Shown here: positions 1 through 64,000 of the stretch, one piece after another
Position numbering within the stretch: the first letter of the stretch is position 1
Layout: the number at the start of each line of letters is the position of its first letter
Origin: Candidatus Poribacteria bacterium
GTDB lineage: Bacteria > Poribacteria > WGA-4E > PCPOR2b
Direction of reading: 5' to 3'
Assembly (NCBI GenBank): GCA_965215015.1
Contig: OZ244042.1
Span: forward strand, 4,640,001 to 4,704,000
DNA: 64,000 nt
The notes under the pieces: model-generated
Database searches by the model: none
The model's input: only the letters and a program-made list of their open reading frames with translations
What the model was told of the DNA's origin: nothing
Program-made: the position numbers and the translations under genes

Positions 1-2181
1 GCTCAGGAACTGTGGCAGCACCGTCTCAATGCCCGGCTCATTCGCCACAGTTTCGTTGTCAATACCGTGGATACGCATACTCGATTGCGGAATCCTCCCC
101 GTTGGTTTGACTAGTTGATAGTAACGTTCAAGCTCACTACCGATTGCGCTCAAGCGATTTGCACCGACTTCAATAATCTCCGCACTTTTAGGGTTATTGT
201 CTATCGTTTCGAGGTCGTAGACGATCATGTCCGCGCAGTTTGGTCTTTCAAAATTACTCAACAGTCGTTGGCACAGTTTTAACGCGGTAACACTGCGAGA
301 TTGGGTGAGTCGTGATTGATTGAGTTGGAGAACGTTTGCATCTGCGTTGACCGCGGATCCGATCAAGATTGTTGTATCTTCGCGTTCAAGCAGGTCTCCA
401 AAGTCTCCGATTAGGATGTTGACTCCACTTTCAACCGTTGTTGGGTTTAAAGGTGAACCGGGAGGTAGTAGATCTATATAAATGGAAAGGTCAAGGTACC
501 GCGCTAGGGTGTTCCTGATGATGTGGGCAGCACAGTAGGAATCAACCCCGTAGCTTGCCATCAGATAGATGGGGTCCTCGCGGTTAATTGCACTATACAG
601 GATATCTGTCGCAGCGCGGAGGCCGGGGATTTCCGGTTGATTCTCAATCTCGTGCACGTCTTCTGACTGGTAGGGGCTGCGTCTGTGTGCAAGGAGATTA
701 AAGAGTTTGTTGACAATTGTGTGGATCTTCTCCCCTTCGATCCCCTCATGAAAATTATCAAGCTGTTGGAAAAATTGCCGCACATTCCAACGGGTGAGGG
801 GACCTACATCATTCGGATAGTCCTCAATTTTTCTGAGCAATGCAATTAAGGTGATACCTTTCTGTTGTGCAAGCCACTTCAACCGGACCAACGTCAAGTC
901 GTCAATTAGCCGCTGTGGAAAATTGACTGCCATTTCAATATCGCGGGGAAGTTCCCACTGGATGGAGTTCAGGTAGGAGAGAATCCTTTGTGCGTGTTCC
1001 TCGTGAAAGGAGTTAACTCGCCCAATGCGCTGAAACCCGATACGCTCTTGGTGCAGCCAATCAACTAACGTCTCTGCTAATTGGTGGGTACGGTAGAAAA
1101 CCGCGATGTCACCGTATGAGCAGTATCGTCCCTCCACAAGTTTCCGAATCAACGTGATGATATGGTTTGCTTCTGCATCAGGGGTGTCTAGCGTGTAGTG
1201 ATAGAGGGTGTTTCCAGCGTCCTTATGCGTTTTCAGAACGCTCTCTTTCTGACGTGTGTTTTTGGCGATCACCGCCCCTGCGGCTCGCAGAATCTTCTCG
1301 CTGCACCGATAATGCTCCTCTAACTCAACCACTACTGGGTTGAAATCTTCTTTGAACTGTTCAATATATTGGGGACTGGAACCGCGCCAGCTATAGATGG
1401 ATTGATCCCCATCCGCGACGACCATCATGTTATGTTGAGGCGCGCGGGAAAGGAGTTTGAGCAAGGTATACTGTGCGGCGTTGATATCTTGGTATTCATC
1501 AACGAGGATGAAGCGGATGTCGTTGTGGTACTTTGCACGAACATCAGGCACCTGTTCAAGCACTTCGACTGACTTAGAGATTAGATCATCAAAGTCGAGC
1601 GCGTTATGAGAAGCGAGCTTTGTCTGATAGGCTTTGAGTAGGTCAGCAATATCTTGCACTTGCACTGGGTCGTCGATAACTGTTCCATCGCCTAGCCAAA
1701 TTTCATCTTGATCAGCGGTTGGATCTTCCAACCTCATCTTGTATGTGCCGATGATGTTACGCAGCATCCAAGGGGGATAGGCAATCCGATTTTGACGAAG
1801 TTCGCGTAGGCATTCGATCAACACTTCGTCCTGTGTCTCCTGACTGAAAATTACAAAGTTTACCCCTAAGCCAATCTGCTCCGCGTGTTCGCGGAGCAGA
1901 CGGACGCAAAAGGCGTGAAAGGTGTGGATACGGACTTCCAACCCTTGCGTTGTACCGAGCAGCTCTTTGATCCGATTAAGCATCTCCTGTGCGGCCTTGT
2001 TCGTGAAGGTAACAGCGAAAATCTGTTGAGGTGCTATTTGATGGTTTCGGATCAGATGTGCAATTCGGTGAGTGATGACCTTTGTTTTGCCGGTGCCAGG
2101 GCCCGCTACAACGAGCATGGCGCCATCAGTATGGGTTGCGGCTTCCTGTTGCTTCTCATTGAGTTCTTGTAGGAGTTCCAT
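1..2181 (-). CDS. UvrD/PcrA/Rep-family SF1 helicase with internal degenerate RecJ-like DHH domain and DnaQ/DEDDh exonuclease domain; 3' part runs off the window
   Basis: Manual translation from ATG 2181 (alternative in-frame ATG at 2205): MELLQELNEKQQEAATHTDGAMLVVAGPGTGKTKVITHRIAHL (Q motif and Walker A), AVTFTNKAA, STFHAF, ILVDEYQD, VADGDQSIYSWRG, LEEHYRC. Later in the same frame: MIVYDLETIDNNPKSAEIIEVGA...IHGIDNETVANEP. The frame is open to the window edge, so it is absent from the ORF track. Confidence 0.92.
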   Translation of the reverse strand, partial: MELLQELNEKQQEAATHTDGAMLVVAGPGTGKTKVITHRIAHLIRNHQIAPQQIFAVTFTNKAAQEMLNRIKELLGTTQGLEVRIHTFHAFCVRLLREHAEQIGLGVNFVIFSQETQDEVLIECLRELRQNRIAYPPWMLRNIIGTYKMRLEDPTADQDEIWLGDGTVIDDPVQVQDIADLLKAYQTKLASHNALDFDDLISKSVEVLEQVPDVRAKYHNDIRFILVDEYQDINAAQYTLLKLLSRAPQHNMMVVADGDQSIYSWRGSSPQYIEQFKEDFNPVVVELEEHYRCSEKILRAAGAVIAKNTRQKESVLKTHKDAGNTLYHYTLDTPDAEANHIITLIRKLVEGRYCSYGDIAVFYRTHQLAETLVDWLHQERIGFQRIGRVNSFHEEHAQRILSYLNSIQWELPRDIEMAVNFPQRLIDDLTLVRLKWLAQQKGITLIALLRKIEDYPNDVGPLTRWNVRQFFQQLDNFHEGIEGEKIHTIVNKLFNLLAHRRSPYQSEDVHEIENQPEIPGLRAATDILYSAINREDPIYLMASYGVDSYCAAHIIRNTLARYLDLSIYIDLLPPGSPLNPTTVESGVNILIGDFGDLLEREDTTILIGSAVNADANVLQLNQSRLTQSRSVTALKLCQRLLSNFERPNCADMIVYDLETIDNNPKSAEIIEVGANRLSAIGSELERYYQLVKPTGRIPQSSMRIHGIDNETVANEPGIETVLPQFLS

Positions 2182-2545
2182 AATCACTACCCCGCTTGGA
2201 TTCATTTTTGTTAATTGTATTTTAACATATCAACACAAACAAAGCAAGTAATATTCAGGCTCATACGAAAAGAAAGTATAAAACGCGAGAAGCGTGAAAG
2301 CCATTGATTCATTGGTTCACTAGTTCGTTGGTGCCCGCCCTGCGGAACTTCTAAAAAAAGCATGTGCAAAGCGTTAAGAGAAACTGAGTTTTTGGCAGTA
2401 AGGAACAACAATTCTCCGGTCTGTGACCGAAAATCCGAGAGTTGTTCCCTACAGTTTCTGTTGTACAATTTTTTAACATGAACCAATATCTGAAAGTGGG
2501 AGAGAGACGGCAAGAGCACAGTCATACGCCTCCTACTTAGTCCGA

Positions 2546-4495
2546 TTACCCCTCTGCTAATGCCTCAAGGGCGTTCAGGTGCCAGTCTGGGTCCTCCAGT
2601 GCCTCGTACACAACGCCACCCTCAATGTTTCGAGGCATGGGGAGACCCAACAGATGGCAGAGCGTCGGGGCGACATCAATTACCCGCACCTGCCGCTGAA
2701 GTGCCACGCCTTGACGGACGCCCGCACCGGACAAAATGAACGTCGAGTGCTGTCCACCGATGCCAAAGCTGACGGAGGGGAGTTGCTTGCCATGTGCGCC
2801 ATCAAACTCCGGGCGCAATGCGTAAACCACATCCCCTACAAGGTCACTGGTGAGGTTAACCATTTCGGCGTCTGCATGTGTCAGCGCGAGTGAGAACGGA
2901 TGTCCGCCGGTCTCAGAATCTTTATAGGCGTGAAGGGCGGCAATAATCTCACGCTGGGTAGCTTCATAGTCAGCAGGATCAACGATACCGTGAGGTTCAC
3001 GCCCTTTGAGATTGATAAAAACATGCACCAAGCCGACGTTGATGGCACGGGTCTTCGACCAATCTATCTCTCGTGTTCCTTCCTTGTAGACGATGAAGCC
3101 CGCTTCTGCAAGGACTTCGGCGATATCTACCGAACGAAATTGGTTGGGTGTCCCGCCGTGGTCCGAGCACACGAGGATAACTGTGTCATCGTCCGCGAGT
3201 TCCATCACGCGCCCGATCATCCGGTCAACCGAAGCGTAAGTGCGAATGACACCATCTCGGCAGCGTTGGATTGTTTCAGGGGATGCACCGCTTATCTCGT
3301 CCGCCTGACTCAAGAAGAAGTGACTTGTATAGTCTGGCGCGTGGGTTTCCATCATGAGGACATCCCACTCGCGTGTCTTGGTCAGATGCCCTGCGACATC
3401 GGCAAGCCGTTGATGGTGATATTCCAACGACTCAAAGTAGGTGTCATCATCTATTACACCCAAGGCATCCCGTCCGGGGTTTTGCAGAAAAGTACCGATT
3501 TCCTGATCAATCTCCTGTGCAATTTCGTCGGGAACGGTATAACCTTCCCGGGGCCAAATCTGCGGGACGAATAGTTCAAACGCATCAGCATTTGGGGTGA
3601 GTGTAATCAGTTTCATGCGGACATACCCGTCAACATCAGCCCCATCAATCTCGAAAGTATCCAGCCAAAAATCGCTCCAGTCTCCCACACTAAGCTCCGT
3701 AACGGTATCAGTCCCAGATCGACTGCGGCATATCCGCACGCGATCGTAGCCGTTCTCACCGGTGGCGTAGATCAGTCCGAAGAAGGGCTTGGGAGTGCCA
3801 TGTTTACCACGGTTCATATCTTGCCGACCTCGCGTGAGCGGCTGGATTGTCAATTCAACTTCGCGCGGCGGTTGTGTCGAATCGGGTAGATCCCCCCACC
3901 CTTTCTCATCAATTGATTCCACTGTGACCGGATCGACTTCGCTAACTGTTTGTAATCCGCTTGGATCCAATGTCTCCGGATCTCGTTCTCCACCAATTGG
4001 GCGAGGTGTCCATTTTCCACTAACGAAGAGGTGATAGCCTGCAACCTGATGGTGGTTCGATACGCCTGGTCCCGTGCCTTCCACTTGGATGCCTGTGGTT
4101 ACGGTTGGAGGCCAAGACATCTCCCACTTGACAAGGATCGGTTTTCGGCCAGCGCGCTCCACCAGATTCCAGAGGTATTCGGATTGACACAGTCTCGTGT
4201 TGATACCCCAAACGGTTTGATCTAGCCGCTCCCCCAAAGCACGGATATTGAAATCCATTACCCGGTGGGTGCCGGGCCATGAACCGGTACTGAGTGCTGT
4301 CCATCCCGGTGGAGTCAGGGTTGGAAAAACGCCAATCATGGGTCGAAAAACCCCTTGTTCTAGCAGCCTCCCCATGTTTGGGGCGTGCCCCCAATCGATC
4401 ACATTTTTGACCAGTTCCATGCTGGCACCGTCCATGCCAATTACAATCGCACGTTTCGCTGGAGACAGACTTGATACATTAGAATTTGTACGCAT
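2546..4495 (-). CDS. Alkaline phosphatase superfamily / type I phosphodiesterase-nucleotide pyrophosphatase
   Basis: IVIGMDGAS, PTLTPPGWTALSTG (Thr nucleophile), CSDHGG and DVAPTL motifs. Confidence 0.85.
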   Translation of the reverse strand: MRTNSNVSSLSPAKRAIVIGMDGASMELVKNVIDWGHAPNMGRLLEQGVFRPMIGVFPTLTPPGWTALSTGSWPGTHRVMDFNIRALGERLDQTVWGINTRLCQSEYLWNLVERAGRKPILVKWEMSWPPTVTTGIQVEGTGPGVSNHHQVAGYHLFVSGKWTPRPIGGERDPETLDPSGLQTVSEVDPVTVESIDEKGWGDLPDSTQPPREVELTIQPLTRGRQDMNRGKHGTPKPFFGLIYATGENGYDRVRICRSRSGTDTVTELSVGDWSDFWLDTFEIDGADVDGYVRMKLITLTPNADAFELFVPQIWPREGYTVPDEIAQEIDQEIGTFLQNPGRDALGVIDDDTYFESLEYHHQRLADVAGHLTKTREWDVLMMETHAPDYTSHFFLSQADEISGASPETIQRCRDGVIRTYASVDRMIGRVMELADDDTVILVCSDHGGTPNQFRSVDIAEVLAEAGFIVYKEGTREIDWSKTRAINVGLVHVFINLKGREPHGIVDPADYEATQREIIAALHAYKDSETGGHPFSLALTHADAEMVNLTSDLVGDVVYALRPEFDGAHGKQLPSVSFGIGGQHSTFILSGAGVRQGVALQRQVRVIDVAPTLCHLLGLPMPRNIEGGVVYEALEDPDWHLNALEALAEG

Positions 4496-4781
4496 TACAA
4501 GTTCCTTCCTTCTGAGATTTTCGGATTCCTTAAGTGGTTTAAATTGATTTTATCACAGCTCCATTAATCCGTCAATCACTAGAGGGATACAATTTGAGAT
4601 TTACCACTTGTCAAGAACAGGGCAGATCGAGTATATTATCATAATGCAATTCTTAATCGGAATGTTGCTGTAATTTGCGTCTCTAAATCTATGCTTTCAC
4701 AATTGTATGGATTGATTCAAAATCAAGTGATATAATGTGTTTCACTCAAGTTTACGAATTAACCAACCACGGAGAAAATCG

Positions 4782-5759
4782 ATGAATGTAGTTCCAGAAG
4801 AATTTATCCGCGTTATGCCAGATGCACTCCGAGGCTTCATCAGTGAAGCTTTCCAGAAGGCAGGAACTTCGGAAGAGGACGCTGTGCACATGGCACACCT
4901 GCTTGTTCTTACCGATCTGCGCGGTGTGTTCAGTCATGGGACGCGCCAGACGCCGGGATATGTGGACATGATGCTTGATGGCAAAGTGAATCCACGCCCA
5001 ACTGTCCGCTGCATTGATGAATCCCCGACGACAGCGGTCTACGATGGTGACGGTGGCATGGGGCATTTCGCCTCGTATCACGCTGCGAAGGCAGCGGTCA
5101 AAAAAGCCAAAGAGATGGGGCTAGGTGCCGCAACGAGTCGCAATCACTTCCACTTTGGGAGTGCTGGCAAGTATTCACGGCTTGCGCTTGAAGTGGATTG
5201 TGCCGGGTTTGCGGTCTCTTGCCACCGTTTTAGGCACAGCCCTGACGGTGTGATTGCCACGGCAACGGGAGCTTCACCGATGAGTTTCGCGATTCCAGCG
5301 GGTAACCAGCCCCCCATAGTCGCTGATATGGCAACCGGCATTGATGCCAAGCTGCCGTTCAAACAAGCGTTTGAACAGAGTCCCGCTGCCTTCTTCAAGA
5401 TGTTGGGTTTGAGTCATGTGAGTCATGCGCTCGGTGGATTTATGGCAGGCATCTGGCTATTCGATAAGCCGCCAGATCCCCCGACAATCTGGGAAGGTGC
5501 CAATCAAGGTGCTTTCATCGCAGCAATTGACATTTCCCGGTTCCGACCGACTGACGAGTTCAAGGGGGAGATTGACCAACATATCTGCGATGCCCGCCAG
5601 ATGCAACCGGCCCCAGGTTATGACCGATCGGATCTGCCCGGCGGCTTAGAATGGGAGCGCGAACGGGAGTGGGCCGAAGTTGGTATCCCGGTTGGCAAAG
5701 AACATCAGGAACAGTTGAAAATAGTTGCTGAACGGGTTGGCATTCCGCTTCCATTCTAA
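4782..5759 (+). CDS. Ldh_2 family (malate/L-lactate/L-sulfolactate-type) oxidoreductase
   Basis: DLRGVFSHG, DGDGGMG, SRNHFHFGSAG and LPGGLE motifs; GGAGAA RBS before ATG 4782. Confidence 0.85.
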   Translation: MNVVPEEFIRVMPDALRGFISEAFQKAGTSEEDAVHMAHLLVLTDLRGVFSHGTRQTPGYVDMMLDGKVNPRPTVRCIDESPTTAVYDGDGGMGHFASYHAAKAAVKKAKEMGLGAATSRNHFHFGSAGKYSRLALEVDCAGFAVSCHRFRHSPDGVIATATGASPMSFAIPAGNQPPIVADMATGIDAKLPFKQAFEQSPAAFFKMLGLSHVSHALGGFMAGIWLFDKPPDPPTIWEGANQGAFIAAIDISRFRPTDEFKGEIDQHICDARQMQPAPGYDRSDLPGGLEWEREREWAEVGIPVGKEHQEQLKIVAERVGIPLPF

Positions 5760-5859
5760 ATATTCACCAATTTTATTAATCTTATTCAAATTTAGTGGGG
5801 GTCATCCTGATAAACTGGGATTTACATATACTCCCCCAAACAGCAAAAGGAGCATTCAA

Positions 5860-6591
5860 ATGTCTCAGATTAAATCCGTTCTATTGTGGGAGAATCCACG
5901 ACGATATATCCGCGAAGCTATTGATGAAGGAACGCTTAGGGGCGCGATTATTCCAACAGGCAGCACCGAACAACACAACGAACATCTGGCAATGATTCAT
6001 GATACCGCAAGTGCAGTGCATGTCTCAAAGTTGGCTGCACAGAAATTGTTTCCTGAAGTGATTGTGACGACGCCGCTGGCGATTGGTGTGTCAGAGCACT
6101 GGATGGATCACAAGGGAACCCTGACACTTCGCGCCGAAGTATTCGGGCAAGTCCTGTATGATGTAGCGGATAGCATGCGTCGTCATGGGATTACAAATAT
6201 ACTGATTATCAACGGACATGCCGGCAACGCTGGGCCCGTAAATGAACGACTGGATGGCTACCGCGAACAACTCGGCATCAACATTGATTTCCACTCGTAC
6301 TGGGAGGCGTATTCCCCTGAGTTTGTCCAAGAGCAGATGGAGACGGGCAGATGCCCCGGTCATGCTGCAGAGTTTGAAACGGCGTTTGCGTGGGCGGCCT
6401 TTCCAGAAAATGTTGATTGGGATGGCGTGGATTATGACAGTGCCAAGCTAACCATTTCCAACCCGCAACAGGCTGAAGCTGATCGGATGTATCATCATGA
6501 CGCGAAGCTGGCGACTGCCGAAAAGGGGCAAGCGATGATCGATGTCGCTGTCGATTGGGTTGCCGGAAGGATGCAGGAGATGATGGGATAG
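5860..6591 (+). CDS. Creatininase family amidohydrolase
   Basis: PTGSTEQHNEHL..HD, GVSEHW, INGHAGN and GHAAEFET; AGGAG RBS before ATG 5860. Confidence 0.85.
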   Translation: MSQIKSVLLWENPRRYIREAIDEGTLRGAIIPTGSTEQHNEHLAMIHDTASAVHVSKLAAQKLFPEVIVTTPLAIGVSEHWMDHKGTLTLRAEVFGQVLYDVADSMRRHGITNILIINGHAGNAGPVNERLDGYREQLGINIDFHSYWEAYSPEFVQEQMETGRCPGHAAEFETAFAWAAFPENVDWDGVDYDSAKLTISNPQQAEADRMYHHDAKLATAEKGQAMIDVAVDWVAGRMQEMMG

Positions 6592-6648
6592 CCTTCAGCC
6601 TTGCGAGGGTTTAATACCTTCGTAAGGCTTAGCCGCTGAGGTAAAATT

Positions 6649-7650
6649 ATGAAAACCAAAATTCTGGGCAGAACCGGACTGGAAGTTCCGATTGTGGGTT
6701 TGGGGGCTGCGTTTATCGGGATCCCCACCCCCAATCAAGCCGCTGAGGAATACCCTGAAGATCCCAACAACCTTCGAGGGGATGAATTCCTTACCAGCTA
6801 CATGGAAGAAGCACTCGGTGTACAAACCATCCATGCTGCTATTGAGGCTGGCAGTACACTCATCGACACTGCCCCCCTTTACGGTGGCACCCGAAGCGAG
6901 ACAACAATTGGTCGTGCGCTGAAGGCACGCCCAGATTTGGCTGCCAAATGTACCGTTACTACCAAGGTCGGACAAATCACGATGGATGCGCGGGACTACA
7001 GTTTTGATGCAATCCGGCGTGATGTGGAAGCGAGCCAACAACGTCTGGGTATCGAACAATTTGACGTTCTCTACATTCACGATCCCATGGATATCCCGGT
7101 GGAACAGGTGATGGGCCAGGATGGTGCGTTGGGAGCATTACGTAGACTCCAGAAAGAGGGAGTTGTTCAATTTGTCGGAGTTGCGGCTAATGACCCTCAG
7201 ACGAATACGCCCTACATCGAAACTGGGGAATTTGACGCTGCTATAGTTCCAGAGGCTTGGAGCCTCCTGAATCAGCTGGCGGCGGAACGCATTCTGCCTG
7301 CTGCGGAAAGGGATAATGTAGGACTTGTCATCGCGACGCCACTTGAACGAGGCTTGCTTGCAACGGGTCCAGTAGCGGATATCAACTATCTGGCCCGGAA
7401 CTTCAGTCAGGACTGCCTAGACCACGTTTCCAAAATCCAGAATCTCTGCCAAGACTACAACATTCCGATGGTGGCTGCTGCCCTGCAATGGTGCACCCGT
7501 CATCCACAAGTCGCCTCCACGATTCCGGGGGCTCGCACCCCCGAAGAAGCCGCTGAGAACGCACGGTCAGGGACGGTTGAAATTCCTGAGACCTTCTGGG
7601 CAGATTTGGGACCCCTCGTCCGACATTTTGAGATTGGCGTTGACCGTTAA
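6649..7650 (+). CDS. Aldo/keto reductase
   Basis: LGRTGLEV, DTAPLYG, VTTKVG, LYIHDP and TIPGART. Confidence 0.9.
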   Translation: MKTKILGRTGLEVPIVGLGAAFIGIPTPNQAAEEYPEDPNNLRGDEFLTSYMEEALGVQTIHAAIEAGSTLIDTAPLYGGTRSETTIGRALKARPDLAAKCTVTTKVGQITMDARDYSFDAIRRDVEASQQRLGIEQFDVLYIHDPMDIPVEQVMGQDGALGALRRLQKEGVVQFVGVAANDPQTNTPYIETGEFDAAIVPEAWSLLNQLAAERILPAAERDNVGLVIATPLERGLLATGPVADINYLARNFSQDCLDHVSKIQNLCQDYNIPMVAAALQWCTRHPQVASTIPGARTPEEAAENARSGTVEIPETFWADLGPLVRHFEIGVDR

Positions 7651-7971
7651 TTAAGTAGGACTCACGCCCTTCAGTTTTATACAACAGATACGGACGCAGA
7701 TTTCGCTGATTTTCGCAGGTAAAAAACGATACTAAAAAAGTTACGTTTTCCACACGAAAATGAGGTAATTGCTACTATCTCAGAATTGAGCTTTTTGTTG
7801 TAGACTTTCAACTGCATTTCAAGTAATTACAAACAATTACATTAGGCATACGCCGTATGCTGTCCCCCCCCTAACCCCGCAAGCAGGGGGATGGTACGCG
7901 GAGCGTGCCTGTTACTTTGGGATGATTCGAGGGTTCAACTGCGTAGGTCCCACGTCCTTAGGAAAAATTTG

Positions 7972-8397
7972 ATGAAACAGATGTTAATGATGATGGCTGC
8001 CGGCTTAATCGTCGTTCTGATGGGTCTTGGTTGTAGTTCGACAAATCAGCTTGCTACGGAAATTATATACGACGCGAAAGTGCAGGTAGAAGCAGCCAAA
8101 GCAGCGAACGCTCAAAACCTTGCAACTCAAGAATTGACAGATGCAGAACAGATGCTTACTCGATCAGAAAAGGCATTGAGTACTGGAAAAGAGAAAGAAG
8201 CATATCGGCTAGGAATGCGCGCCCACTTGAAGGCTAAAGTTGCGAGAACCGTTGCTGTTGCCAATCAGGTGGAGGCGGGAGCTAGCAGTTCAGAAAGTAC
8301 ATTGGAGTTGAAAGTACGGGCTGTAGAAGCCGCACATCGAGACCTTGAACAGGCGGAGAAGGAGTTAGAAGAGTTGCAATCAACGCCTGAAGAATAG
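7972..8397 (+). CDS. DUF4398-like lipoprotein
   Basis: Lipobox LMGLGC followed by Ala-rich helical DUF4398-like pattern (AKAANAQNLATQELTDAEQML); lies upstream of an OmpA-domain gene. Confidence 0.7.
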   Translation: MKQMLMMMAAGLIVVLMGLGCSSTNQLATEIIYDAKVQVEAAKAANAQNLATQELTDAEQMLTRSEKALSTGKEKEAYRLGMRAHLKAKVARTVAVANQVEAGASSSESTLELKVRAVEAAHRDLEQAEKELEELQSTPEE

Positions 8398-8474
8398 ATT
8401 TCTTAAACTAAAGAAACAATTGATTTATACTTAAAAAGGGAATAGCTCTTAACGGTAGTCATTGGAGGAATGGA

Positions 8475-10214
8475 TTGAATCAATTCATGCGATATGCAGG
8501 GCGAAATTTACAATACACAACTTATTTGCGACACGTAGCTTTTTACGCATTCATGGTATTCGGATTTGTGAGTTGTGCCGGAACAGTGGATCCGATTTTG
8601 CTCGAATCAAGCCTGAATGACACGCAGAATGCTATCTCCGACGCGCGGCGGTTAGGGGCGGAAGGATATGCTGCTGAAACATTCAACAAGGCGACACGGC
8701 TATTTGAAGAGGCACAACAAGCCCAGCGTAACGGTGATGGAGTTCAGAGCACAGAATTGGCGTTTCGGGCGGCAATGGAGTCTAAAATCGCAGGTGCACA
8801 GGCTCGTCAACGAATCGCTCAAAACCGAATTGACGAAGCGCACGCTGAAGGACTGAGGGCTGTGATTCAGGAGATGGAGTATAAGACCCAAACGGCACAA
8901 GTTCGGCGGTTAATTGCAGAAGAAAAGACGAAGCGAGCTTTGGCTAGAGCCCTCCGAGCGGAGCAGCGAGCGGCGGCTGCACAAGCGGAATCAGCACAGG
9001 CAAGAAAAGATGCCCAAAATGCTCGGCTCCGATCGCAGATACAAGTTGTTATCGATAAGGTACAACTCATACTGGAGGATGCCAAAGAGACAGGGGTGCT
9101 CACTTACGGCTCAGACAACTACCAAGCAGCGAAGGACCTGATTGTCCAAGCACGTTCTACCCTCGCACAGGACAAGTTTGATGAAGCGGAATCACTTGCC
9201 ACACAAGCCGAGAGCTATGCAAATAAAGCGAGGATTGCAGCCGTTGCTGGAGCGAGTGCCGCTGCTAGTAAATCACAGGCAGCAAAACTGGAAGCACACA
9301 CAAATGCAAAGGTGGCGATCGCCCGCGCACAGTTTGAGATTGATCGGGCAGAGCAGGTCAATGCGTTTGAGCATGCGGCGGGCCTCTTTCAACGCGCTGT
9401 CACCAGCTTTGAAGGGGCGAATATGGCTCTGACAAGAGAGCGGTATGATCAGGCATTGCGGCTCGCCGCACAGGCTGAAAGTAGTGCACATGATGCCTTC
9501 ACTACCGCTGAACCGATTGAACGGGAACGTTTGGCAAAGGAAGCCTTGGAGGAGCAAATCGCTCAAGCCAAAGACGTAGTTTTCCGGGTGGAAGAAACCT
9601 TGAACCGAGAAACACCGGCAGCGACAACGCTCAGCCCTCTACACTACGAACAGGCGAAAACGCTGCTCGCAGAGGCCAAACAGGCACTTGCGAATGGAGA
9701 CTACGCTCACACCATCACAGTTGGTCAGCAGAGCTATGACGACTTGATGGCCGCAATTGAAAAGGGAAAAGAGATTGAGGCAGTTGAGGCCCGGATTCTT
9801 GATGCCGCCGCAGCAATTCCTGACGCAGAAACGGATCGAACCGAGAAGGGTGCACTCATCCGATTCAGTGGAAACCTTTTCAAACAAGGAAGTTCGGAAA
9901 TCAATCCCCAATTCTTTCCCAAGATTCGTCAACTTGCTGAGGTTATTAAAACGTTTGTCGACTATAAAGTGCAAATCGAAGGGCATAGCGACAGCAGTGG
10001 GGGAACGGGGGTAAATCTGAGGTTGACGCAGAAGCGTGCTGATGCGTTCATGAAATACCTCACTGAAAAGTGCGGTGTACCGCTGGAACGGATGACCGCT
10101 ATCGGTTTAGGTGAAGCTCATCCTATTGCGGATAACAATTTTAAGGTGGGCAGAGATAAAAATCGGCGGATTGATACAATCCTTCTGACGAGGGAGCTAG
10201 AAATTTACGAATGA
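8475..10214 (+). CDS. Lipoprotein with several DUF4398-like helical repeats and C-terminal OmpA-like peptidoglycan-binding domain
   Basis: Lipobox FVSC; repeated Ala-rich helical units; C-terminal LFKQGSS, IEGHSDS, LTQKRA, GLGEAHPIADN and NRRID. The start may be ATG 8487. Confidence 0.85.
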   Translation: MNQFMRYAGRNLQYTTYLRHVAFYAFMVFGFVSCAGTVDPILLESSLNDTQNAISDARRLGAEGYAAETFNKATRLFEEAQQAQRNGDGVQSTELAFRAAMESKIAGAQARQRIAQNRIDEAHAEGLRAVIQEMEYKTQTAQVRRLIAEEKTKRALARALRAEQRAAAAQAESAQARKDAQNARLRSQIQVVIDKVQLILEDAKETGVLTYGSDNYQAAKDLIVQARSTLAQDKFDEAESLATQAESYANKARIAAVAGASAAASKSQAAKLEAHTNAKVAIARAQFEIDRAEQVNAFEHAAGLFQRAVTSFEGANMALTRERYDQALRLAAQAESSAHDAFTTAEPIERERLAKEALEEQIAQAKDVVFRVEETLNRETPAATTLSPLHYEQAKTLLAEAKQALANGDYAHTITVGQQSYDDLMAAIEKGKEIEAVEARILDAAAAIPDAETDRTEKGALIRFSGNLFKQGSSEINPQFFPKIRQLAEVIKTFVDYKVQIEGHSDSSGGTGVNLRLTQKRADAFMKYLTEKCGVPLERMTAIGLGEAHPIADNNFKVGRDKNRRIDTILLTRELEIYE

Positions 10215-10260
10215 GGGATATTTGCCAAATTTGTAGGTTTCCACGGAGGCTTGGAGACGC

Positions 10261-10560
10261 GTGCCAGATCGAGATACATTTCAAAAAATCGAACCGTTCA
10301 TCGTCCACCAAATTGCACAAAGTTTGTTTGGAGATCGGTATATCATTATTTACGATAATACGATTCAGTTTCACAGTCATTGCTATCATGTCAAGCGGAT
10401 TGAGGACACAACGCACCTATACACCGGATACTACTATCTCATGGACGCAAATACGCAATTGGCGATGCAGACTGATGAGGATTTCGCCGCGCCGGGAAGC
10501 TACGGGGCAATCTTCGATTCGGCCACAGGAGAAATTGTTGGTTATGATGGGGAGGGATAA
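10261..10560 (+). CDS. Hypothetical protein
   Basis: 99-aa ORF, GTG start preceded by GGAG, protein-like composition. Confidence 0.55.
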   Translation: MPDRDTFQKIEPFIVHQIAQSLFGDRYIIIYDNTIQFHSHCYHVKRIEDTTHLYTGYYYLMDANTQLAMQTDEDFAAPGSYGAIFDSATGEIVGYDGEG

Positions 10561-10606
10561 CACAGCAAGCTTGACTTCGTGAGTTTCGGCGAAGATCAAC
10601 TTTTAG

Positions 10607-10635
10607 CTGACAAATGCGGGCGCGTTTAATGTACT
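10607..10635 (+). promoter_or_regulatory. Weakened copy of the tRNA-operon sigma70 promoter
   Basis: CTGACA-17bp-TGTACT, homologous to 14441-14469. Confidence 0.6.
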
Positions 10636-10648
10636 TAAAGGTGCTCTC

Positions 10649-10683
10649 GCGGGAGTAGCTCAGCAGTGGAGCTCTACCTGGCC
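10649..10683 (+). pseudogene. tRNA-Gly 5'-half remnant (copy 1)
   Basis: GCGGGAGTAGCTCAGcagtgGAGCTCTACCTgGCC versus intact tRNA GCGGGAGTAGCTCAGTGGTAGAGCTCTACCTTGCC; similarity ends at the anticodon. Confidence 0.85.
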
Positions 10684-10746
10684 GTGGGAATTAACTATTG
10701 CCTCTTTTAACCCTTATGTATGGCTTACTAGCACGGAGGAATCAAG

Positions 10747-11523
10747 ATGAAGGCTAAACTTTTTCAAAGATTGGTGCTCCTTCTTTTTTGCGTATCCTTA
10801 CCCTGCTTGATGGGAGCGTATCGTATTACGCCTACAGAGGGATTGAGTATCTCCTCTATGGTTAAACTCTCCAATCTGGTGTTTACCGGAGAAGTTGTCG
10901 AGATGGAATTTGTCTTTCGAGAGGATCTACCACCTCAGTTTACGACAGATATCACCGTTGAGGTCGAAGCGATGATTAAAGGAACACCCAATGCCGGAGA
11001 AAACCGCGTGAAATTCATGATCCGTGGCGGAGAGGGTGTCCATCCCACAACAGGAGAGTCGCTGATATGTATTGCAACAGGTGCACCGCAGTTTGAAATA
11101 GGGGAGAAGGTGCTTATCTTCTTGCTAAGACACACGCGTTTGATAGAACACAGGCGTTTAAGGCAGCTGTCACCGCCCCCCTATGAGGGGCTGGCACCGG
11201 TGTGGTGGGGAAACAGAAAGATAGTGGATGAAAAAGTATCTGTGCCCTATACGTTCCAGAAAAGATTATTTGAGAATGGGCAGTGGAGAGATAAAACTCA
11301 AATGAGGGATATTCATCTCCCAATTGATTTGGCACGGCAGATTGCTCAAGCGGCATTGCAAAATGCCGAAGCCGTTTCAACGGTAGAAGAGCAGATTAGG
11401 ACCTTTGCTAAAAATGCCCCGGTGGTGCCAGGTGAGAACCCCATGCCGGGTCAGGTGCTTCTAGACAGTGTTGAGGCAGCAATCACACCCATTCTCCCTC
11501 AGGAACGAATGGAGGAACAATAG
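10747..11523 (+). CDS. Secreted hypothetical protein A1, probable TIMP/NTR-like OB-fold
   Basis: Signal peptide; pattern SNLVFTGEVV..TDITVEVEAMIKG..VKFMIRGG..GAPQFEIGEKVLIFL; GGAGG RBS. Confidence 0.7.
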   Translation: MKAKLFQRLVLLLFCVSLPCLMGAYRITPTEGLSISSMVKLSNLVFTGEVVEMEFVFREDLPPQFTTDITVEVEAMIKGTPNAGENRVKFMIRGGEGVHPTTGESLICIATGAPQFEIGEKVLIFLLRHTRLIEHRRLRQLSPPPYEGLAPVWWGNRKIVDEKVSVPYTFQKRLFENGQWRDKTQMRDIHLPIDLARQIAQAALQNAEAVSTVEEQIRTFAKNAPVVPGENPMPGQVLLDSVEAAITPILPQERMEEQ

Positions 11524-12354
11524 ATGTATCCGTTGCTGCGGCACAATGGTTCGGATGTTGAGTTTAATGACGAGACAGTGAAATTTCGTTTAATCAACGC
11601 TGGGGAAACACAACGCTCCCCAGGTCAAAAAGATGGTTGGAATGTTGTAGACTAGGGGATTATAGATCCATCACACCGGCTTGCAGAGGCCCATGTATGG
11701 TTCAGTCCCAATAATCCACTTCAAATCATTGAAGCCGACATAATATTTGACTACTATCAGCCATACGCGGCGCACAGTAATAATTTTCCCTCCGATAAGT
11801 ATTGTATTCGTAATGTTGCCACCCACGAATTTGGACATTGGGCGTTGTTATTAGATGTTTCTATAGGGGATTGCCCAAGCTATGCACCTTATACAATGTT
11901 TTCGCCGGGGGAACCTCAATTTAACATACACTCACAAGAGTCCCTTGAATGTGAAGACAAATATGGTCTTTGGTATACCTACAATGAAATGACCTTTTCT
12001 GCACCTCCTGTTCTGGCTAAACCTGAAGTTGTCAATCCTCCAACTACGACTAGCGTTGTAGAACAGACAAGGCTTTTTCAGAACTACCCAGACCCTTCTA
12101 ATCCGGAGACATGGATACCCTACGAGCTTTCAGAAGACGCTGATGTGACCGTTGAAATCTATGACTTAACAGGAGCTATGGTAAGGAAACTCGTCTTGGG
12201 GAGACAAACCAAAGGACGATATATCGACAAGAGGCGGGCCGCCTTTTGGGATGGAAGGAACGAAAGGGGCGAGTTAGTCTCATCAGGTGTTTATTTTTAC
12301 ACGCTTAAAGCAGATGAGTTTTCAGCAACACGCAGGCTAGCTCTTTTAAAATAG
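11524..12354 (+). pseudogene. Matrixin/metzincin protease B1 with FlgD-Ig/T9SS-like C-terminal domain; 5'-deleted, with in-frame TAG
   Basis: Frame from ATG 11524 has TAG at 11653-11655 (TGG in copy B2), then continues NVATHEFGHWALLLD..YTMF (zinc motif and Met-turn) and QNYPDPSNPETWIPY..WDGRNERGELVSSGVYFY. Confidence 0.8.
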
Positions 12355-12391
12355 GGTGCTCCTTAAAACCTTTGCTTAAAATAATCAATAA

Positions 12392-12555
12392 TAGGACTTA
12401 CGCAATTGAACGCTCAATGCGTTATAGTTCGGCACTTCATCGCCGGTGCCCATACCCTCTGAGGCCCAATGAATCGGGCAACTACAACAAAGGTTCCATT
12501 AAGGAGCTCGTAGTGAACAACTATCGGTGTTCCCTACTGAAGTGCGTAAATCCTA
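12392..12555. mobile_element. MITE-like element with TAGGACTTACGCA...TGCGTAAATCCTA termini and internal REP-like palindromes
   Basis: Imperfect 13-bp terminal inverted repeats; related copies at 14112, 24497, 59688 and 63487. Confidence 0.75.
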
Positions 12556-12719
12556 CAATAAATGGCAATTTCTTACGCCCCATTGAGCAACCCACTTGTC
12601 CTCGGCGGGGTTTTTCCATGTTAGTCGGTAGTTATATGCGTGTTCATCTTGAAAATTAATGACAATTCCCAAATCGGGCGAAGGATAAGGCGTGAATGAG
12701 CCATAAAATCGACTTTTAG

Positions 12720-12748
12720 TTGACAAATGCGGGCGTGTTTAATATACT
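12720..12748 (+). promoter_or_regulatory. Near-consensus sigma70 promoter (copy of the tRNA-operon promoter)
   Basis: TTGACA-17bp-TATACT. Confidence 0.75.
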
Positions 12749-12761
12749 TAAAGGTGCTCTC

Positions 12762-12796
12762 GCGGGAGTAGCTCAGTCGCGGAGCTCTACCTTGCC
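12762..12796 (+). pseudogene. tRNA-Gly 5'-half remnant (copy 2)
   Basis: GCGGGAGTAGCTCAGTcGcgGAGCTCTACCTTGCC, diverging right after the GCC anticodon. Confidence 0.85.
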
Positions 12797-12859
12797 CTGG
12801 GAATTAACTATTGCCTCTTTTAACCCTTATGTATAGCTTACTAACACGGAAGAATTAAG

Positions 12860-13609
12860 ATGCAGACTAAACTTTTTCAAAGATTGGTGCTTCTTCTTTT
12901 TTGCGTATCCTTACCCTGCTGGGCATATCCTACTCTACCTACAGAGGGATTAAGCATATCTTCTATGATTGATATGTCGGTTCTGGCGTTTACCGGAGCA
13001 GTTGTCGAGATGGAATTTGTCTTTCGAGAGAATCTACCACCTCAGTTTACGACAGATATTACCATTGAGATCGAAGCGATGATTAAAGGGACACCCAATG
13101 CCGGAGAAAACCGCGTGAAATTCATGATTCCCGGTGGAGAGGGTGTCTATCCCACAACAGGGGAGTCGCTGATATGTGTTGTACCGGATGCACCGAAGTT
13201 TGGAATAGGGGACAAGGTGTTTATCTTCCTGAGAAAACACAAGCGTTTAGCTAGACTTCCAGTCCCTCATGGAGGACTGATAACGGGATGGTGGGGAAAA
13301 AGAGAGATAGTGGATGAAAAAGTATCTGTGCCCTATACGTTCCAGAAAAGATTATTTGAGAATGGGCAGTGGAGAGATAAAACTCAAATGAGGGATATTC
13401 ATCTCCCAATTGATTTGGCACGGCAGATTGCTCAAGCGGCATTGCAAAATGCCGAAGCCGTTTCAACGGTAGAAGAGCAGATTAGGACCTTTGCTAAAAA
13501 TGCCCCGGTGGTGCCAGGTGAGAACCCCATGCCGGGTCAGGTGCTTCTAGACAGTGTTGAGGCAGCAATCACACCCATTCTCCCTCAGGAACGAATGGAG
13601 GAACAATAA
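12860..13609 (+). CDS. Secreted hypothetical protein A2, paralog of A1 (TIMP/NTR-like OB-fold)
   Basis: Signal peptide; N-terminal half diverged from A1, last ~100 aa identical. Confidence 0.7.
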   Translation: MQTKLFQRLVLLLFCVSLPCWAYPTLPTEGLSISSMIDMSVLAFTGAVVEMEFVFRENLPPQFTTDITIEIEAMIKGTPNAGENRVKFMIPGGEGVYPTTGESLICVVPDAPKFGIGDKVFIFLRKHKRLARLPVPHGGLITGWWGKREIVDEKVSVPYTFQKRLFENGQWRDKTQMRDIHLPIDLARQIAQAALQNAEAVSTVEEQIRTFAKNAPVVPGENPMPGQVLLDSVEAAITPILPQERMEEQ

Positions 13610-14074
13610 ATGTATAAAAAATCGCGGACTGGGCTTTCGTATCAGTCGTTTCCATTCTCGCCATATCCGGGAATGCCTTGGGAGAGATTCCATGTTCATT
13701 AGACTCGTGTGAGGATCTGTCTGAAGGAGGCCATCTAATATCCGGGAGGAGATGGAATCAACCCGGGACCCCTGAGAGAGTGAACTATTATGTCGGCGAG
13801 GAGTGGATTAACATGCCTGCCTTAGCTCCTGATGTATCCGTTGCTGCGGCACAATGGTCGGATGTTGAGTTTAATGACGAGACAGTGAAATTTCGTTTAA
13901 TCAACGCTGAGGAAACACAACGCTCCCCCGGTCAAAAAGATGGTTGGAATGTTGTAGACTGGGGGATTCCAGTTGATGACGAGTCTGTCGCAGAGGCCCA
14001 TGTATGGTTCCGTCCCAATAATCCACTTCAGGTCTGAGTTTTCAGCAACACGCAGGCTAGCTCTTTTAAAATAG
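13610..14074 (+). pseudogene. Matrixin-type protease B2: N-terminus retained, frameshift in A-run, catalytic domain deleted
   Basis: ATG 13610 is out of frame with the signal-like AFVSVVSILAISGNALG at the A6 run 13616-13621; at ~14031 it jumps to the last codons of B (GAGTTTTCAGCAACACGC), skipping ~590 bp present in B1. Confidence 0.75.
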
Positions 14075-14111
14075 GGTGCTCCTTAAAACCTTTGCTTAAA
14101 ATAATCAATAA

Positions 14112-14275
14112 TAGGACTTACGCAATTGAACGCTCAATGCCTTGTAGTTCGGCGATTCATCGCCGGCGCACACACCCTCTGATGACCGATGAATCGGGCA
14201 ACTACAACAAAGGTTCCATTAAGGAGCTCGTAGTGAACAACTATCGGTGCTCCCTACTAAAGTGCGTAAATCCTA
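14112..14275. mobile_element. MITE-like element copy
   Basis: TAGGACTTACGCA...TGCGTAAATCCTA with internal GTAGTTCGGCGATTCATCG / CGATGAATCGGGCAACTAC pair. Confidence 0.75.
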
Positions 14276-14440
14276 CAATAAATGGCAATTTCTTACGCCC
14301 CATTGAGTAACCCACTTGTCCTCGGCGAGGCTTTTCCATGTTAGTCGGTAGTTATATGCGCGTTCACCTTGAAAATTAACGACAATTCCCAAATCGGGTG
14401 AAGGATAAGGTGTGAATGAGCTACAAAATCAACTTTTTAG

Positions 14441-14469
14441 TTGACAAATGCCAGCGTGTTTGATACACT
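14441..14469 (+). promoter_or_regulatory. sigma70 promoter of the tRNA operon
   Basis: TTGACA-17bp-TACACT, 13 bp before tRNA-Gly. Confidence 0.75.
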
Positions 14470-14482
14470 TAAAGATGCTCTC

Positions 14483-14557
14483 GCGGGAGTAGCTCAGTGG
14501 TAGAGCTCTACCTTGCCAAGGTAGAGGTCGCGGGTTCAAGTCCCGTCTCCCGCTCCA
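14483..14557 (+). tRNA. tRNA-Gly(GCC)
   Basis: Acceptor GCGGGAG/CTCCCGC, anticodon arm CTACC-TTGCCAA-GGTAG, GGTTCAAGTCC T-arm, CCA end. Confidence 0.97.
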
Positions 14558-14561
14558 ATGT

Positions 14562-14633
14562 GGCGGCGTAGCCAAGTGGTAAGGCCGGAGTCTGCAAAAC
14601 TCCTATGCGTCGGTTCAATTCCGACCGCCGCCT
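14562..14633 (+). tRNA. tRNA-Cys(GCA)
   Basis: GGCGGCG/CGCCGCC acceptor, GGAGT-CTGCAAA-ACTCC anticodon arm, U discriminator; CCA not encoded. Confidence 0.95.
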
Positions 14634-14647
14634 TCATTCCTTAATAC

Positions 14648-14721
14648 GGGCGGTTAGCTCAGGTGGTTAGAGTGCTTGCTTGACATGCAAGAGGTCACTG
14701 GTTCAAATCCAGTATCGCCCA
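14648..14721 (+). tRNA. tRNA-Val(GAC)
   Basis: GGGCGGT/ATCGCCC acceptor, CTTGC-TTGACAT-GCAAG anticodon arm, GGTTCAAATCC T-arm. Confidence 0.95.
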
Positions 14722-14739
14722 TCTATGTTATTGAATACT

Positions 14740-14763
14740 AAAGAGCCGAAAGGCTCTTTTTTT
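14740..14763 (+). terminator. Rho-independent terminator of the tRNA operon
   Basis: AAAGAGCC-GAAA-GGCTCTTT followed by a T-run. Confidence 0.9.
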
Positions 14764-14858
14764 ATTGAAGGACGCTCGGAGAACAGGAGTTTACACAAAT
14801 TGAACAGGAATCGAAGCTAGGAAGAGCTTGCAAGAAATGCCAATAACTGGAGAGGATT

Positions 14859-16676
14859 ATGGAAAATTCAGAAAAGGATCTGCTTTATAAAATCAGGCAC
14901 AGCACCGCGCATGTGATGGCACAAGCGGTCGTGGAGCTTTATCCAGACGCTAAACTCGCTATTGGACCACCGATTGAAAACGGATTTTATTACGATTTTG
15001 ATCTCGGAAGCGATGGCGATGGCAAGCCGCTTGCATTTTCGCCGGAAGCCCTAGAGAAAATTGAGAAGCGGATGCGACAAATCGTCGCCGGCAAACATGC
15101 GTTTAATTATCGGGAAATCAGTCCTGATGAAGCACGCGAACTATTCAGAGATCAGCCCTATAAATTGGAGTTGATAGAGGGACTCATTGAGGGCAATGTC
15201 GATGAATATGGGGCTGCGATCGATGGAACACCGGTTGTGAGTACTTATCAGCAGGACACCTTTGAAGACCTCTGTCGAGGGCCTCACGTCGGAGACACAG
15301 GCGAGATACGCCCCGATGCCTTTAAGCTTTTGACTGTCGCCGGTGCATATTGGCGGGGCGATGAAAATAAAGCCATGCTTCAACGCATCTACGGCACGGC
15401 GTGGCACACCAAGGCAGAACTCAAGCAGCACCTTCAAATGCTTGAGGAGGCGAGAAAACGAGACCATCGCAAACTCGGCAGGGATTTAGAAATTTTTATC
15501 TTTGATGAGGACGTCGGGCCTGGGCTGCCCCTGTGGCTGCCAAACGGCGGCATCGTCATTGAGGAATTGGAAGCACTTGCCAAGGAGATGGAGGAGAAAA
15601 GAGGGTATGATCGGGTCAGAACACCTCACCTCGCCAAAGACGCACTCTTTCAGCGTACCGGTCACCTCGCGCATTATGCCGAAAGCATGTATCCACCGAT
15701 GGAGATGGAGGGCGTCCGTTACTACATGAAGCCGATGAACTGCCCATTCCATCACAAGATTTTTGATAGCAAACCGCGCAGCTATCGCGATCTGCCAGTT
15801 CGCTTGGGCGAATACGGCACATGCTATCGCTTTGAAAAGAGTGGTGAACTCTTCGGCCTCATGCGGGTGCGCTCCATGCAGATGAACGACGCACACATCT
15901 ACTGTTCGGAGGAGCAGTTTGAAGAGGAATTTATGGGGGTCGTTGACCTATACCTCGAATATTTCCGTATCTTTGGTATCGAAAAATATGTGATGCGTCT
16001 GAGTACACACCACAAAGCTGGACTTGGCAAAAAGTATATCGACAATGAACCGATGTGGCTCAAAACCGAAGAGATGGTCCGTAACGCGATGCGGAATGGT
16101 GATGTGCCTTTTGTCGAGGTACCTGATGAAGCCGCTTTCTACGGTCCCAAAATTGACGTGCAGATTTGGAGTGCCATCGGCAGGGAATTTAGCCTCGCCA
16201 CGAATCAGGTCGATTTTGCCGTACCGGCGCGATGTAATCTGAGCTTTGTCAATAGAGCAGGCGAGTCCGAAATCCCGATCTGCCTCCATCGAGCCCCACT
16301 CGGCACGCACGAGCGGATGATTGGCTTTCTGCTTGAGCATTATGCCGGCAAATTTCCCGTTTGGCTCTCACCGGAACATGCGCGCGTAATTCCAATCAAC
16401 GACAGCCACAACAACTACGTTCAGAAGATTGCTGAACGACTGAGAGAAGCCAAAATTCGTGCACAAGCAGATCTGGGGCCCGACCGTATGAATGCAAAAA
16501 TTCGTCAAGCCCAGTTGATGCAGGTGCCGTATATGCTTGTCGTTGGAGACAGAGAGGTTGAGGCTGGCACTGTTTCTCTCCGGAAGCGAGATGGAGCACG
16601 TCAAAATGGCTTGCCTGTGGAGGATTTTATAACCGCTGTCCAAGAGCGCATTGCAACACGATCGAACGAACTATAG
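14859..16676 (+). CDS. thrS: Threonine--tRNA ligase (no N-terminal TGS domain)
   Basis: RHSTAHVMA, DLCRGPH, RDHRKLG, KPMNCP, FYGPKID and HRAPLGTHER. Confidence 0.97.
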   Translation: MENSEKDLLYKIRHSTAHVMAQAVVELYPDAKLAIGPPIENGFYYDFDLGSDGDGKPLAFSPEALEKIEKRMRQIVAGKHAFNYREISPDEARELFRDQPYKLELIEGLIEGNVDEYGAAIDGTPVVSTYQQDTFEDLCRGPHVGDTGEIRPDAFKLLTVAGAYWRGDENKAMLQRIYGTAWHTKAELKQHLQMLEEARKRDHRKLGRDLEIFIFDEDVGPGLPLWLPNGGIVIEELEALAKEMEEKRGYDRVRTPHLAKDALFQRTGHLAHYAESMYPPMEMEGVRYYMKPMNCPFHHKIFDSKPRSYRDLPVRLGEYGTCYRFEKSGELFGLMRVRSMQMNDAHIYCSEEQFEEEFMGVVDLYLEYFRIFGIEKYVMRLSTHHKAGLGKKYIDNEPMWLKTEEMVRNAMRNGDVPFVEVPDEAAFYGPKIDVQIWSAIGREFSLATNQVDFAVPARCNLSFVNRAGESEIPICLHRAPLGTHERMIGFLLEHYAGKFPVWLSPEHARVIPINDSHNNYVQKIAERLREAKIRAQADLGPDRMNAKIRQAQLMQVPYMLVVGDREVEAGTVSLRKRDGARQNGLPVEDFITAVQERIATRSNEL

Positions 16677-16838
16677 TGGGCTAAATATTTTTATCAGCAC
16701 GTATTTACGTCCCTTTCATTGCCACAGCTGTGATCTACACCTCATGCTAACTGAGCAAGCAGGTACTTAGCTGGGCATGCTTGATTTATTAAGGAGTTAA
16801 ATATTAAGTTTGAGCAACCTAGGGGTAAGGAGCTAAAT

Positions 16839-17031
16839 ATGCCAACAGAGGATGTTTGCAATAGGACACTCAATACACGAGATTGACGATTTTATTGAGA
16901 TGTTGAAAAAACACAAGGTTGATTGTTTAATTGATGTTAGAAGCCAGCCATATAGTAGAATTGGTCCGCGACTCAATAAAGAGAGATTAAGTTCAGCCTT
17001 AAAAAGTGCTGAGATCCTGTACACACCTTGA
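16839..17031 (+). pseudogene. DUF488-family fragment
   Basis: FAIGHSIHEIDDFIEMLKKHKVDCLIDVRSQPYS matches the DUF488 N-terminus; out of frame with ATG 16839 and truncated. Confidence 0.65.
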
Positions 17032-17144
17032 GAACGCTTTTAGAGTCCTGTACAAACATCTATTTCGCAGTTTCACTCGGTGTTGAATTTAATGGATGGT
17101 ACTATAAACTGATAGCAGGCGTTGTATATCTCTAATAAAAAGCT

Positions 17145-18332
17145 ATGAAACGTATATACCTAGACCATAATGCAACAACCCCAGTCCACCCGCAGGTACT
17201 TGAGGCGATGCTGCCCTTTATGACGGAGCAGTTCGGCAACGGTTCGAGCATCCACGCCTATGGACGTGAGGCGCGTAATGCGATTGATGACGCGCGTGAG
17301 CAGGTTGCAGCCCTTATGAACGCGAAAAGTCCGAGTGAAATCATTTTCACCAGCACCGGGACGGAGGCTGATAACTACGCCATCAAAGGGATTGCCGAGT
17401 TGCAGCAAAGACGCAATGGCGGCAATCATATCATCACCTCTTCAATTGAGCATCACGCTGTGTTGCATACATGCCAATATCTTGAGAAACGTGGATTTGA
17501 AGTAACGTATCTCCCTGTCGATCGGTATGGACGGATTCAACTCGACGATCTGTGCGCGGCGATTCGGGACACAACAATTCTTATCTCTATTATGCACGCC
17601 AACAACGAAACAGGAACGATTGAACCGATTGCGGAGGTTTGTGAAATCGCTCAAGCACATCGTATCCCTGTCCATACGGACGCGGTACAATCCGTTGGTA
17701 AGCTACCGGTTGATGTTCAGGCGTTGGGTGTTAGTATGCTTTCGCTTTCTGCACACAAGATTTATGGACCTAAGGGAATCGGCGCGTTGTACCTTCGACG
17801 TGGCACACGGTTGGAAAACCTACTTCACGGGGGTTCACATGAGCGGAACCGGCGAGCAGGCTCCGAGAATGTCCCCTCGATTGTTGGGATCGGTCAGGCA
17901 GCAGCATTAGCGAAGAAAGAGCGAGAATCGAACGTTGAGCATCTGAATCAATTAACGGGCAAGTTACGCCAAGGATTGCATGAAGGTATCGATTATATCC
18001 ATGAGAACAGTGATCCTGAAAACAGTTTGCCCGGAACATTGAATATCTCTTTTGAGTATATTGAAGGGGAAAGTCTCATCTTGCGATTGGATATGGAGGG
18101 CATTTGTGTCTCAACAGGTTCAGCCTGTACTTCTGGCTCGATGGAGCCATCTCACGTTTTGGCTGCCCTCGGTCTCCCACCGCAATTGGCGCAAGGCACC
18201 GTCCGGTTTTCACTTGGTAAAGATAACACGGAAGCGGAAATCAATGAAGTCATCGAAAAAGTGCCCAAGGTTGTTGAGCAGATGCGGGGGATGTCGCCAG
18301 CGTATAAAAGATTCGCTCATGTAAGGAATTAG
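17145..18332 (+). CDS. iscS: Cysteine desulfurase (IscS/NifS group I)
   Basis: YLDHNATT, HTDAVQ, SAHKIYGPKG and STGSACTSG. Confidence 0.93.
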   Translation: MKRIYLDHNATTPVHPQVLEAMLPFMTEQFGNGSSIHAYGREARNAIDDAREQVAALMNAKSPSEIIFTSTGTEADNYAIKGIAELQQRRNGGNHIITSSIEHHAVLHTCQYLEKRGFEVTYLPVDRYGRIQLDDLCAAIRDTTILISIMHANNETGTIEPIAEVCEIAQAHRIPVHTDAVQSVGKLPVDVQALGVSMLSLSAHKIYGPKGIGALYLRRGTRLENLLHGGSHERNRRAGSENVPSIVGIGQAAALAKKERESNVEHLNQLTGKLRQGLHEGIDYIHENSDPENSLPGTLNISFEYIEGESLILRLDMEGICVSTGSACTSGSMEPSHVLAALGLPPQLAQGTVRFSLGKDNTEAEINEVIEKVPKVVEQMRGMSPAYKRFAHVRN

Positions 18333-18369
18333 TGCAACAGAAGCTGCAGTGGCTTACTTCCCAATTTAT

Positions 18370-18487
18370 CAGGGAGTAACTCTCCCCCTGCTTGCTCCCC
18401 TCCACGGTTGAGGCATAGGGTTCAGGGTAACTCTCCCCTACTCGCCTCCCTTCCCCGCTTGCGGGGAAGTTAGAGGGGGTCGGGGGT
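18370..18487. repeat. CCCCGCTTGCGGGG-type palindromic repeat cluster
   Basis: CTTCCCCGCTTGCGGGGAAG; relatives at 7862-7891 and 31360-31393. Confidence 0.65.
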
Positions 18488-18551
18488 TCTGCTACAAGAT
18501 CCCTTAAAATGACCCAACAATTTTTTGCATAACTAACATAAGGAGAGATCA

Positions 18552-19097
18552 ATGGCGAAAAAACTAGCGAAAAATAAATATCAGAAGAGACACCATCGTC
18601 GCGGCGAAGACCGTTTGCGCGGCGACAAAATCGATTTTTACCTTTCGATGGCGTATTCGGAGGACTCGGAGGACAGGATAGCTGCGATGGAGAATCTATG
18701 TCCGTGCCATGTTCGCAGACGGATTGATGCCGTGTGGGAAGCACTATACCGTGGGCTTCAAGACCCCGATATAAATGTTCGCAAGGCAGCGTGGCATACC
18801 CTCGACGATGGCGGGCGACCGAATGATCCACAGTTACAGCCAATTCTTGAGAAGATTGCAAAGAAAGAAACGGATCCAAAACTGCGCCAACGCGCAATCG
18901 ATCTCATTCAGTCTGCCAGACAGTTGGAGGCTAAACATCGGGAACTGGTGGCACAGGGGGCAGATTATTTTCCTGGGAAATGTGACTGGTGTGGTGCGAC
19001 CGACGTGAAAGTAACGTACGATTATGAGACAGAGTTTGAGGGGATTGGTCAACAGAAAAGGTTTGCCCTGATGTGTCCTGATTGTGCTGGTGTATAG
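18552..19097 (+). CDS. HEAT-repeat protein with LCPCH motif and C-terminal CxxC..CxxC zinc ribbon
   Basis: LQDPDINVRKAAWHTL and ETDPKLRQRA HEAT-like units; CDWC...CPDC; AGGAG RBS. Confidence 0.7.
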   Translation: MAKKLAKNKYQKRHHRRGEDRLRGDKIDFYLSMAYSEDSEDRIAAMENLCPCHVRRRIDAVWEALYRGLQDPDINVRKAAWHTLDDGGRPNDPQLQPILEKIAKKETDPKLRQRAIDLIQSARQLEAKHRELVAQGADYFPGKCDWCGATDVKVTYDYETEFEGIGQQKRFALMCPDCAGV

Positions 19098-19118
19098 CGT
19101 TTACAATGACTTCCCGGT

Positions 19119-19391
19119 TCAAATGCCTAATTGCCTGAGTAAACTCGTGAGGGGCAATTCGTCAATCATTCCTTTTGGCACACAGATTCTACAATGTGCG
19201 ATCGCCTCCGCACCCGTCTTACAATCCATTAGGGGGTTTGGCACTAATTCATAAACGATCCAAGAGAGTTGCAGCATCAACTCTGCAATCGTCTTTTCTG
19301 CTTGCTCTAACCGTTCTGCTAAGGTTTCAAGCGTTTCTGCCCTCGTAAAAAACCTCCTTTCATCTTTATCTAGTGTACGGTGAACTACCAC
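19119..19391 (-). CDS. Hypothetical protein (possible gene remnant)
   Basis: 90-aa ORF overlapping the SDR stop; no family recognised. Confidence 0.35.
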   Translation of the reverse strand: MVVHRTLDKDERRFFTRAETLETLAERLEQAEKTIAELMLQLSWIVYELVPNPLMDCKTGAEAIAHCRICVPKGMIDELPLTSLLRQLGI

Positions 19392-20215
19392 ATAACCCGA
19401 CCGTCACAGTTGATGTCCTGTCCCGTCATGCTTGCTGAATCATCCGAGGCGAGAAAGAGTGCCAAGGCAGCCATCTCTTCGGATCCCGATCCTTTTTCAC
19501 GATAACCTTCATCGGCACACCACCTGCCTGCGAGAACACCCTTCGGATCTGGACGTCCGATCCGCTCGCGAAATGCCTCCTCATCAAAGAACTGATTCAT
19601 GTACTCTGCCCGGCCCCTCGCCAATTCGACGCTTCTCTCCTCATGCCCGCCCGGGCAGATTGCGTTGACATTGATGTTGTAACGTCCAACATCGGCGGCG
19701 AGTGTCCTGGTGAAACCGATCACCCCCATCTTCGAGGTGGCATATGGTGCTCTGTGGGAGAGTGGCTGTTTACCCGTGCCCGAACTAAAGTTTATGATTT
19801 TCCCATATCGCTTCTTTATCATTTCGGGCAGCACTGCTTTGCAACAGAGGAAGTGCGAATCGAGGTTGACGGAAAGTGTTTGTTTCCACTCCGCTAGGGT
19901 CATATCCCAGACATCTTTGGTCGGCCCAGCGACGCCCACAACATTGGCGAGTATATCGACTGTACCCAAGGTTTCAATGGTTTCCTTCGCCATATGGTTC
20001 ACTTCTTCCTCTTTTGAAACATCGGTCTGAAAGCAGAGAACCTGTCCACCAGCGGCTCTTATCTTCGAGCCAACTTTCTCCTCCAATGCCGTCTCTGGAA
20101 TCACATCGCACAAGGAAACCGCGGCCCCCTCTTCTGAAAATTGCAGGGCGATTGCCTCCGCGTGCCCCCTGCCAGCACCCGTAATCATTGCGACTTTACC
20201 ATCCAATTTTCCCAT
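19385..20215 (-). CDS. Short-chain dehydrogenase/reductase
   Basis: ITGAGRG, YATSK (YxxxK) and VNAICPG. Confidence 0.92.
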   Translation of the reverse strand: MGKLDGKVAMITGAGRGHAEAIALQFSEEGAAVSLCDVIPETALEEKVGSKIRAAGGQVLCFQTDVSKEEEVNHMAKETIETLGTVDILANVVGVAGPTKDVWDMTLAEWKQTLSVNLDSHFLCCKAVLPEMIKKRYGKIINFSSGTGKQPLSHRAPYATSKMGVIGFTRTLAADVGRYNINVNAICPGGHEERSVELARGRAEYMNQFFDEEAFRERIGRPDPKGVLAGRWCADEGYREKGSGSEEMAALALFLASDDSASMTGQDINCDGRVMW

Positions 20216-20249
20216 GAAACCTCTCCCTCCCTTCAGAATCCTTTTTCAA

Positions 20250-21278
20250 TTATTCCGGCTGGAGGCAAACCTTGCCAAAGTTTTTCCGCGCTTCTATGAT
20301 TCGATGTGCCTCCGCTGCTGCTTGTAACGGCAATACTTGAGCGATAATCGGCGTCAACTTTCCCTGCTCGGCAAGACGGATAATGGTCCGAAGCTCAGAG
20401 GTCGTCCCCAGTGCCGATCCCATTAGTGTCAACTGCTTCTGGTACATTTTGCGGATGTTAATCTCGCCGATATCCCCCGTCGTGACACCGCACGAAACAA
20501 GGCGTCCTTTTTTCGCGAGGCTTGCTACACTCTGATCCCATGTCGCTGCCCCAACATGCTCAAGGACAACGTCAACCCCTCGTCCGCCTGTCGCATCCTG
20601 AACGGCTTCGCTGAAATCGGTTTGCATGTAGTTGATTGTGAAATCGGCTCCCATCTGACGGGCACGTTCCAGTTTTTCATCGGTACTCGCGGTCGCAAAG
20701 ACGCGTGCACCGCACAGTTTGGCAATTTGTAAGCCAGCACTCCCAACACCGCTACCAGCGGATAAGACCAGCACATCATCACCGGGACGGATTTGCGCCC
20801 GCGTCACAAGCATGTGCCATGCCGTAAGGTAGGCGATTGGGAGGGCGGCAGCATTAACGTATGAAAGATCGGCGGAAATCTGAATGGCGTTTTTAGCGGG
20901 TGCTTTCACATATTCCGCATAACCGCCGTTGGTCTGAAAGCCCAAAATCTCCTGAAAGTCGCACATATTTTCGTCGCCATTGAGGCAATCCGGGCACTGT
21001 TCGCAAGGGATGCAGGGCGAGAGTAGCACCCAATCGCCGACAGCGACGTTGTGGACTTCCGTTCCGACTTCGACCACCTCCCCGGAGATGTCAGATCCGA
21101 GGATGTGTGGAAACGGCTGTACCTCCGGACGATCCCGTCGAGCGCGGATATCGAGTTGGTTTACCGCACACACCTTGACTTGGACCAACACTTCTGAGGG
21201 TGTAATGACCGGGACCGGGACTTCTTCGTAACGGAGTTTATCAATTCCGCCCTGTTCGTGGAAAATGATCGCTTTCAT
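20250..21278 (-). CDS. Zinc-binding alcohol dehydrogenase / MDR family
   Basis: ILGSDISG, CEQCPDC structural Zn site, AGSGVG and GKVCL. Confidence 0.9.
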   Translation of the reverse strand: MKAIIFHEQGGIDKLRYEEVPVPVITPSEVLVQVKVCAVNQLDIRARRDRPEVQPFPHILGSDISGEVVEVGTEVHNVAVGDWVLLSPCIPCEQCPDCLNGDENMCDFQEILGFQTNGGYAEYVKAPAKNAIQISADLSYVNAAALPIAYLTAWHMLVTRAQIRPGDDVLVLSAGSGVGSAGLQIAKLCGARVFATASTDEKLERARQMGADFTINYMQTDFSEAVQDATGGRGVDVVLEHVGAATWDQSVASLAKKGRLVSCGVTTGDIGEINIRKMYQKQLTLMGSALGTTSELRTIIRLAEQGKLTPIIAQVLPLQAAAEAHRIIEARKNFGKVCLQPE

Positions 21279-21363
21279 GGAGCTCCTTCGCCCTAACAAT
21301 TCCAAACACCATGAAGAATAAACGTATCGAAGGTTTTTATCTTCTCATGAAATTATGAGTTCA

Positions 21364-21705
21364 TCAGTTTGTCTCATCAAAAAACCCCGTCTGAGTAGCA
21401 TCTTTATCGATGTTTTGACCAGAACTCAGTTTCTCACGACGTTTTATAATCTTCTGTTCACTTCCCTTGATTCTTTCCAAAGAAAAATCATGGGGATTTT
21501 CAAGCCTTTCTTTAATAAGTTGGCAGTGTTCCTTATCAAGTTCGCAGCCAATCCATCTTCTGTTATATCGCTCACAAACAATATAAGTTGTTCCTGAACC
21601 TCCAAAGGGATTGATCACCCAATCACCCTCATTACTGGACGCTAAGACAAATTTCCTGACCAGTTCTTTTGGTTTTCGGGTCGGGTGTACTGTCTTTTCT
21701 TATTA
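21364..21705 (-). pseudogene. C-terminal fragment of an N4/N6 DNA methyltransferase
   Basis: KTVHPTRKPKELVRKFVLASSNEGDWVINPFGGSGTT...WIGCEL (motifs X/I/II); no N-terminal part before phyH. Confidence 0.75.
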
Positions 21706-21708
21706 TGA

Positions 21709-22524
21709 TTAACCGTACGCTCCATGCTCAAGGAACCCTAGCAATCGTCGTAACCTCGGATTGGCGTCTTTGTAGATGTGTTCTGGCATGTTGTAGTTCA
21801 TGAACGGATAATATTTATGTCCAATCATGCGGCGGGCGTAGGTAACCTGTGTAATATAGCGGATTCGATTGCTGCGATTAAGTCCCCCATGATGCCACAC
21901 CTGATTGTTGAACATGACGACACTTCCCGCTTTGCCCAAATTATACTGAATCTTGCTCTCCCACTCTGTTCCTTCAATTTCAGGGGGTGGACCCATACCG
22001 AACAAATGGGAGCCGGGAATCACCTCGGTGCCGCCGTATTTGATCTCGGTGACATCCGTCAGATAGTAGTTTGCGGTGAAAAACATGACCGACAAGCGGA
22101 TATTTTTCGGTGGTTTGCCATCTGTAACAGTGAAATGGGGAGCATCATCTTGATGCCATTGTGTTATACCACCACCCGGAAAACTCTGGAATGAGTTGTT
22201 GTGGATGACGTGGCAATTCGGAGCAATAAGGGCTTCGGCGAAGCTAACAATAGGCTCTAAGTCAAATAGCTTGAGGTTGGTTTCGCTGGTCTCAAACAGC
22301 CGGTGGGCGAGTGCGGTGCGCTCATTTACACCATTGAGACCGTTGGGATTTTCTTTTAACGCCCAATCCAAGTCTTCGCGCATCTGGGCACACCAATCTG
22401 GTGGGAGCACATTTTGCAAAAACAGAAAGCCGTCCCGGTGGAATTGATCCACCCATTCCTGAATCTGTGCTTCGTTCACAATTTGATTGGCTAAATAGTT
22501 TCCATTTTCTGCAGTTTGGCTCAT
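21709..22524 (-). CDS. Phytanoyl-CoA dioxygenase (PhyH) family
   Basis: FHRDGFL, WHQD, GGTEVIPGSH and WHHG..N..R. Confidence 0.9.
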   Translation of the reverse strand: MSQTAENGNYLANQIVNEAQIQEWVDQFHRDGFLFLQNVLPPDWCAQMREDLDWALKENPNGLNGVNERTALAHRLFETSETNLKLFDLEPIVSFAEALIAPNCHVIHNNSFQSFPGGGITQWHQDDAPHFTVTDGKPPKNIRLSVMFFTANYYLTDVTEIKYGGTEVIPGSHLFGMGPPPEIEGTEWESKIQYNLGKAGSVVMFNNQVWHHGGLNRSNRIRYITQVTYARRMIGHKYYPFMNYNMPEHIYKDANPRLRRLLGFLEHGAYG

Positions 22525-22663
22525 AAGCGATCTCCTTGTGAAATGTGGAATATAGCACCTAAACGAGTATGGTATACCGGCACTAGCCGTTTGTCAATAT
22601 CAAATTCCGTTGATGGAGGGACCTCCGATATCCATTTGCACACGCTTAGACAAATAATCCTCA

Positions 22664-23823
22664 CTACAATTGCACCGAAATAATCTCGCTATCCCGCAAC
22701 GGTTCTGGCAGATCGTCCGGGAAACTCCCAATCTCCCGGAAATCAGGCACAGGCAGCGGAATCCCACCCTGATTGATTGATGCTTCCGAAACCAACCCTG
22801 GCACCGTCATGTCAAGGGATTCGTAAACATCAATTGAGGGCTTTGTGTCCTCAATAATTGAATCGACAAACTCGCGGATCTCGAAATAATCGCCACCGCC
22901 GTGTCCAGCGCGTAGGGCCTCTTCCGGCGGATTGCGCCACATCTCTGGCATAAACTCCTCCTCGAAATCCCACAACGAGCACCACTCCATTTTCTCAGCA
23001 TAGTCCGCCAACCAGATCTTCGGGGCATCTCCAAAGCCGCGGGGTGCCTCATAACAACCCTGTGTTCCTTGCAAGCTGTAATAGGTGAGATTGTGGGGAC
23101 GATTGGACAGCATATCAACCCGGATTTCGATCAACCCGCCATTTGTCGTCTTGCACATCATCGTCGTACTATCTTCGTTTTCGTAATGCACACCGCGTGG
23201 ATCGCGATAATGGTGCCCTGTGCCGAAACAGGAGACGGTACAGACGCGCTCATCAAACCATTGCAACACAGGACCGAGACTATGCGTCGGATACGTTGAA
23301 CCGTTGCGTCCGGTTTGCCATTTGCGCCGCCACTTCGTTCTTTCATTACCTGCCTTCAGCTCGTGGATATACGCGCCTTCACCGAAGTAAATCTCGCCAA
23401 ACAGGCCGCGCCGAGCAAGTTCGCGCACCAATACATTCGGCTTCATATAGGTATAGTTCTCCGCCATCATATACTTTTTCCCACTCTCTTTGACCGCATT
23501 GACGAGGTGCCAACACTGCTCAAGATCTGTTGCGGCAGGAACTTCGGAGAGACGTGCTTTCCTTCCGAAAGCGCAATGACAGCTTGGGGCACATGCAAAG
23601 GCATCGGTGTCGAGACAAGGATTACATCAAGGTCTGACTTCGCCATCTTCTCAAAGTCCGTGTATCGCTCCTCAACCCCATGCTGATTGCCTACCTGATT
23701 GAGGATTTCGTTATTAATATCACAAATGGCAACGAGGGCAGTTTCATTCACAGTTTGGAATGCCCGGATAAACCCTGAGCCACGGGGGACTCCCACCAAA
23801 CCGACTTTCAATTCGCTTGTCAT
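22664..23823 (-). pseudogene. Gfo/Idh/MocA oxidoreductase split by a 1-nt frameshift
   Basis: N-part ...STPMPLH..GKHV; the expected LSEVP lies in another frame at ~23545-23555 and joins MAENYTY...GHGGGD. Confidence 0.8.
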
Positions 23824-23880
23824 AGACTTATCTTTCTGGTTGCATGTAGTTGATGGATACCTTTGGAGGTTGATGTTTTT

Positions 23881-24360
23881 TTATTCGTCCGACTCTTCCT
23901 CTTCCTGCTCGTATACCAACGGCTTTCCCACGATTCGTGCTAATTCAGTTCCCTGTATTTCCACTGGATTTAGCGGATATGAATGGGTAACGGACAGTCG
24001 TGAACCATCGACGAGAAACAAGTAAAGATGCCAGATTTTAATGAATTTCCCGCGATTTCCAATTCTCACAGAGCGAATCCCGGAAAATGGCAACGGCCGT
24101 TCCCGAAAAAAAAGAAGCAGGATACGCCGCCGCCATAGAATATCGCGCTGCGGAAGCCGGATGTTAATCCGCAGGGTATAGGTTAAGAGATGCACACCGA
24201 TGAGTAAGCAGGGCACAGCAATCCATATCCGGTCGTCCGCCTTGAACGTGAACATGAGCAATCCAGCCGCTGTAAACCAAATCAGGCTAGAAAGTCGGGA
24301 GGCGAGGCTGCGTTTGAGAATAATTGTGTCTGGATTGGGGCGTTTTAAGATAAGAGCCAT
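23881..24360 (-). CDS. Membrane protein with two TM helices and a PH-like soluble domain
   Basis: Two hydrophobic segments followed by a beta-rich tail. Confidence 0.6.
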   Translation of the reverse strand: MALILKRPNPDTIILKRSLASRLSSLIWFTAAGLLMFTFKADDRIWIAVPCLLIGVHLLTYTLRINIRLPQRDILWRRRILLLFFRERPLPFSGIRSVRIGNRGKFIKIWHLYLFLVDGSRLSVTHSYPLNPVEIQGTELARIVGKPLVYEQEEEESDE

Positions 24361-24496
24361 AGGCGAAACTCATACTAACCGTTGGTTCTAGTTTGCAACT
24401 GTTGATACGGGCTCCACGAGAGTGAAACATGATGCGTAAGTTAGTTCATTCAGATGGGTGGTGGACTTCACCGCATCCCTATTGGCCTTGATAGGG

Positions 24497-24788
24497 TAGG
24501 ACTTACACAGTTGAAGGCTCAATACTAACACCAGAAAAGGGAGCGCAATGGTCATCGTGGGTTGAAAACACCCGGACTATAGCGCAATGTGCCGGGCGGA
24601 TGGAGCCGGGATTATCGCCCCATAGTATCTGGTATTCTATGGCACTAGAATCATGGTATCCTCGACGATTCATCGCCACAGAACACAATTTCCAACGCCC
24701 GATGAATCGGGGGTCTATAGCGGGAGAACCACCAGGGATCCCGTAAGGCACACAGATCGGTGTGCCTTACTGAAGAGCGTAACTCCTA
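24497..24788. mobile_element. Long MITE-like copy carrying extra internal repeat modules
   Basis: TAGGACTTACACAG...GAGCGTAACTCCTA termini, 292 bp. Confidence 0.7.
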
Positions 24789-24789
24789 T

Positions 24790-24900
24790 AGAGGTTGGCT
24801 TTGAGTCATTCAACCTAACCTACACTACTGGTCGAGATAGGAAGCCCAACCTACGGGAATGATGTTGGGTTTCACGGTGCCCGTTCAACCCAACCTGCAT
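24790..24900. repeat. REP-like GTTGGGTT..AACCCAACCTAC cluster
   Basis: Three related units: GGTTGG..CAACCTAACCTAC, GCCCAACCTAC and GTTGGGTT..AACCCAACCTGC. Confidence 0.6.
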
Positions 24901-24942
24901 CTTGTACGGCAACGTTACCAGCGATCCGTCCAATTCCGTTTG

Positions 24943-25326
24943 CTACACTTCAACCTTGTAGTTTAGTTCAATTTCATCGCCCGGCATACCGCGGAACCCC
25001 CAATTGTGCTTAGGTGTCTCGGTGATTGTGATTTCAAGGTCTTGTGGGAGAATATTCAGCTGTTGGTGAACCCTTTCAAAAAGCAGGCGAATCAGGTTTT
25101 TCTTCGTTTCTACAGATCGACCTTCAAACATACTAATCTCGATAATCGTATACTTTGTTGTGCGTCCACTGGGATAATAGAAATCGGAGGGGTCTAGCGG
25201 AAAGAAGCGGTGGGCTCTTTTATCCTGCGGAAAATGCAAGGCATCAACCACACACGAATGAATCACATCGGAGAGCTTCGCTTTGATAGGGCCAAGGTTC
25301 TCTTTGAATCCTTTAATCTGCGACAT
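24943..25326 (-). CDS. Tautomerase-family protein
   Basis: IEISMFEGRSVETKK, DLEITITETPKHNWGFRG. Confidence 0.85.
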   Translation of the reverse strand: MSQIKGFKENLGPIKAKLSDVIHSCVVDALHFPQDKRAHRFFPLDPSDFYYPSGRTTKYTIIEISMFEGRSVETKKNLIRLLFERVHQQLNILPQDLEITITETPKHNWGFRGMPGDEIELNYKVEV

Positions 25327-25345
25327 TACGTTTCCTTTTAGCGAG

Positions 25346-26203
25346 TTAGGCTGTCAAAATCTCGACACCGGTTTCCGTCACACGCACGGTATGCTCCCAT
25401 TGAGCTGACAACGAACCATCAACAGTAACGACCGTCCAGCCATCTGACAGTGTCGTGCATTCGCAGCGGCCGGCGTTAATCATCGGCTCAATTGTAAACA
25501 CCATGTTCGGTACCATCTGGGGACCGTCGTTTCTTCTGCCGTAGTGGGGTACCTGAGGGGCCTCCCAGAACTCTAAACCGGTGCCGTGCCCACACAATTC
25601 ACGCACAACAGAATATCCCCGACTTTCAGCATGTTGCTGGATTGTGTAGCCGATATTCCCAATCCTGGTGCCGGGGCTCACTACATCAATACCAAGGTAC
25701 ATGCACGCTTTGGTTTCCTCGATCAGCATCAGAGCTGCCTCTGACACTTCACCAATCACGAACATACGGCTGGTATCGCCAAAATATCCATCTAGAATTG
25801 GAGTGACATCAACGTTGATGATATCCCCGCTCCTCAAGACCGTATCATCGGGAATTCCGTGACAAATGACATTGTTGATCGAAGTACAGCAGCTTTTATT
25901 GAATCCCTTTACATCGAGGGTCGCAGGATAGCCCCCGTGGTCGCATGTGTATTCGTAGACCCATCGGTCAATGTCATTGGTTGTGACACCAGCTTCAATG
26001 CGCCTTTCCAGCATGTCCAAAGTTTTCCGCGCCAATTGACTGCTTCGGCGAATACCTTCAATCTGTTCCTCAGTCTTGATAATAATCCTTGAAGTCATTC
26101 GTGGTTGAGATGTGCTTGATTTTTTATCCTGCTTGAGATGGCAATTTTTATATCTTTTGCCACTCCCACACCAGCAGGGTTCATTTCGTGATAGTTTTCT
26201 CAT
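25346..26203 (-). CDS. map: Type I methionine aminopeptidase with N-terminal SEC-C motif
   Basis: RNEPCWCGSGKRYKNCH; CHGIP, DTSR, GHGTG, IEPMIN and SAQWEHT. Confidence 0.95.
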   Translation of the reverse strand: MRKLSRNEPCWCGSGKRYKNCHLKQDKKSSTSQPRMTSRIIIKTEEQIEGIRRSSQLARKTLDMLERRIEAGVTTNDIDRWVYEYTCDHGGYPATLDVKGFNKSCCTSINNVICHGIPDDTVLRSGDIINVDVTPILDGYFGDTSRMFVIGEVSEAALMLIEETKACMYLGIDVVSPGTRIGNIGYTIQQHAESRGYSVVRELCGHGTGLEFWEAPQVPHYGRRNDGPQMVPNMVFTIEPMINAGRCECTTLSDGWTVVTVDGSLSAQWEHTVRVTETGVEILTA

Positions 26204-26282
26204 TAGTTTTACGATTTTGCTCAGATCCTGTTCGGAAAAGAACGGTTAATCTCGTCGTGGTGAAAGGTTGTGGATTATCTAT

Positions 26283-27044
26283 CTACCACGTCTCGAAATC
26301 CCTGATGCAGGCGACAACCTCACCAGTGATGGCGTTAAGCAAGGATTCTCCCTTTTCCGGCGTGGCGTATTGAGGTTCCCCCATTGCTCCAGTAGGTGCC
26401 CACGTGACCAGTCGCTTGGCGACATTGATGCGTCCACCGTGCTCGCTGTGGAAAAACGGTGAATCTACTAGCGGCGGACTGGACGTCACCCGGTCCATCC
26501 GCATTATCTCGCCGTGCAGGAACAACATCATTGAGGTTTCGTACTCACAGGCATGCGTCAGATGGGGCGTCTCCATCCCGTGAAGTTCTGGTGCCATCGC
26601 CGGTTCAGCCACCGTCCAATAAGAGGACAACGCAATCCACATATTGTCATAAACATCCGATTCGTTCGCCAGTTCTGTGATTGCTTGCGTGCCAGGGACT
26701 ACATTTCCCCCGTGACCGTTGAGTAAAAACACACGCTGAAATCCCGCCTTGGCGATAGATCTGACGATGTTCTTGATCATCAGTGTGTAAATGTGATTGG
26801 GGACGCTCACAGTGCCAGGGCGATCTAGATGATGATCTGACGCACCAAGCCATAACGTCGGCAGCAGATAGATCCGCTCACTGAGTTGTTGTTCGATTCG
26901 TTGTGCCACTGCGGTTACAAGATAGGTATCTGTCAGCAGTGGAGAGTGATGACCATGCTGCTCTAGCGATCCGAGCGGAAGAACGACGACCTTATTTTTA
27001 TCTGCTTCCTGAATATCAACCCAGCAGTTGTTTCCATATTGCAT
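26283..27044 (-). CDS. Creatininase family amidohydrolase
   Basis: PLGSLEQHGHH..LTD, NGHGGN and HACEYETS. Confidence 0.9.
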   Translation of the reverse strand: MQYGNNCWVDIQEADKNKVVVLPLGSLEQHGHHSPLLTDTYLVTAVAQRIEQQLSERIYLLPTLWLGASDHHLDRPGTVSVPNHIYTLMIKNIVRSIAKAGFQRVFLLNGHGGNVVPGTQAITELANESDVYDNMWIALSSYWTVAEPAMAPELHGMETPHLTHACEYETSMMLFLHGEIMRMDRVTSSPPLVDSPFFHSEHGGRINVAKRLVTWAPTGAMGEPQYATPEKGESLLNAITGEVVACIRDFETW

Positions 27045-27148
27045 ATCAATTTGTTCTCCTAAATGTAGTCCCTGCTTTACAATTTATATTTCATACCGAT
27101 ACTATATGGTGGTTAAATGGTGGTTAAGAAGTTCATAGCACAGTCTTA

Positions 27149-28372
27149 TCAAACACACAACCGATCCAAAGCCTCCGCCAGTCGGTCTATCCCTGTGTTG
27201 ATTGTTTCGAGACTAACCGCATAAGCAAACCGAAGATGCCCGGGCCTCTGAAACTTGCTCCCCGGCACTGTTACGACATTTGCGCTCTTAATTAAGTAGA
27301 GTGCTAACGCTTCGTCCGTGTCGAGGAGTTGTCCTTTCGGTGTCCGACGACCACAGTAGAGGCGCATATCGGGGAAAAAATAGAACGCGCCCGATGGACG
27401 ATCCCAAACTGTATCCTTCACTAGTTCGCTAAAGCGTTTCATCAAAGCATCTCGCCGCACACAAAGTGCATCCCGGATTTGGTATCGTAGGCGCAGATCT
27501 GCATCTTTCCGTAGAAAATGTGCGTACCCCTTTTGTGTAGGTAAGTTGACGCACGAGGATGTATTTCCCTCAACATTTGCTATTACCCCCATCACCGCTT
27601 CCGGTCCTGCAATAAATCCCAAGCGAAGCCCTGTGCCTGAAACCTCTTTGGACATGCCCCCAATGAGCAGGGTCTGATTGGGAAGGTATGACGCAATACT
27701 CACATGTTCGAGACCATCATAGACAACGGTACGGTAAACTTCATCAGACAAAACACAGATCTGTTCGTGCTTTCCAATGATTTCGGCAAGTTCTTGTAAT
27801 AATGAAGGCGGATAGACTGTCCCGGTTGGATTATTTGGCGAATTTAGTACGATCAGCGCAATCGTATCATCTTGGTTCAGAAGGTCTGCTAATTGATTGG
27901 GATCCGGCAGGAAATGTGCATCGGTCTCCAAGACAATCGGTGGTTTACCCGTCAACAGGATAGGGAGATTCTCGTACGATTCGTAGGTTGGGGCAAACGC
28001 GACCAATCGATTCCGGCGAGAACTCGGATTCAGCATGGTTACACAGACTTTGAAGACCGCATCTTTGGGTCCAGGGCAAACGACAATCTCCGATGGGGAA
28101 TAGTTTAACCCGAACAGACAAAGATCTGCATGAATGGCTTCGAGCAATTTTGAATCGCCTGCCGCTGGAGAATAATGCGTCGCATCATCCATTACGGCTT
28201 GAGAAATCGCGATTTTCAAGAGGTGAGGCACCGGAAGCTCTGGGTTCATTTCACCAATTCCGAAATCGTAAATCTGTTTTCCTTCCAACCTCGATCTATC
28301 CGCTATCGCCTTGATTTCCAGCGTCGGCGATAATTTTATCTGTTGCGCCCAAGTTGATGGCATTAAACCCAT
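27149..28372 (-). CDS. Class I/II PLP aminotransferase (aspartate aminotransferase-like)
   Basis: NSPNNPTG, SDEVY, SKEVSGTGLRLG and GAFYFF. Confidence 0.9.
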   Translation of the reverse strand: MGLMPSTWAQQIKLSPTLEIKAIADRSRLEGKQIYDFGIGEMNPELPVPHLLKIAISQAVMDDATHYSPAAGDSKLLEAIHADLCLFGLNYSPSEIVVCPGPKDAVFKVCVTMLNPSSRRNRLVAFAPTYESYENLPILLTGKPPIVLETDAHFLPDPNQLADLLNQDDTIALIVLNSPNNPTGTVYPPSLLQELAEIIGKHEQICVLSDEVYRTVVYDGLEHVSIASYLPNQTLLIGGMSKEVSGTGLRLGFIAGPEAVMGVIANVEGNTSSCVNLPTQKGYAHFLRKDADLRLRYQIRDALCVRRDALMKRFSELVKDTVWDRPSGAFYFFPDMRLYCGRRTPKGQLLDTDEALALYLIKSANVVTVPGSKFQRPGHLRFAYAVSLETINTGIDRLAEALDRLCV

Positions 28373-28634
28373 AGAAGGATTCCCTCGTGATTTGTGAGAT
28401 GATGTATTGATGAGTTCACAGTACCCGAAACCAATCGAAATAATAGCATGAATCGTACAAGGGCGTCAATCCCAAACTGCTACTGGTTTAGGGCAACCAC
28501 ATGTGAATATTACGCTTGACAAAGGTCAGCCAAGTTGGGAGTTGCCAACAAGCAGCTGAAAGCCCCATGGGACACCGATGACTTGACCACTTTTTTCCAT
28601 CAATCCGTTGAGTTGATCACCGATCAAAAAAACA

Positions 28635-28663
28635 TTGACAGTCGAAAAACGAAAGACTATACT
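28635..28663 (+). promoter_or_regulatory. sigma70 promoter of argC
   Basis: TTGACA-17bp-TATACT. Confidence 0.7.
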
Positions 28664-28728
28664 GATAGCAAAGGTTCATCTCATTATCCAACCGTTCCTG
28701 AATCAGAATTAACAAAAGGAGGCAGATT

Positions 28729-29700
28729 ATGTACAGAATCGGAATATTCGGGGACACCGGCATGGTGGGTCAAGAGATTGAAAAAGTCTTAGAAAATCAC
28801 GATCAGGTTGAAATCTGCTTCAGGAAAAATTCAAGAAGAGAAGAAGGAGCGTTGAACTCCTGCGAGCTGGTCTTTCTTGCGACGAAAGATCCAGAATCAA
28901 TGACGTATGCACCACCAATCTTTGAGCTTGGAAAGAAAGTGATTGATATGAGTGGTGCATTCAGATTTCCTAGAGAGGAATTTGAGGGAGAGTACGCGCC
29001 GCGAGTTGGACTGAACCCTTATGAGTCAGCGGATTATGTTCCAGAATTGCTAGCGGAAGCCGTTTATGGGATGCCAGCACTACTGCAAGATCAGATCGCT
29101 CAAGCAAGGTTAGTAGGGAATCCGGGCTGTTACCCTACAAGCGTTGTTCTGGCTTTAAGACCGCTTAAAGGGCTTGTCCAAGGCGAAGCGACAATTGTAG
29201 CAACTTCAGGAATTTCCGGTGCCCGAAAAGAGGTTGAAAAGGCACCCAATGAGATTACGTACGCTTACGGCAGAAGGCACAAGCACGTTCCGGAGATGGA
29301 GCTATATTCTAGTTTTCGTGTGAATTTTACCCCCATTGTCCTCCAGTCTATTTTTAGGGGAATCAACACGAACATCAGGGTTGAATTGGCAGAGCCGCTA
29401 AAAAATCTATCTGAGGAAGCAGCGGTTGAACAGTTGAGTCAGACTATCCGAAATGTCTACCAACCGGAGGATCTGGTATTTATCGTGGAAGATACCGCTG
29501 ATAAACAGTGGGGCACGCGCGATATTGCCGATACGCATAAACTCCTCGTCAAAATCAGGGTTGATGAAGGGTTTGCCTATATCTGTTCCCTTGAGGACAA
29601 TCTTGGAAAAGGTGCTGCCAGCCAAGCAGTTGAAAACATGAATATTATGCTCGGACTGCCCCGGCTGTATGGTATTGACCCGGTTTATAGTACGAGTTGA
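28729..29700 (+). CDS. argC: N-acetyl-gamma-glutamyl-phosphate reductase
   Basis: IDMSGAFR, VYGMP, NPGCYPT, SGISGA, HKHVPE and DNLGKGAA. Confidence 0.92.
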   Translation: MYRIGIFGDTGMVGQEIEKVLENHDQVEICFRKNSRREEGALNSCELVFLATKDPESMTYAPPIFELGKKVIDMSGAFRFPREEFEGEYAPRVGLNPYESADYVPELLAEAVYGMPALLQDQIAQARLVGNPGCYPTSVVLALRPLKGLVQGEATIVATSGISGARKEVEKAPNEITYAYGRRHKHVPEMELYSSFRVNFTPIVLQSIFRGINTNIRVELAEPLKNLSEEAAVEQLSQTIRNVYQPEDLVFIVEDTADKQWGTRDIADTHKLLVKIRVDEGFAYICSLEDNLGKGAASQAVENMNIMLGLPRLYGIDPVYSTS

Positions 29701-29838
29701 ATTAGGTGTGCAAATTAACCTCCACAAGCAGGGAACTATGCAGATACACATAGGGAGGGCTCGGCGGCTTCAATTGATGGTACTGGTGCTGTTCCAATCC
29801 CACCGGGGGCCTGTGCTCCAAACCTGAATATCATTCCA

Positions 29839-30267
29839 ATGACCATCCCTGTCGAACATATCCCTCCACCCCCGTATCAGATGGCTTCCGACCCGTATCG
29901 CCCCTTATACCATTTTTCGGCACCGGCAAATTATCTGGAGGATCCGAATGGCACAATCTACTGGAAGGGCAAGTACCATCTCTTTTACAAGTACAACCCT
30001 GATGGTGCTTTCGATGATTCCAAGCAGATGCATTGGGGACATGCTGTCAGCGAAGACTTGGTGCACTGGCGTGATCTCCCCATCGCGCTGTCACCGACTC
30101 CGGTCGGTCCCGACCGGCGCGGTTGCCGGAGGGGGGGTGCAGCGGTAATTCAAGTTTTACTTGATGCCGGTACGGACAAAACTATCAAGACTGTCAACGG
30201 TGATACTCCAGCCGACTATGCACAACGTCGTGAGCGACCGGAGGAGATTATTCGCCTGCTTCAATGA
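29839..30267 (+). pseudogene. Chimeric remnant: GH32 N-terminus fused to an ankyrin-protein tail
   Basis: [30 protein letters not shown] followed by [23 protein letters not shown]. Confidence 0.7.
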
Positions 30268-30334
30268 GTATAGGGAGTTTTCCAAAACTGACCAAGATGT
30301 TGATTGATAGTGCAAATTGTCAAAGGAGAGTTTA

Positions 30335-31240
30335 ATGGCCCCAAACAGTTATCGTGGTATATTCACCATCCCATCCACGCCCTTCCGAGAGAACGGAGAG
30401 GTTGATGTCCCCAGTTTCCAACGCATGATCGATTTTTGTATCGAGTGTCGGTCACACGGCTTGGTTTATCCTGTGAACGCTAGTGAGTTTACCGCCCTTA
30501 GCGATGCAGAGCGGTTTCAGTTGTCGGAGGTGCTCGTCAAGCAGAATGCCTGTCAATTGCCAGTGATTATTGGCGTCGCGGGAGTAGCGCAGGAGGTCGC
30601 GGGCCGGTTCGCCAAACACGCCCACGATATTGGTGCAGATGGTGTTATCGCTATGCCGCCGTACATCCATCATATTTCTGAGAGCCTCGTCTTTGAATAT
30701 TACCAAATAATCTCAGATGCAGCGCAAATGCCGGTTTTCATCCAGAACAATATGCCGCCTATCGGGTCAAATCTGTCGGCAGAGTGTTTGCTCAAACTCT
30801 GTAGGGAAATTGAGCATATCGAATATATCAAAGAGGAAACGCTACCTAGCACGACAAAACTGACCGCTGTGATGGAAGGAAACGATGGTTCATGCAAGGG
30901 CGTATTCGGTGGGGCAGGCGGACGCTATCTGATTGAGGAATATAGACGCGGGAGTGCAGGGCAGATGCCAGCCAGCCATGTCACTGATGTCGTGGTCGGA
31001 TTATGGGACGCCTTAGAGGCGGGCGATGAAGAACGGTCAACCCACATTTACAAAGAGTTGGCACCGCTGTTTTTCTTTGAACATCAACTCCCCGGCTGTT
31101 ACAAGGAGGTCCTATATCGGCGTGGGATTATCGATTGTCCGCTCAAGCGTAATGGAAAGATGCCGTTAGACGAGGTCGCCTCAAAATACTTGGATGAAAT
31201 TCTCGCAAGGCTTGAACCGCTGATGACTTGGAAGATATAG
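30335..31240 (+). CDS. Dihydrodipicolinate synthase-family lyase
   Basis: TPFRENGEVD, SEFTALS..ER, ADGVIAMPPY and YIKEE. Confidence 0.88.
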   Translation: MAPNSYRGIFTIPSTPFRENGEVDVPSFQRMIDFCIECRSHGLVYPVNASEFTALSDAERFQLSEVLVKQNACQLPVIIGVAGVAQEVAGRFAKHAHDIGADGVIAMPPYIHHISESLVFEYYQIISDAAQMPVFIQNNMPPIGSNLSAECLLKLCREIEHIEYIKEETLPSTTKLTAVMEGNDGSCKGVFGGAGGRYLIEEYRRGSAGQMPASHVTDVVVGLWDALEAGDEERSTHIYKELAPLFFFEHQLPGCYKEVLYRRGIIDCPLKRNGKMPLDEVASKYLDEILARLEPLMTWKI

Positions 31241-31269
31241 CCATAGCGCGTGATGCAGCAGAAAGCGAA

Positions 31270-31707
31270 AAGCGGCCAACCCCAAGGGTCGCCCCTACAG
31301 GAATTGAGCCAATGTAGGGGCAGGTCTTGTGCCTGCCCAAAATACTTGCTTTAAGGTAGTCCCCCCCGCTTGCGGGGGAGGAACGGGGGGGACAGCACGG
31401 CGGAGCACGCCTACTACCGTCGGATGAACTGTAGTCGCTCGATTCATCGGGCGTCGTGAGTCATATAGATACCAACACTGGCGTACAATCGTCGGCACTC
31501 GACACGGTTGCACAATGTTTCGGGTGGATTGAGCCAGAACTGTCGCGCAATATACTAGATATTTTCAATTCACCAAACACTGTCGAGTAACACACCCAGC
31601 ATTTGATGAATCACCGAACTACGAGGGTTTGAACGCTCAACTGTGTAAATCCTAAAGTGTAGGTATAGGAATAGAGAAACCGAGTTTTTGGCAAAAACTC
31701 GGTTTCT
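31270..31707. repeat. Composite intergenic repeat cluster
   Basis: GTAGGGGC REP-like pair (~31280-31340), CCCCGCTTGCGGGG (31360-31393), GTAGTCGCTCGATTCATCGGGCG, reverse MITE end (~31605-31654) and palindrome AGAAACCGAGTTTTTG/CAAAAACTCGGTTTCT (31675-31707). Confidence 0.75.
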
Positions 31708-31717
31708 GTTCTTCGGG

Positions 31718-32566
31718 TTAAGGTATAACCGCATCTTCTCCGAGGTGTTCCTGTATCCAGTCTCGGAGGGGGACATCCTCGTCTTTTGGGGAGGTGTATC
31801 CCAATCCCCCTGTGCTAGCACCCAACAACTGTCGCCGAATTGGGTCGCTACGCTCCATATAGTGGTCAACGGTCATATTATCCCTCGGTCGCAGCCACCG
31901 ATAGCTATAACCGTAGAAAAGCACCTTTCGGGTGATATTTGAATGGTTGGGGCTCGCGGCATGCCAGATTCGTCGATCGAAAAATACCGCGGTACCGGGT
32001 GGTACTTTCACCGCCGTCGTCCCTTCTGGATTTGAGCCCCCGTCTTCAGGCGGTTCTAACTTGTTCTGTAAGTGACTGCCGGGCAGAACATAGAAATTCC
32101 CACTACCTTCCACCGTCGTGTCGGTCAGAAAGTAGCCAATTTTGAGGGAAATTCGCGGCCGGGGGTTACTTTCCAAATCCATGTTCAAACGCCCACTGTC
32201 CTGGTGCCAACCCAAACGTGCCTCCTCCGATCTCTCGTCGGGCGGTAATGGCGGCGTAATCCCTAGGTGCGAGTGGTAAAGCTGGATGTGCCACCCCAAG
32301 ATACCCCACACCTTTGGGAATGTCTTATACCAATCCAGTAACTCTAGGAAGCTATCGTCCTTCCCAATGAAGTCGAAAATATTCAAGCGTTCATGGGGTG
32401 ACAAATCTTGCTCGGGCCGATATTTTGCCTCAAGACGGTTTAACACGGCGTTCAGGTCATCAACCATTTTCGGTGGCAGCGCGTCTTCAACAATGAAGAA
32501 ACCGTTTTTTTCAAATAAGAGCCGTTCCTCATGTGTCAGACAATAATCTAAACATGCAGTGTCCAT
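31718..32566 (-). CDS. Phytanoyl-CoA dioxygenase (PhyH) family
   Basis: FEKNGF, WHQD, VLPGSH and WHAASPN..R. Confidence 0.9.
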   Translation of the reverse strand: MDTACLDYCLTHEERLLFEKNGFFIVEDALPPKMVDDLNAVLNRLEAKYRPEQDLSPHERLNIFDFIGKDDSFLELLDWYKTFPKVWGILGWHIQLYHSHLGITPPLPPDERSEEARLGWHQDSGRLNMDLESNPRPRISLKIGYFLTDTTVEGSGNFYVLPGSHLQNKLEPPEDGGSNPEGTTAVKVPPGTAVFFDRRIWHAASPNHSNITRKVLFYGYSYRWLRPRDNMTVDHYMERSDPIRRQLLGASTGGLGYTSPKDEDVPLRDWIQEHLGEDAVIP

Positions 32567-32905
32567 ATATACCTCCTTTACTATGCACAGTAGTTATAGC
32601 AATCTTGACTATTTTATTGTAACATCCGCAACAACTATCCGCAACGGCGTGTTGAATGCGTTTTTTCACTTTATGTCATAATAATGAGTAAAATGAGAAC
32701 AACGATGCTTGCAACTATGGCCGCAAAGATTATGTCCGGTTCCTCATCGGAGATGTCAGACGAATCCTGTAATTGATTTCGCAATAAGTAGATAGGGACT
32801 TTTCTCTAAGCAAGACCAATGAAAGTGTAGAAGACGGAAAGATTGGGGGGGGTAACAACCTTCCGTCTTGCCTTTGCTTCCAAGCGTTTTATTAAAAGCC
32901 AGTAA

Positions 32906-33271
32906 CTACTGATTCCCTTGACTTTCTCCTTGTTCGCTCTGCCCTTGACTATCTGTTGCGCGGGTGTCCGGTGAATCCAGTGGTTGATTTTCTGGCAAAT
33001 CTTCGCCGCAGTAGCGGCATTTGACAGCTGCCGTTTTTATCAGTTCCGCACAGTACGGACACTGCCTCATCTCGCCGCTCTGAATACTTTCTTTTTCAAT
33101 CGCTTCCTGATTTTTGGAGATGACTAATACCAGAATAAGAGCAAATGGGCCAAGCAAGAACCCCAATATAAACCAGCCACAACCACTTCGTCCTTTATTT
33201 TTAGCAATCCCAGCACAAACAGCACCAAATAGAAGCCAAACAATAATTACTAATCCTACAATTACCTCCAT
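32906..33271 (-). CDS. Membrane protein with zinc ribbon
   Basis: IAKNKGRS..WF..G TM hairpin; CPYCAE..CRYCG. Confidence 0.8.
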   Translation of the reverse strand: MEVIVGLVIIVWLLFGAVCAGIAKNKGRSGCGWFILGFLLGPFALILVLVISKNQEAIEKESIQSGEMRQCPYCAELIKTAAVKCRYCGEDLPENQPLDSPDTRATDSQGQSEQGESQGNQ

Positions 33272-33655
33272 CCGTGCCTCCTTTCCCTCCTTAGTAGTTA
33301 CGTTCCCATGCCAACTTGAGGAGCCGCTCGATTTTGTCGGCCTCCGTAATGTTCTCTAGTGTTGATCTCCATGGACAACCGCGAGGTTTCCAGCTAAAAA
33401 TATGTTCTCAACTCCTCTATGCGAAGCGCCCGGATATGTCTTGAGGCGACTGTAGGCAATCGCCTCGGTCCTTGGCAGATTCCCGATGATTCTAGCGTCT
33501 ACCCAATTAACGACAACAAAATGTCAACACACCCTAGCAACTTGCATCATTATATCCGATGTTCAGTGGTTTGTAAACAAGAATAGCAAAGTCATAAGGC
33601 CCTAGAAATATGTAAATGAGCAGAAGTAACAATCCTTTCAAAAACATATTTTAGC

Positions 33656-34105
33656 CTACCAAAGGCTTTTGCGGAAAAACACCTCACCGATTCCGTCATT
33701 AATGCCACCAATGAACCCACATTCTACAAACCCCATATATCGATGCCACGCTTGAGGTTCAGGTTCATCAGCCTGCGATGAACTGTAGAGTGCTTCGTGC
33801 CCTGTGTCGCGGAGAAAAGTTTCGATGAACCGAAGTAAGGCTTTACCGCCCCCTTGCCGGCGATATTCAGGTAACACCCGGATCAGGGCGATATACGGTA
33901 CAATTGACCACAAATACTCAAGCCGCACATATCCCACCCGTTTCCCGTTCCATTCGGCAATCACAATCTCCTCAATACGATCAGGATTCAAAGCAGCTTG
34001 CGCCTCAATTTTTCGCTTCAACATTTCAGCGGGAATGTACCCATCCTGATGTGTAAAATCCAAGTCATTAAACCTGGCAAAGCGTATCACTATCTCGTCA
34101 GACAT
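33656..34105 (-). CDS. GNAT N-acetyltransferase
   Basis: VLPEYRRQGGGKAL motif A; WHRYMGF. Confidence 0.85.
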   Translation of the reverse strand: MSDEIVIRFARFNDLDFTHQDGYIPAEMLKRKIEAQAALNPDRIEEIVIAEWNGKRVGYVRLEYLWSIVPYIALIRVLPEYRRQGGGKALLRFIETFLRDTGHEALYSSSQADEPEPQAWHRYMGFVECGFIGGINDGIGEVFFRKSLW

Positions 34106-34476
34106 CCATATCCCCCCTCTGTTGATACTTGGAGTTTATACCATAGAGCGGGAGGCGTGTCAATCCCGTTCCCATGAAAATAGACGGCAATCGCATGTGA
34201 AAGATACTGAAACCAAATCCTATGAATCCTTTCAGCCAAACACCCGGACTATTGCACAACGTTCCGAGTGGATTGAGCCAAGACGATCGCGCGACGGTGC
34301 GGGTATCCTCCTGATTCAGACAAGAATCCGTGTAATCCACTCAATTGTCCGAATCCGCGCTTCAGGCAATATAGATGCAATTCCCCGAAAACGGAGGGAA
34401 AACTGGATTGACCGTAGAAGTGGTATCGTGTTAAAATGTTGGTGTATTGATAACCGATAGGATCGAGGCAGGTACT

Positions 34477-35556
34477 ATGACAGCAGAAACAGTGCGGTTA
34501 AGAACCGGCGAGCAACTTATCATTAAAACCCTACTTCCACCGCTCCATGACTACGCCAGTAAAGTCGGTTGTTGGGGTGATATACGCGACGACCTGCTCA
34601 ACGGAAAATTGACAGACTGGCTTTTCACACCTTACTTTGTTGGTGAAATTGATGACGAAGTTGTTGGCAGTATGAGCTATTATACACCGACGGACACGCG
34701 CGATGTTGGTGTCGTGGAGTTTGTACGCACAGAGGAGGAGTACAGGAGTAAAGGCATTGCCTCGGCACTCATGGAATGCCTGATTCGGAGGTTTCGCGCT
34801 GATGACGGGATAGCACTCTACCTTTGCACCACCAATCCCATCGCCGGCAGTCTGTACGAAAAACACGGGTTCTGGTATCATTTGGGGGATGGGATGCGCT
34901 ATCTCGGACCTGATGCCGGTGATTTTGACCAAACCTATCTAGCGTTCTGCGGCGCGGCGCGAATCCGAGAGGCCACGTGGGCGGATTTACCTCGTGCTTC
35001 CGTGCTCTACAATCACCGTGAGCCGCGCTGGCTCATCAAGGACTATTTCACCCAGACCTTTCGCGATACTCGCTTTGAGAGCCACTTTGTGAGACTCATG
35101 CGACAGATTGAAAATCAGAACGGCGCGTTTGTAGTATTAGAAAACCGCGAACAACGGATTGTTGGTACAGCGGTGTTGAAACAGTTTAACACCTTCCACG
35201 AGCAGCATATCGCTACCCTCAGTTTTCGTGTCTGTCCGAGCTATTTCGATCAGGGAGCTGAATTGTTAATCGCTGCCGCAGAAAAGGCGAAAGCTCTTTC
35301 TATTCAGGCACTACAGATTTACATCGCTGACTGTGACGACGACCAAAAAGAGATGGTGAAATCGGTAGGATTTGTCAAAGAAGCCCGTTTGCAAAATCGA
35401 CTGTACGACGGAGAAAACTTGATGGATATGCTTGTCTACACCTTGAGGCTGCCTGATGTTTCTCCATTGAGAAGCGAAGGAGATTATTATGGTAACAGAA
35501 AACCGTGGCAGATGGAACGGGTCACCGCTAATTATAACCGGCGGCCGAATACATAG
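34477..35556 (+). CDS. Tandem-domain GNAT acetyltransferase
   Basis: TEEEYRSKGIA and SLYEKHGF; second domain with CPSYFDQG and GFVKEARL. Confidence 0.8.
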   Translation: MTAETVRLRTGEQLIIKTLLPPLHDYASKVGCWGDIRDDLLNGKLTDWLFTPYFVGEIDDEVVGSMSYYTPTDTRDVGVVEFVRTEEEYRSKGIASALMECLIRRFRADDGIALYLCTTNPIAGSLYEKHGFWYHLGDGMRYLGPDAGDFDQTYLAFCGAARIREATWADLPRASVLYNHREPRWLIKDYFTQTFRDTRFESHFVRLMRQIENQNGAFVVLENREQRIVGTAVLKQFNTFHEQHIATLSFRVCPSYFDQGAELLIAAAEKAKALSIQALQIYIADCDDDQKEMVKSVGFVKEARLQNRLYDGENLMDMLVYTLRLPDVSPLRSEGDYYGNRKPWQMERVTANYNRRPNT

Positions 35557-35585
35557 GAGTATCCCAGCTAAGGAGGAACATCTCA

Positions 35586-36623
35586 ATGGCAAAATCGAAG
35601 ATTAGGGTTGGCATCGTTGGTGCAGGCGGCGTCGGAGGGCTTGGTGGTAGGGACAACTCCCATGCCGGCGGTTATCGGCGGTGTGAGGAGGTTGAACTGA
35701 GAGCTGTCGCCGATATTAACCGTGAACGTCTGCAACAGTTCAGCGATGAATGGGAAATCACATCGGAACATCGCTATAGCACCGCGCAGGAGATGTACGA
35801 AAAAGCGGATCTGGACATCGTGAGCGTGACCACCCATAACTTCCATCATCACGAACCGGTCATCGAAGCTGCAGAGGCGGGGATTAAAGTGATTATGGTG
35901 GAGAAGCCACTCGCTATTAGTGTCGAATGGGGGCGGAAGATGGTCGAAGCCTGCGAAGCAAACGGGTGTCGGTTGGCTGTGGATCACACACGTCGCTTCC
36001 TACCCCACTACCGGAGATTGAAAAAGATGGTTGATGATGGGGCAGTGGGAGATGTGCGAACCATTACTTACTCCGGTGCCCGCCCTTTACTGCACAACGG
36101 CACGCACACGGTGGACTACGCTTTCTACTTTACATCGGCGCAACCTAAGTTAGTATCAGGCTTTCTCAGCGATGAACCTGTCGCCGATCCGGGTGGTGGG
36201 GGGATAGTTGTCTGCGAGGGCGGCGTGGTCATCTTCATCAACTGTATCCCGACGCGCAAAGAATCTCTCAGCGATGTCATCATCGGGGGCACGGCGGGAC
36301 AGATCCATTTCTGTGAGCGGCGCGGCATCTGGGAATATGGTCCCCTTGTCGAGGCGAGTGAAGGCTATGGCGCCCGCTACGACTTTGAACCGCTTCCCGA
36401 CATGCCTGAAACCCTTATCCTCGACGACTATTTCTACAGCGCAGCGCGAGAAGCAGTTGACTGTCTGCTGGAAGATCGGGAGAGCGTTTCAACCGGACGG
36501 GACGGTCTGAAGGCACTAGAAGTTATCACCGCCATGCACATTTCGCACAAAACAGGAACACAGGTGCCTTTGCCGTTGGCGGAAGGGCTTGATAATGTTG
36601 AAATTAGATCGACAGGTCAGTAA
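35586..36623 (+). CDS. Gfo/Idh/MocA oxidoreductase
   Basis: VGIVGAG, VEKPLA, HTRRF and NGTHTVD. Confidence 0.9.
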   Translation: MAKSKIRVGIVGAGGVGGLGGRDNSHAGGYRRCEEVELRAVADINRERLQQFSDEWEITSEHRYSTAQEMYEKADLDIVSVTTHNFHHHEPVIEAAEAGIKVIMVEKPLAISVEWGRKMVEACEANGCRLAVDHTRRFLPHYRRLKKMVDDGAVGDVRTITYSGARPLLHNGTHTVDYAFYFTSAQPKLVSGFLSDEPVADPGGGGIVVCEGGVVIFINCIPTRKESLSDVIIGGTAGQIHFCERRGIWEYGPLVEASEGYGARYDFEPLPDMPETLILDDYFYSAAREAVDCLLEDRESVSTGRDGLKALEVITAMHISHKTGTQVPLPLAEGLDNVEIRSTGQ

Positions 36624-36634
36624 GGCATGGGTGG

Positions 36635-37402
36635 CTATTCATACCAATTGTGGGTGACATAGACCGGATCCGATCCTCCTGCAAGGTGAATAGTCGCCTG
36701 ATCCGCTCCAGCCATAAACTCGTTCCGTAGGGTATTTGTTCTAACCGGATCTACATGCAGTCCGTCCAAATTCCATCGAAGGTTTGTGCTGCTTTCGACA
36801 GTAACATTGGGGTCTTCGGAGATAAGCGAGACCCGTTGCACACTCTCGTTTTTTCGCTCTAAAACTACGTCCGAAACGACGAAGTGAATTGTTTGAAGTG
36901 GGTCCCGCATCTCCGCCTGCCAGTTACGCCCGTTCCCATATCTCCCGTGCGGACTTTCCTGAAACAGCTGGAGTCCTAAGCGCATTAACCGCAGATTGCC
37001 GAGAAAGTGATCTATTTCGTAGCCGTTGGGGCGAGGGAGTCCACCGTAGATTAGAATCCTCTGACAGCCGTACTTCGCGATTGTGTAAGCGACCGCCAAC
37101 TGTCCGTCCGTGTCATCCTTATCCACATGCCCAATCCACTCACGGACGATGTGCGTGCCAGAGTGCTCCAACTTTTCAACCGTATCCCTTGGTAGCTCCT
37201 CAAGGGAATCCAGATCGCCGATGAGAACATTAGGGAAAAATTGGGCTTCGTTAATCCGGTTGATTTCGGCGAATAAGCGGATGCCACCGTCAGCGCAGAT
37301 GAGTGGGTGACTGTTCTCCACCGCCCATGTCAGTGCCCCCTTGTAGAATTGAGGGTAGCGGAGGTCGTAATGCCCATTGAGAAAAATTAAAGCGGTTTTC
37401 AT
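36635..37402 (-). CDS. Thiamine diphosphokinase-like protein
   Basis: ICADGG, GDLDSL, DKDDTD and DHFLGN. Confidence 0.8.
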   Translation of the reverse strand: MKTALIFLNGHYDLRYPQFYKGALTWAVENSHPLICADGGIRLFAEINRINEAQFFPNVLIGDLDSLEELPRDTVEKLEHSGTHIVREWIGHVDKDDTDGQLAVAYTIAKYGCQRILIYGGLPRPNGYEIDHFLGNLRLMRLGLQLFQESPHGRYGNGRNWQAEMRDPLQTIHFVVSDVVLERKNESVQRVSLISEDPNVTVESSTNLRWNLDGLHVDPVRTNTLRNEFMAGADQATIHLAGGSDPVYVTHNWYE

Positions 37403-37424
37403 AACAGTGTAGCAAAACGTAAAG

Positions 37425-37483
37425 AGACCCCAAGTTTTTTCGGAAAAACTCGGGGTCTGTGGCACGATTTCTTAACATGAGCC
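37425..37483. repeat. AAAAACTCGG palindrome + TTAACATGA repeat family
   Basis: AGACCCCAAGTTTTTT/AAAAACTCGGGGTCT then GCACGATTTCTTAACATGAGCC; relatives at ~2378-2484, 31675-31707 and 57000-57043. Confidence 0.65.
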
Positions 37484-37571
37484 AAAAAGCAATCACGAAT
37501 TCAGCGACTGTAAACAAATGGGAGACGAAAAAAATTGTACAATCTACAAAATTCTCTGAGCCAACAATCGG

Positions 37572-38483
37572 TTATGGAAGAAATAGATTGTAGGATGGGA
37601 GCTGCTTGGCAGGACGATATGATAATTTCACACGCTTGAGGTTTTCTAAACCGGAGTCATCCATTGTGTTAATCCATCGATAGGCTGCCTGTTCTCGGCA
37701 AAATTCTCTAAAAAGAAATTGTGCTAACCCCTTTATTCCGAGATCTGTTATCTCAAAGAGGACACAGAAAATCTCGCTGTTGAGAGGGTATCCGAAGGTA
37801 TATCCTTTTAGGACGCCATCGATGAAAACAACCCTGCCGACTAAACCCAATTCCTTGTGGTTCATTAGTCCTGCGCGATGAGAACGCCCAGAATCCTCCA
37901 ACATCGCTCGATAAATATCATCATGGAATTGTCCCCATCGTTCCTGCTTCCATGATTCATAAAGTGCGATGCAACCCCCAAGATAGGTGGATTGGTACGA
38001 CTGTAACTGTGCGGCAGGCTGGTTGCGGATCAGAAGGTTATAAGCAGCCCGCTTACTCTTGTAACGATTCCCCTTGAGTTGGATAAGAGCGTCCGTTTCG
38101 TACAGATATTCCGTCTCTTTCTGAACGGCGTGGAAACCCATCTGCTGAAAAAAGAGAATTAGACTCGCTGGAACGTTTTCAATCCGTGCAATCTGTTTCG
38201 CACGGTTGGTTTCAAGGGTGAACGCATACGCTTGGCGGATAACTTTTTGACTCAGTGAGCCCCCCATCGGGGGGAGCGGCATGAAGTAATCACCGTCCTG
38301 ATTGGCAAAAAGACAGAATTGGTTATCAATTATTGTCCAGTAAAAATCGAAAAAATTTCGCCATACATAGTGTGGTGCAAAGGCATAACGCGATAGTTCC
38401 GCCGGCATTTGGCGGGCGTATCGATCAAAAAGGGGTTTATCCTTTAGTGTAAGCGGCTGTAGGTTCTTTGATAAATCAGGCAA
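37572..38483 (-). CDS. DUF2156 / aminoacyl-phosphatidylglycerol synthase C-terminal-like protein
   Basis: EYLY..LKGNRYKSKR and INTMDDSGLENLKRVKLSYRP. Confidence 0.85.
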   Translation of the reverse strand: MPDLSKNLQPLTLKDKPLFDRYARQMPAELSRYAFAPHYVWRNFFDFYWTIIDNQFCLFANQDGDYFMPLPPMGGSLSQKVIRQAYAFTLETNRAKQIARIENVPASLILFFQQMGFHAVQKETEYLYETDALIQLKGNRYKSKRAAYNLLIRNQPAAQLQSYQSTYLGGCIALYESWKQERWGQFHDDIYRAMLEDSGRSHRAGLMNHKELGLVGRVVFIDGVLKGYTFGYPLNSEIFCVLFEITDLGIKGLAQFLFREFCREQAAYRWINTMDDSGLENLKRVKLSYRPAKQLPSYNLFLP

Positions 38484-38486
38484 TCT

Positions 38487-39623
38487 TCAAGCAATCACTT
38501 GTTCAGTATGGCGGTCGAACAGATGAACCTGTTTGGCATTGAAATCAAACCAAACGGACTGTCCCACATCAGGCTTGAATGCCGGGTGTGTACGCGCTCT
38601 GAGGAGGACCAGATCTCCGGTCTCCGGATTTTCACCCAGAAATATGTCGATAATATTGACCGACCCCAACGCTTCTACAAGGTGCACGGTGGCTATGAAT
38701 CCTTTTTCAATCGGCTCTTTCGAGACGATAATATGCTCCGGTCTAACGCCAAAGATAATTTCGTCTGACGGATCGAGGCGCGAGATTTGTTCTGCGGATA
38801 ACTTGAGCCAGACATCTGTGTGGGTGAGATGCAAGGCAGGTTCTTCCCCTTCAATGGAACTAGGGCCCAAAGCGGTCCGGGACCGAACTGTGCCCCCTAT
38901 CAGGTTCATTGATGGACTGCCCATGAATTGAGCGACGAAAACGGTCCGCGGCTGGTTATACACCTCTTGAGGTGTTCCGATCTGCTGCAAACTCCCGCGG
39001 TGCATAATGACGATGCGATCCGCCATTGACATCGCTTCGACTTGGTCATGGGTGACAAAAACGGTCGTTGCGCCCAATCTGTGCTGCAGGCGTTTCAGTT
39101 CCGTCCGCATGTCTACCCTTAATTTCGCATCTAGGTTCGACATCGGTTCATCCATCAAGAACGCCTTGGGTTGACGGACCATTGCCCGTCCCAATGCGAC
39201 GCGCTGCATTTCACCACCGCTCAGATGACTCGGCCTCCGATCAAGCACTGCCTGAATTTGTAGGATGGCTGCAACCTCTTGGACCCGTTCCTGAATTTCG
39301 GATCTCGGTACTTTCACCGCTTTGAGCGGAAATGCAATGTTATCATAAACGGTCAGGTGGGGATAGAGCGCGTAAAATTGGAAGACAAACGCAATATCCC
39401 GATCGGCGGGCGATAGCGCGTTTACTCGCTTCCCATCGATAAAGATGTCTCCCTCGTCGGGATGTTCCAATCCGGCGATTGCTCGAAGCGTGGTTGTTTT
39501 TCCGCACCCTGAAGGCCCGAGGAAAACAACAAACTCTTGATCATGGATTTCAAGGTTCACGTCGTCCACGGCAACGACATCCCCAAAACGTTTTGTGATG
39601 TGTTCAAGTTTAATTTCTGCCAT
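38487..39623 (-). CDS. Sugar ABC transporter ATPase (MalK/MsmX type)
   Basis: GPSGCGKTT, FQFYALYPH, LSGGEMQR, DEPMSNLDA and TOBE tail. Confidence 0.95.
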   Translation of the reverse strand: MAEIKLEHITKRFGDVVAVDDVNLEIHDQEFVVFLGPSGCGKTTTLRAIAGLEHPDEGDIFIDGKRVNALSPADRDIAFVFQFYALYPHLTVYDNIAFPLKAVKVPRSEIQERVQEVAAILQIQAVLDRRPSHLSGGEMQRVALGRAMVRQPKAFLMDEPMSNLDAKLRVDMRTELKRLQHRLGATTVFVTHDQVEAMSMADRIVIMHRGSLQQIGTPQEVYNQPRTVFVAQFMGSPSMNLIGGTVRSRTALGPSSIEGEEPALHLTHTDVWLKLSAEQISRLDPSDEIIFGVRPEHIIVSKEPIEKGFIATVHLVEALGSVNIIDIFLGENPETGDLVLLRARTHPAFKPDVGQSVWFDFNAKQVHLFDRHTEQVIA

Positions 39624-39999
39624 TCCTGGTATTTTAATCTAAGTTGCAACCTGACAATTACAATTGAATCGTGGTGCAAGTTTCCTAACCTGCGAGGCAA
39701 TCACAAATTGGAAACCTGCGCCACTATCTATTGCGCTTCTCCCCAATAGGATCGGGATTCAATACTAGAGCGAATGATAGAGATAGAGCACTTGACGAGC
39801 AGGGAAACCCGTCCCTACATTGAGTTGATTCCTGTAGGAGCAACTCCTGATGTTGTTGGATTCTCTGAATCTTTACAACATCGTGGATTCATGGTTCTGT
39901 ATCCATGTTTTCTGTGCCCTCTGTTTCATCCGTGATTCAGACAATAACTCAATACCCTTCAATTATTTTAGCATACACAGGGGAAAATGAAAACCAAAA

Positions 40000-41142
40000 A
40001 TGAAAACGACAACATGGGTGGAAGTAGATCTCTCCGCAATTCAATCTAATGCACGGGCAATCAAAGCGTATACCCAAGGCAGATTGTTGATTGCCGTGAT
40101 CAAGGCAGATGCGTATGGACACGGTATTATTCCGGTCGCCCAAACATTGTGGGAGGAAGCGGCGATGTACGCTGTCGCTACGGTGGCGGAAGCTGCGGAG
40201 TTGCGTGCCGCTGGCATCAGGAAACCGGTGCTAGTACTGTTCAATACGCTGCCCGCTCAAGTAGAAACGATTATTGACTATCAACTGACGCCATCGGTGT
40301 ATGAACCGACGCTCTGCAACGCGCTGTCCCGTGCAGCGCAAGCGCAGGAAACATCGGTTAAAGTGCACCTTGATGTGGATACCGGCATGAATCGCGGCGG
40401 GATATGGTATACTGAGGCGGTAGATTTACTGAAATGGCTAATATCGCTGGAGGGGATAGAGATTGAAGGCATTTTCACCCACTTCGCCACTGCGGACGAA
40501 GCCGACAAAAGCCATGCGGACATTCAGTTAGAGCGGTTCAAGTCGGTACTTTCTGCCCTCTCCAAACTCAACTTTCGTCCCCCGATCGTCCATGCGGCCA
40601 ATACCGCAGCCGCATTAACATTTCCCGACTCCCATTTTGACGCAGTGCGTGTGGGCTTGGGTTTATACGGCGTCTATCCATCGCCTGAGGTCAGACGAAC
40701 AAGCCCTGTGTCCTTGCAGCCTGCCCTGAGTTGGAAGGCACGACCCATCTGTTTACGTCAAACGGTGCTAGGGGAAGGGATCAGCTATGGTCGTACCTAC
40801 ACAGTTGATGAGCCCGCATGGTTAGCAACGCTCCCTGTTGGTTATGCCGATGGCTATCCGCGCGCCTTATCAAATCGTGGTGAGGCGTTGATCAGCGGGG
40901 CAAGGTGCCAACAGGTTGGAGCGGTTTGTATGGATGGGACAGTCTTTCAAATCACACCGCTGAAAGGAGGACACGCAGATCTGCCCTTACGCATTGGCGA
41001 TGAAGCGGTACTGATTGGAAAGCAGGGAGACTTGGAGATTACCGTTGATCAAGTTGCGGAGGAGGCGGGAACCATCTCGTATGAGATTTTGACAGGGATC
41101 GGGAGACGGATCTCTCGGATTTACGTGAATCGGGAGGCATAA
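40000..41142 (+). CDS. alr: Alanine racemase
   Basis: VIKADAYGHG, DTGMNR, THFATAD, GYADG and CMD. Confidence 0.96.
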   Translation: MKTTTWVEVDLSAIQSNARAIKAYTQGRLLIAVIKADAYGHGIIPVAQTLWEEAAMYAVATVAEAAELRAAGIRKPVLVLFNTLPAQVETIIDYQLTPSVYEPTLCNALSRAAQAQETSVKVHLDVDTGMNRGGIWYTEAVDLLKWLISLEGIEIEGIFTHFATADEADKSHADIQLERFKSVLSALSKLNFRPPIVHAANTAAALTFPDSHFDAVRVGLGLYGVYPSPEVRRTSPVSLQPALSWKARPICLRQTVLGEGISYGRTYTVDEPAWLATLPVGYADGYPRALSNRGEALISGARCQQVGAVCMDGTVFQITPLKGGHADLPLRIGDEAVLIGKQGDLEITVDQVAEEAGTISYEILTGIGRRISRIYVNREA

Positions 41143-41222
41143 GGATTTGACATCAGGGCGGAGGGATGATAAACTGAAACACGGAATCGATCATCCACCA
41201 TATTATACAATAGGAGAGTCTC

Positions 41223-41444
41223 ATGACAACAGGACAAGCAACAAGCCTGAAAACAACTTTAGAGTCAATGTTCGAGCACATCGCCCAAAAACAGAGTATA
41301 GTGGAAGACCTTGAGCAGATTGAACGTCTGCATCAGGAGATTGGAGCAACTGCCCCTCCGACGCTACGCCACTACCTGCAACGCCGAAGTTATACCAAAG
41401 CACTCGATTTCCTGAAAGATGGTTTTGTTGCTGATTCGGATTGA
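41223..41444 (+). CDS. Small hypothetical protein
   Basis: 73 aa, AGGAG RBS, LRHYLQRRSYTKAL. Confidence 0.6.
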   Translation: MTTGQATSLKTTLESMFEHIAQKQSIVEDLEQIERLHQEIGATAPPTLRHYLQRRSYTKALDFLKDGFVADSD

Positions 41445-41547
41445 TATCATATAGGACCTAATTTAACCCAAATACGGAAAGCCTAACAAATCAAATCTGA
41501 AATGGAAATGCCGTGCAAACCGTAAACCACTTATTTCATATGTTAGA

Positions 41548-42273
41548 ATGATGAAAAGGAAAAAAGAAAACTATTTTAGGTCGGAAGCAGATTTAGGTCG
41601 GAAGCAGAAAAAATTTACGGTGAAGTAAAAGGTCCATATAACCAAACGAGTATTAAAAAAAGAATCGAAGCACTTTTTCTTGATAATCTCGGAAGGATTC
41701 TATTGAGAGAACAAATCATCGAAGCCGCTAGAGACCCGATAACCCAAAAGGATCCTGAAAATTGGCACCAGAGATTATCAGAGTTACGCACCGATGATGA
41801 ATACACAATTTTATCATGGCGCAATCGAGGTGAATTTAAAAATCCAAGAATACCTGATGCCTACCTCTGAGAAAAGGCAACAAATCAACAGGAGGGTTCG
41901 TCCACATGACAAAGTATGGTTACAGATATTGGAAAAGGCGAACTACTCTTGTGAATGGGTTGAGGATGGTATTCGGTGCGGGCTTGAAGACGGGCAAATA
42001 GATCCGATCGGAGGAGGCACCGTAAAACTGACACCAGACCATAAGTCACCACATTCTATAAACATTGAAACGGATCCAGACGATCCCAATCAATGGAGAG
42101 TCTTATGTGGGCGACATCAAGTTATGAAAAAGAACTTTTGGGATGGTAGCACGGGTAAAATCAATGTTTACGCTATTGTCCAAGCCGCAAGTGAACAGGA
42201 AAAACGGAATGTTTTCTCTTTTTTAGCCCAGTATTTTGGGTATCAAATTGATGACGAGAAATTGGAGGAGTAG
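41548..42273 (+). pseudogene. KpnI-like HNH type II restriction endonuclease, disrupted
   Basis: Reconstructed RIEALFLDNLG..ENWHQRLSELRTD..YTILSWR..ANYSCEW..IDPIGGGTVKLTPDH..LCGRHQVMKKNFWD closely resembles R.KpnI as I recall it; 17-bp tandem duplication at 41575-41608 and +1 frameshift at ~41835. Confidence 0.8.
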
Positions 42274-42275
42274 GC

Positions 42276-43060
42276 ATGACTCAAATGACTTTCGCGGAAC
42301 TCGATACAGTCAGGCGCAATAACGGAGCCAAAAAGGGAAATGCTGTCATACTACCACCGATGGGTATATTTGAATCCATTGAATTAATAAAATCAACTAG
42401 CATTAAGCCGCGTGTCACAATGCTTGACCCGTGGTATAACAAAGGTTTTGGAGAAATAAGAACTGATTACAATGATTTTGTTATATCCATACTCGAAGCA
42501 CTGATTGGTATCTCTGATCATGTATTTTTGTGGGGTTTTCCTGAAATTATAGCTCAGTATTTCAATCGTATACCGACTGAATATCAGCTTGTTGCGTGGC
42601 TCACTTGGTACTATAAGAATAATCCATCTGTCATCCGAGGCTGGCGATCGAGTCAGAATGCTTGCTTGCATCTTTCTCAAGGTGATGCAAAGCTATACCC
42701 CGAACATTTCTTGAATGACGCGCAAAAAGAAAAGCTAAGTGCAGGAAAGCTAAGATATATGAAGCCTCCTTATTGGTAGGCTTTGTAGGCAGAGATGAGC
42801 AGACAGGGCATCCATCTCAAAAACCGTTAAAAGTATATGAGCCACTTTTCTTCATGACGACAAAAGAAGATGATTTGATTTATGATCCCATGTGTGGGTC
42901 CGGTACTACGGGCGCGTTTGCATTAAAACATAAAAGGAGCGCAATTTTATCAGACATCAACGAGGAATATATTTCTATCGTTGAGTCGAGGCTTCTAGAA
43001 AAGAGAATTCAGTCTAACCGGACATTGCCCTCAACGTTTACCACTATGTTACAAGCATGA
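42276..43060 (+). pseudogene. Beta-class amino-methyltransferase of the R-M pair, frameshifted
   Basis: Motif IV DPWY in ORF 42276-42779; HPSQKP and DPMCGSGT in ORF 42773-43060; frame break at ~42760. Confidence 0.8.
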
Positions 43061-43110
43061 GTGAACCTATGATTCGTAGTTGAAAGTTAATAAAAAAAAG
43101 AGGAATTGAA

Positions 43111-43878
43111 ATGGTAAGAGAAGATGGGCGCAAGTCGAGTCAGATGCGCCCGACCCGTATCGTTCGGAATTACATTAAACACCCAGAAGGATCTGTCTTA
43201 ATTGCTGTCGGTGATACAAAAGTTGTTTGTACGGCATCGGTCGAGGAGGCACAACCGCGTTTCATGCGTGAACAACGCCGCCGCAATCGAGGCTGGGTCA
43301 CCGCGGAGTATTCAATGCTGCCCCGTTCTACCTCCGACCGGATGCGGCGTGAAGTCACCCGTGGGTCGCTTGGCGGTAGAACGCAGGAAATTCAACGACT
43401 CATCGGTAGATCTTTAAGGGCGGTTGTAGATTTCAAAGCCCTTGGTGAACGTACAATCTGGATCGATTGTGACGTTATCCAAGCGGACGGCGGCACACGC
43501 ACCGCGTCAATTACCGGCGCATTTATCGCGCTTTGGGATGCCTGTCAATGGCTGATGGATCGAAAGTTGATAACAACGATTCCGATCATTGAACATGTGG
43601 CAGCAACCAGCGTCGGCATTATTGATGGCACACCCATGCTAGACCTCTGTTACACGGAAGATTCTAGCGCTGATGTCGATATGAACGTTGTCATGACAGG
43701 CGCGGGGAAATTCGTTGAGATTCAAGGCACTGCGGAAGAAACTCCGTTTTCAAAGGAGCAATCGGATCAGCTGCTCGATCTAGCGATCCGCGGTATTGAA
43801 CAACTAATCCGCCTTCAAAAACAGATAATTATTGAGAATAGAGATGAAGTTAGTATTGGCAACCCGGAATCAGGGTAA
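43111..43878 (+). CDS. rph: Ribonuclease PH
   Basis: [22 protein letters not shown] and [18 protein letters not shown]. Confidence 0.97.
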
Positions 43879-44449
43879 AGTACGAGAAATCAGCAAAATA
43901 CTTAAATCCCAAAACGGAATTGAACTTTTGTCAATCCGTAATTACCCAGACGCACCAGAGGTCGTTGAAGATGGCAAAACTTATGAGGAGAACGCTAGCA
44001 AAAAAGCTTCTGCTCTTGCCGAATACACCGGACATTTAACCATCGCCGATGACTCCGGTTTGGAGGTAGATGCACTTGACGGAGCACCCGGTGTCCATTC
44101 CGCACGCTATGCCGGCGAAAACGCCTCAGATCAAGACCGTATTGTCAAATTACTTGCCGCGCTTCAGAATACTCCTGATGACCGGCGGTTAGGACGTTTC
44201 ATCTGTGCTGTGGCTATTGCTGAACCTCTCTCTCAAGCACAGGTCGTCCGGGGTGTCTGTGAGGGTCGAATCATTCGCAGGCCGCGTGGGAGGAGTGGCT
44301 TTGGATACGATCCAGTTTTCGTCCCCGTGGGCTATGACAAAACCTTTGCGGAATTGGGCGACGGAATTAAGAGTCAGATTAGCCACCGTGCACAGGCGTT
44401 GGGCGAAGCGAGAAAATTATTAAGTAAGATGAACTTTGCGAAGTTTTAA
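43844..44449 (+). CDS. rdgB: dITP/XTP pyrophosphatase
   Basis: ATRNQGK, ADDSGL, PGVHSAR, GFGYDP and SHRA. Confidence 0.95.
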
Positions 44450-44458
44450 GAACCCTCT

Positions 44459-45400
44459 ATGAAAGCCCCTGCCGCAAACATCCGCCCCCGAAAAGCCTCT
44501 ATACTCATCCCCGTTCTAGTTATCATTCCACTGATAGGGATCGGACTCTACGTTGTCCCCAACCTGTTTGATACCACTCCACCGCTCCTGACAGTGAGTG
44601 GTGTGGAAAAGGATAAACACTATCGTGGCTCTCTGACACTTAGTGTTGCCGCAATGGACGAAAACTCCGGCTTGGGCTCGTTGAGTGTGCAAATCGATGG
44701 TGGCCCCCCGAACCTCTTGAGTTTCGTCGAAGAAGCCTGCACCTTTTGAACACTGCAAACTACTGCATTCGCCGATGGGCCGCACACGATTTCCGTAACG
44801 GCGACGGATGGTTCTTGGCACAAAAATCAGACGGAGTACACACTTCCGTTTTATATCGACAACACCCCGCCATCGCTTCATGTCCCCCCGGAAACGCTTC
44901 GCGTTGGACAAGGCAGAACGCTCGCACTTTTTCTTCAAACGGATGAACCGCTTGCAGAGATCCGGGGAAACCTCTTTGATAAAGTGGTCGTCTTCTATCC
45001 GATGGGCTTAGAGAACCTTTACTGCAGTTTCCTTGGTATCAGCGTGACATCTGCTGTCCGAAACTATCCACCCACGGTAAACGCGACAGATTTAGTCGGC
45101 AATGAGGCGGAGCAAACATTTCAGGTGGAGGTCATTAAAACCGTCTTTGCACGGGGGGTTACATTACCCTCTCCCCCGAACAACAGCGAGTCATGATGGA
45201 CAAATCTAAAAGCCTAGAGGATAATGCAAAACGCGGTGTAGCGTACGCAAAAGCGGACCGGGAAACTGAACAGCTTTGGGAAGGAAAGTTCATTCGTCCT
45301 ACGGAAGGTCAACTGACATCGCCTTTTGGGAAGTACCGCGAATACAATAACGAGATTTCTCATCCTCGGAAATTGAGAGATTGTCTCTTCCAAATAGGGA
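44459..45400 (+). pseudogene. M23 peptidase precursor, multiply frameshifted and truncated before the catalytic motif
   Basis: TM anchor, DTTPP Ig-like units, GQGRTL and LWEGKFIRPTEGQLTSPFGKYREYN, then loss of HxGxD; frame breaks at ~44745-44770 and ~45155. Confidence 0.75.
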
Positions 45401-45406
45401 ACAAAG

Positions 45407-45961
45407 ATGAGTCAATTGATTCAACTTGAACAGATTGTACCCAGCACAGTCTGCCTGTCATGCGATGTTTGCTGCCGGTTCATGGAACAAGACAGTTTCC
45501 TCGCACCTATCTTCACCCAAGCTGAAATGAAACAGGCGATTGCTAACGGGGTGGCGGCGAATTTCTTCCGCCCCACGGCAGATGGGAAAAGCACACAGGT
45601 TAAATTGATACTAAATGGGGATATGTACATCTGTCCCTGCTTTAATCCTGAAACAAGTGAGTGCACAATCTACCCGATTCGTCCGATGGACTGCCAGATC
45701 TATCCTTTCGCTCTGATGTACAATCGAGACCAAACGCAAGTTGTCCTAGGCATTGACATGACCTGCCCTTACGGCGAGGCGGAAATCCAGACAGAGGCGT
45801 TCCAACGCTATATTGACTACATGGCGGCCTATCTGGAATCGGACTCGATTGTTGAAACTATTGCTGTAAACTGGCAGCTCATTGGCCCCTATCAGGAGAC
45901 GGTGGTAATTGTCCGTGCCCTGGAAAAGTTGACGTCGGCAAGGACGAAAAACAGATGTTGA
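45407..45961 (+). CDS. YkgJ-family cysteine-cluster protein
   Basis: CLSCDVCC...CPCF....CTIYPIRPMDCQIYPF. Confidence 0.85.
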   Translation: MSQLIQLEQIVPSTVCLSCDVCCRFMEQDSFLAPIFTQAEMKQAIANGVAANFFRPTADGKSTQVKLILNGDMYICPCFNPETSECTIYPIRPMDCQIYPFALMYNRDQTQVVLGIDMTCPYGEAEIQTEAFQRYIDYMAAYLESDSIVETIAVNWQLIGPYQETVVIVRALEKLTSARTKNRC

Positions 45962-46001
45962 ATTAATCGGAGGAAAAATCGAACTCAAAAAGGAGAAAAA
46001 T

Positions 46002-46805
46002 ATGGCAAAAGTGCCGTGCCGTTTGGCGGCCTTGGATTTAGATGGGACACTGCTAAACGACGAACACGCTGTGACAAATCGGAGTTGCGAAGCCCTCCAA
46101 AAATTATCAGCGCAAGGTGTTGTAGTCGTGCTGATTTCGGGGAGGATGCATCGAGCTATCTTGCCGATAAGCGATCAGATTGGGTTGGAAAATCCAATAA
46201 TTTCATACAACGGTGGGATGGTCAAACACCCTCGAACGGGAGAAATAATACATCATACCCCCATTCCGGCGGCAGCCGCAACGGCGTTGGTCAAATATGG
46301 AGATCAGGAGGGGTTACATCTTAACTTCTGTTTGAATGATCAACTGTTCATCAAGGAACACAATCAATGGAGTGAGCTATATAAGCAGAGAACGGGGGTT
46401 CCGGCAACGGCACTCGGAAATCTTCACGAGTTAGATGGGCAAGAACCTACGAAGATGCAGATTTTGGATACACCTGAAAAAATTAATATACTTCTTACTG
46501 AGTGTAAAACCGAGTTTGGTGAGCGATTATATGTCACGCGGACTCAGGTCGAATACATTGAGTTTATGAATCCACAGGTATCGAAAGGGCGAGCGTTGCA
46601 AGCCCTTGCGGATCAACTCGACATCCCCAATAATCTGATTGTTACATTTGGCGATGGGTACAACGATGAGAGTATGATGAAAATTGCCGGTTTCCGGATC
46701 GCCATGGGAAATTCTGTTGACGAAATTAAAGCTACCGCAGATTACACAACAGACACCAACGAGAACGATGGAGTCGCCCTAGCAGTTGAGCAACTTCTGC
46801 TTTGA
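46002..46805 (+). CDS. Cof-type HAD-IIB hydrolase
   Basis: DLDGTLL, SGR, SKG and FGDGYND. Confidence 0.93.
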   Translation: MAKVPCRLAALDLDGTLLNDEHAVTNRSCEALQKLSAQGVVVVLISGRMHRAILPISDQIGLENPIISYNGGMVKHPRTGEIIHHTPIPAAAATALVKYGDQEGLHLNFCLNDQLFIKEHNQWSELYKQRTGVPATALGNLHELDGQEPTKMQILDTPEKINILLTECKTEFGERLYVTRTQVEYIEFMNPQVSKGRALQALADQLDIPNNLIVTFGDGYNDESMMKIAGFRIAMGNSVDEIKATADYTTDTNENDGVALAVEQLLL

Positions 46806-46826
46806 ATATGGTGTAAATTGTCTTGA

Positions 46827-47102
46827 TTACGCTTGTATGGGATGGCGGACTTTCGTTCCGAGGACTGGGATATTTGCAACAAGGGCCATTGAGTCTTGCT
46901 CTCGTTCAAGCTCCATTTCGACTTGCTCTCGCTGGAGTATAAAATACTTTGACAGAACCTCGGTCAGTTCTGCTTGTAGGCTTTCCATAATCTCCTCATC
47001 AATCCCAGTCCGATCTTGGACGAGGATGAGTTGTAGCCGACTTTTCGCAACACTTTTGCTCTGCTGCTCCCGATTCAGTAACTGCATTAACCGTCTGAAC
47101 AT
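46827..47102 (-). CDS. minE: Cell division topological specificity factor MinE
   Basis: SKSVAKSRLQLILVQDR..VLSKY..LVANIP; AGGAGG RBS before ATG 47102. Confidence 0.9.
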   Translation of the reverse strand: MFRRLMQLLNREQQSKSVAKSRLQLILVQDRTGIDEEIMESLQAELTEVLSKYFILQREQVEMELEREQDSMALVANIPVLGTKVRHPIQA

Positions 47103-47115
47103 TTGTTTCCTCCTT

Positions 47116-47910
47116 TTAGCTCCAGGTGAACAGTTTGCCAAACCAGGTGCCGAGCAAACCTGCCGACTTAAACTCTGGGATTGGAATATCTTCCCCCTCA
47201 AGCCTTTGTGCGATACGCTTGTAAGCCTGCCCTGCGTCGGACTTATGATTATAGGCTGACGGCATTCCTCGGTTCGTTGAAACAACAATTTCCTTATCAT
47301 CTGGGATAACCCCAATCAGATCGATGGACAAAATGTCCGTGACATCCGTTGGCTCCATCATATCCCCTGTCTTGACCATGTCTGGTGCAAGTCGATTGAT
47401 GATAAGGTACATGTCGTCAATATTCATGTTCTGCAATAAGCCGATGATTCTATCCGCATCCCTGACCGATGCAACTTCTGGCGTTGTTAGGATAAGTGCT
47501 TCATCGGCACCCGCTGCTGCGTTTTGAAATCCCTGCTCGATCCCAGCAGGTGAATCAACAAGAACATAGTCGTGCATCTCTTTCAGCTCAAGGCAGAGTT
47601 TTTTCATCTGTTCCGGCTGAATATCGCTTTTGTTATTTTTCTGAGAAGCTGCAAGCAGATAGAGGTCTTTTGTCCGTCGATCTTTAACCAACGCTTGTTC
47701 AAGCTCACAAACGCCTTCGAGGACATCCATTGATGTATATACGACGCGGCTTTCCAGTCCCATAATGACGTCCAGATTTCTCAATCCGACATCCGCGTCA
47801 ACGACAACGACCTTCCTATCGAGCACGGCTAGGGCCGTTCCAAGATTCGCCGTGGAAGTGCTTTTACCAACACCGCCTTTACCAGACGTAACGACGATCA
47901 CTTTTCCCAT
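47116..47910 (-). CDS. minD: Septum site-determining protein MinD
   Basis: SGKGGVGKST, DVGLRNLD, DSPAGIE and C-terminal amphipathic helix. Confidence 0.97.
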   Translation of the reverse strand: MGKVIVVTSGKGGVGKSTSTANLGTALAVLDRKVVVVDADVGLRNLDVIMGLESRVVYTSMDVLEGVCELEQALVKDRRTKDLYLLAASQKNNKSDIQPEQMKKLCLELKEMHDYVLVDSPAGIEQGFQNAAAGADEALILTTPEVASVRDADRIIGLLQNMNIDDMYLIINRLAPDMVKTGDMMEPTDVTDILSIDLIGVIPDDKEIVVSTNRGMPSAYNHKSDAGQAYKRIAQRLEGEDIPIPEFKSAGLLGTWFGKLFTWS

Positions 47911-48167
47911 TTGTTCGTTGTCCTTTCTTCACAAAAGTTTCGATATCGTACCAATTCTGATTGATAACCATGCTTGAATACCTGTCCTCTGGTAGGTCCT
48001 TGCTTTAGATAGTAACCATCTCTAACCACCGTTCGGCTAACAGACTCGATATCCCAGGGCAAGCTGCCGGTGAGCGATAATGCTTTATCACGATTCGGAA
48101 ATTCACAAAACTGAAAAACGGTGAGAGGAGTCTATATTCGTTTGTATCTTTCTAATTTTAACTAGAG

Positions 48168-48854
48168 TTAATCGAATTCTTCGACGATAATGGCATCTTC
48201 TAGAACGCGTGCGATTTCTGCTCTCTGGTGCCGGCGTCGTTGTTCAGCAGGGGCACGGGTGATAAAACGTCCAATTCTCAACTGAGTCGGTAACAGATTC
48301 AGTGCAAAAATTATTGATGATGTATTACCGAGCGCACCCGCATGAGCAACGCCGCGTAATGTACCAAGGACAATAATATCTCCGGCGGCAACCACTTCCG
48401 CTCCCGGATTCACATCGCCCAGAATGACCATATTTCCTTCTAACGCGCGTTCTGCCTGTCCAGAACGTAGTGTATGACGGATAAATAGTGTCTCTTCACG
48501 CGGCGGAGCAACTTGATTATAAACATGCTCTTCCCCATGGAGTGCTGGTACCCCTGCAATCTGAGGTTCTTTCGCTCCTTTTGGTTCATCGTAGGAGTCA
48601 CCAATGATTTGCTTCACTTCGAGTCCATAGCTTTCGTTCAATAAATTTTTAAGGTGAATTAATTCTATATCATCTAACGATCGGCTTCCGAGATCGATAT
48701 TCATTGTCAAACCTGACAACGAATCCCCTAAGTTTGCCATTCGCTCTACAATTGCCCGCTCGATCCGTTCCATTGAGGCTTCCGGATTAATAATCAGACG
48801 CATACCATCGCGGAAGCCCTTGAGTTCAACGGTTGGACGTGATTCGTTCTGCAT
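48168..48854 (-). CDS. minC: Septum site-determining protein MinC
   Basis: TLRSGQ, GDVNPGAEVVAAGDIIVLGTLRGVAHAG. Confidence 0.95.
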   Translation of the reverse strand: MQNESRPTVELKGFRDGMRLIINPEASMERIERAIVERMANLGDSLSGLTMNIDLGSRSLDDIELIHLKNLLNESYGLEVKQIIGDSYDEPKGAKEPQIAGVPALHGEEHVYNQVAPPREETLFIRHTLRSGQAERALEGNMVILGDVNPGAEVVAAGDIIVLGTLRGVAHAGALGNTSSIIFALNLLPTQLRIGRFITRAPAEQRRRHQRAEIARVLEDAIIVEEFD

Positions 48855-48887
48855 TTCATCCCTCTTATGAAATAATAGCCCTCAAAT

Positions 48888-50162
48888 CTAGTTTTCAATT
48901 TTTGCCAAAACGTAGGGACCGTCAGGAAGCACAGCAATTTGGGCATCAGCTCCATGTTTGGAAAGGACGCGTTTAATCCCTTCTTCGGGGCTGCGGATCG
49001 GCTGCACAAATAGGTCTTTCAGTTGGTCATAGGGTATACCATCGGCATAACAGTAGATTTCGGCTTTTTTCGCAGCTTTCGCCAACTCCTCCAGTTGCCA
49101 TTGGTCAATGACAAAGTTTGCCGGGTCGTGGATATCGTGAATAAACTGCTTCAAATCTTTTGTTTTTAAAATTAAATCGGTGAAAGGGCCGCTTCCAATT
49201 CCTTGGCTGCATTCCGCAACTAGAATAATGCTCCCATTCGGTTTTACAATTTCTACCGCTGCCAGCATTCCCTTGACTGCTTGATAGAACGTGGTATCAA
49301 GCGGATAACCTGCGCTTGACACAAGGACAGCGTCCACAGGCTGCGGCAATGTTACTTTTACCTGTTTTTCAACAAACCTGACACCTGCCAAATGAGATTC
49401 GACGATATCGCCAGCAAATATACCGGTCAGTCTGCGTTGGTCATCGATTGTGACGTTCACGTTAAAATCCACACCCGCCATCAAGGCAATCTCGGTGGCT
49501 TCGATATGAAGGGGGTTGCCTTCCAGGTTGCCGACCGAAGCCTTTGGGTGTTCGAGAATTTGGGGGCCGTGCAGCACTTTCATTGTCTCGATTGAAGCCA
49601 GTCCGGGGCAAATTGATTTACGGCCGCCGGAATATCCTGCCATCAGATGGGGTTCAATCAGAGCGGTCGTGACTTTCAAGTCTGATTCCAGATAGGTTTT
49701 ATCGATATAAACCGGGGCACCCCCTCGCGTTAAACCGAGATATTTATGCGTCTCGATCGCCTGAGAAAAATGGTTGACAATCCGATAGTTACTCATAATC
49801 TCGGTGCCGACCATTTCTTCGAGCTCTTTTCCTTCATTGGGGCGATGGATGCCTGTTGCAATCAGAATCGTGATTTTTTTACGTGGAATGCCGCTCGATT
49901 CCAATATTTGTAGGATTGGTGGAAGGATTAGCTTATTGGGAACGGGGCGCGTCACATCGGAAATGACAACGCAGGCGGAAGTCCGATCCTTCGCCAAGGC
50001 AGCTAGCGGCGCGGAGTGAATTGGGGACTCGATCGCGTCCCAAACTGCACGCTTCGGCCGCCCGATTGGGACAGATTTCTGGAGGGTCAACACGCCTGCC
50101 AAATTCTGCTGGGGAATGTCAACTTCCAATAGATCTCGTCCGTATTTCATACCAACTAGCAT
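48888..50162 (-). CDS. larA: Nickel-dependent lactate racemase family protein
   Basis: SDVTRP, ATGIHR, HLMAGYSGGRKSICPG and YQAVKG. Confidence 0.88.
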   Translation of the reverse strand: MLVGMKYGRDLLEVDIPQQNLAGVLTLQKSVPIGRPKRAVWDAIESPIHSAPLAALAKDRTSACVVISDVTRPVPNKLILPPILQILESSGIPRKKITILIATGIHRPNEGKELEEMVGTEIMSNYRIVNHFSQAIETHKYLGLTRGGAPVYIDKTYLESDLKVTTALIEPHLMAGYSGGRKSICPGLASIETMKVLHGPQILEHPKASVGNLEGNPLHIEATEIALMAGVDFNVNVTIDDQRRLTGIFAGDIVESHLAGVRFVEKQVKVTLPQPVDAVLVSSAGYPLDTTFYQAVKGMLAAVEIVKPNGSIILVAECSQGIGSGPFTDLILKTKDLKQFIHDIHDPANFVIDQWQLEELAKAAKKAEIYCYADGIPYDQLKDLFVQPIRSPEEGIKRVLSKHGADAQIAVLPDGPYVLAKIEN

Positions 50163-51653
50163 TAAAATTCACCTCAGTTTGCTGACTTCAAGTTAGGAGA
50201 CTTCATATAAACTTTACCATCATAACATTATAAACGAGATTCCGCCTTTGGTGCAAGTCTTTTTTTAGGGTCATTTAGTTTTCGTTTGTGGTATATTTCG
50301 CAAAGCACTCATCAGCCCGCATGGCATTTGAGACACACCTTCTCCCCAACCCCCTCCCGCATCCAATGGGACTGATTCTCAATCCATCCCTGTCCCCACC
50401 ACTCGGTGTCCCTTTTCAAGGGTCCGTTCTCACTGGGTGTGCATCGGTTGAGGTGGATGGAAAGGGGATGAGGCGTGCTTATCTCAGGAGGCGTGGCAAC
50501 CCCACACCGAATCTCTTGATGGAACGGCTTGGGGTGGGTCCCACAGGGACGCCATCATCCCGCCAAAGCACACACGGTCGCGCACAACTGAGACTGTGTA
50601 AGTCAAGTATCGGTCTTTACAATCCTGCCTTGGGTGTCAAAGCCCGAACGTCTCTCGGTGAAGATGGGGATTTCATCAGTCTGCTCATCCACTGCTTTTT
50701 GCACAATGGGCACCCCCAGGTGATGACTGACAACGTGGAACCGATGCCTCAGCGCGGCGGTGTGCCGGGCACCGCTGCCAAGCGTCTTGCCACCCATAAC
50801 GAGTGCCGGTCAAGACGGAAGACCGGCAGGCTTTGAAGAGGTTGGACGCCCCATGGGCTCAGCACCGTCTCCGCCTGTGCAATATCCACTCTCTTAAATA
50901 GGTTATGTAAGGTCACAGCACAGGGGGGGGGGTGGCGCGGGTCAAGCCGGGGGTTATGACTAAGGCGGGAGCATAGCCTGTCCCCATTGAGCAATAGTGC
51001 TCTAACTCCGATACCCACACAGAATCGCAGGCACCGAGGGGGCAAGAATTGTCCCTAGGAGGAGCATTTTCCCTTTTGCCTTGCGAGAATCCGGGGCTTC
51101 TGATAAAATGTCTATCAAGTGATATGACCGGGAAAGAGACTTTTCTCTGTTTGATTCAAGAACCTGTATGATGGTTAAGTCCGTTTTTTGAGGTACTCCC
51201 ACACCTAAAGGATTGGGACTCCTACCCGTTCCTTTAAGAGTCGAATTGTGCTATCAACACGGATAGCAAGCCTTTGCCCGTCTGACAACCGCTACGGCAA
51301 TGGACAACGCCCTGCCCATGGGGACCAATTGATCGGAACCCCTTTGGACAGCCATACCCTCCTGGAACATGTTGCCATCGCAGTATGGGAAAACCGCCTC
51401 GGCTTTTACCCCTGATGACCGTTTTCGGCAGGAGGTATGGCGATAAGGTCAATTATATACCAAAACGTTTTTGAAAACAAGAAAAACCCATGCAAAAGCA
51501 GGGGTGTTCCCCTAAACATAAATGTTTGGGGTTTAGACCGAAAGGATTTTTGATAAAGTTTGAAACGGGAAAAATGGGTCAAAATTTGAACCTTGACGAA
51601 TTGAGGGTTTGTGTGGAATAATTTTAGGCCCGTGTTAAAAATATGGAGGATAA

Positions 51654-52658
<1,005 letters not shown>

Positions 52659-52734
52659 TACGCGCAGCCAATCTCAATCTGTCCACACTTACACTGAATC
52701 TTGTTTCCGCTGTGTCACTCATACATAGGAGAAC

Positions 52735-53508
52735 ATGCGCATACCAATCATCGTCGGTAATTGGAAGCTTAACAAGACCATCAGTGAAGGGGTAACACTT
52801 GTTACAGAGCTTCGGTCATTGGTCACTGATGTCACCGATGTCGAAATCGTTGTCGCTCCCGTTTTCACTGGGCTCTCCGCAGTTGCAGGGGCACTAGCAG
52901 ACGGAGAGATTCGACTCGCAGCACAGGATGTTTTCTGGGAGAATAGCGGCGCATTTACGGGCGAAGTATCGCCGGGGATGCTCAAGGATGTTGGTTGCGA
53001 CTACGTGATCATCGGTCACTCTGAACGCCGGCAATATTTCGGTGAAACGAATGAAAATGTCAACCGCAAAGCCAAGGCAGCGCACGCCCACGGTTTGATA
53101 CCAATAATCTGTGCCGGTGAAAAGTTTGAGGAGCGGGAGGCTGGCAAAACTGAAGCGGTTGTCAAGAACTACCTTCTCAACGGGATTGCTGGGTTATCCG
53201 CAGATCAGATTGTGTCTACGGTGATTGCCTATGAACCTGTCTGGGCAATCGGAACGGGCCACAATGCAACCCCAGACCAAGCCCAAGAGGTCCATACGTT
53301 TATCAGGTCGGTTTTATCAGAAGTCTATTCGACTGATGTGGCATCGCAGGTCAGAATCCAGTATGGTGGCAGTGTTAAGCCGGATAATGCTGTCGAGTTA
53401 ATCGCGCAGCCTGATGTAGACGGCGCATTGGTCGGCACAGCGAGTTGGGAAGCGGAATCATTTGCCCAAATCGTCAAAGCTGCGTACGACGCTTTTTCAA
53501 TCAATTAA
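52735..53508 (+). CDS. tpiA: Triosephosphate isomerase
   Basis: [21 protein letters not shown] and YGGSV. Confidence 0.96.
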
Positions 53509-53542
53509 AAATAAAAAATTATTACGAAAGTGAGGAACTATC

Positions 53543-53953
53543 ATGGGAATTGTCGTCGGTTTTATTCTTGTTCTTTTTGTGCCTGCCTGTATTTTGCTGC
53601 CCATTATTATCCTGTTGCAAGATAGCAAAGGAGAGGGACTTTCATCAAGTGCATTTGGTGCAGCAGCGGGTAGCAGCATGCAATCAGTTTTAGGTGGACA
53701 AGGTGCTGCAACCTTCCTCTCCAAGGTCACAACATGGCTGGCTATCGGATTCATGATAATGGCACTGTTTCTGATGCGCTTCTACGGTGAAACGGGCGGC
53801 GAATTAAAACCGCTTCAGGAGGGAGCAGCGCAATCTGAAGTTACGGTTACGCCCTCAGACGAAACAGCGGAAGCAGGCGACGCAGCTGATACCGCTGAGG
53901 CAGACGCAGTCGATGCGTCATCATCTGAGGACTCAGATGATGTTGGGCAGTAA
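53543..53953 (+). CDS. secG: Preprotein translocase subunit SecG
   Basis: ILLQDSKGEGLS, FLSKVT; follows tpiA. Confidence 0.9.
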   Translation: MGIVVGFILVLFVPACILLPIIILLQDSKGEGLSSSAFGAAAGSSMQSVLGGQGAATFLSKVTTWLAIGFMIMALFLMRFYGETGGELKPLQEGAAQSEVTVTPSDETAEAGDAADTAEADAVDASSSEDSDDVGQ

Positions 53954-54034
53954 AAATAGATCTGCATTGTACGATCAAAGGCATCGCGCGCTCAAGGCGC
54001 CATTGCTTGAAGTTGCAGAAGCCCGGAGATTTTT

Positions 54035-54475
54035 ATGAAAAACGGGTTCATGCGTAACTCGCTTATTTTTTTTCTTATCCTCGTTGGGACGCTTAACTAT
54101 TTCATGGTAGGTTGCGGCGGGGATGAGGACGATGATACAGACACGCTCTACAAGGAGCTCGCTGGAACGTATCAATTATATCGGGGAGAGCTTACCTTGC
54201 TTGATGGAAGCAAAGTTGTTCTTGAACCACCTGACATCGCCGGAAGTATGACAGTCTCATCGGATAGAAGAATCACTCAGGAAGTCGAAGCATATGGAAA
54301 TTCTTTGACCATCAAAGGTGCCTTTGAAATTTTTCCAGATGAAGGGGTTATAGAGATAGACAGTGAGGCAGCAGCTATCATTTCTAAGCCAACCTATACA
54401 TGGGACGGGAGTGTATTCATAATAACTATAAACGTTGGTGCCTTCATTCAAAAGAGCTTTTGGCGTAAACTTTGA
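54035..54475 (+). CDS. Lipoprotein, lipocalin-like
   Basis: Lipobox MVGC, acidic linker, LAGTY. Confidence 0.65.
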   Translation: MKNGFMRNSLIFFLILVGTLNYFMVGCGGDEDDDTDTLYKELAGTYQLYRGELTLLDGSKVVLEPPDIAGSMTVSSDRRITQEVEAYGNSLTIKGAFEIFPDEGVIEIDSEAAAIISKPTYTWDGSVFIITINVGAFIQKSFWRKL

Positions 54476-54527
54476 GTAGGATTTTATTTAGCCCAAATAA
54501 AACTCTTGCTACTCTAAGGGTTAATCA

Positions 54528-54944
54528 ATGTCCGATCAGTCTATCCCCCAACAAACTTGGAGAGTTCATCCATTGCGTGCAAATTGGAGGCGATCAACCT
54601 TGCTCCTCCACTTCCTCCTCCTCCTTTTTTTAGGCATCTATTGGCTTTTCCAGTCAGTTTTTGTTACCCTCCTTTCAGCAATCTTTGTGACCGGCTCTTT
54701 ATACCGCTATTTTGTTCCGTTCCGGTATGAGCTTCATGAACATCAGCTTATCGTCATGGCACCCTTTTATCGCCTAACAAAGTCTTGGTCTGACTTTCGC
54801 AGTTTCTATGTTGACAATAACGGTGTGTTGTTGAGTCCATTTGCCAAACCCTCTCGCCTTGAGAATTTTCGAGGGGTTTATGTCCGTTTTGACGCAAATC
54901 AATCTGAAGTGGTTAATTTCATTAAAAATAAAATTTCAACTTGA
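54528..54944 (+). CDS. Membrane protein with PH-like domain
   Basis: Two TM segments followed by LLSPF..SRLENFRG. Confidence 0.65.
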   Translation: MSDQSIPQQTWRVHPLRANWRRSTLLLHFLLLLFLGIYWLFQSVFVTLLSAIFVTGSLYRYFVPFRYELHEHQLIVMAPFYRLTKSWSDFRSFYVDNNGVLLSPFAKPSRLENFRGVYVRFDANQSEVVNFIKNKIST

Positions 54945-55004
54945 CAGAAATCTTCAGAAGATTTGTCACTCTATTTAGGGGGGTGAAGTTGACTTTTAGA
55001 TTGA

Positions 55005-56294
<1,290 letters not shown>

Positions 56295-56340
56295 TATAGC
56301 GACTTTTATCTCATTCAAAATAGGAAGGAGAATTGGTGCA

Positions 56341-56907
56341 ATGCCTAGAAAATACTGGATTTTCGGAATGGCAATCTTTGCTACATTGATGTTTGTATTG
56401 CTCTGCTTAAATTACGCAGAAAGTCAAAGCGATTTAGTCAAACGCGGAAAATACCTCGTTGACGCGGTTGGGGCTTGCGGTCAGTGCCACACGCCGCGCA
56501 AAGGTGCAGAGATGGATATGAACATGTACCTCGCGGGCCATCCTGCGAATGCGCCATACCCCAAATACGACATGAGCATGATGCAACGTGGAATTTTTAT
56601 GGTCACTGCCCCGACTCTTGCTGCGTTTTCGATGCCTTTTGGAACAACATTTGCCGCAAACCTAACGCCTGATAAAGAGACGGGACTCGGTGAATGGACG
56701 GAAAAAATGTTCGTTGATACGATGCGAACGGGACACCATCAAGGCGATACCAGCAATCGAAAACTTCTCCCACCGATGCCGATTAAGAATGCTTACGCAA
56801 ATATGAGCGATGAAGATCTTAAGGCGATGTGGGCTTACCTGAAATCTATCAAGCCCGTCAAGAACACAGTACCATCAGCTCTCAATCGTATGGGTAGGCC
56901 TTTTTAG
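56341..56907 (+). CDS. Periplasmic c-type cytochrome
   Basis: Signal peptide, RGKYL, CGQCH, ANLTPDKETGLG and PPMP. Confidence 0.88.
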   Translation: MPRKYWIFGMAIFATLMFVLLCLNYAESQSDLVKRGKYLVDAVGACGQCHTPRKGAEMDMNMYLAGHPANAPYPKYDMSMMQRGIFMVTAPTLAAFSMPFGTTFAANLTPDKETGLGEWTEKMFVDTMRTGHHQGDTSNRKLLPPMPIKNAYANMSDEDLKAMWAYLKSIKPVKNTVPSALNRMGRPF

Positions 56908-57130
56908 GATTAGGTACAAACACCTTACCATCGAGAATTAGCTCATAGAAGAGGAAAGTGCAAAACGCGAGGAGAACCGTAGGGGGGCTCTGCCCGCGCT
57001 TGCCAAAACTCGGGTTCTATTGCACGATTTCTTAACATGAACCTGGGAATTTAGTAAGGAACGCAAATCTGCGTTCCCTACGTTTGCCGAACAATCGTTT
57101 TTTACCAAGGTGGTTACTCAAGTAATACCT

Positions 57131-58486
57131 ATGAAAGATTTAATTATCATTGGCGGTGGGTTAGCCGGCAGCGAAGCGGCATGGCAAGCGGCTGAACGCG
57201 GTATCCAAGTATATCTTTACGAAATGCGTCCATTTACCGCAACAGGTGCACACCTCACCCCTAATCTTGCAGAATTAGTCTGCTCCAACTCGCTTGGATC
57301 TGATCTTCCAGACCGCGCCTCCGGCGTTCTCAAGGCAGAACTGCGCCGACTGGGGTCAATACTGCTGGAGTGTGCCTATAAAACGGCGTTGCCTGCGGGG
57401 AGTGCACTGGCGGTAGATCGTGAGGCTTTCTCTCATCTCGTAACGACGCGGATCTCAGACCACCCTAAGATTGAAGTGGTGCGCAAAGAGGTTACCACCC
57501 TCCCTGACGAACCTACCATCATTGCCTCCGGTCCACTAACCTCGCCCAGTCTCTCAGATGCCATTGCTGCCTTGAGTGGGCAGAAACACCTGTACTTCTT
57601 TGATGCCATTGCGCCGATTGTGAGCCTAGAGTCAATTAACCTAGAGGTTGCTTTCCGCGCTTCACGTTATGGGCACGGCGAACAGGTAGAGGGTGATTAT
57701 ATCAATTGTCCGATGAACCGCGATGAATACGAGGCCTTCGTCGCTGCGTTAATCGGTGCCGAGCGCATTAAGTTGGAATCCTTCGAGCAGGAGTTAGAAC
57801 AGGGTGTCAGGGCAGGTTGGCATCAATTCTTTGAAGGATGTTTGCCTGTTGAAATTATAGCGCGACGTGGGTATGAGAGCCTTGCTTTCGGTCCGATGCG
57901 TCCGGTGGGGTTGACCGCCCCGCGCACGGGGCAGCGTCCTTACGCAGTAGTACAACTACGCCAAGACAACCTTGCCGGTACGCTCTTTAATATGGTCGGC
58001 TTCCAAACGAACCTGAAGTTTCCTGAACAGAAGCGGGTTTTTCGTATGATTCCTGGGCTTGAAAAGGCTGATTTCGTGCGCTATGGACAGATGCACCGCA
58101 ACACCTTTATTGATGCACCGACGCTGTTATATCCCACGCTTCAGTTCCGTGGGCGCGATAATCTCTTTTTTGCAGGTCAAATCACGGGCGTTGAAAGCTA
58201 CATGGGTAACATCGCAACAGGCTTGCTCGCTGGTTGGAACGCCACACGCCTGCTACATGGTCAATCCCCATTATCTCTGCCAACCACCACAATCCTCGGT
58301 GCGCTTTGCTACTACGTGACCCACGCCAGCCCGGCTGATTTTCAACCGATGAAGGCGAATTTCGGTATCCTACCTCCGTTGGACACAATCAAACGGCTTA
58401 ACAAACGGAAACGCGCTGCCGCTTATGCAGGACGAGCACTGAGGGACCTGGAGGCTTTTCTGTTAGAGATTGATGATGCGATTTAA
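57131..58486 (+). CDS. trmFO: FAD/folate-dependent tRNA m5U54 methyltransferase
   Basis: [33 protein letters not shown] and FQPMKANFG. Confidence 0.96.
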
Positions 58487-58912
58487 CAAGAATCTGCCTG
58501 AACCTTTACGGTAGACTATTGTTAAATATGTGGTGTTTGAGGATATGTTCCTGCCTCTTACCGGGCGGCCGGGAGTGTGAGTGACAGAATATCTGTGAGG
58601 GGATTCATTTGCTGACTCATTAGTGTTGGGAGACATAAAGGTAATCAGTGGATCCCCTGCTTGTCAAGTCATTACTCCACACTTTATGAGGAGGGCTACC
58701 ACACACTGCCGAGTGATACACTTAGTATTTGATGAGTCACCGAGGATACCAGGACTATTGCGCCATAATCCTGGTTTCACCCACCCGGACAGTCGCGCAG
58801 CAGTGTTTGGCCTTTGAACCTTCAACCGCGTAAGTCCTATCCTAGTAAACAAAAAAAACTTATCATTACTCATTACACACTGTTTTTTGCACAGGCAGAA
58901 CAGGAGCAATCT

Positions 58913-59593
58913 ATGGAACGTTTGGATGTACTTCATCCGTCGATTGACGAATACCTGATTGACATTATCCCGGCACGCGACGAGGTGTTAACGGAGATGG
59001 AGGCATACGCACGGGAACGCCGTTTCCCGATTGTGGGACCGCTCGTTGGCCGCGTCTTACATCAATTGGTGCTGTTGACTAATCCGACGCGAATCTTCGA
59101 GATGGGATCAGGCTTCGGCTATTCGGCATACTGGATGGCAAAGGCATTGCGACAACCGGAAGCGCGCATCATCTGTACCGATGGCTCGCAGGAGAATGCT
59201 GACCGTGCGGCAGGTTATCTGGCGCGCGGGGGCATCGCAGATCGAATTGATTATCGCGTTGGGAACGCGCTCGAAATCATCGACGAAACAGAAGGAGACT
59301 TTGACATTATCTACAACGACATAGACAAAGATGGTTATCCCGAAGCATTTCGCAAGGCAATTCCGCGGCTCAGGAGTGGTGGGTTGTTTATCACAGACAA
59401 CATGCTATGGCTGGGGCGTGTTGTCACATACGATACCGATGCTGACATGCGAGGACTTGATGAAGAGGAACAATGGGTGCACAAGACCACAGTCGGGGTC
59501 AAAGAGTTGACACAGCTGCTTTACAGTTCCCCTGATGTGTTTACAACAATTATCCCACTTCGCGATGGGATTTCGGTCGCAATAAAACGCTAG
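58913..59593 (+). CDS. Class I SAM-dependent O-methyltransferase
   Basis: EMGSGFGYS, DIDKDGY, DNMLW and LRDG. Confidence 0.9.
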   Translation: MERLDVLHPSIDEYLIDIIPARDEVLTEMEAYARERRFPIVGPLVGRVLHQLVLLTNPTRIFEMGSGFGYSAYWMAKALRQPEARIICTDGSQENADRAAGYLARGGIADRIDYRVGNALEIIDETEGDFDIIYNDIDKDGYPEAFRKAIPRLRSGGLFITDNMLWLGRVVTYDTDADMRGLDEEEQWVHKTTVGVKELTQLLYSSPDVFTTIIPLRDGISVAIKR

Positions 59594-59687
59594 TACACCA
59601 ACCGCGTTAAAGGTGTGCAGGTCGAAGCCTCTCAGAGCAAAATTGGGTCAAACAGGAACCGTAAAACCCAACTCAATCTTAATGAAC

Positions 59688-59812
59688 TGAGAACTTACGT
59701 AGTTGAATGCTCCATGCCTTGTAGTTCGGTCATCGCCGGCGCACACAACCCCTGATGCCCGATGAATCGGGCAACTACAGCAGAGACTCCCTACAGAAGT
59801 GCGTAACTCCTA
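59688..59812. mobile_element. Short degenerate MITE-like copy
   Basis: GAACTTACGTAGTTGAATGCTC...GATGAATCGGGCAACTAC...TGCGTAACTCCTA. Confidence 0.7.
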
Positions 59813-59868
59813 TGAACTAATGAACCAACATAGCCCCATCGAAAAGAAAGGGACAGCAAAATTCGGTA

Positions 59869-60462
59869 CTACTTTGACGCCAAATGATAAACTTCGATTT
59901 CGCGGACTTGCGCCCACGCTGGTTGGATAACACGGAAGTGTGGATAATACGCTCCGGCAAGTGTGGTCCTTCGATCGACGACCTTGTCACCGGGCGATAA
60001 CGTCACCTTCGTTACAACGTTATCATCAACCGTACGTGAAACGTTAATGCGAATAGTATTTGTCCGGCAATTTAACCGATCAATGACAACTTCCAACGGT
60101 GCACGCCCCTCGCCAATATTCCGCAGCTGACGGACAGAGTGGACCGTTTTCCACTCAAAGTCATTAAGATCCCAATAGTCCACGTGAAACCAAAACAGGT
60201 TGACGTTATGGATAATAATCTTCCTAACGGGTTTAACCTCCGGGAACCGTAACGTAAAGATCCGTTCATTTTTCGCCTCCACCGCCGCAATCGTGTCTAG
60301 TCTGCCATCGTTGAGTGCTGGATGGTTCGCCTTTGATCCATAGATTGCCAAGGCAAAGTTCTCACTCCATGAGTTTGATAACAGAGAAGACCAAACACAA
60401 CCAGATAGACTGACACAAGCGAATAACAGCAGGAAAATTCCAAAGTGTTTTAGGGCTTTCAT
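59869..60462 (-). CDS. Lipoprotein with discoidin/galactose-binding-like fold
   Basis: Lipobox LSGC; ENFAL..LNDG..VRKIIIH..IRINV..VREIEVY. Confidence 0.65.
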   Translation of the reverse strand: MKALKHFGIFLLLFACVSLSGCVWSSLLSNSWSENFALAIYGSKANHPALNDGRLDTIAAVEAKNERIFTLRFPEVKPVRKIIIHNVNLFWFHVDYWDLNDFEWKTVHSVRQLRNIGEGRAPLEVVIDRLNCRTNTIRINVSRTVDDNVVTKVTLSPGDKVVDRRTTLAGAYYPHFRVIQPAWAQVREIEVYHLASK

Positions 60463-60578
60463 CTTTCTACCTCGCATCTTTTTCATACAGCCGCGCTCAT
60501 TAACAAACCCACCCCGTAGGCGGAGCATCTTTCTCCGCCCCGCTACGTCATCGGGGATGACTTTTCAAACAACCACCA

Positions 60579-61319
60579 TTATCGAACATAAGGACGAATT
60601 CTATACACCTCATGTTTAGCGCGAAACCAAGTCCGCTGGAATTTTCCGATAAGAAGCATCCCCACGCCAAATCCACCGACATGCGCCGCCCAAGCGATAG
60701 ACGCCCCTTGAAAGGAAAAATAGACATTGATTAACTGGATGGCGATCCAAGGTAGGAGCAGAACAATCGCGGGTACGGAGATAATATAGATAAGGAGAAG
60801 GCATCGGACACGCGCCTTGGGACAGGCGATAAAGTGTGCTCCCATGACGCCGGCGATTGCACCGCTTGCACCAATCAGAGGCAAATTAGAATTGGAATAA
60901 ATTACCACGTAACAGAGCGTTGCCAACACCCCGCATAACAGGTAAAACAGGAGAAATTTCAGACTCCCAATCATATTTTCAAGAGTCGGACCAAAGGCAG
61001 AAAGATAAAGCATGTTACCAATGAGGTGGATAAATCCCCCTTGTAAAATGTGGACATCGTGTAAAAATAAGGAGGTGAGGAGTGTCTTATCGAAAAGGTT
61101 CGGCAATGGTGGTAAAAATGAATAACGACGGACAATCTGGCTGGGAATCGCCCCAGATGCGTATGCCAATGACACCCCTTGATAGAGTGCGTAAAGCTGA
61201 TATGCAAAAACCAAGATATTTATAACGATTAAAAATTGTACAGCACGCGGCTTGAAAGATTTCTGCGCCGATGGCGCGCTCGGCAGTGGAATAAACAAGG
61301 TGTCGTGTCCTTTCGGCAA
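60579..61319 (-). CDS. Rhomboid intramembrane serine protease
   Basis: HLIGNM, GASGA and AHVGG. Confidence 0.92.
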   Translation of the reverse strand: MPKGHDTLFIPLPSAPSAQKSFKPRAVQFLIVINILVFAYQLYALYQGVSLAYASGAIPSQIVRRYSFLPPLPNLFDKTLLTSLFLHDVHILQGGFIHLIGNMLYLSAFGPTLENMIGSLKFLLFYLLCGVLATLCYVVIYSNSNLPLIGASGAIAGVMGAHFIACPKARVRCLLLIYIISVPAIVLLLPWIAIQLINVYFSFQGASIAWAAHVGGFGVGMLLIGKFQRTWFRAKHEVYRIRPYVR

Positions 61320-61383
61320 GTGGGTAGATAAGCAAACCTACGATCACGTCACACATTAATTACGATACACGCCACTTTATGTT

Positions 61384-61665
61384 TCACGTTTCGCTCGACA
61401 CATCAAACCGATCAATAATTCCCATAACCAGCTCTCTTATGGGAGCCGTTTCAATATCAAATACCTCCTGGGCAACGCCCGGACCTGCCCCAACAAGCAC
61501 GATATCGTTCTCTCCTGCACCCACGTAGTCAACAGCGATTGTCGGCGTTCGCACCAGTTTCGATTTCAAACTCAGCGGCTGAACCAGCAAAAGCGTACGA
61601 TTTTCATAGGCAGGGTGCTTAATGACTGAGACCACTTTACCAACGACCTTTGCGATGTACATCAC
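61384..61665 (-). CDS. EutN/CcmL (BMC-P) microcompartment vertex protein
   Basis: IAKVVGKVVS..K, AVDYVGAG and GIID. Confidence 0.9.
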   Translation of the reverse strand: MMYIAKVVGKVVSVIKHPAYENRTLLLVQPLSLKSKLVRTPTIAVDYVGAGENDIVLVGAGPGVAQEVFDIETAPIRELVMGIIDRFDVSSET

Positions 61666-61946
61666 TCCTCCGCTTCCTCGGTTACAGTGATTGAATCAAC
61701 AATCCCAACCACAGCAACATCGACGGGCATTGCACGTTCCGCTGATACAAATGCAGCGTCTCCTCCGGTGACCATATAGACCAGTTCGCCATATCCAGCC
61801 GCACCTTGTATATCAACAGCGGTAACCGGATCACCGACGGGCCGCTCCGCCGTGTTAAGAGGCTGTACCACCAGAAGCCGGTAGCCGACTAAACTCGAAT
61901 CTTTTCGAGTAGCAACAATCGTTCCGATAACTTTTCCAATATCCAT
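61662..61946 (-). CDS. EutN/CcmL (BMC-P) microcompartment vertex protein
   Basis: IGKVIGTIVATRK, AVD..A.G.GE.V and VDVAVVGIVD. Confidence 0.92.
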   Translation of the reverse strand: MDIGKVIGTIVATRKDSSLVGYRLLVVQPLNTAERPVGDPVTAVDIQGAAGYGELVYMVTGGDAAFVSAERAMPVDVAVVGIVDSITVTEEAEE

Positions 61947-61969
61947 AGCGCATTAAAACGTCCGTTCAC

Positions 61970-63424
61970 CTAAAGCTTTTGAATCCCATACTCCTCCATC
62001 TTAGAATGGAGTGTATTTCGATTGATTCCGAGGATTTCGGCGGCTTTCCTGCGATTCCAGCCGGTGTGCCGGAGAATAAACTCAAAGAGCGGTTTTTCAA
62101 CGGCGATGCGAATCTCTGCGTGAAGTGATCCGGAGGCTGCTCCCGATTCGATAAATTCATCCACACGCTCCGACATAAGGGTGGCAAGACGGCTCTCGAA
62201 ACCTGTCGGTGCACTTGCAACAGAGGAGGTTGAGTTCCCAGAAAGTTCCGGGAAGTGTTCTGGAAGAAGTACCTGACCGGCACACATTACGAGTGCTCTC
62301 TTCAGGGCGTTTTCAAGTTCGCGGACGTTTCCGGGCCAATCATAAACCATCAGCAGTTTGAACGCTTCGGGTGAAATTGTCCCTTTCGGCCGATCGTAAT
62401 CTTGAGCAAAACGGGATATAAAAAAATCTACAAGATCGGGAATATCCTCTTTCCGTTCACGCAATGGAGGTAAAAAAATTGGCACCACATTGAGCCGATA
62501 GAATAAATCTTCCCGAAAGGCACCCGCTTGGATTGCCAAATCAAGACGTCGATTGGTAGCAGCAACCACCCGTACATCAATCTTGCGTATCTGATTGGAT
62601 CCAATCGGTTCAACTTCCCGTTCCTGGAGGACACGCAATAGCTTCATCTGCACCTCTATCGGTAATTCACCTACCTCATCCAGAAAAATCGTTCCCCCAT
62701 CTGCCTGTTCAAATTTCCCCTGACGTGCCGTGTCGGCTCCTGTATACGCCCCTTTAACATGCCCAAAGAGTGCACTTTCGATGAGGTCTGAGGGAATCGC
62801 GCTACAATCCACCACCACAAATGCCTTATTCGCCCTTCTACTATTTTGGTGAATTGCTTTGGCAATTGATTCTTTACCGGTGCCACTCTCTCCCATAATC
62901 AGCACTGTTTCCTCGCTGATTGCCGCCCGTCCGATGGTCAGGTAGATTACGTGCATTGCATCGCTCTCCCCAACAATCTGCGTGCCCACATCATCCTTGC
63001 TTTGTGGCGTGATAGTACCCTCTGACGGTGAATCTCCTGCCATCGCTGCTTTCGCTTGATCAGCGGCATACACCGAACGAGATACCAAAGATACAATCTC
63101 TTTGAGATCAAAAGGCTTGGTCACATAGTCATAAGCCTGCCGTTTTGCAGCTTCAATCGCAGTTTGCGTTGTGCCGTGGGCGGTAATAATAATAATTGAC
63201 GCAGCTTTATTAATCTCCCGCAGCTCTTCAATCAGATCTAACCCGTTGACATCAGGCATAAAGATATCGAGAAAAATTGTATCGATCGCTTCTGAGCGGA
63301 GGAGATCAACCGTTTCTTTACCGTTTCGAGCGGAGAATGTGCGATACCCTTCCATCTGAAGGGCTTTCTCCAACACAAAGCGGATGCTATCGTCGTCGTC
63401 AGCGATAAGAATTGCGTGTGTCAT
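61970..63424 (-). CDS. Sigma-54-dependent response regulator (NtrC family)
   Basis: Receiver (ADDD, LDIFMP, KPF), GESGTGKE, GAYTGA, FLDEVGE and Fis HTH. Confidence 0.95.
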   Translation of the reverse strand: MTHAILIADDDDSIRFVLEKALQMEGYRTFSARNGKETVDLLRSEAIDTIFLDIFMPDVNGLDLIEELREINKAASIIIITAHGTTQTAIEAAKRQAYDYVTKPFDLKEIVSLVSRSVYAADQAKAAMAGDSPSEGTITPQSKDDVGTQIVGESDAMHVIYLTIGRAAISEETVLIMGESGTGKESIAKAIHQNSRRANKAFVVVDCSAIPSDLIESALFGHVKGAYTGADTARQGKFEQADGGTIFLDEVGELPIEVQMKLLRVLQEREVEPIGSNQIRKIDVRVVAATNRRLDLAIQAGAFREDLFYRLNVVPIFLPPLRERKEDIPDLVDFFISRFAQDYDRPKGTISPEAFKLLMVYDWPGNVRELENALKRALVMCAGQVLLPEHFPELSGNSTSSVASAPTGFESRLATLMSERVDEFIESGAASGSLHAEIRIAVEKPLFEFILRHTGWNRRKAAEILGINRNTLHSKMEEYGIQKL

Positions 63425-63486
63425 AGAGACCTAATGATAGTTATCTGAACCGAGATTAGCAACTATAAAAGCAGCATCAATACTAA

Positions 63487-63648
63487 TAGGACTTACGCAG
63501 TTGAATGCTTAAAACCCTGTAGTTCGATGATTCATCGCTACAGAACACAATTTCCAATGCCCGGTGAATCGGGGGGCTACAGCGGGGGCACCAAAGGATT
63601 CCGTAGGGAACAACGATCGCCATTCCCTACGGAAATGAGTAATTCCTA
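63487..63648. mobile_element. MITE-like copy between the kinase and regulator genes
   Basis: TAGGACTTACGCAG...TGAGTAATTCCTA with internal REP-like pair. Confidence 0.72.
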
Positions 63649-63827
63649 ACTAAGTCAGGGGGCTTATAAATAGGGTTTTTGATGCGTATACTGCTCAACG
63701 CTTCTCAATACGTAGGGGTGGATTTCCCAACCCGTCGGCTTGGAAACCAAGCCCTTACGATTGACCCAGGCACCCTCGCTTGAATTCCGCTATAATGTGT
63801 TTCAAATTATGTACACCCTTAATTTGC

Positions 63828-64000
63828 TCAAACCGGCAACGTAACAATAAACGTTGCCCCCTGAGTCTCTGCTACATCAACCTCAATGGTGCCGCCGTGC
63901 TCCTCAACGATTTGCTGGCTAATCGCCAACCCCAACCCTGTTCCTTTCTGTTTCGTTGTGTAAAACGGATCGAATAGGCGCGAAGCAGCATCTAGCCGTA
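63828..64000 (-). CDS. Sensor histidine kinase, C-terminal HATPase end (partial)
   Basis: [41 protein letters not shown]. Confidence 0.92.

Follow-up and report, generated by a model that had tools for sequence, protein, structure and literature searches.

The window analyzed here is a stretch of 64,000 nucleotides from a Candidatus Poribacteria bacterium, and its left end is occupied by a minus-strand reading frame that runs from position 2181 and is still open at the window edge. Followed into the genome, the frame encodes a protein of 1051 amino acids (G000:C1:4639026-4642181). Residues 1 to 727 lie within the window (1..2181), and open reading frame, Pfam, and profile alignment data assign this 5' two-thirds to a UvrD/PcrA-family helicase gene; the remainder of the gene takes up 975 bases past the left edge (G000:C1:4639026-4640000, minus strand). 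An insertion of ~395 residues cuts the helicase 2B subdomain near residue 500, and the layout is nested at three levels, with a DEDDh exonuclease (residues 651 to 812) inside a RecJ DHH relic (residues 505 to 648 and ~822 to 868) inside 2B. The part beyond the window completes the DEDDh domain and encodes the RecJ motif IV helices (~822 to 868), the second half of 2B (~896 to 945), and motifs V and VI. A preliminary description of the window had proposed a single-chain helicase-nuclease, and an intact SF1A motif set and a DEDDh set are indeed present in one frame; the tandem order that it gave to the parts was incorrect, as the helicase motifs resume at residues ~896 to 1047, after the insert (Pfam and PcrA profile), and RecJ similarity resumes after the exonuclease. 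By sequence, the protein is confirmed as a helicase of the UvrD/PcrA type in which a catalytically dead RecJ piece, itself carrying an intact-looking 3'-5' exonuclease, divides the 2B subdomain. A frameshift or an assembly chimera is ruled out by 241 homologous proteins and by unbroken frames across the phylum. We found no description of a nested helicase-RecJ-DEDDh fusion in the literature, while supplementary domain-architecture tables might list it.

The helicase parts were mapped with a profile built from 76 ordinary PcrA/UvrD proteins, in which positions up to 532 align to residues up to 499 and positions ~533 to 687 align to residues ~896 to 1047. Subdomains 1A and 1B span residues 1 to 290 (1312..2181, minus strand; PF00580 at residues 7 to 281, E = 1e-81) and include Walker A residues K32/T33 (window 2083-2103), the DE pair at 228-229, and the motif III glutamine, Q260. 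The first part of 2A (residues 291 to 385; 1027..1311, minus strand) was placed by alignment to PcrA (1PJR), UvrD1 (9DCI), and the PcrA/UvrD profile, and the first half of 2B (residues 386 to 500; 682..1026, minus strand), which ends at the insertion, was placed by the PcrA profile. The four-subdomain layout with 2B inserted in 2A is thus recovered at the level of sequence. In an alignment of 190 family sequences (168 of Poribacteria type, 12 of Chloroflexota type, and 10 of other, Calditrichota or Gemmatimonadota, types), K32, T33, D228, E229, Q260, R292, and R1007, which represent Walker A, DExx, the motif III glutamine, and the Arg fingers, are invariant wherever covered, and the SF1A motor, which appears intact, is predicted to drive ATP-dependent 3'-5' translocation and unwinding. 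The protein falls below the curated cutoffs of the pcrA, uvrD, and rep models (TIGR01073, 508 versus 911 bits; TIGR01075, 354 versus 1144 bits). A FastTree branch with a support of 99 places 49 family motors on one side and 77 ordinary PcrA/UvrD proteins on the other, from which we infer that the fusion arose once; a profile search of genome contigs returned ordinary PcrA at 79 of 80 loci, and these served only as an outgroup.

Two elements of ordinary PcrA-type helicases are missing. At the place of the duplex-contacting G-I-G of 2B, the protein has L-I-D (residues 425 to 427; 901..909, minus strand; alignment to 1PJR and 9DCI), and the third position is D or E in nearly all family sequences. 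No GIG occurs among the sequences listed, which comprise 160 of the 168 of Poribacteria type and all 22 others, whereas PxRG[IV]G is kept in 60 of the 76 ordinary PcrA/UvrD proteins. The protein also ends 45 residues past R1007, ~70 residues short of the canonical PcrA paralog of the same genome, and no C-terminal Tudor domain is present, the tail past R1007 measuring 23 to 61 residues among the sequences listed. The contact of GIG with duplex DNA is described as inhibitory in PMC11912403, which also reports that the Tudor domain binds RNA polymerase, and according to PMC13646824, UvrD1 is activated when 2B is deleted.

The first part of the RecJ relic, residues 505 to 648 (238..669, minus strand), was delineated with hhalign and the family alignment. 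The three segments in which RecJ likeness had originally been noted are present at residues 522 to 559 (window 618-505), 586 to 595 (426-397), and 628 to 641 (300-259, originally given as ~303-262) and are followed by VYDLETID (654 to 661). This likeness proved to exceed chance: the insert alignment matched 30 same-phylum RecJs with a probability of 93.6% (E = 2.2e-7; score, 55.7), against a maximum score of 25.3 in 60 column-shuffled and 12 reversed controls, and a more diverse RecJ alignment with 98.6% (E = 1.4e-15). The homology of the relic to RecJ is significant (hhalign, 99%; E = 5e-18), and all 19 nonfamily matches among 1.8 billion proteins were RecJ. The alignment is colinear over RecJ profile positions 37 to 249 of 556, where it stops, and covers the entry helix, the motif I strand and helix, the motif II strand, the AFKL helix, and the motif IV helices. 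Most of the signal comes from the first segment and from the ALKL helix, SRSVTALKLCQRLL (residues 628 to 641; 259..300, minus strand), which corresponds to the GVAFKLAQAL helix of RecJ and runs straight into the exonuclease. The GVNILIGDFG strand (residues 586 to 595; 397..426, minus strand), compared with the motif II strand LLITVDCG, is weakly conserved, and the middle segment alone (586 to 627) is weak against RecJ (second half of the insert, 3.9%; E = 0.011). C-terminal to the exonuclease (~822 to 868), the RecJ match became visible only after Chloroflexota-type sequences were added and the range was narrowed (33.5% with all sequences and 81.8% with those of Chloroflexota type); segment 820 to 950 of the Poribacteria sequences alone gave no RecJ match (0.5%). 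Pfam DHH did not match the full protein or any of 23 insert sequences at an E value of ≤10; among 18,943 six-frame genome open reading frames, RecJ came first after the insert itself with an E value of 0.42, which is nonsignificant alone; PDB profile matches, with CDC45L in the top seven (E = 0.25), all had E values of at least 0.026 and count as rank evidence only; and ESM Atlas features pointed to DHH clusters (0.82), which we treat as no more than a lead, and yielded no usable match for the whole module.

The loss of the catalytic Asp and DHH residues had been proposed, and this holds for the DxDxDG motif (0 of 190 family sequences) and the DHH motif, with DHH-like triplets in only 5 of 190 inserts; it does not hold for one aspartate. 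In motif I, S543-Y-G-V-D547 (541..555, minus strand) stands for D-Y-D-x-D, and D547, the equivalent of Asp83, is the only survivor of the six metal ligands given for Deinococcus radiodurans RecJ in PMC4846377 (Asp79, Asp81, Asp83, Asp135, His159, and Asp223). Aspartate stands at this position in 166 of the 168 sequences of Poribacteria type, in all 12 of Chloroflexota type, and in none of the 10 others; D593 is aspartate in 106 of 168 Poribacteria-type sequences, its equivalence to the motif II aspartate being uncertain. A search of the 190 sequences for one whose DHH site is intact returned none, and Pfam and profile alignment revealed no counterpart of DHHA1, the OB fold, the linker helix, motif V, or the Arg109/Tyr114 loop in the fusion protein. 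The relic is a catalytically dead, RecJ-derived piece with a predicted DHH-type fold.

Such a fold was initially suggested to bind or channel single-stranded DNA (ssDNA), which would take place between motor and exonuclease, as is reported for Cdc45 in CMG; PMC4846377 describes Cdc45 as a dead RecJ orthologue said to keep ssDNA binding. The retention of D547 (178 of 180 Poribacteria- and Chloroflexota-type sequences) would fit this, as would Y544, which aligns with Tyr80, the base-stacking tyrosine of D. radiodurans RecJ; of the 168 Poribacteria-type sequences, 118 keep Y there and 26 have H. However, D547 and Y544 are both missing from the Calditrichota- and Gemmatimonadota-type sequences, the relic is acidic (median net charge, -7; range, -18 to +1; 168 sequences), and Cdc45 retains both DHH and DHHA1 (PMC5484177), whereas the fusion has neither DHHA1 nor the OB fold, linker helix, and motif V; we regard a DNA channel as unlikely. 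An acidic surface would fit protein binding better than DNA binding, the Tudor-length tail is gone, and Cdc45 binds GINS through its DHH domain (PMC5484177). The relic could, on this basis, be a docking surface that stands in for the Tudor domain or for the contact between the 2B subdomains of a dimer and brings the enzyme to a partner such as SSB, MutL, or a part of the replisome. Against this, conservation within the module is lowest in the exposed, formerly catalytic middle of the relic (mean identity, 0.22), the relic varies from 86 to 196 residues across the family (down to 86 to 112 in two clades), and there is no conserved neighbor gene, making docking a somewhat poorer candidate still. 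The relic helix that flanks the exonuclease, by comparison, is conserved like the motor (mean identity, 0.56 versus 0.54).

The first half of the DnaQ-type DEDDh domain lies in the window (residues 651 to 727; 1..231, minus strand), and the DEDDh assignment made from this portion was borne out by a PF00929 match at residues 653 to 809 (E = 9e-29; 101.6 bits versus a cutoff of 24). D656 and E658 (window 216-208, minus strand) and, beyond the window, D743, H796, and D801 are all intact in 185 of 190 family sequences. The domain looks active, and 3'-5' activity, with a preference for DNA over RNA, is predicted. Four Poribacteria-type sequences have a dead exonuclease with motor and relic kept, suggesting that the motor is of value alone. 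DEDDh domains can be RNases, PF00929 covers both RNases and DNases, and PcrA has been linked to transcription conflicts, so that a motor stripping R-loops with a DEDDh domain trimming the RNA 3' end could be imagined. The best named matches of the exonuclease are the PolC exonuclease, DnaQ, and the DinG exonuclease, and the domain that PMC11912403 reports to bind RNA polymerase is the very one lost; an RNA or RNA-DNA hybrid substrate is accordingly quite improbable.

In this closed genome, PF00929 matches nothing but the fusion, and in 150 genomes of the phylum, 143 of 145 matches fell within fusion-sized frames of 787 to 1151 amino acids. This raises the question of whether it is a replisome-associated accessory helicase with a DnaQ-type proofreader or second proofreader, the latter being a role described for a noncanonical DnaQ in mycobacteria in PMC11348249. 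However, eleven genomes of at least 90% completeness lack both the insert and a PF00929 match, no conserved clamp-binding motif was found (clamp-like pentamers occur in 2 of 190 sequences, at differing places), and the PHP domain of the genome's DnaE has five His, three Asp/Glu, and one Cys candidates (positions mapped by eye), the make-up of an active PHP exonuclease (PMC5636811). A proofreading role appears improbable, if a little less so than the RNA substrate.

The insert matches 158 of 176 Poribacteria genomes, mostly in single copy, and relatives of the fusion occur in Chloroflexota, Calditrichota, and Gemmatimonadota. Searches of four closed genomes from a single genus did not find the fusion, and a stop-interrupted remnant is present in another. 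The insert profile had no match in 5 genomes of other phyla, and 5 further genomes had ordinary RecJ only (matched by the insert profile in 3 of 5). Besides the fusion, the genome encodes a canonical PcrA with a Tudor-like tail, ExoVII, elsewhere an AddA-like gene, and an intact recJ, for which a search had been proposed. MutS is present in 124 of 124 genomes, and those lacking the fusion keep mutS. There was no linkage to recJ or a fixed partner gene in 23 loci and no recurring neighbor among 28 scanned at an E value of ≤1e-12; conserved gene neighbors thus give no pointer to a pathway. None of 196 matching plasmid records covered 80% of the module, and no relative was confirmed in viral contigs. 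The best reading is that the fusion is a dispensable, accessory second PcrA/UvrD paralog. PADLOC GajB models match its helicase core (best E value, 4e-103), as would be expected if it served in anti-phage defense as the helicase of a system like Gabija, but the PcrA model matches better (4e-152), gajA, which encodes an OLD-family nuclease, is not among the 28 neighbors, and a near-universal, mostly single-copy gene without confirmed viral relatives makes this the least credible of the alternatives.

A candidate donor of the module survives in Elusimicrobiota, where a RecJ::DEDDh protein of ~750 amino acids, likewise without a description that we could find in the literature, has the order DHH-RNase_T-DHHA1-OB and no helicase (rows P0199-P0219 and L304-L315). 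Both of its active sites look intact, and 29 of 33 sequences pass all eight motif patterns. The exonuclease lies between the same two RecJ helices as in the fusion, the spacing from K635 to D656 is 21 residues in all 190 family and all 33 RecJ::DEDDh sequences, the two junction spacings compare as 21 with 21 and 38 with 39 residues, and the BLAST alignment is ungapped across the first junction. The exonucleases group in one DEDDh tree (SH-aLRT, 81) and in a later one (98/93) that was built afterwards with long-branch sequences excluded and a simpler model, whereas a careful 55-sequence tree united them in 0 of 200 bootstrap trees (AU P = 0.03). Plain RecJs from the phylum of the relic also give it higher scores than the Elusimicrobiota proteins do (medians, 21.5 versus 11.4 and 11.8 versus 6.4 bits). 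With the trees mixed, an intact RecJ::DEDDh of the Elusimicrobiota kind is the likely donor type.

We consider it somewhat more probable than not that the protein is an accessory one-chain 3'-5' unwind-and-degrade enzyme in which the relic, captured with RecJ::DnaQ, is a structural pedestal. The motor would load at a nick or 3' tail and travel 3'-5', and the exonuclease, riding on the swiveling 2B arm, would degrade the strand left behind the motor from its 3' end, which would give motor and nuclease a common polarity. Two RecJ helices would hold the ends of the exonuclease, and another two would bridge the break in 2B. Presumably, 2B captured the N-terminal half of a dual-nuclease gene once, and the 5'-3' RecJ half, redundant and severed from DHHA1, may then have decayed. 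A likely task in repair (mismatch repair or fork or flap processing) would be 3'-directed excision or the trimming of 3' ends, for which PcrA with ExoVII and RecJ would be the backup. Loss of GIG may, in addition, lift 2B autoinhibition, and a monomer may thereby unwind DNA. It is conceivable, though we hold it to be doubtful, that the protein is a de-repressed, monomer-active SF1A helicase-exonuclease that took half of a two-polarity RecJ::DnaQ into 2B, kept the polarity-matched nuclease with RecJ reduced to a pseudo-enzyme strut, and abandoned both controls of all studied UvrD-family helicases, the GIG contact with duplex DNA and dimerization; if so, a single chain would both license unwinding and destroy what it produces.

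Whether 2B drives or inhibits unwinding has been debated for decades, with engineered deletions and cross-links as tools (PMC11912403 and PMC13646824). The family is a natural variant, with GIG lost and a nuclease placed on 2B, and would allow the autoinhibition model to be tested directly. It has been kept across most of one phylum and in three others, and most genomes of that phylum have no other DnaQ-type exonuclease that we could detect. It is also a clear case of domains nested by insertion at three levels for which a candidate donor type still exists. If unwinding is coupled to 3'-5' degradation, a single-enzyme reagent may be possible; if the relic is only inert packing, the family is a good evolutionary example and modest biological news.

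Compared with known systems, the fusion shares all motor motifs, the 1A-1B-2A-2B layout, and both 2B halves with PcrA, UvrD, Rep, and UvrD1 (1PJR, 9DCI, 2IS1, and 1UAA) and differs from them in the ~395-residue insert, xxD for GIG, and the missing Tudor tail. The relic is homologous to the N-terminal DHH domain of bacterial RecJ (TIGR00644; 1IR6, 2ZXO, 5F54, and 8Y30), in which, according to PMC4846377, the DNA-binding groove is flanked by DHH and DHHA1 and accompanied by an OB fold and a helical gateway; in the relic, this domain is interrupted by DEDDh, embedded in a helicase, and stripped of the DHH motif and most ligands. Elusimicrobiota RecJ::DEDDh, in contrast, has a live-looking RecJ site, DHHA1, and OB and lacks the helicase. 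Like Cdc45 and archaeal GAN in CMG (PMC5484177), the relic is a predicted RecJ fold that has lost catalytic residues and would serve a helicase, a bacterial parallel that we take as analogy, not membership: Cdc45 is a separate subunit of the hexameric MCM helicase and keeps DHHA1, whereas the relic is truncated and covalently part of an SF1A 2B subdomain. In RecB and AddA, the nuclease is C-terminal and RecB type. DinG, an SF2 5'-3' helicase, has a terminal exonuclease, unlike the fusion. The accounts in PMC12345164, PMC3270479, and PMC12525004 have helicase and nuclease in one chain in exonuclease-DinG (Staphylococcus aureus and Bacillus subtilis), whose nuclease likewise belongs to the DEDDh 3'-5' exonucleases, and in RecB, AddA, and AdnAB, and it is the placement of the nuclease inside 2B that sets the fusion apart from all of these.

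The minus-strand frame that begins at window position 2181 is uninterrupted to the window edge and ends at G000:C1:4639026 on the source contig, giving a protein of 1051 residues (P0001). Pfam places UvrD-helicase at residues 7-281, UvrD_C across residues 286-1016, UvrD_C_2 at residues 956-1015, and the DEDDh exonuclease domain RNase_T at residues 653-809. Against a profile built from 76 ordinary PcrA/UvrD sequences, residues 2-499 match up to profile position 532 and the match restarts at position ~533 with residue ~896; 2B is thus cut once, near residue 500, and loses almost nothing while holding an insert of ~395 residues. The preliminary description had read a UvrD helicase, a degenerate RecJ-like DHH domain (segments at window 618-505, 426-397, and 300-259), and a DnaQ exonuclease in succession. 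All three are present, but they are nested rather than consecutive, with 2B resuming at ~896 and the RecJ match resuming after the exonuclease. The layout is a three-deep nesting, helicase[2B[RecJ-DHH[DEDDh]]].

Pfam detects no RecJ or DHH domain in P0001 or in any of 23 insert sequences (0/23). An hhalign comparison of 24 diverse inserts with 30 RecJs from the same phylum gave a probability of 93.6% (E value of 2.2e-7, score of 55.7), while 60 column shuffles scored at most 25.3 and three other P0001 regions scored <18. With an insert profile of 23 rows, the top seven of 177,635 PDB sequences were five RecJ or RecJ-sized entries, a sixth RecJ, and CDC45L, at E values of only 0.026 to 0.25; 5X4H/5X4I, named uncharacterized in the database, we take to be archaeal RecJ. 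Among 1.84 billion representatives searched with the insert profile, 50 proteins were found at an E value of ≤0.001, made up of 31 members or fragments of the family plus 19 further proteins (best E value of 1.3e-7), the latter all RecJ: 18 matched TIGR00644 recJ, and the remaining one contains DYDIDG and matches the RecJ profile at 8e-18. Used as a plain query, the insert likewise matched within the recJ gene of genome G061. Taken together, these matches indicate that the RecJ likeness is real and bear out the RecJ-like segments first read in the UvrD frame. The homology extends beyond the exonuclease, where divergent family members read LPLVAxG...VPLxDENxAL, equivalent to LDLVALGTVADxxPLxGENR of RecJ. 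This segment matched RecJ positions 207-249 at 81.8% (E value of 1.1e-5) with 11 Chloroflexota-type rows and matched RecJ at 33.5% (E value of 4e-4) with all rows, and the part preceding the exonuclease reached 98.6%. Joined, the two parts aligned over 186 columns with RecJ positions 37-249 (of 556), for a probability of 99.0% (E value of 5.4e-18); shuffled controls, 40 per comparison, scored at most 22.

Among the 190 distinct rows of the family, every row that covers the catalytic residues of the helicase has them. The exonuclease residues D656, E658, D743, H796, and D801 are intact in 164/168 Poribacteria-type, 11/12 Chloroflexota-type, 8/8 Calditrichota-type, and 2/2 Gemmatimonadota-type rows, these labels resting on few names (Poribacteria; Anaerolineae, Thermomicrobiales, and a Chloroflexota phylum search; one Caldithrix; Gemmatimonadota cluster members). 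At four loci (L082, L089, L094, and L083) the exonuclease is dead (D-A-D-x-I or wholly degenerate) and the motor intact, a second pseudonuclease within the first. The RecJ metal ligands are listed in PMC4846377 as Asp79, Asp81, Asp83, Asp135, His159, and Asp223. As initially proposed, the catalytic residues are lost: only the equivalent of Asp83, D547, is retained (166/168 Poribacteria-type and 12/12 Chloroflexota-type rows; 0/10 in the other two clades), DxDxDG occurs in 0/190 rows, and DHH-like triplets occur in 5/190.

The further proposal that the dead DHH fold binds or channels single-stranded DNA fits less well. At Y544, which aligns with the base-stacking Tyr80, 144/168 rows have Y or H, a point in favor of a channel. 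However, the family has no counterpart of DHHA1, the linker helix, or the OB fold, the parts from which RecJ builds its DNA groove; the relic, 86 to 196 residues long, is acidic (median net charge of -7); and mean identity is 0.56 in its exonuclease-flanking helix, against 0.54 in the motor, and only 0.22 in its middle. These features favor a pedestal over a channel, which we consider unlikely; that the relic is a docking surface seems more doubtful still.

Within the phylum, the insert is matched in 158/176 genomes (124/133 good genomes and 25/31 genera), and a separate recJ is found in 174/176. The source genome also encodes a canonical PcrA, an AddA-like helicase, a further SF1 helicase, and ExoVII, with motif matches to MutS, MutL, UvrAB, Mfd, RecG, and PolA. 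It additionally contains a second family A polymerase-like frame (G000:C1:745633-747738, 702 amino acids [aa]) and an SF1 helicase of 923 aa that has a nuclease-like stretch inside it (G000:C1:4876282-4879053). Elsewhere in the window, paralogous secreted-looking open reading frames at 10747-11523 and 12860-13609 (258 and 249 aa), each followed by small open reading frames, are identical over their last ~85 residues and represent a recent local duplication. An 1860-aa open frame in genome G025 contains a recJ match (G025:C1:2708478), one of five there.

The embedded exonuclease is the sole PF00929 match in the source genome. In 150 genomes of at least 90% completeness, PF00929 occurs in 138, with 143/145 matches within frames of 787 to 1151 aa (frame size was recorded for all matches and adjacency to the insert by spot check). 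Of the 12 genomes with no PF00929 match, 11 lack the insert as well, among them four closed genomes from a single genus, and the remaining one has the fusion with its exonuclease dead. Whole-protein searches of five insert-negative genomes found PcrA-sized frames only, with a remnant in one. The stop-interrupted remnant at G018:C14:165691-166269 matches residues 810 to 1000, a loss by pseudogenization. The fusion enzyme is thus widespread yet dispensable. All 124 genomes tested keep mutS; four from a genus without the fusion (G033:C1:472683, G034:C1:3666623, G035:C1:3349924, and G036:C1:494374) have mutS frames of 1277 to 1302 aa versus ~900, whose best piece covers model positions 2 to 606 only, which suggests that an element such as an intein has been inserted. 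Three ~865-aa proteins (P0280, P0304, and P0316) fuse PF00929 to RNase PH, KH, and S1, joining a DEDDh exonuclease to PNPase-type domains. The DnaE PHP domain of the source genome has five His, three Asp/Glu, and one Cys (positions mapped by eye), the makeup of an active PHP proofreader as described in PMC5636811; a proofreading role for the fusion enzyme is very unlikely. In Chloroflexota the family is rare (2/401 sampled genomes). In a FastTree tree, three partial or duplicate rows left out, 49 family motors and 77 ordinary homologs fell on separate sides of one branch (support of 99). Across 23 family loci, no neighbors common between families and no adjacent recJ were found. Two genomes of one genus carry tandem duplicates of the fusion gene (L092:4475-11061 and L093:4468-11044), the second copies evolving faster (47 to 48% versus 63 to 65% identity to P0001) with exonuclease residues kept.

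PQRLID of P0001 aligns to PxRGIG of 1PJR and 9DCI. PxRG[IV]G is kept in 60/76 ordinary PcrA/UvrD homologs, and GIG is absent among the classes printed for 160/168 Poribacteria-type rows and all 22 others. In the inhibited monomer, GIG touches duplex DNA in competition with 2B-2B dimerization, and the Tudor domain binds RNA polymerase, according to PMC11912403; P0001 ends 45 residues past R1007, which leaves no room for a Tudor domain. UvrD1 without 2B is activated, yet its repair role is harmed, as stated in PMC13646824. The family helicases may therefore be active as monomers. We envisage a single chain whose motor and exonuclease, both 3'-5', work on one and the same strand starting at a nick or 3' tail, with the relic coupling the nuclease to the swiveling 2B arm; the 5'-3' RecJ half would have decayed because it was severed from DHHA1 while a whole recJ was still present. 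Our best guess, held at somewhat better than even, is that this would serve 3'-directed excision in repair. We give little credence to RNA as the substrate, and a role in defense is scarcely believable, since GajB models match the motor only.

Some Elusimicrobiota RecJs carry an inserted exonuclease (RecJ::DEDDh). A metagenome DNA pattern (FKL and then DxETTGL, allowed first spacing of 15 to 24) matched 118 stretches, of which 4 were RecJ with an inserted DEDDh, 2 at full length; a search with one RecJ::DEDDh yielded 19 proteins that combine DHH, RNase_T, DHHA1, and RecJ_OB, of which three are named Elusimicrobia. One-piece matches occur in 27/151 Elusimicrobiota genomes (12 of the 27 checked). 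Many RecJ frames of 665 to 710 aa (e.g., G727:C64, G635:C23, and G592:C10) match the RecJ::DEDDh query in two pieces, which suggests that the insert at this site has been shortened or has decayed. Both genes that flank the RecJ::DEDDh (L213:6-890 and 3183-4496; L189:2-772 and 3174-4478) are shared by these two loci, at 56% and 48% identity. The AFKL lysine lies 21 residues from the first catalytic Asp in 33/33 RecJ::DEDDh and 190/190 family rows, the 33 counting as one observation given that they are relatives and the pattern preset the spacing to 15 to 24. The catalytic His lies 38 residues from the motif IV Gly in 19/19 measurable RecJ::DEDDh rows (14 unmatched by the pattern) and 39 in 190/190 family rows, and BLAST aligns the first RecJ-exonuclease junction without gaps. 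Exonuclease trees give a mixed signal: a quick tree of 156 rows grouped the family with 19/20 RecJ::DEDDh and P0222 (SH-aLRT of 81), a careful tree of a 55-row subset did not recover the grouping (AU P value of 0.03), and a later 35-row LG+G4 tree, long branches left out, gave it 98/93. P0222 is a stand-alone 431-aa protein with a degenerate RecJ-like N terminus, an AFKL-like helix, an intact-looking DEDDh, and motif-IV-like helices, lacking helicase and DHHA1; it is the module by itself, possibly as an intermediate or split form. One shared insertion probably lies behind both families, two separate insertions into the same permissive loop being a lesser but real prospect. The relic scores higher against plain RecJs from within its phylum than against the Elusimicrobiota RecJ::DEDDh, which are therefore at best cousins of the donor.

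Helicase-nuclease fusions, including exonuclease-DinG, are already known. The architecture was not recognized in the preliminary description, and in mostly open-access main texts we found no published UvrD helicase with a DEDDh in 2B, including in Poribacteria, and no RecJ with an inserted DnaQ/DEDDh, including in Elusimicrobiota, a paper on DinG being among those that turned up. A dead RecJ fold in the service of a helicase does have a precedent in Cdc45, as described in PMC5484177.

Follow-up and report, generated by a model that had tools for sequence, protein, structure and literature searches.

Tandem cargo units headed by copies of a tRNA-Gly promoter and 5' half in a Poribacterial genome

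The tRNA-Gly(GCC) gene in the 64,000-nt stretch of Poribacterial DNA analysed here (the window) is preceded by two tandem units, each headed by a copy of the tRNA promoter and 5' half. From the sequence, the most plausible view of the units is that a single insert was duplicated in place, and the array looks fixed and immobile today. As pointed out in the initial annotation, the polarity is unusual, with promoter and 5' half duplicated and the cargo upstream of the rebuilt tRNA; it is rare but already known for tRNA-gene insertions. As to origin, we give about even chances to a fossil Campbell-type (single-crossover) integration with the target's 5' part, in the minority polarity, followed by unequal crossing-over.

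Organization of the array

The host of the array is a sponge symbiont bacterium. Table 1 lists the features of the array and its native flanks.

Table 1. Features of the tRNA-Gly array and its flanks (window positions)
Feature	Position	Strand	Description
OmpA-family gene, native left neighbour	8475..10214	+	Pfam OmpA 4.7e-18, DUF4398
99-aa ORF, native left flank	10261..10560	+	ORF list
Head 1	10592..10683	+	Decayed promoter and tRNA-Gly bases 1-35 (10649-10683); native left flank
Leader 1	10684..10746	+	63 nt, ribosome-binding site; common to leader 2
Gene A1	10747..11523	+	ORF; predicted secreted 258-aa protein, NTR/TIMP-like fold
Gene B1 remnant	11524..12354	+	HEFGH; FlgD_ig/T9SS-type C-terminal domain (Pfam FlgD_ig 1.5e-8)
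MITE-like repeat, unit 1	12389..12564	.	Inverted ends 12392-12407 / 12540-12555
Unit-specific spacer before head 2	12565..12704	+	Two full genome copies only
Head 2	12705..12796	+	TTGACA (12720), 17 nt, TATACT (to 12748); tRNA-Gly bases 1-35 (12762-12796)
Leader 2	12797..12859	+	Counterpart of leader 1
Gene A2	12860..13609	+	249 aa; 85% identical to A1
Gene B2 remnant	13610..14037	+	N-terminal part kept; frame break at A6 run 13616-13621
MITE-like repeat, unit 2	14109..14284	.	Coordinates via 1720-nt offset (repeat D2) from unit 1 copy
Head 3	14425..14517	+	TTGACA 14441, TG-TACACT to 14469; first 35 bases of intact tRNA-Gly
Intact tRNA-Gly(GCC)	14483..14557	+	ARAGORN; Rfam 73.4 bits
tRNA-Cys(GCA)	14562-14633	+	ARAGORN; Rfam 65.3 bits; operon with tRNA-Gly
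tRNA-Val(GAC)	14648-14721	+	ARAGORN; Rfam 67.3 bits; operon with tRNA-Gly
Terminator-like hairpin	14740-14759		After tRNA-Val; terminator scan
Putative thrS, native right neighbour	14859..16676	+	605-aa ORF; threonyl-tRNA synthetase read from sequence

An in-register block of 83 nt is found three times (10601-10683, 12714-12796 and 14435-14517, spaced by 2113 and 1721 nt), with copies 1 and 3 sharing 92% and 90% identity with copy 2 (repeat finder); by BLAST it grows to 92-93 nt, the extents of the heads in Table 1, and it comprises the promoter and bases 1-35 of tRNA-Gly(GCC). The repeat finder, BLAST, ARAGORN and Rfam confirm the earlier claim of three blocks, the last alone with an intact tRNA-Gly, which is the sole GCC gene (the genome's 49 tRNA calls include one each for Gly gcc, ccc and tcc). 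When the entire 5.94-Mb genome was searched for such heads, a check proposed earlier, matches came from these three places and none elsewhere (E 1e-76, 1e-57 and 7e-28), a match strength far beyond chance. Copies 1 and 2 do break as described, with the match ending directly past anticodon base 36 and followed by the common 63-nt leader and gene A. The crossover in the anticodon loop invoked to account for this is not required, as the pattern would fit crossing-over at the left or the right end of the block.

The promoter TTGACA-17-TAyACT had been assigned to all heads, and is present in heads 2 and 3: the promoter scan places head 2 as the top match of the region (TTGACA/TATACT, 11/12) and scores head 3, the predicted working promoter, at 10/12 (TTGACA/TACACT with TG). 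Head 1, with CTGACA (10607-10612) and TGTACT (10630-10635) spaced by 17 nt, does not conform; it is absent from the promoter scan list and gives no tRNA call with ARAGORN or Rfam. Its tRNA part ends ...CTACCTGGCC, not ...CCTTGCC as first given, and carries CCTGGCC, degenerate relative to CCTTGCC; where the real tRNA has TGGTA in its D-loop, copy 1 has CAGTG and copy 2 TCGCG. Four changes relative to the genus consensus are common to heads 1 and 2. The left flank is native at head 1 and unit-type at heads 2 and 3, and head 3 is genus-type inside and continues into the tRNA, a pattern that gives a Campbell footprint. The left edge of the block lies about where promoter conservation stops, also when the comparison extends to other families of the order. 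Leader 1 folds no better than its shuffles (z +1.18).

Each unit is fully accounted for by genes A and B, the MITE-like repeat and 140 nt of spacer. Gene A is intact in both units, and its product is predicted to have a TIMP/NTR fold: searched by Foldseek, the A1 structure model (pLDDT 88.8) matches agrin NtA (E 6e-4) and then TIMPs, with VIA Z 8.0-8.4 to NtA, N-TIMP-3 and TIMP-1. Gene B probably codes for a matrixin-like metallopeptidase and is broken differently in each unit; B1 is short of 222 nt in its N-terminal part and contains a TAG in frame (11653-11655), and B2 is without the ~590 nt holding the catalytic and C-terminal domains. For the A6 run in B2, no indel is reported from the X1 and X5 short-read contigs. 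The MITE-like repeat has 45 matches across the genome, its region in unit 2 being 94% identical to that of unit 1 over 362 nt, and a weak terminator-like hairpin lies within the spacer (12595-12609, terminator scan). A scan of the cargo ends revealed no terminal or attC-like inverted repeats. The host's own genome holds no source copy of the cargo, and the closest relative of gene A in it is a sole paralogue, 34% identical. The cargo genes run in the direction of the copied tRNA promoter and have no strong promoter of their own, so promoter capture, proposed earlier for every cassette, describes the result fairly, for unit 2 at any rate, the hexamers of head 1 being degenerate.

Comparison with relatives and between units

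Fifteen same-genus genomes contain one promoter and Gly-Cys-Val cluster each, 94-97% identical to that of the window, and no extra block copy. The 99-aa ORF abuts the tRNA-Gly promoter in relatives, and in 13 of the 15 congeners the segment matching 9092-10683 forms one alignment piece and is contiguous with that matching 14429/14432-16233; the OmpA-family gene region is likewise collinear in 13 of 15, and the putative thrS at all 15 loci. The lack of an extra block and the joined flanks mark the array as an insertion of 3.8 kb that is specific to this lineage and made up of two tandem units. Cargo DNA is absent in 18 of 19 congeners, the exception (G014) having gene A alone, at 80% DNA identity and in a different genomic place. 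Gene A homologues in G014, G004, G002 and G007 are far from the tRNA-Gly of those genomes, there are no tRNAs at the loci of G014, G020 and the G000 paralogue, and none of the genomes searched has A and B adjoining tRNA-Gly. A comparison of relatives for unit number and cargo had been proposed; all 15 congeners have zero units at tRNA-Gly, and no variants were found.

The two units have the same gene order, with the MITE at matching positions. The first 150 codons of A1 and A2 (the N-terminal halves) differ with dN 0.155 and dS 0.279, and this unit-to-unit dS of 0.28 is below that of thrS between the host genome and the 15 congeners (0.42-1.54). The last 304 nt of A2 are identical to A1, a conversion tract, and a hybrid gene B is found in another sample's contigs. 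The idea that the repeats allow recombination holds to this extent, but the contigs of four runs (four studies), to which rare forms are invisible, include no joint that adds or removes a unit.

In the initial annotation the locus was seen as a cassette-accretion or amplification locus. An active accretion platform, analogous to an integron, on which separately acquired promoterless cassettes with tRNA heads would stack and could be excised or reshuffled through a recombinase acting in trans, fits the strong promoter matches of heads 2 and 3, the co-oriented cargo without a strong promoter of its own, and the considerable divergence between A1 and A2 in their N-terminal halves. The dS and the gene order, MITE insertion and derived head changes common to both units speak against separate capture of the cassettes, and further points against a platform are the decayed promoter of head 1, the missing attC-like repeats, the 15 congeners without a unit or extra head, the cargo's absence in 18 of 19, the contigs without an alternative joint, and pattern scans of two public collections, which gave 0 matches to a further broken tRNA-Gly head. 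We consider it quite improbable.

The single-contig assembly of an uncultured organism, with units 85-97% alike, could also have strung two strain alleles of one unit in tandem through the 92-nt repeat. This is extremely doubtful, as both units and their junctions recur in contigs of other studies: unit-1- and unit-2-specific pieces have 0 differences in the contigs of X1, X5 and X7 (three independent studies), the passage from head 1 to leader 1 is bridged by contigs X7 10355-10700 and X8 10548-10698, and that from spacer to head 3 by contigs X1 14278-15200 and X7 14260-14509. In addition, gene B has different deletions in the two units, and an allele mix-up would not place them in tandem in every sample.

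Other inserts of this design and possible origins

A scan of 48 tRNA genes and their flanks detected fragment copies for Gly and Leu only, both of 5' parts. At tRNA-Leu(CAG), an 84-nt repeat (5711438-5711521 / 5713126-5713206) surrounds a 1.6-kb insert encoding TPR proteins, whose flanks adjoin each other in all 19 congeners; for the 3' part of this cargo, the genome contains 74-83% paralogues at other places. Upstream of a hydantoinase-B gene, at 4.67 kb, lies a 76-nt copy of the gene's own 5' coding part (~88-90 nt if flanking bases are read by eye), and in G003 the flanks of that insert are separated by ~410 nt. At all three loci the cargo and the target promoter have the same orientation, and the Leu and hydantoinase-B loci show the same Campbell footprint as the Gly locus.

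The earlier remark that the window has no recombinase gene is upheld by Pfam and a six-frame PF00589 search: no recombinase or transposase family is matched by its 53 ORFs of at least 110 aa (E<=1e-5) or by the 8 ORFs around the array (E<=0.1), and the genome's 11 tyrosine-recombinase matches are all elsewhere, each more than 200 kb away from the Gly and Leu loci. No other Gly or Leu head copy that could mark a helper element is present in the genome.

Under the Campbell-type reading, a small circular DNA would have carried a promoterless operon of A (secreted, TIMP/NTR-fold) and B (matrixin-like peptidase) and a ~93-nt target copy, from ~15 nt upstream of the -35 to anticodon base 36. Recombination of this circle with the chromosomal tRNA gene, by a site-specific recombinase assumed to act in trans, would have left the old promoter and 5' half as a dead fragment reading into the cargo and rebuilt the tRNA from the incoming promoter and 5' half joined to the resident 3' half. 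Unequal crossing-over between heads, a well-supported step, would then have yielded head-cargo-head-cargo-head plus tail; gene conversion between the units, documented by the identical tract, has continued since, with gene A kept intact twice and gene B decaying by differing deletions. With its recombinase supplied in trans, the insert would resemble a CIME-like, integrase-less islet. Against this, the three inserts contain no integrase gene or remnant, no recombinase match lies near the Gly or Leu locus and no further head copy could mark a helper, the three targets, without a common junction motif, would need several specificities or one loose one, the cargo is made up of ordinary Poribacterial secreted-protein genes and not mobile-element genes, and no such element was found in 15-19 congeners or the two collection scans.

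Within 84-93 nt of homology, a site-specific crossover cannot be separated from a RecA crossover on these data, and blocks of this size suffice in length for RecA recombination. A fragment, linear or circularised, from a Poribacterial donor with this cargo natively upstream of its tRNA could have entered by RecA through the conserved promoter and tRNA sequence with one illegitimate joint, the unit being doubled later by unequal crossing-over; variants are homology-facilitated illegitimate recombination and Campbell insertion of a self-ligated fragment. This origin is possible, if on the unlikely side. It would suit the absence of an integrase gene or remnant from all three inserts, junctions without a motif common to the three loci (read by eye), the Gly block's left limit near the end of promoter conservation, and cargo genes of the host's own kind, and the upstream region of the hydantoinase-B gene, which varies from 0.4 to ~19 kb among congeners, implies that donors with different upstream content exist. 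It is harder to reconcile with the distant A homologues and the lack of any searched genome with A-B next to tRNA-Gly. Moreover, the Leu block begins within the -10 hexamer, while the -35 and ~20 nt upstream are common to all 19 congeners, so a congener donor would have left a longer block; and three 5'-sided events out of three need an extra assumption, selection for expressing promoterless cargo.

Separately, the genome contains a one-off copy event of 608 nt (88% identity; 2186078-2186675 against the rpoB end at 2196427-2197033). Copying of this kind lends some credit to template switching in replication or repair, in which a fork or break within the tRNA gene, a site of heavy transcription, would lead to copying of an ectopic 2-kb template and re-entry ~90 nt back, giving insert and target duplication with no mobile element. 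The lack of recombinase genes, and of terminal inverted repeats bounding the cargo, agrees with this, but no source of the Gly cargo is in the genome, so the template would be foreign or lost, and three events all rebuilding gene 5' ends are not predicted. We judge it improbable.

Comparison with known systems

A reference for tRNA-gene islands that displace a 5' tDNA fragment is Zhao and Williams, 2002, as cited in PMC6563490. Integration into the 5'-distal part of tDNA is described as "considerably less frequent" (PMC6563490), and Islander reports 3919 islands, of which 159 have a tDNA fragment from the 5' side and 3760 one from the 3' side, along with 125 tandem arrays (PMC4383910). The Gly insert mirrors the 3'-tDNA islands that are the usual form. 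Like 5'-tDNA islands, it has an intact tRNA at one end and a same-orientation fragment at the other, brings in the 5' part, breaks tRNA-Gly at the anticodon loop and has relatives with an empty site. It differs in having no integrase or remnant, where Islander requires an integrase in the island, and in a unit of only ~2 kb with host-type secreted-protein genes and the whole promoter in the block.

CIMEs are described as elements without integration genes that keep attL and attR, and streptococcal att-site tandem accretion shares with the Gly array attL/attR-like direct repeats, a lack of integration and transfer genes and a tandem arrangement at a tRNA-type site (PMC5704250). CIMEs are, according to the same source, decayed ICEs or IMEs at 3' ends, mobilisable by a cognate ICE (PMC5704250), whereas no remnant genes, cognate element or mobility were found for the Gly array, and its tandem arose by duplication, not accretion. 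In Prochlorococcus tycheposon arrays, side-by-side elements are split only by partial tRNA copies, and degenerate remnants and extra partial tRNAs lie beside the tRNA gene (bioRxiv 10.1101/2020.12.28.424599); tycheposons are reported there to have tyrosine recombinases, replication modules and strain variation, and the Gly array has no recombinase or replication module and looks unchanged across four runs. Islands at the dusA 5' end offer a parallel for gene 5'-end integration as at the hydantoinase-B locus, with the difference that they have their own integrase family (PMC4482086) and that locus has none.

Integron cassettes resemble the units in being promoterless, co-oriented cargo driven by a site-supplied promoter, but the Gly array has no intI, attI or attC, its units are mutual duplicates, and its repeated block is itself part of the target gene. 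For the cargo, the closest likeness is the Listeria monocytogenes pair of a metzincin and a TIMP-like lipoprotein, also a secreted peptidase beside a TIMP-fold protein (PMC8235301). By description, the Poribacterial A differs in having no conserved N-terminal cysteine, and its partner B, which is broken in the window, in having a T9SS-type C-terminal domain.

Organization of the tRNA-Gly array

The tRNA-Gly locus of this genome (G000) contains three same-orientation copies of a block, identified by direct reading of the sequence, that begins roughly 15 nt before a -35 hexamer and ends at base 35 of tRNA-Gly(GCC), just past the anticodon; the repeat finder places 83 nt in register at 90–92% identity, and BLAST 92–93 nt. 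We refer to the promoter plus tRNA bases 1–35 as a head. BLAST finds no fourth copy of the block in the 5,943,281-base single-contig genome (three copies in total), and copy 3 alone belongs to a tRNA gene, an intact tRNA-Gly that is followed by tRNA-Cys and tRNA-Val and is the single tRNA-Gly(GCC) gene among 49 tRNA calls in the genome. The initial annotation, which described a promoter and tRNA 5' half present thrice and intact only in the third instance, is borne out by these three copies and one tRNA. Its head consensus holds for heads 2 and 3, the two best matches of a promoter scan, but not for head 1, which has hexamers CTGACA and TGTACT with CCTGGCC on the anticodon side and is missing from the scan list; the D-loops also differ, with letters altered in both tRNA fragments. 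Hexamer quality is the sole informative part of the scan, since overall it returns 8 sites against 7.1 in shuffles. Shuffled sequences fold at least as well as the head plus leader RNAs (z +1.18 and +0.87), and Rfam at E<=1 reports no family besides tRNA, except a chance match to Plastid-ycf2 (E 0.57).

Heads 1 and 2 each run into a 63-nt leader and then gene A; after these come what is left of gene B, a MITE-like repeat, and about 140 nt of unit-specific spacer. The unit lengths are 2113 nt and 1721 nt, and the gene A products have 258 aa (A1) and 249 aa (A2). The MITE-like repeat is about 175 nt long with 16-nt inverted ends and has 45 matches in the genome, including one per unit and further copies elsewhere in the window. 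The insert is bounded by displaced tRNA-Gly fragments and the intact gene in the same orientation, as Islander looks for in a tRNA-borne island.

Positions of features at the tRNA-Gly array (window coordinates) and at other loci of the genome (prefixed G000:C1)
Feature	Position	Remark
Left flank	9092-10683	OmpA-family gene, 99-aa ORF, head to anticodon
Block copy 1	10592-10683	head 1
Block copy 2	12705-12796	head 2
Block copy 3	14425-14517	head 3
tRNA-Gly(GCC)	14483-14557	intact
Right flank	14429/14432-16233	head, tRNAs, thrS
Gene A, unit 1 (A1)	10747-11523	
Gene A, unit 2 (A2)	12860-13609	
MITE-like repeat, unit 1	12389-12564	
MITE-like repeat, unit 2	14109-14284	
Further MITE-like copies	about 59690-59785 and 63484-63648	
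Unit-1-specific segment	10992-11248	in X1, X5, X7
Unit-2-specific segment	13099-13334	in X1, X5, X7
Identical run of A1/A2	11219-11522 = 13305-13608	304 nt
TAG in B1	11653	
A6 run in B2	13616-13621	frame break
Contig bridge, head 1 to leader 1	10355-10700; 10548-10698	X7; X8
Contig bridge, spacer 2 to head 3 and tRNAs	14278-15200; 14260-14509	X1; X7
tRNA-Leu(CAG) insert	G000:C1:5711438-5713247	tRNA gene at 5713162
CCGGCG before tRNA-Leu	G000:C1:5713126-5713170	
Hydantoinase-B insert (pair #223)	G000:C1:4711408-4716154	about 7.4 kb past window end
Fic insert (pair #111)	G000:C1:2659652-2661064	
Insert at pairs #219/#220	G000:C1:4595655-4597424	1.77 kb
tRNA-Asn(gtt) call	G000:C1:2313614-2314022	ARAGORN

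At least part of the stretch is present in 20 sequencing runs, none of the 22 runs listed being an RNA holder, and contigs were compared from four of these, from four studies (X1, X5, X7, and X8). X1, X5, and X7 each contain the segments specific to unit 1 and to unit 2 with no differences, and contigs bridge both the passage from head 1 into its leader and that from the second spacer into head 3 and the tRNAs. The array is real DNA, and the assembly artefact that would have overturned the initial reading is ruled out. The joints that were found are a skip related to the MITE (12486>14139, side 23), one of 61 nt within the tRNA cluster, and a place in gene B where X5 goes back 2307. No joint with a unit gained or lost is present in the contigs of the four runs, and the array appears fixed; contigs drop rare forms, so this result is silent on rare excision.

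A single promoter and Gly-Cys-Val cluster is present at 94–97% identity in all 15 same-genus genomes searched (hereafter congeners), none of which has an extra head, and in 13 of the 15 the left flank is joined directly to the right flank; an uninterrupted target in relatives is likewise an Islander feature. The window therefore holds a 3834-nt insertion of two units, which is peculiar to the G000 lineage. The differing unit numbers and cargo that had been anticipated among relatives are not seen, as all 15 congeners have a single head and no units. A search of the cargo DNA against 28 other family genomes gives a gene A match in G014, at 80% DNA identity, located elsewhere in that genome and lacking an adjacent gene B, and in G020 a pair of A and B; the remaining matches are many and are to a common C-terminal sorting domain.

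Two congeners are exceptions to the contiguous arrangement. In G005 (L044 238-1422) a 394-aa ORF, which by eye looks like a putative transposase, occupies the 1.4 kb that separate the promoter from the 99-aa ORF, and in G003 (L050) another gene lies upstream of the tRNA-Gly promoter.

Origin of the heads and units

An alignment of the heads that included 18 relatives reveals a mosaic. The left flank of head 1 is native, and those of heads 2 and 3 are unit spacer; the interior of head 3 is genus-like (TTTGATACACT, AAAGATG, and D-loop TGGTA), and heads 1 and 2 have in common four derived changes (TTTAAT,.TACT, AAAGGTG, and G as the last D-loop base), with private changes besides. One crossover between a block-bearing circle and the chromosomal gene would leave this pattern, and it fits two crossover positions equally well. 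A crossover at the left end would have landed element-type sequence in head 1; with one at the anticodon end, head 1 would be the old host copy, decayed afterwards.

The two units are alike in having the same genes, a MITE at the identical place, and common head changes, and repeat families D1–D8 are collinear between them. A1 and A2 resemble each other (85% protein identity) more than any other A, the nearest of which is that of G014 at 69%; their first 150 codons differ with dN 0.155 and dS 0.279, and from codon 151 on they are identical. Head-to-tail arrangement, same content, mutually closest copies, and a conversion tract are all features by which tandem segmental duplication is recognized, and they argue for one insert duplicated in tandem, not two captures; the cassette accretion proposed initially is not supported, given the shared genes, MITE site, and head changes. 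Unequal crossing-over, head with head, would yield three heads and two cargoes. The dS of thrS against 15 congeners, 0.42–1.54, is higher than the A1/A2 value, so that all three events (insertion, duplication, and conversion) can be placed on the own branch of G000.

In line with the initial annotation, no recombinase gene was found in the window: Pfam scans identify no recombinase family among the unit ORFs or 53 further window ORFs, and there is no six-frame match to PF00589. The genome has 11 tyrosine-recombinase matches, each more than 200 kb from both the Gly locus and the tRNA-Leu locus described below. We give about an even chance to a fossil 5'-type Campbell integration, mediated by a recombinase acting in trans and followed by tandem duplication. 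Because no sequence feature identifies the enzyme, two other routes stay alive, of which RecA-dependent or illegitimate recombination is less likely, and template switching is quite improbable. Among the mechanistic suggestions made initially, the polarity, promoter capture as an outcome, and recombination between repeats (with the 304-nt identical run) stand, but an accretion platform does not.

The window has neither the intI nor the attI of an integron array (a tyrosine recombinase is not found there); inverted repeats at the unit 3' side are limited to MITE ends, with none of the attC type at cassette ends; and terminal inverted repeats like those of a transposon are absent from the cargo. 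The Gly units are wholly made up of A, B, MITE, and spacer, with no ICE or IME remnant genes, and no cognate element of the same site is found, there being no other head copy in the genome and none in congeners. A 36-letter IUPAC pattern for broken tRNA-Gly heads, exact outside the D-loop, gave 0 matches in genome_contigs and 0 in metagenome_contigs, two collections that may not include G000.

Predicted products of the cargo genes

Gene A has no match to a Pfam family, and its family is present in 22 of 41 genomes searched. A model built from 15 homologues (pLDDT 88.8) is matched by Foldseek to agrin NtA (E 5.8e-4) and then to TIMP-1, TIMP-2, and the PCOLCE NTR domain. VIA aligns the model with NtA (3i70; Z 8.4, rmsd 3.3, 119/128 residues) and N-TIMP-3 (3cki_B; Z 8.3, rmsd 3.0, 115/121 residues), with Z 8.0–8.4 and 111–121 residues aligned for NtA, N-TIMP-3, and TIMP-1, and NTR-module proteins make up most of its best 40 rows. 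The nearest Pfam-bearing clusters in a language-model atlas, taken as a lead only, are also TIMP/NtA (0.83–0.88). Gene A is thus predicted from its modelled fold to encode an NTR/TIMP module of the OB type. The inhibitory ridge of TIMPs comprises the mature N-terminal Cys1 and a conserved disulfide framework. No cysteine occupies an invariant or near-invariant column in the 15-sequence alignment of A, so A falls outside the TIMPs proper; it could act as an inhibitor of B or of a host peptidase.

Metzincins are characterized by an HExxHxxGxxH/D zinc motif and a Met-turn. The relatives of B have HEFGH with an aspartate six residues on, invariant in 8/8, the motif glycine being absent, and a YTM stretch in seven of the eight, with the eighth (L030) ending before it. 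Weak matches to Pfam Peptidase_M10 at E<=10 are obtained for five of the eight family members, 8.8e-6 being the best, with none for the first member, and the nearest atlas clusters are 'Matrixin domain-containing' (0.89). The C-terminal domain is FlgD_ig/T9SS-like by Pfam, and a PDB sequence search with B returns FlgD only, for this domain (E 0.06–0.1); the gene B model (pLDDT 49.9) is too poor for a fold search.

In the window both A copies are intact and both B copies are broken. In B1 a gap of 222 nt, bounded by two ATGTAT repeats, is accompanied by a TAG stop, and B2 is missing about 590 nt (the HEFGH motif and C-terminal domain) and has a frame break, read by eye, in an A6 run. This run sets a signal-peptide-like B2 start out of frame with the remainder; short-read contigs from X1 and X5 show no indel at the run, which excludes a long-read error, and the run may mark either a pseudogene break or a slippage site. 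An X5 contig runs through 13305-13857 and then 11551-11723 with 11654 A>G, forming a hybrid gene B with an N-terminal part of unit-2 type and a unit-1-type middle, in which TGG replaces the TAG stop. The decay of unit-1 B is therefore recent and strain-level, and a more complete gene B exists in another strain.

A B-like gene adjoins an A homologue at 7 of 20 distinct A loci; the gene A loci listed are the two in the window and L020, L024, L028, L030, L032, and L082. A-B would be a protease and TIMP-fold pair in sponge symbionts, and PMC8235301 describes a TIMP-like partner of a metzincin in Listeria.

Related inserts in the genome and comparison with known systems

All tRNA genes were searched against the genome, and a second search used 48 tRNA genes with 120-nt flanks, omitting a tRNA-Asn call at 2313614 that is located in a repeat array. 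The array has an offset of about 39 nt and many partial copies genome-wide, and the ARAGORN call is probably a repeat mimicking a tRNA. The genome-wide search for heads advised in the initial annotation finds no further Gly head, but the tRNA searches yield one additional 5' fragment, of tRNA-Leu(CAG). At 1.69 kb upstream of this gene is an 84-nt copy that starts at the -10 hexamer and stops near tRNA base 44, and in 19/19 congeners the flanks are contiguous and the block is present once. The upstream copy keeps a real promoter (TTGACA-18-TAGACT) with a degenerate interior, and the copy beside the intact tRNA is genus-like; no promoter-like site is listed directly upstream of the intact tRNA-Leu, so it may depend on read-through. 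The cargo consists of two co-oriented TPR-protein ORFs, its 3' part has paralogues at 74–83% in G000, and cargo-like DNA is present in 7/28 other family genomes and in only 1/19 congeners. We note a CCGGCG about 20 nt before tRNA-Leu that could pair with the 5' acceptor strand CGCCGG of the tRNA; it is kept in most aligned congeners (L084–L101) and lost in the dead upstream copy.

A wider search for local direct repeats of 50–160 nt gave 328 raw pairs genome-wide, of which 53 have copy number <=3; 27 of these 53 reach >=84% identity, and 13 are without flank homology; 11 isolated pairs are additional to Gly and Leu, and 5/11 were compared in congeners. The 160-nt upper limit is part of the filter, so similar block lengths carry no weight. 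One pair (#223) is at a hydantoinase-B gene (Pfam E 1e-147), where a 76-nt copy of the 5' coding part (about 88–90 nt by eye) lies 4.67 kb upstream, and the two copies enclose MITEs together with an arylsulfotransferase-like gene of 1057 aa, co-oriented and ending in a T9SS-type tail. In G003 about 410 nt separate the flanks, and the gap is 0.4 to about 19 kb among congeners, which marks this upstream region as a variable hot spot. A second pair (#111) consists of 76-nt AT-rich direct repeats around a Fic-family gene; G014 and G003 contain the cargo, G001 lacks it but retains the flanks and one block, and 44 nt separate the flanks in G007.

Pair #33 is not an insert, as its MITE-like blocks surround genes conserved in the congeners shown, and #219/#220 do not fit a simple flanking duplication, being repeats of a 1.77-kb insert. 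This insert is absent from G002, G003, and G008, begins with a MITE, and then has 76-nt and 65-nt copies of sequences 3 kb to the right and 2 kb to the left.

The Gly, Leu, and hydantoinase-B inserts are all of 5' type and co-oriented with their targets, and no recombinase is present in any of the three. It is conceivable, though improbable, that they are products of a cassette insertion route new to science, in Poribacteria and perhaps other uncultured phyla, in which promoterless cassettes would enter the first 35–90 nt of a transcription unit. On this doubtful reading an 84–93 nt promoter-proximal target would be duplicated, with the promoter driving the cassette and the target rebuilt behind it, and no recombinase supplied by the cassette.

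The Gly array is a clean, comparatively dated case of a rare 5'-polarity tRNA insertion in a little-studied sponge-symbiont phylum, and would illustrate a route by which foreign secreted-protein genes come under a stable-RNA promoter and are then amplified by unequal crossing-over. Most worth pursuing are the three-locus recurrence without a recombinase, which raises the question of whether island finders that demand an integrase systematically miss small cassettes, and the cargo, in which a predicted TIMP-fold protein is present twice beside a decaying matrixin-like peptidase in a symbiont of the animal extracellular matrix.

The architecture is rare but already catalogued. The Islander description (PMC4383910) has 3760 islands bearing a 3' fragment and 159 bearing a 5' fragment, besides 125 tandems, and 5'-distal integration is termed 'considerably less frequent' in PMC6563490, citing Zhao & Williams 2002. 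CIMEs are described in PMC5704250 as integrase-less elements retaining both att sites; the Gly array has direct repeats, which may be functional att sites, and lacks recombinase genes. The geometry of the array is that of Islander islands and CIMEs, but it differs from the former in having no integrase and from the latter in having neither remnant genes nor a cognate element, and it is therefore classed as a variant, not a member. It also has its geometry in common with the tycheposons, for which a preprint (bioRxiv 10.1101/2020.12.28.424599) describes arrays in which partial tRNAs act as the separators and degenerate remnants also occur.
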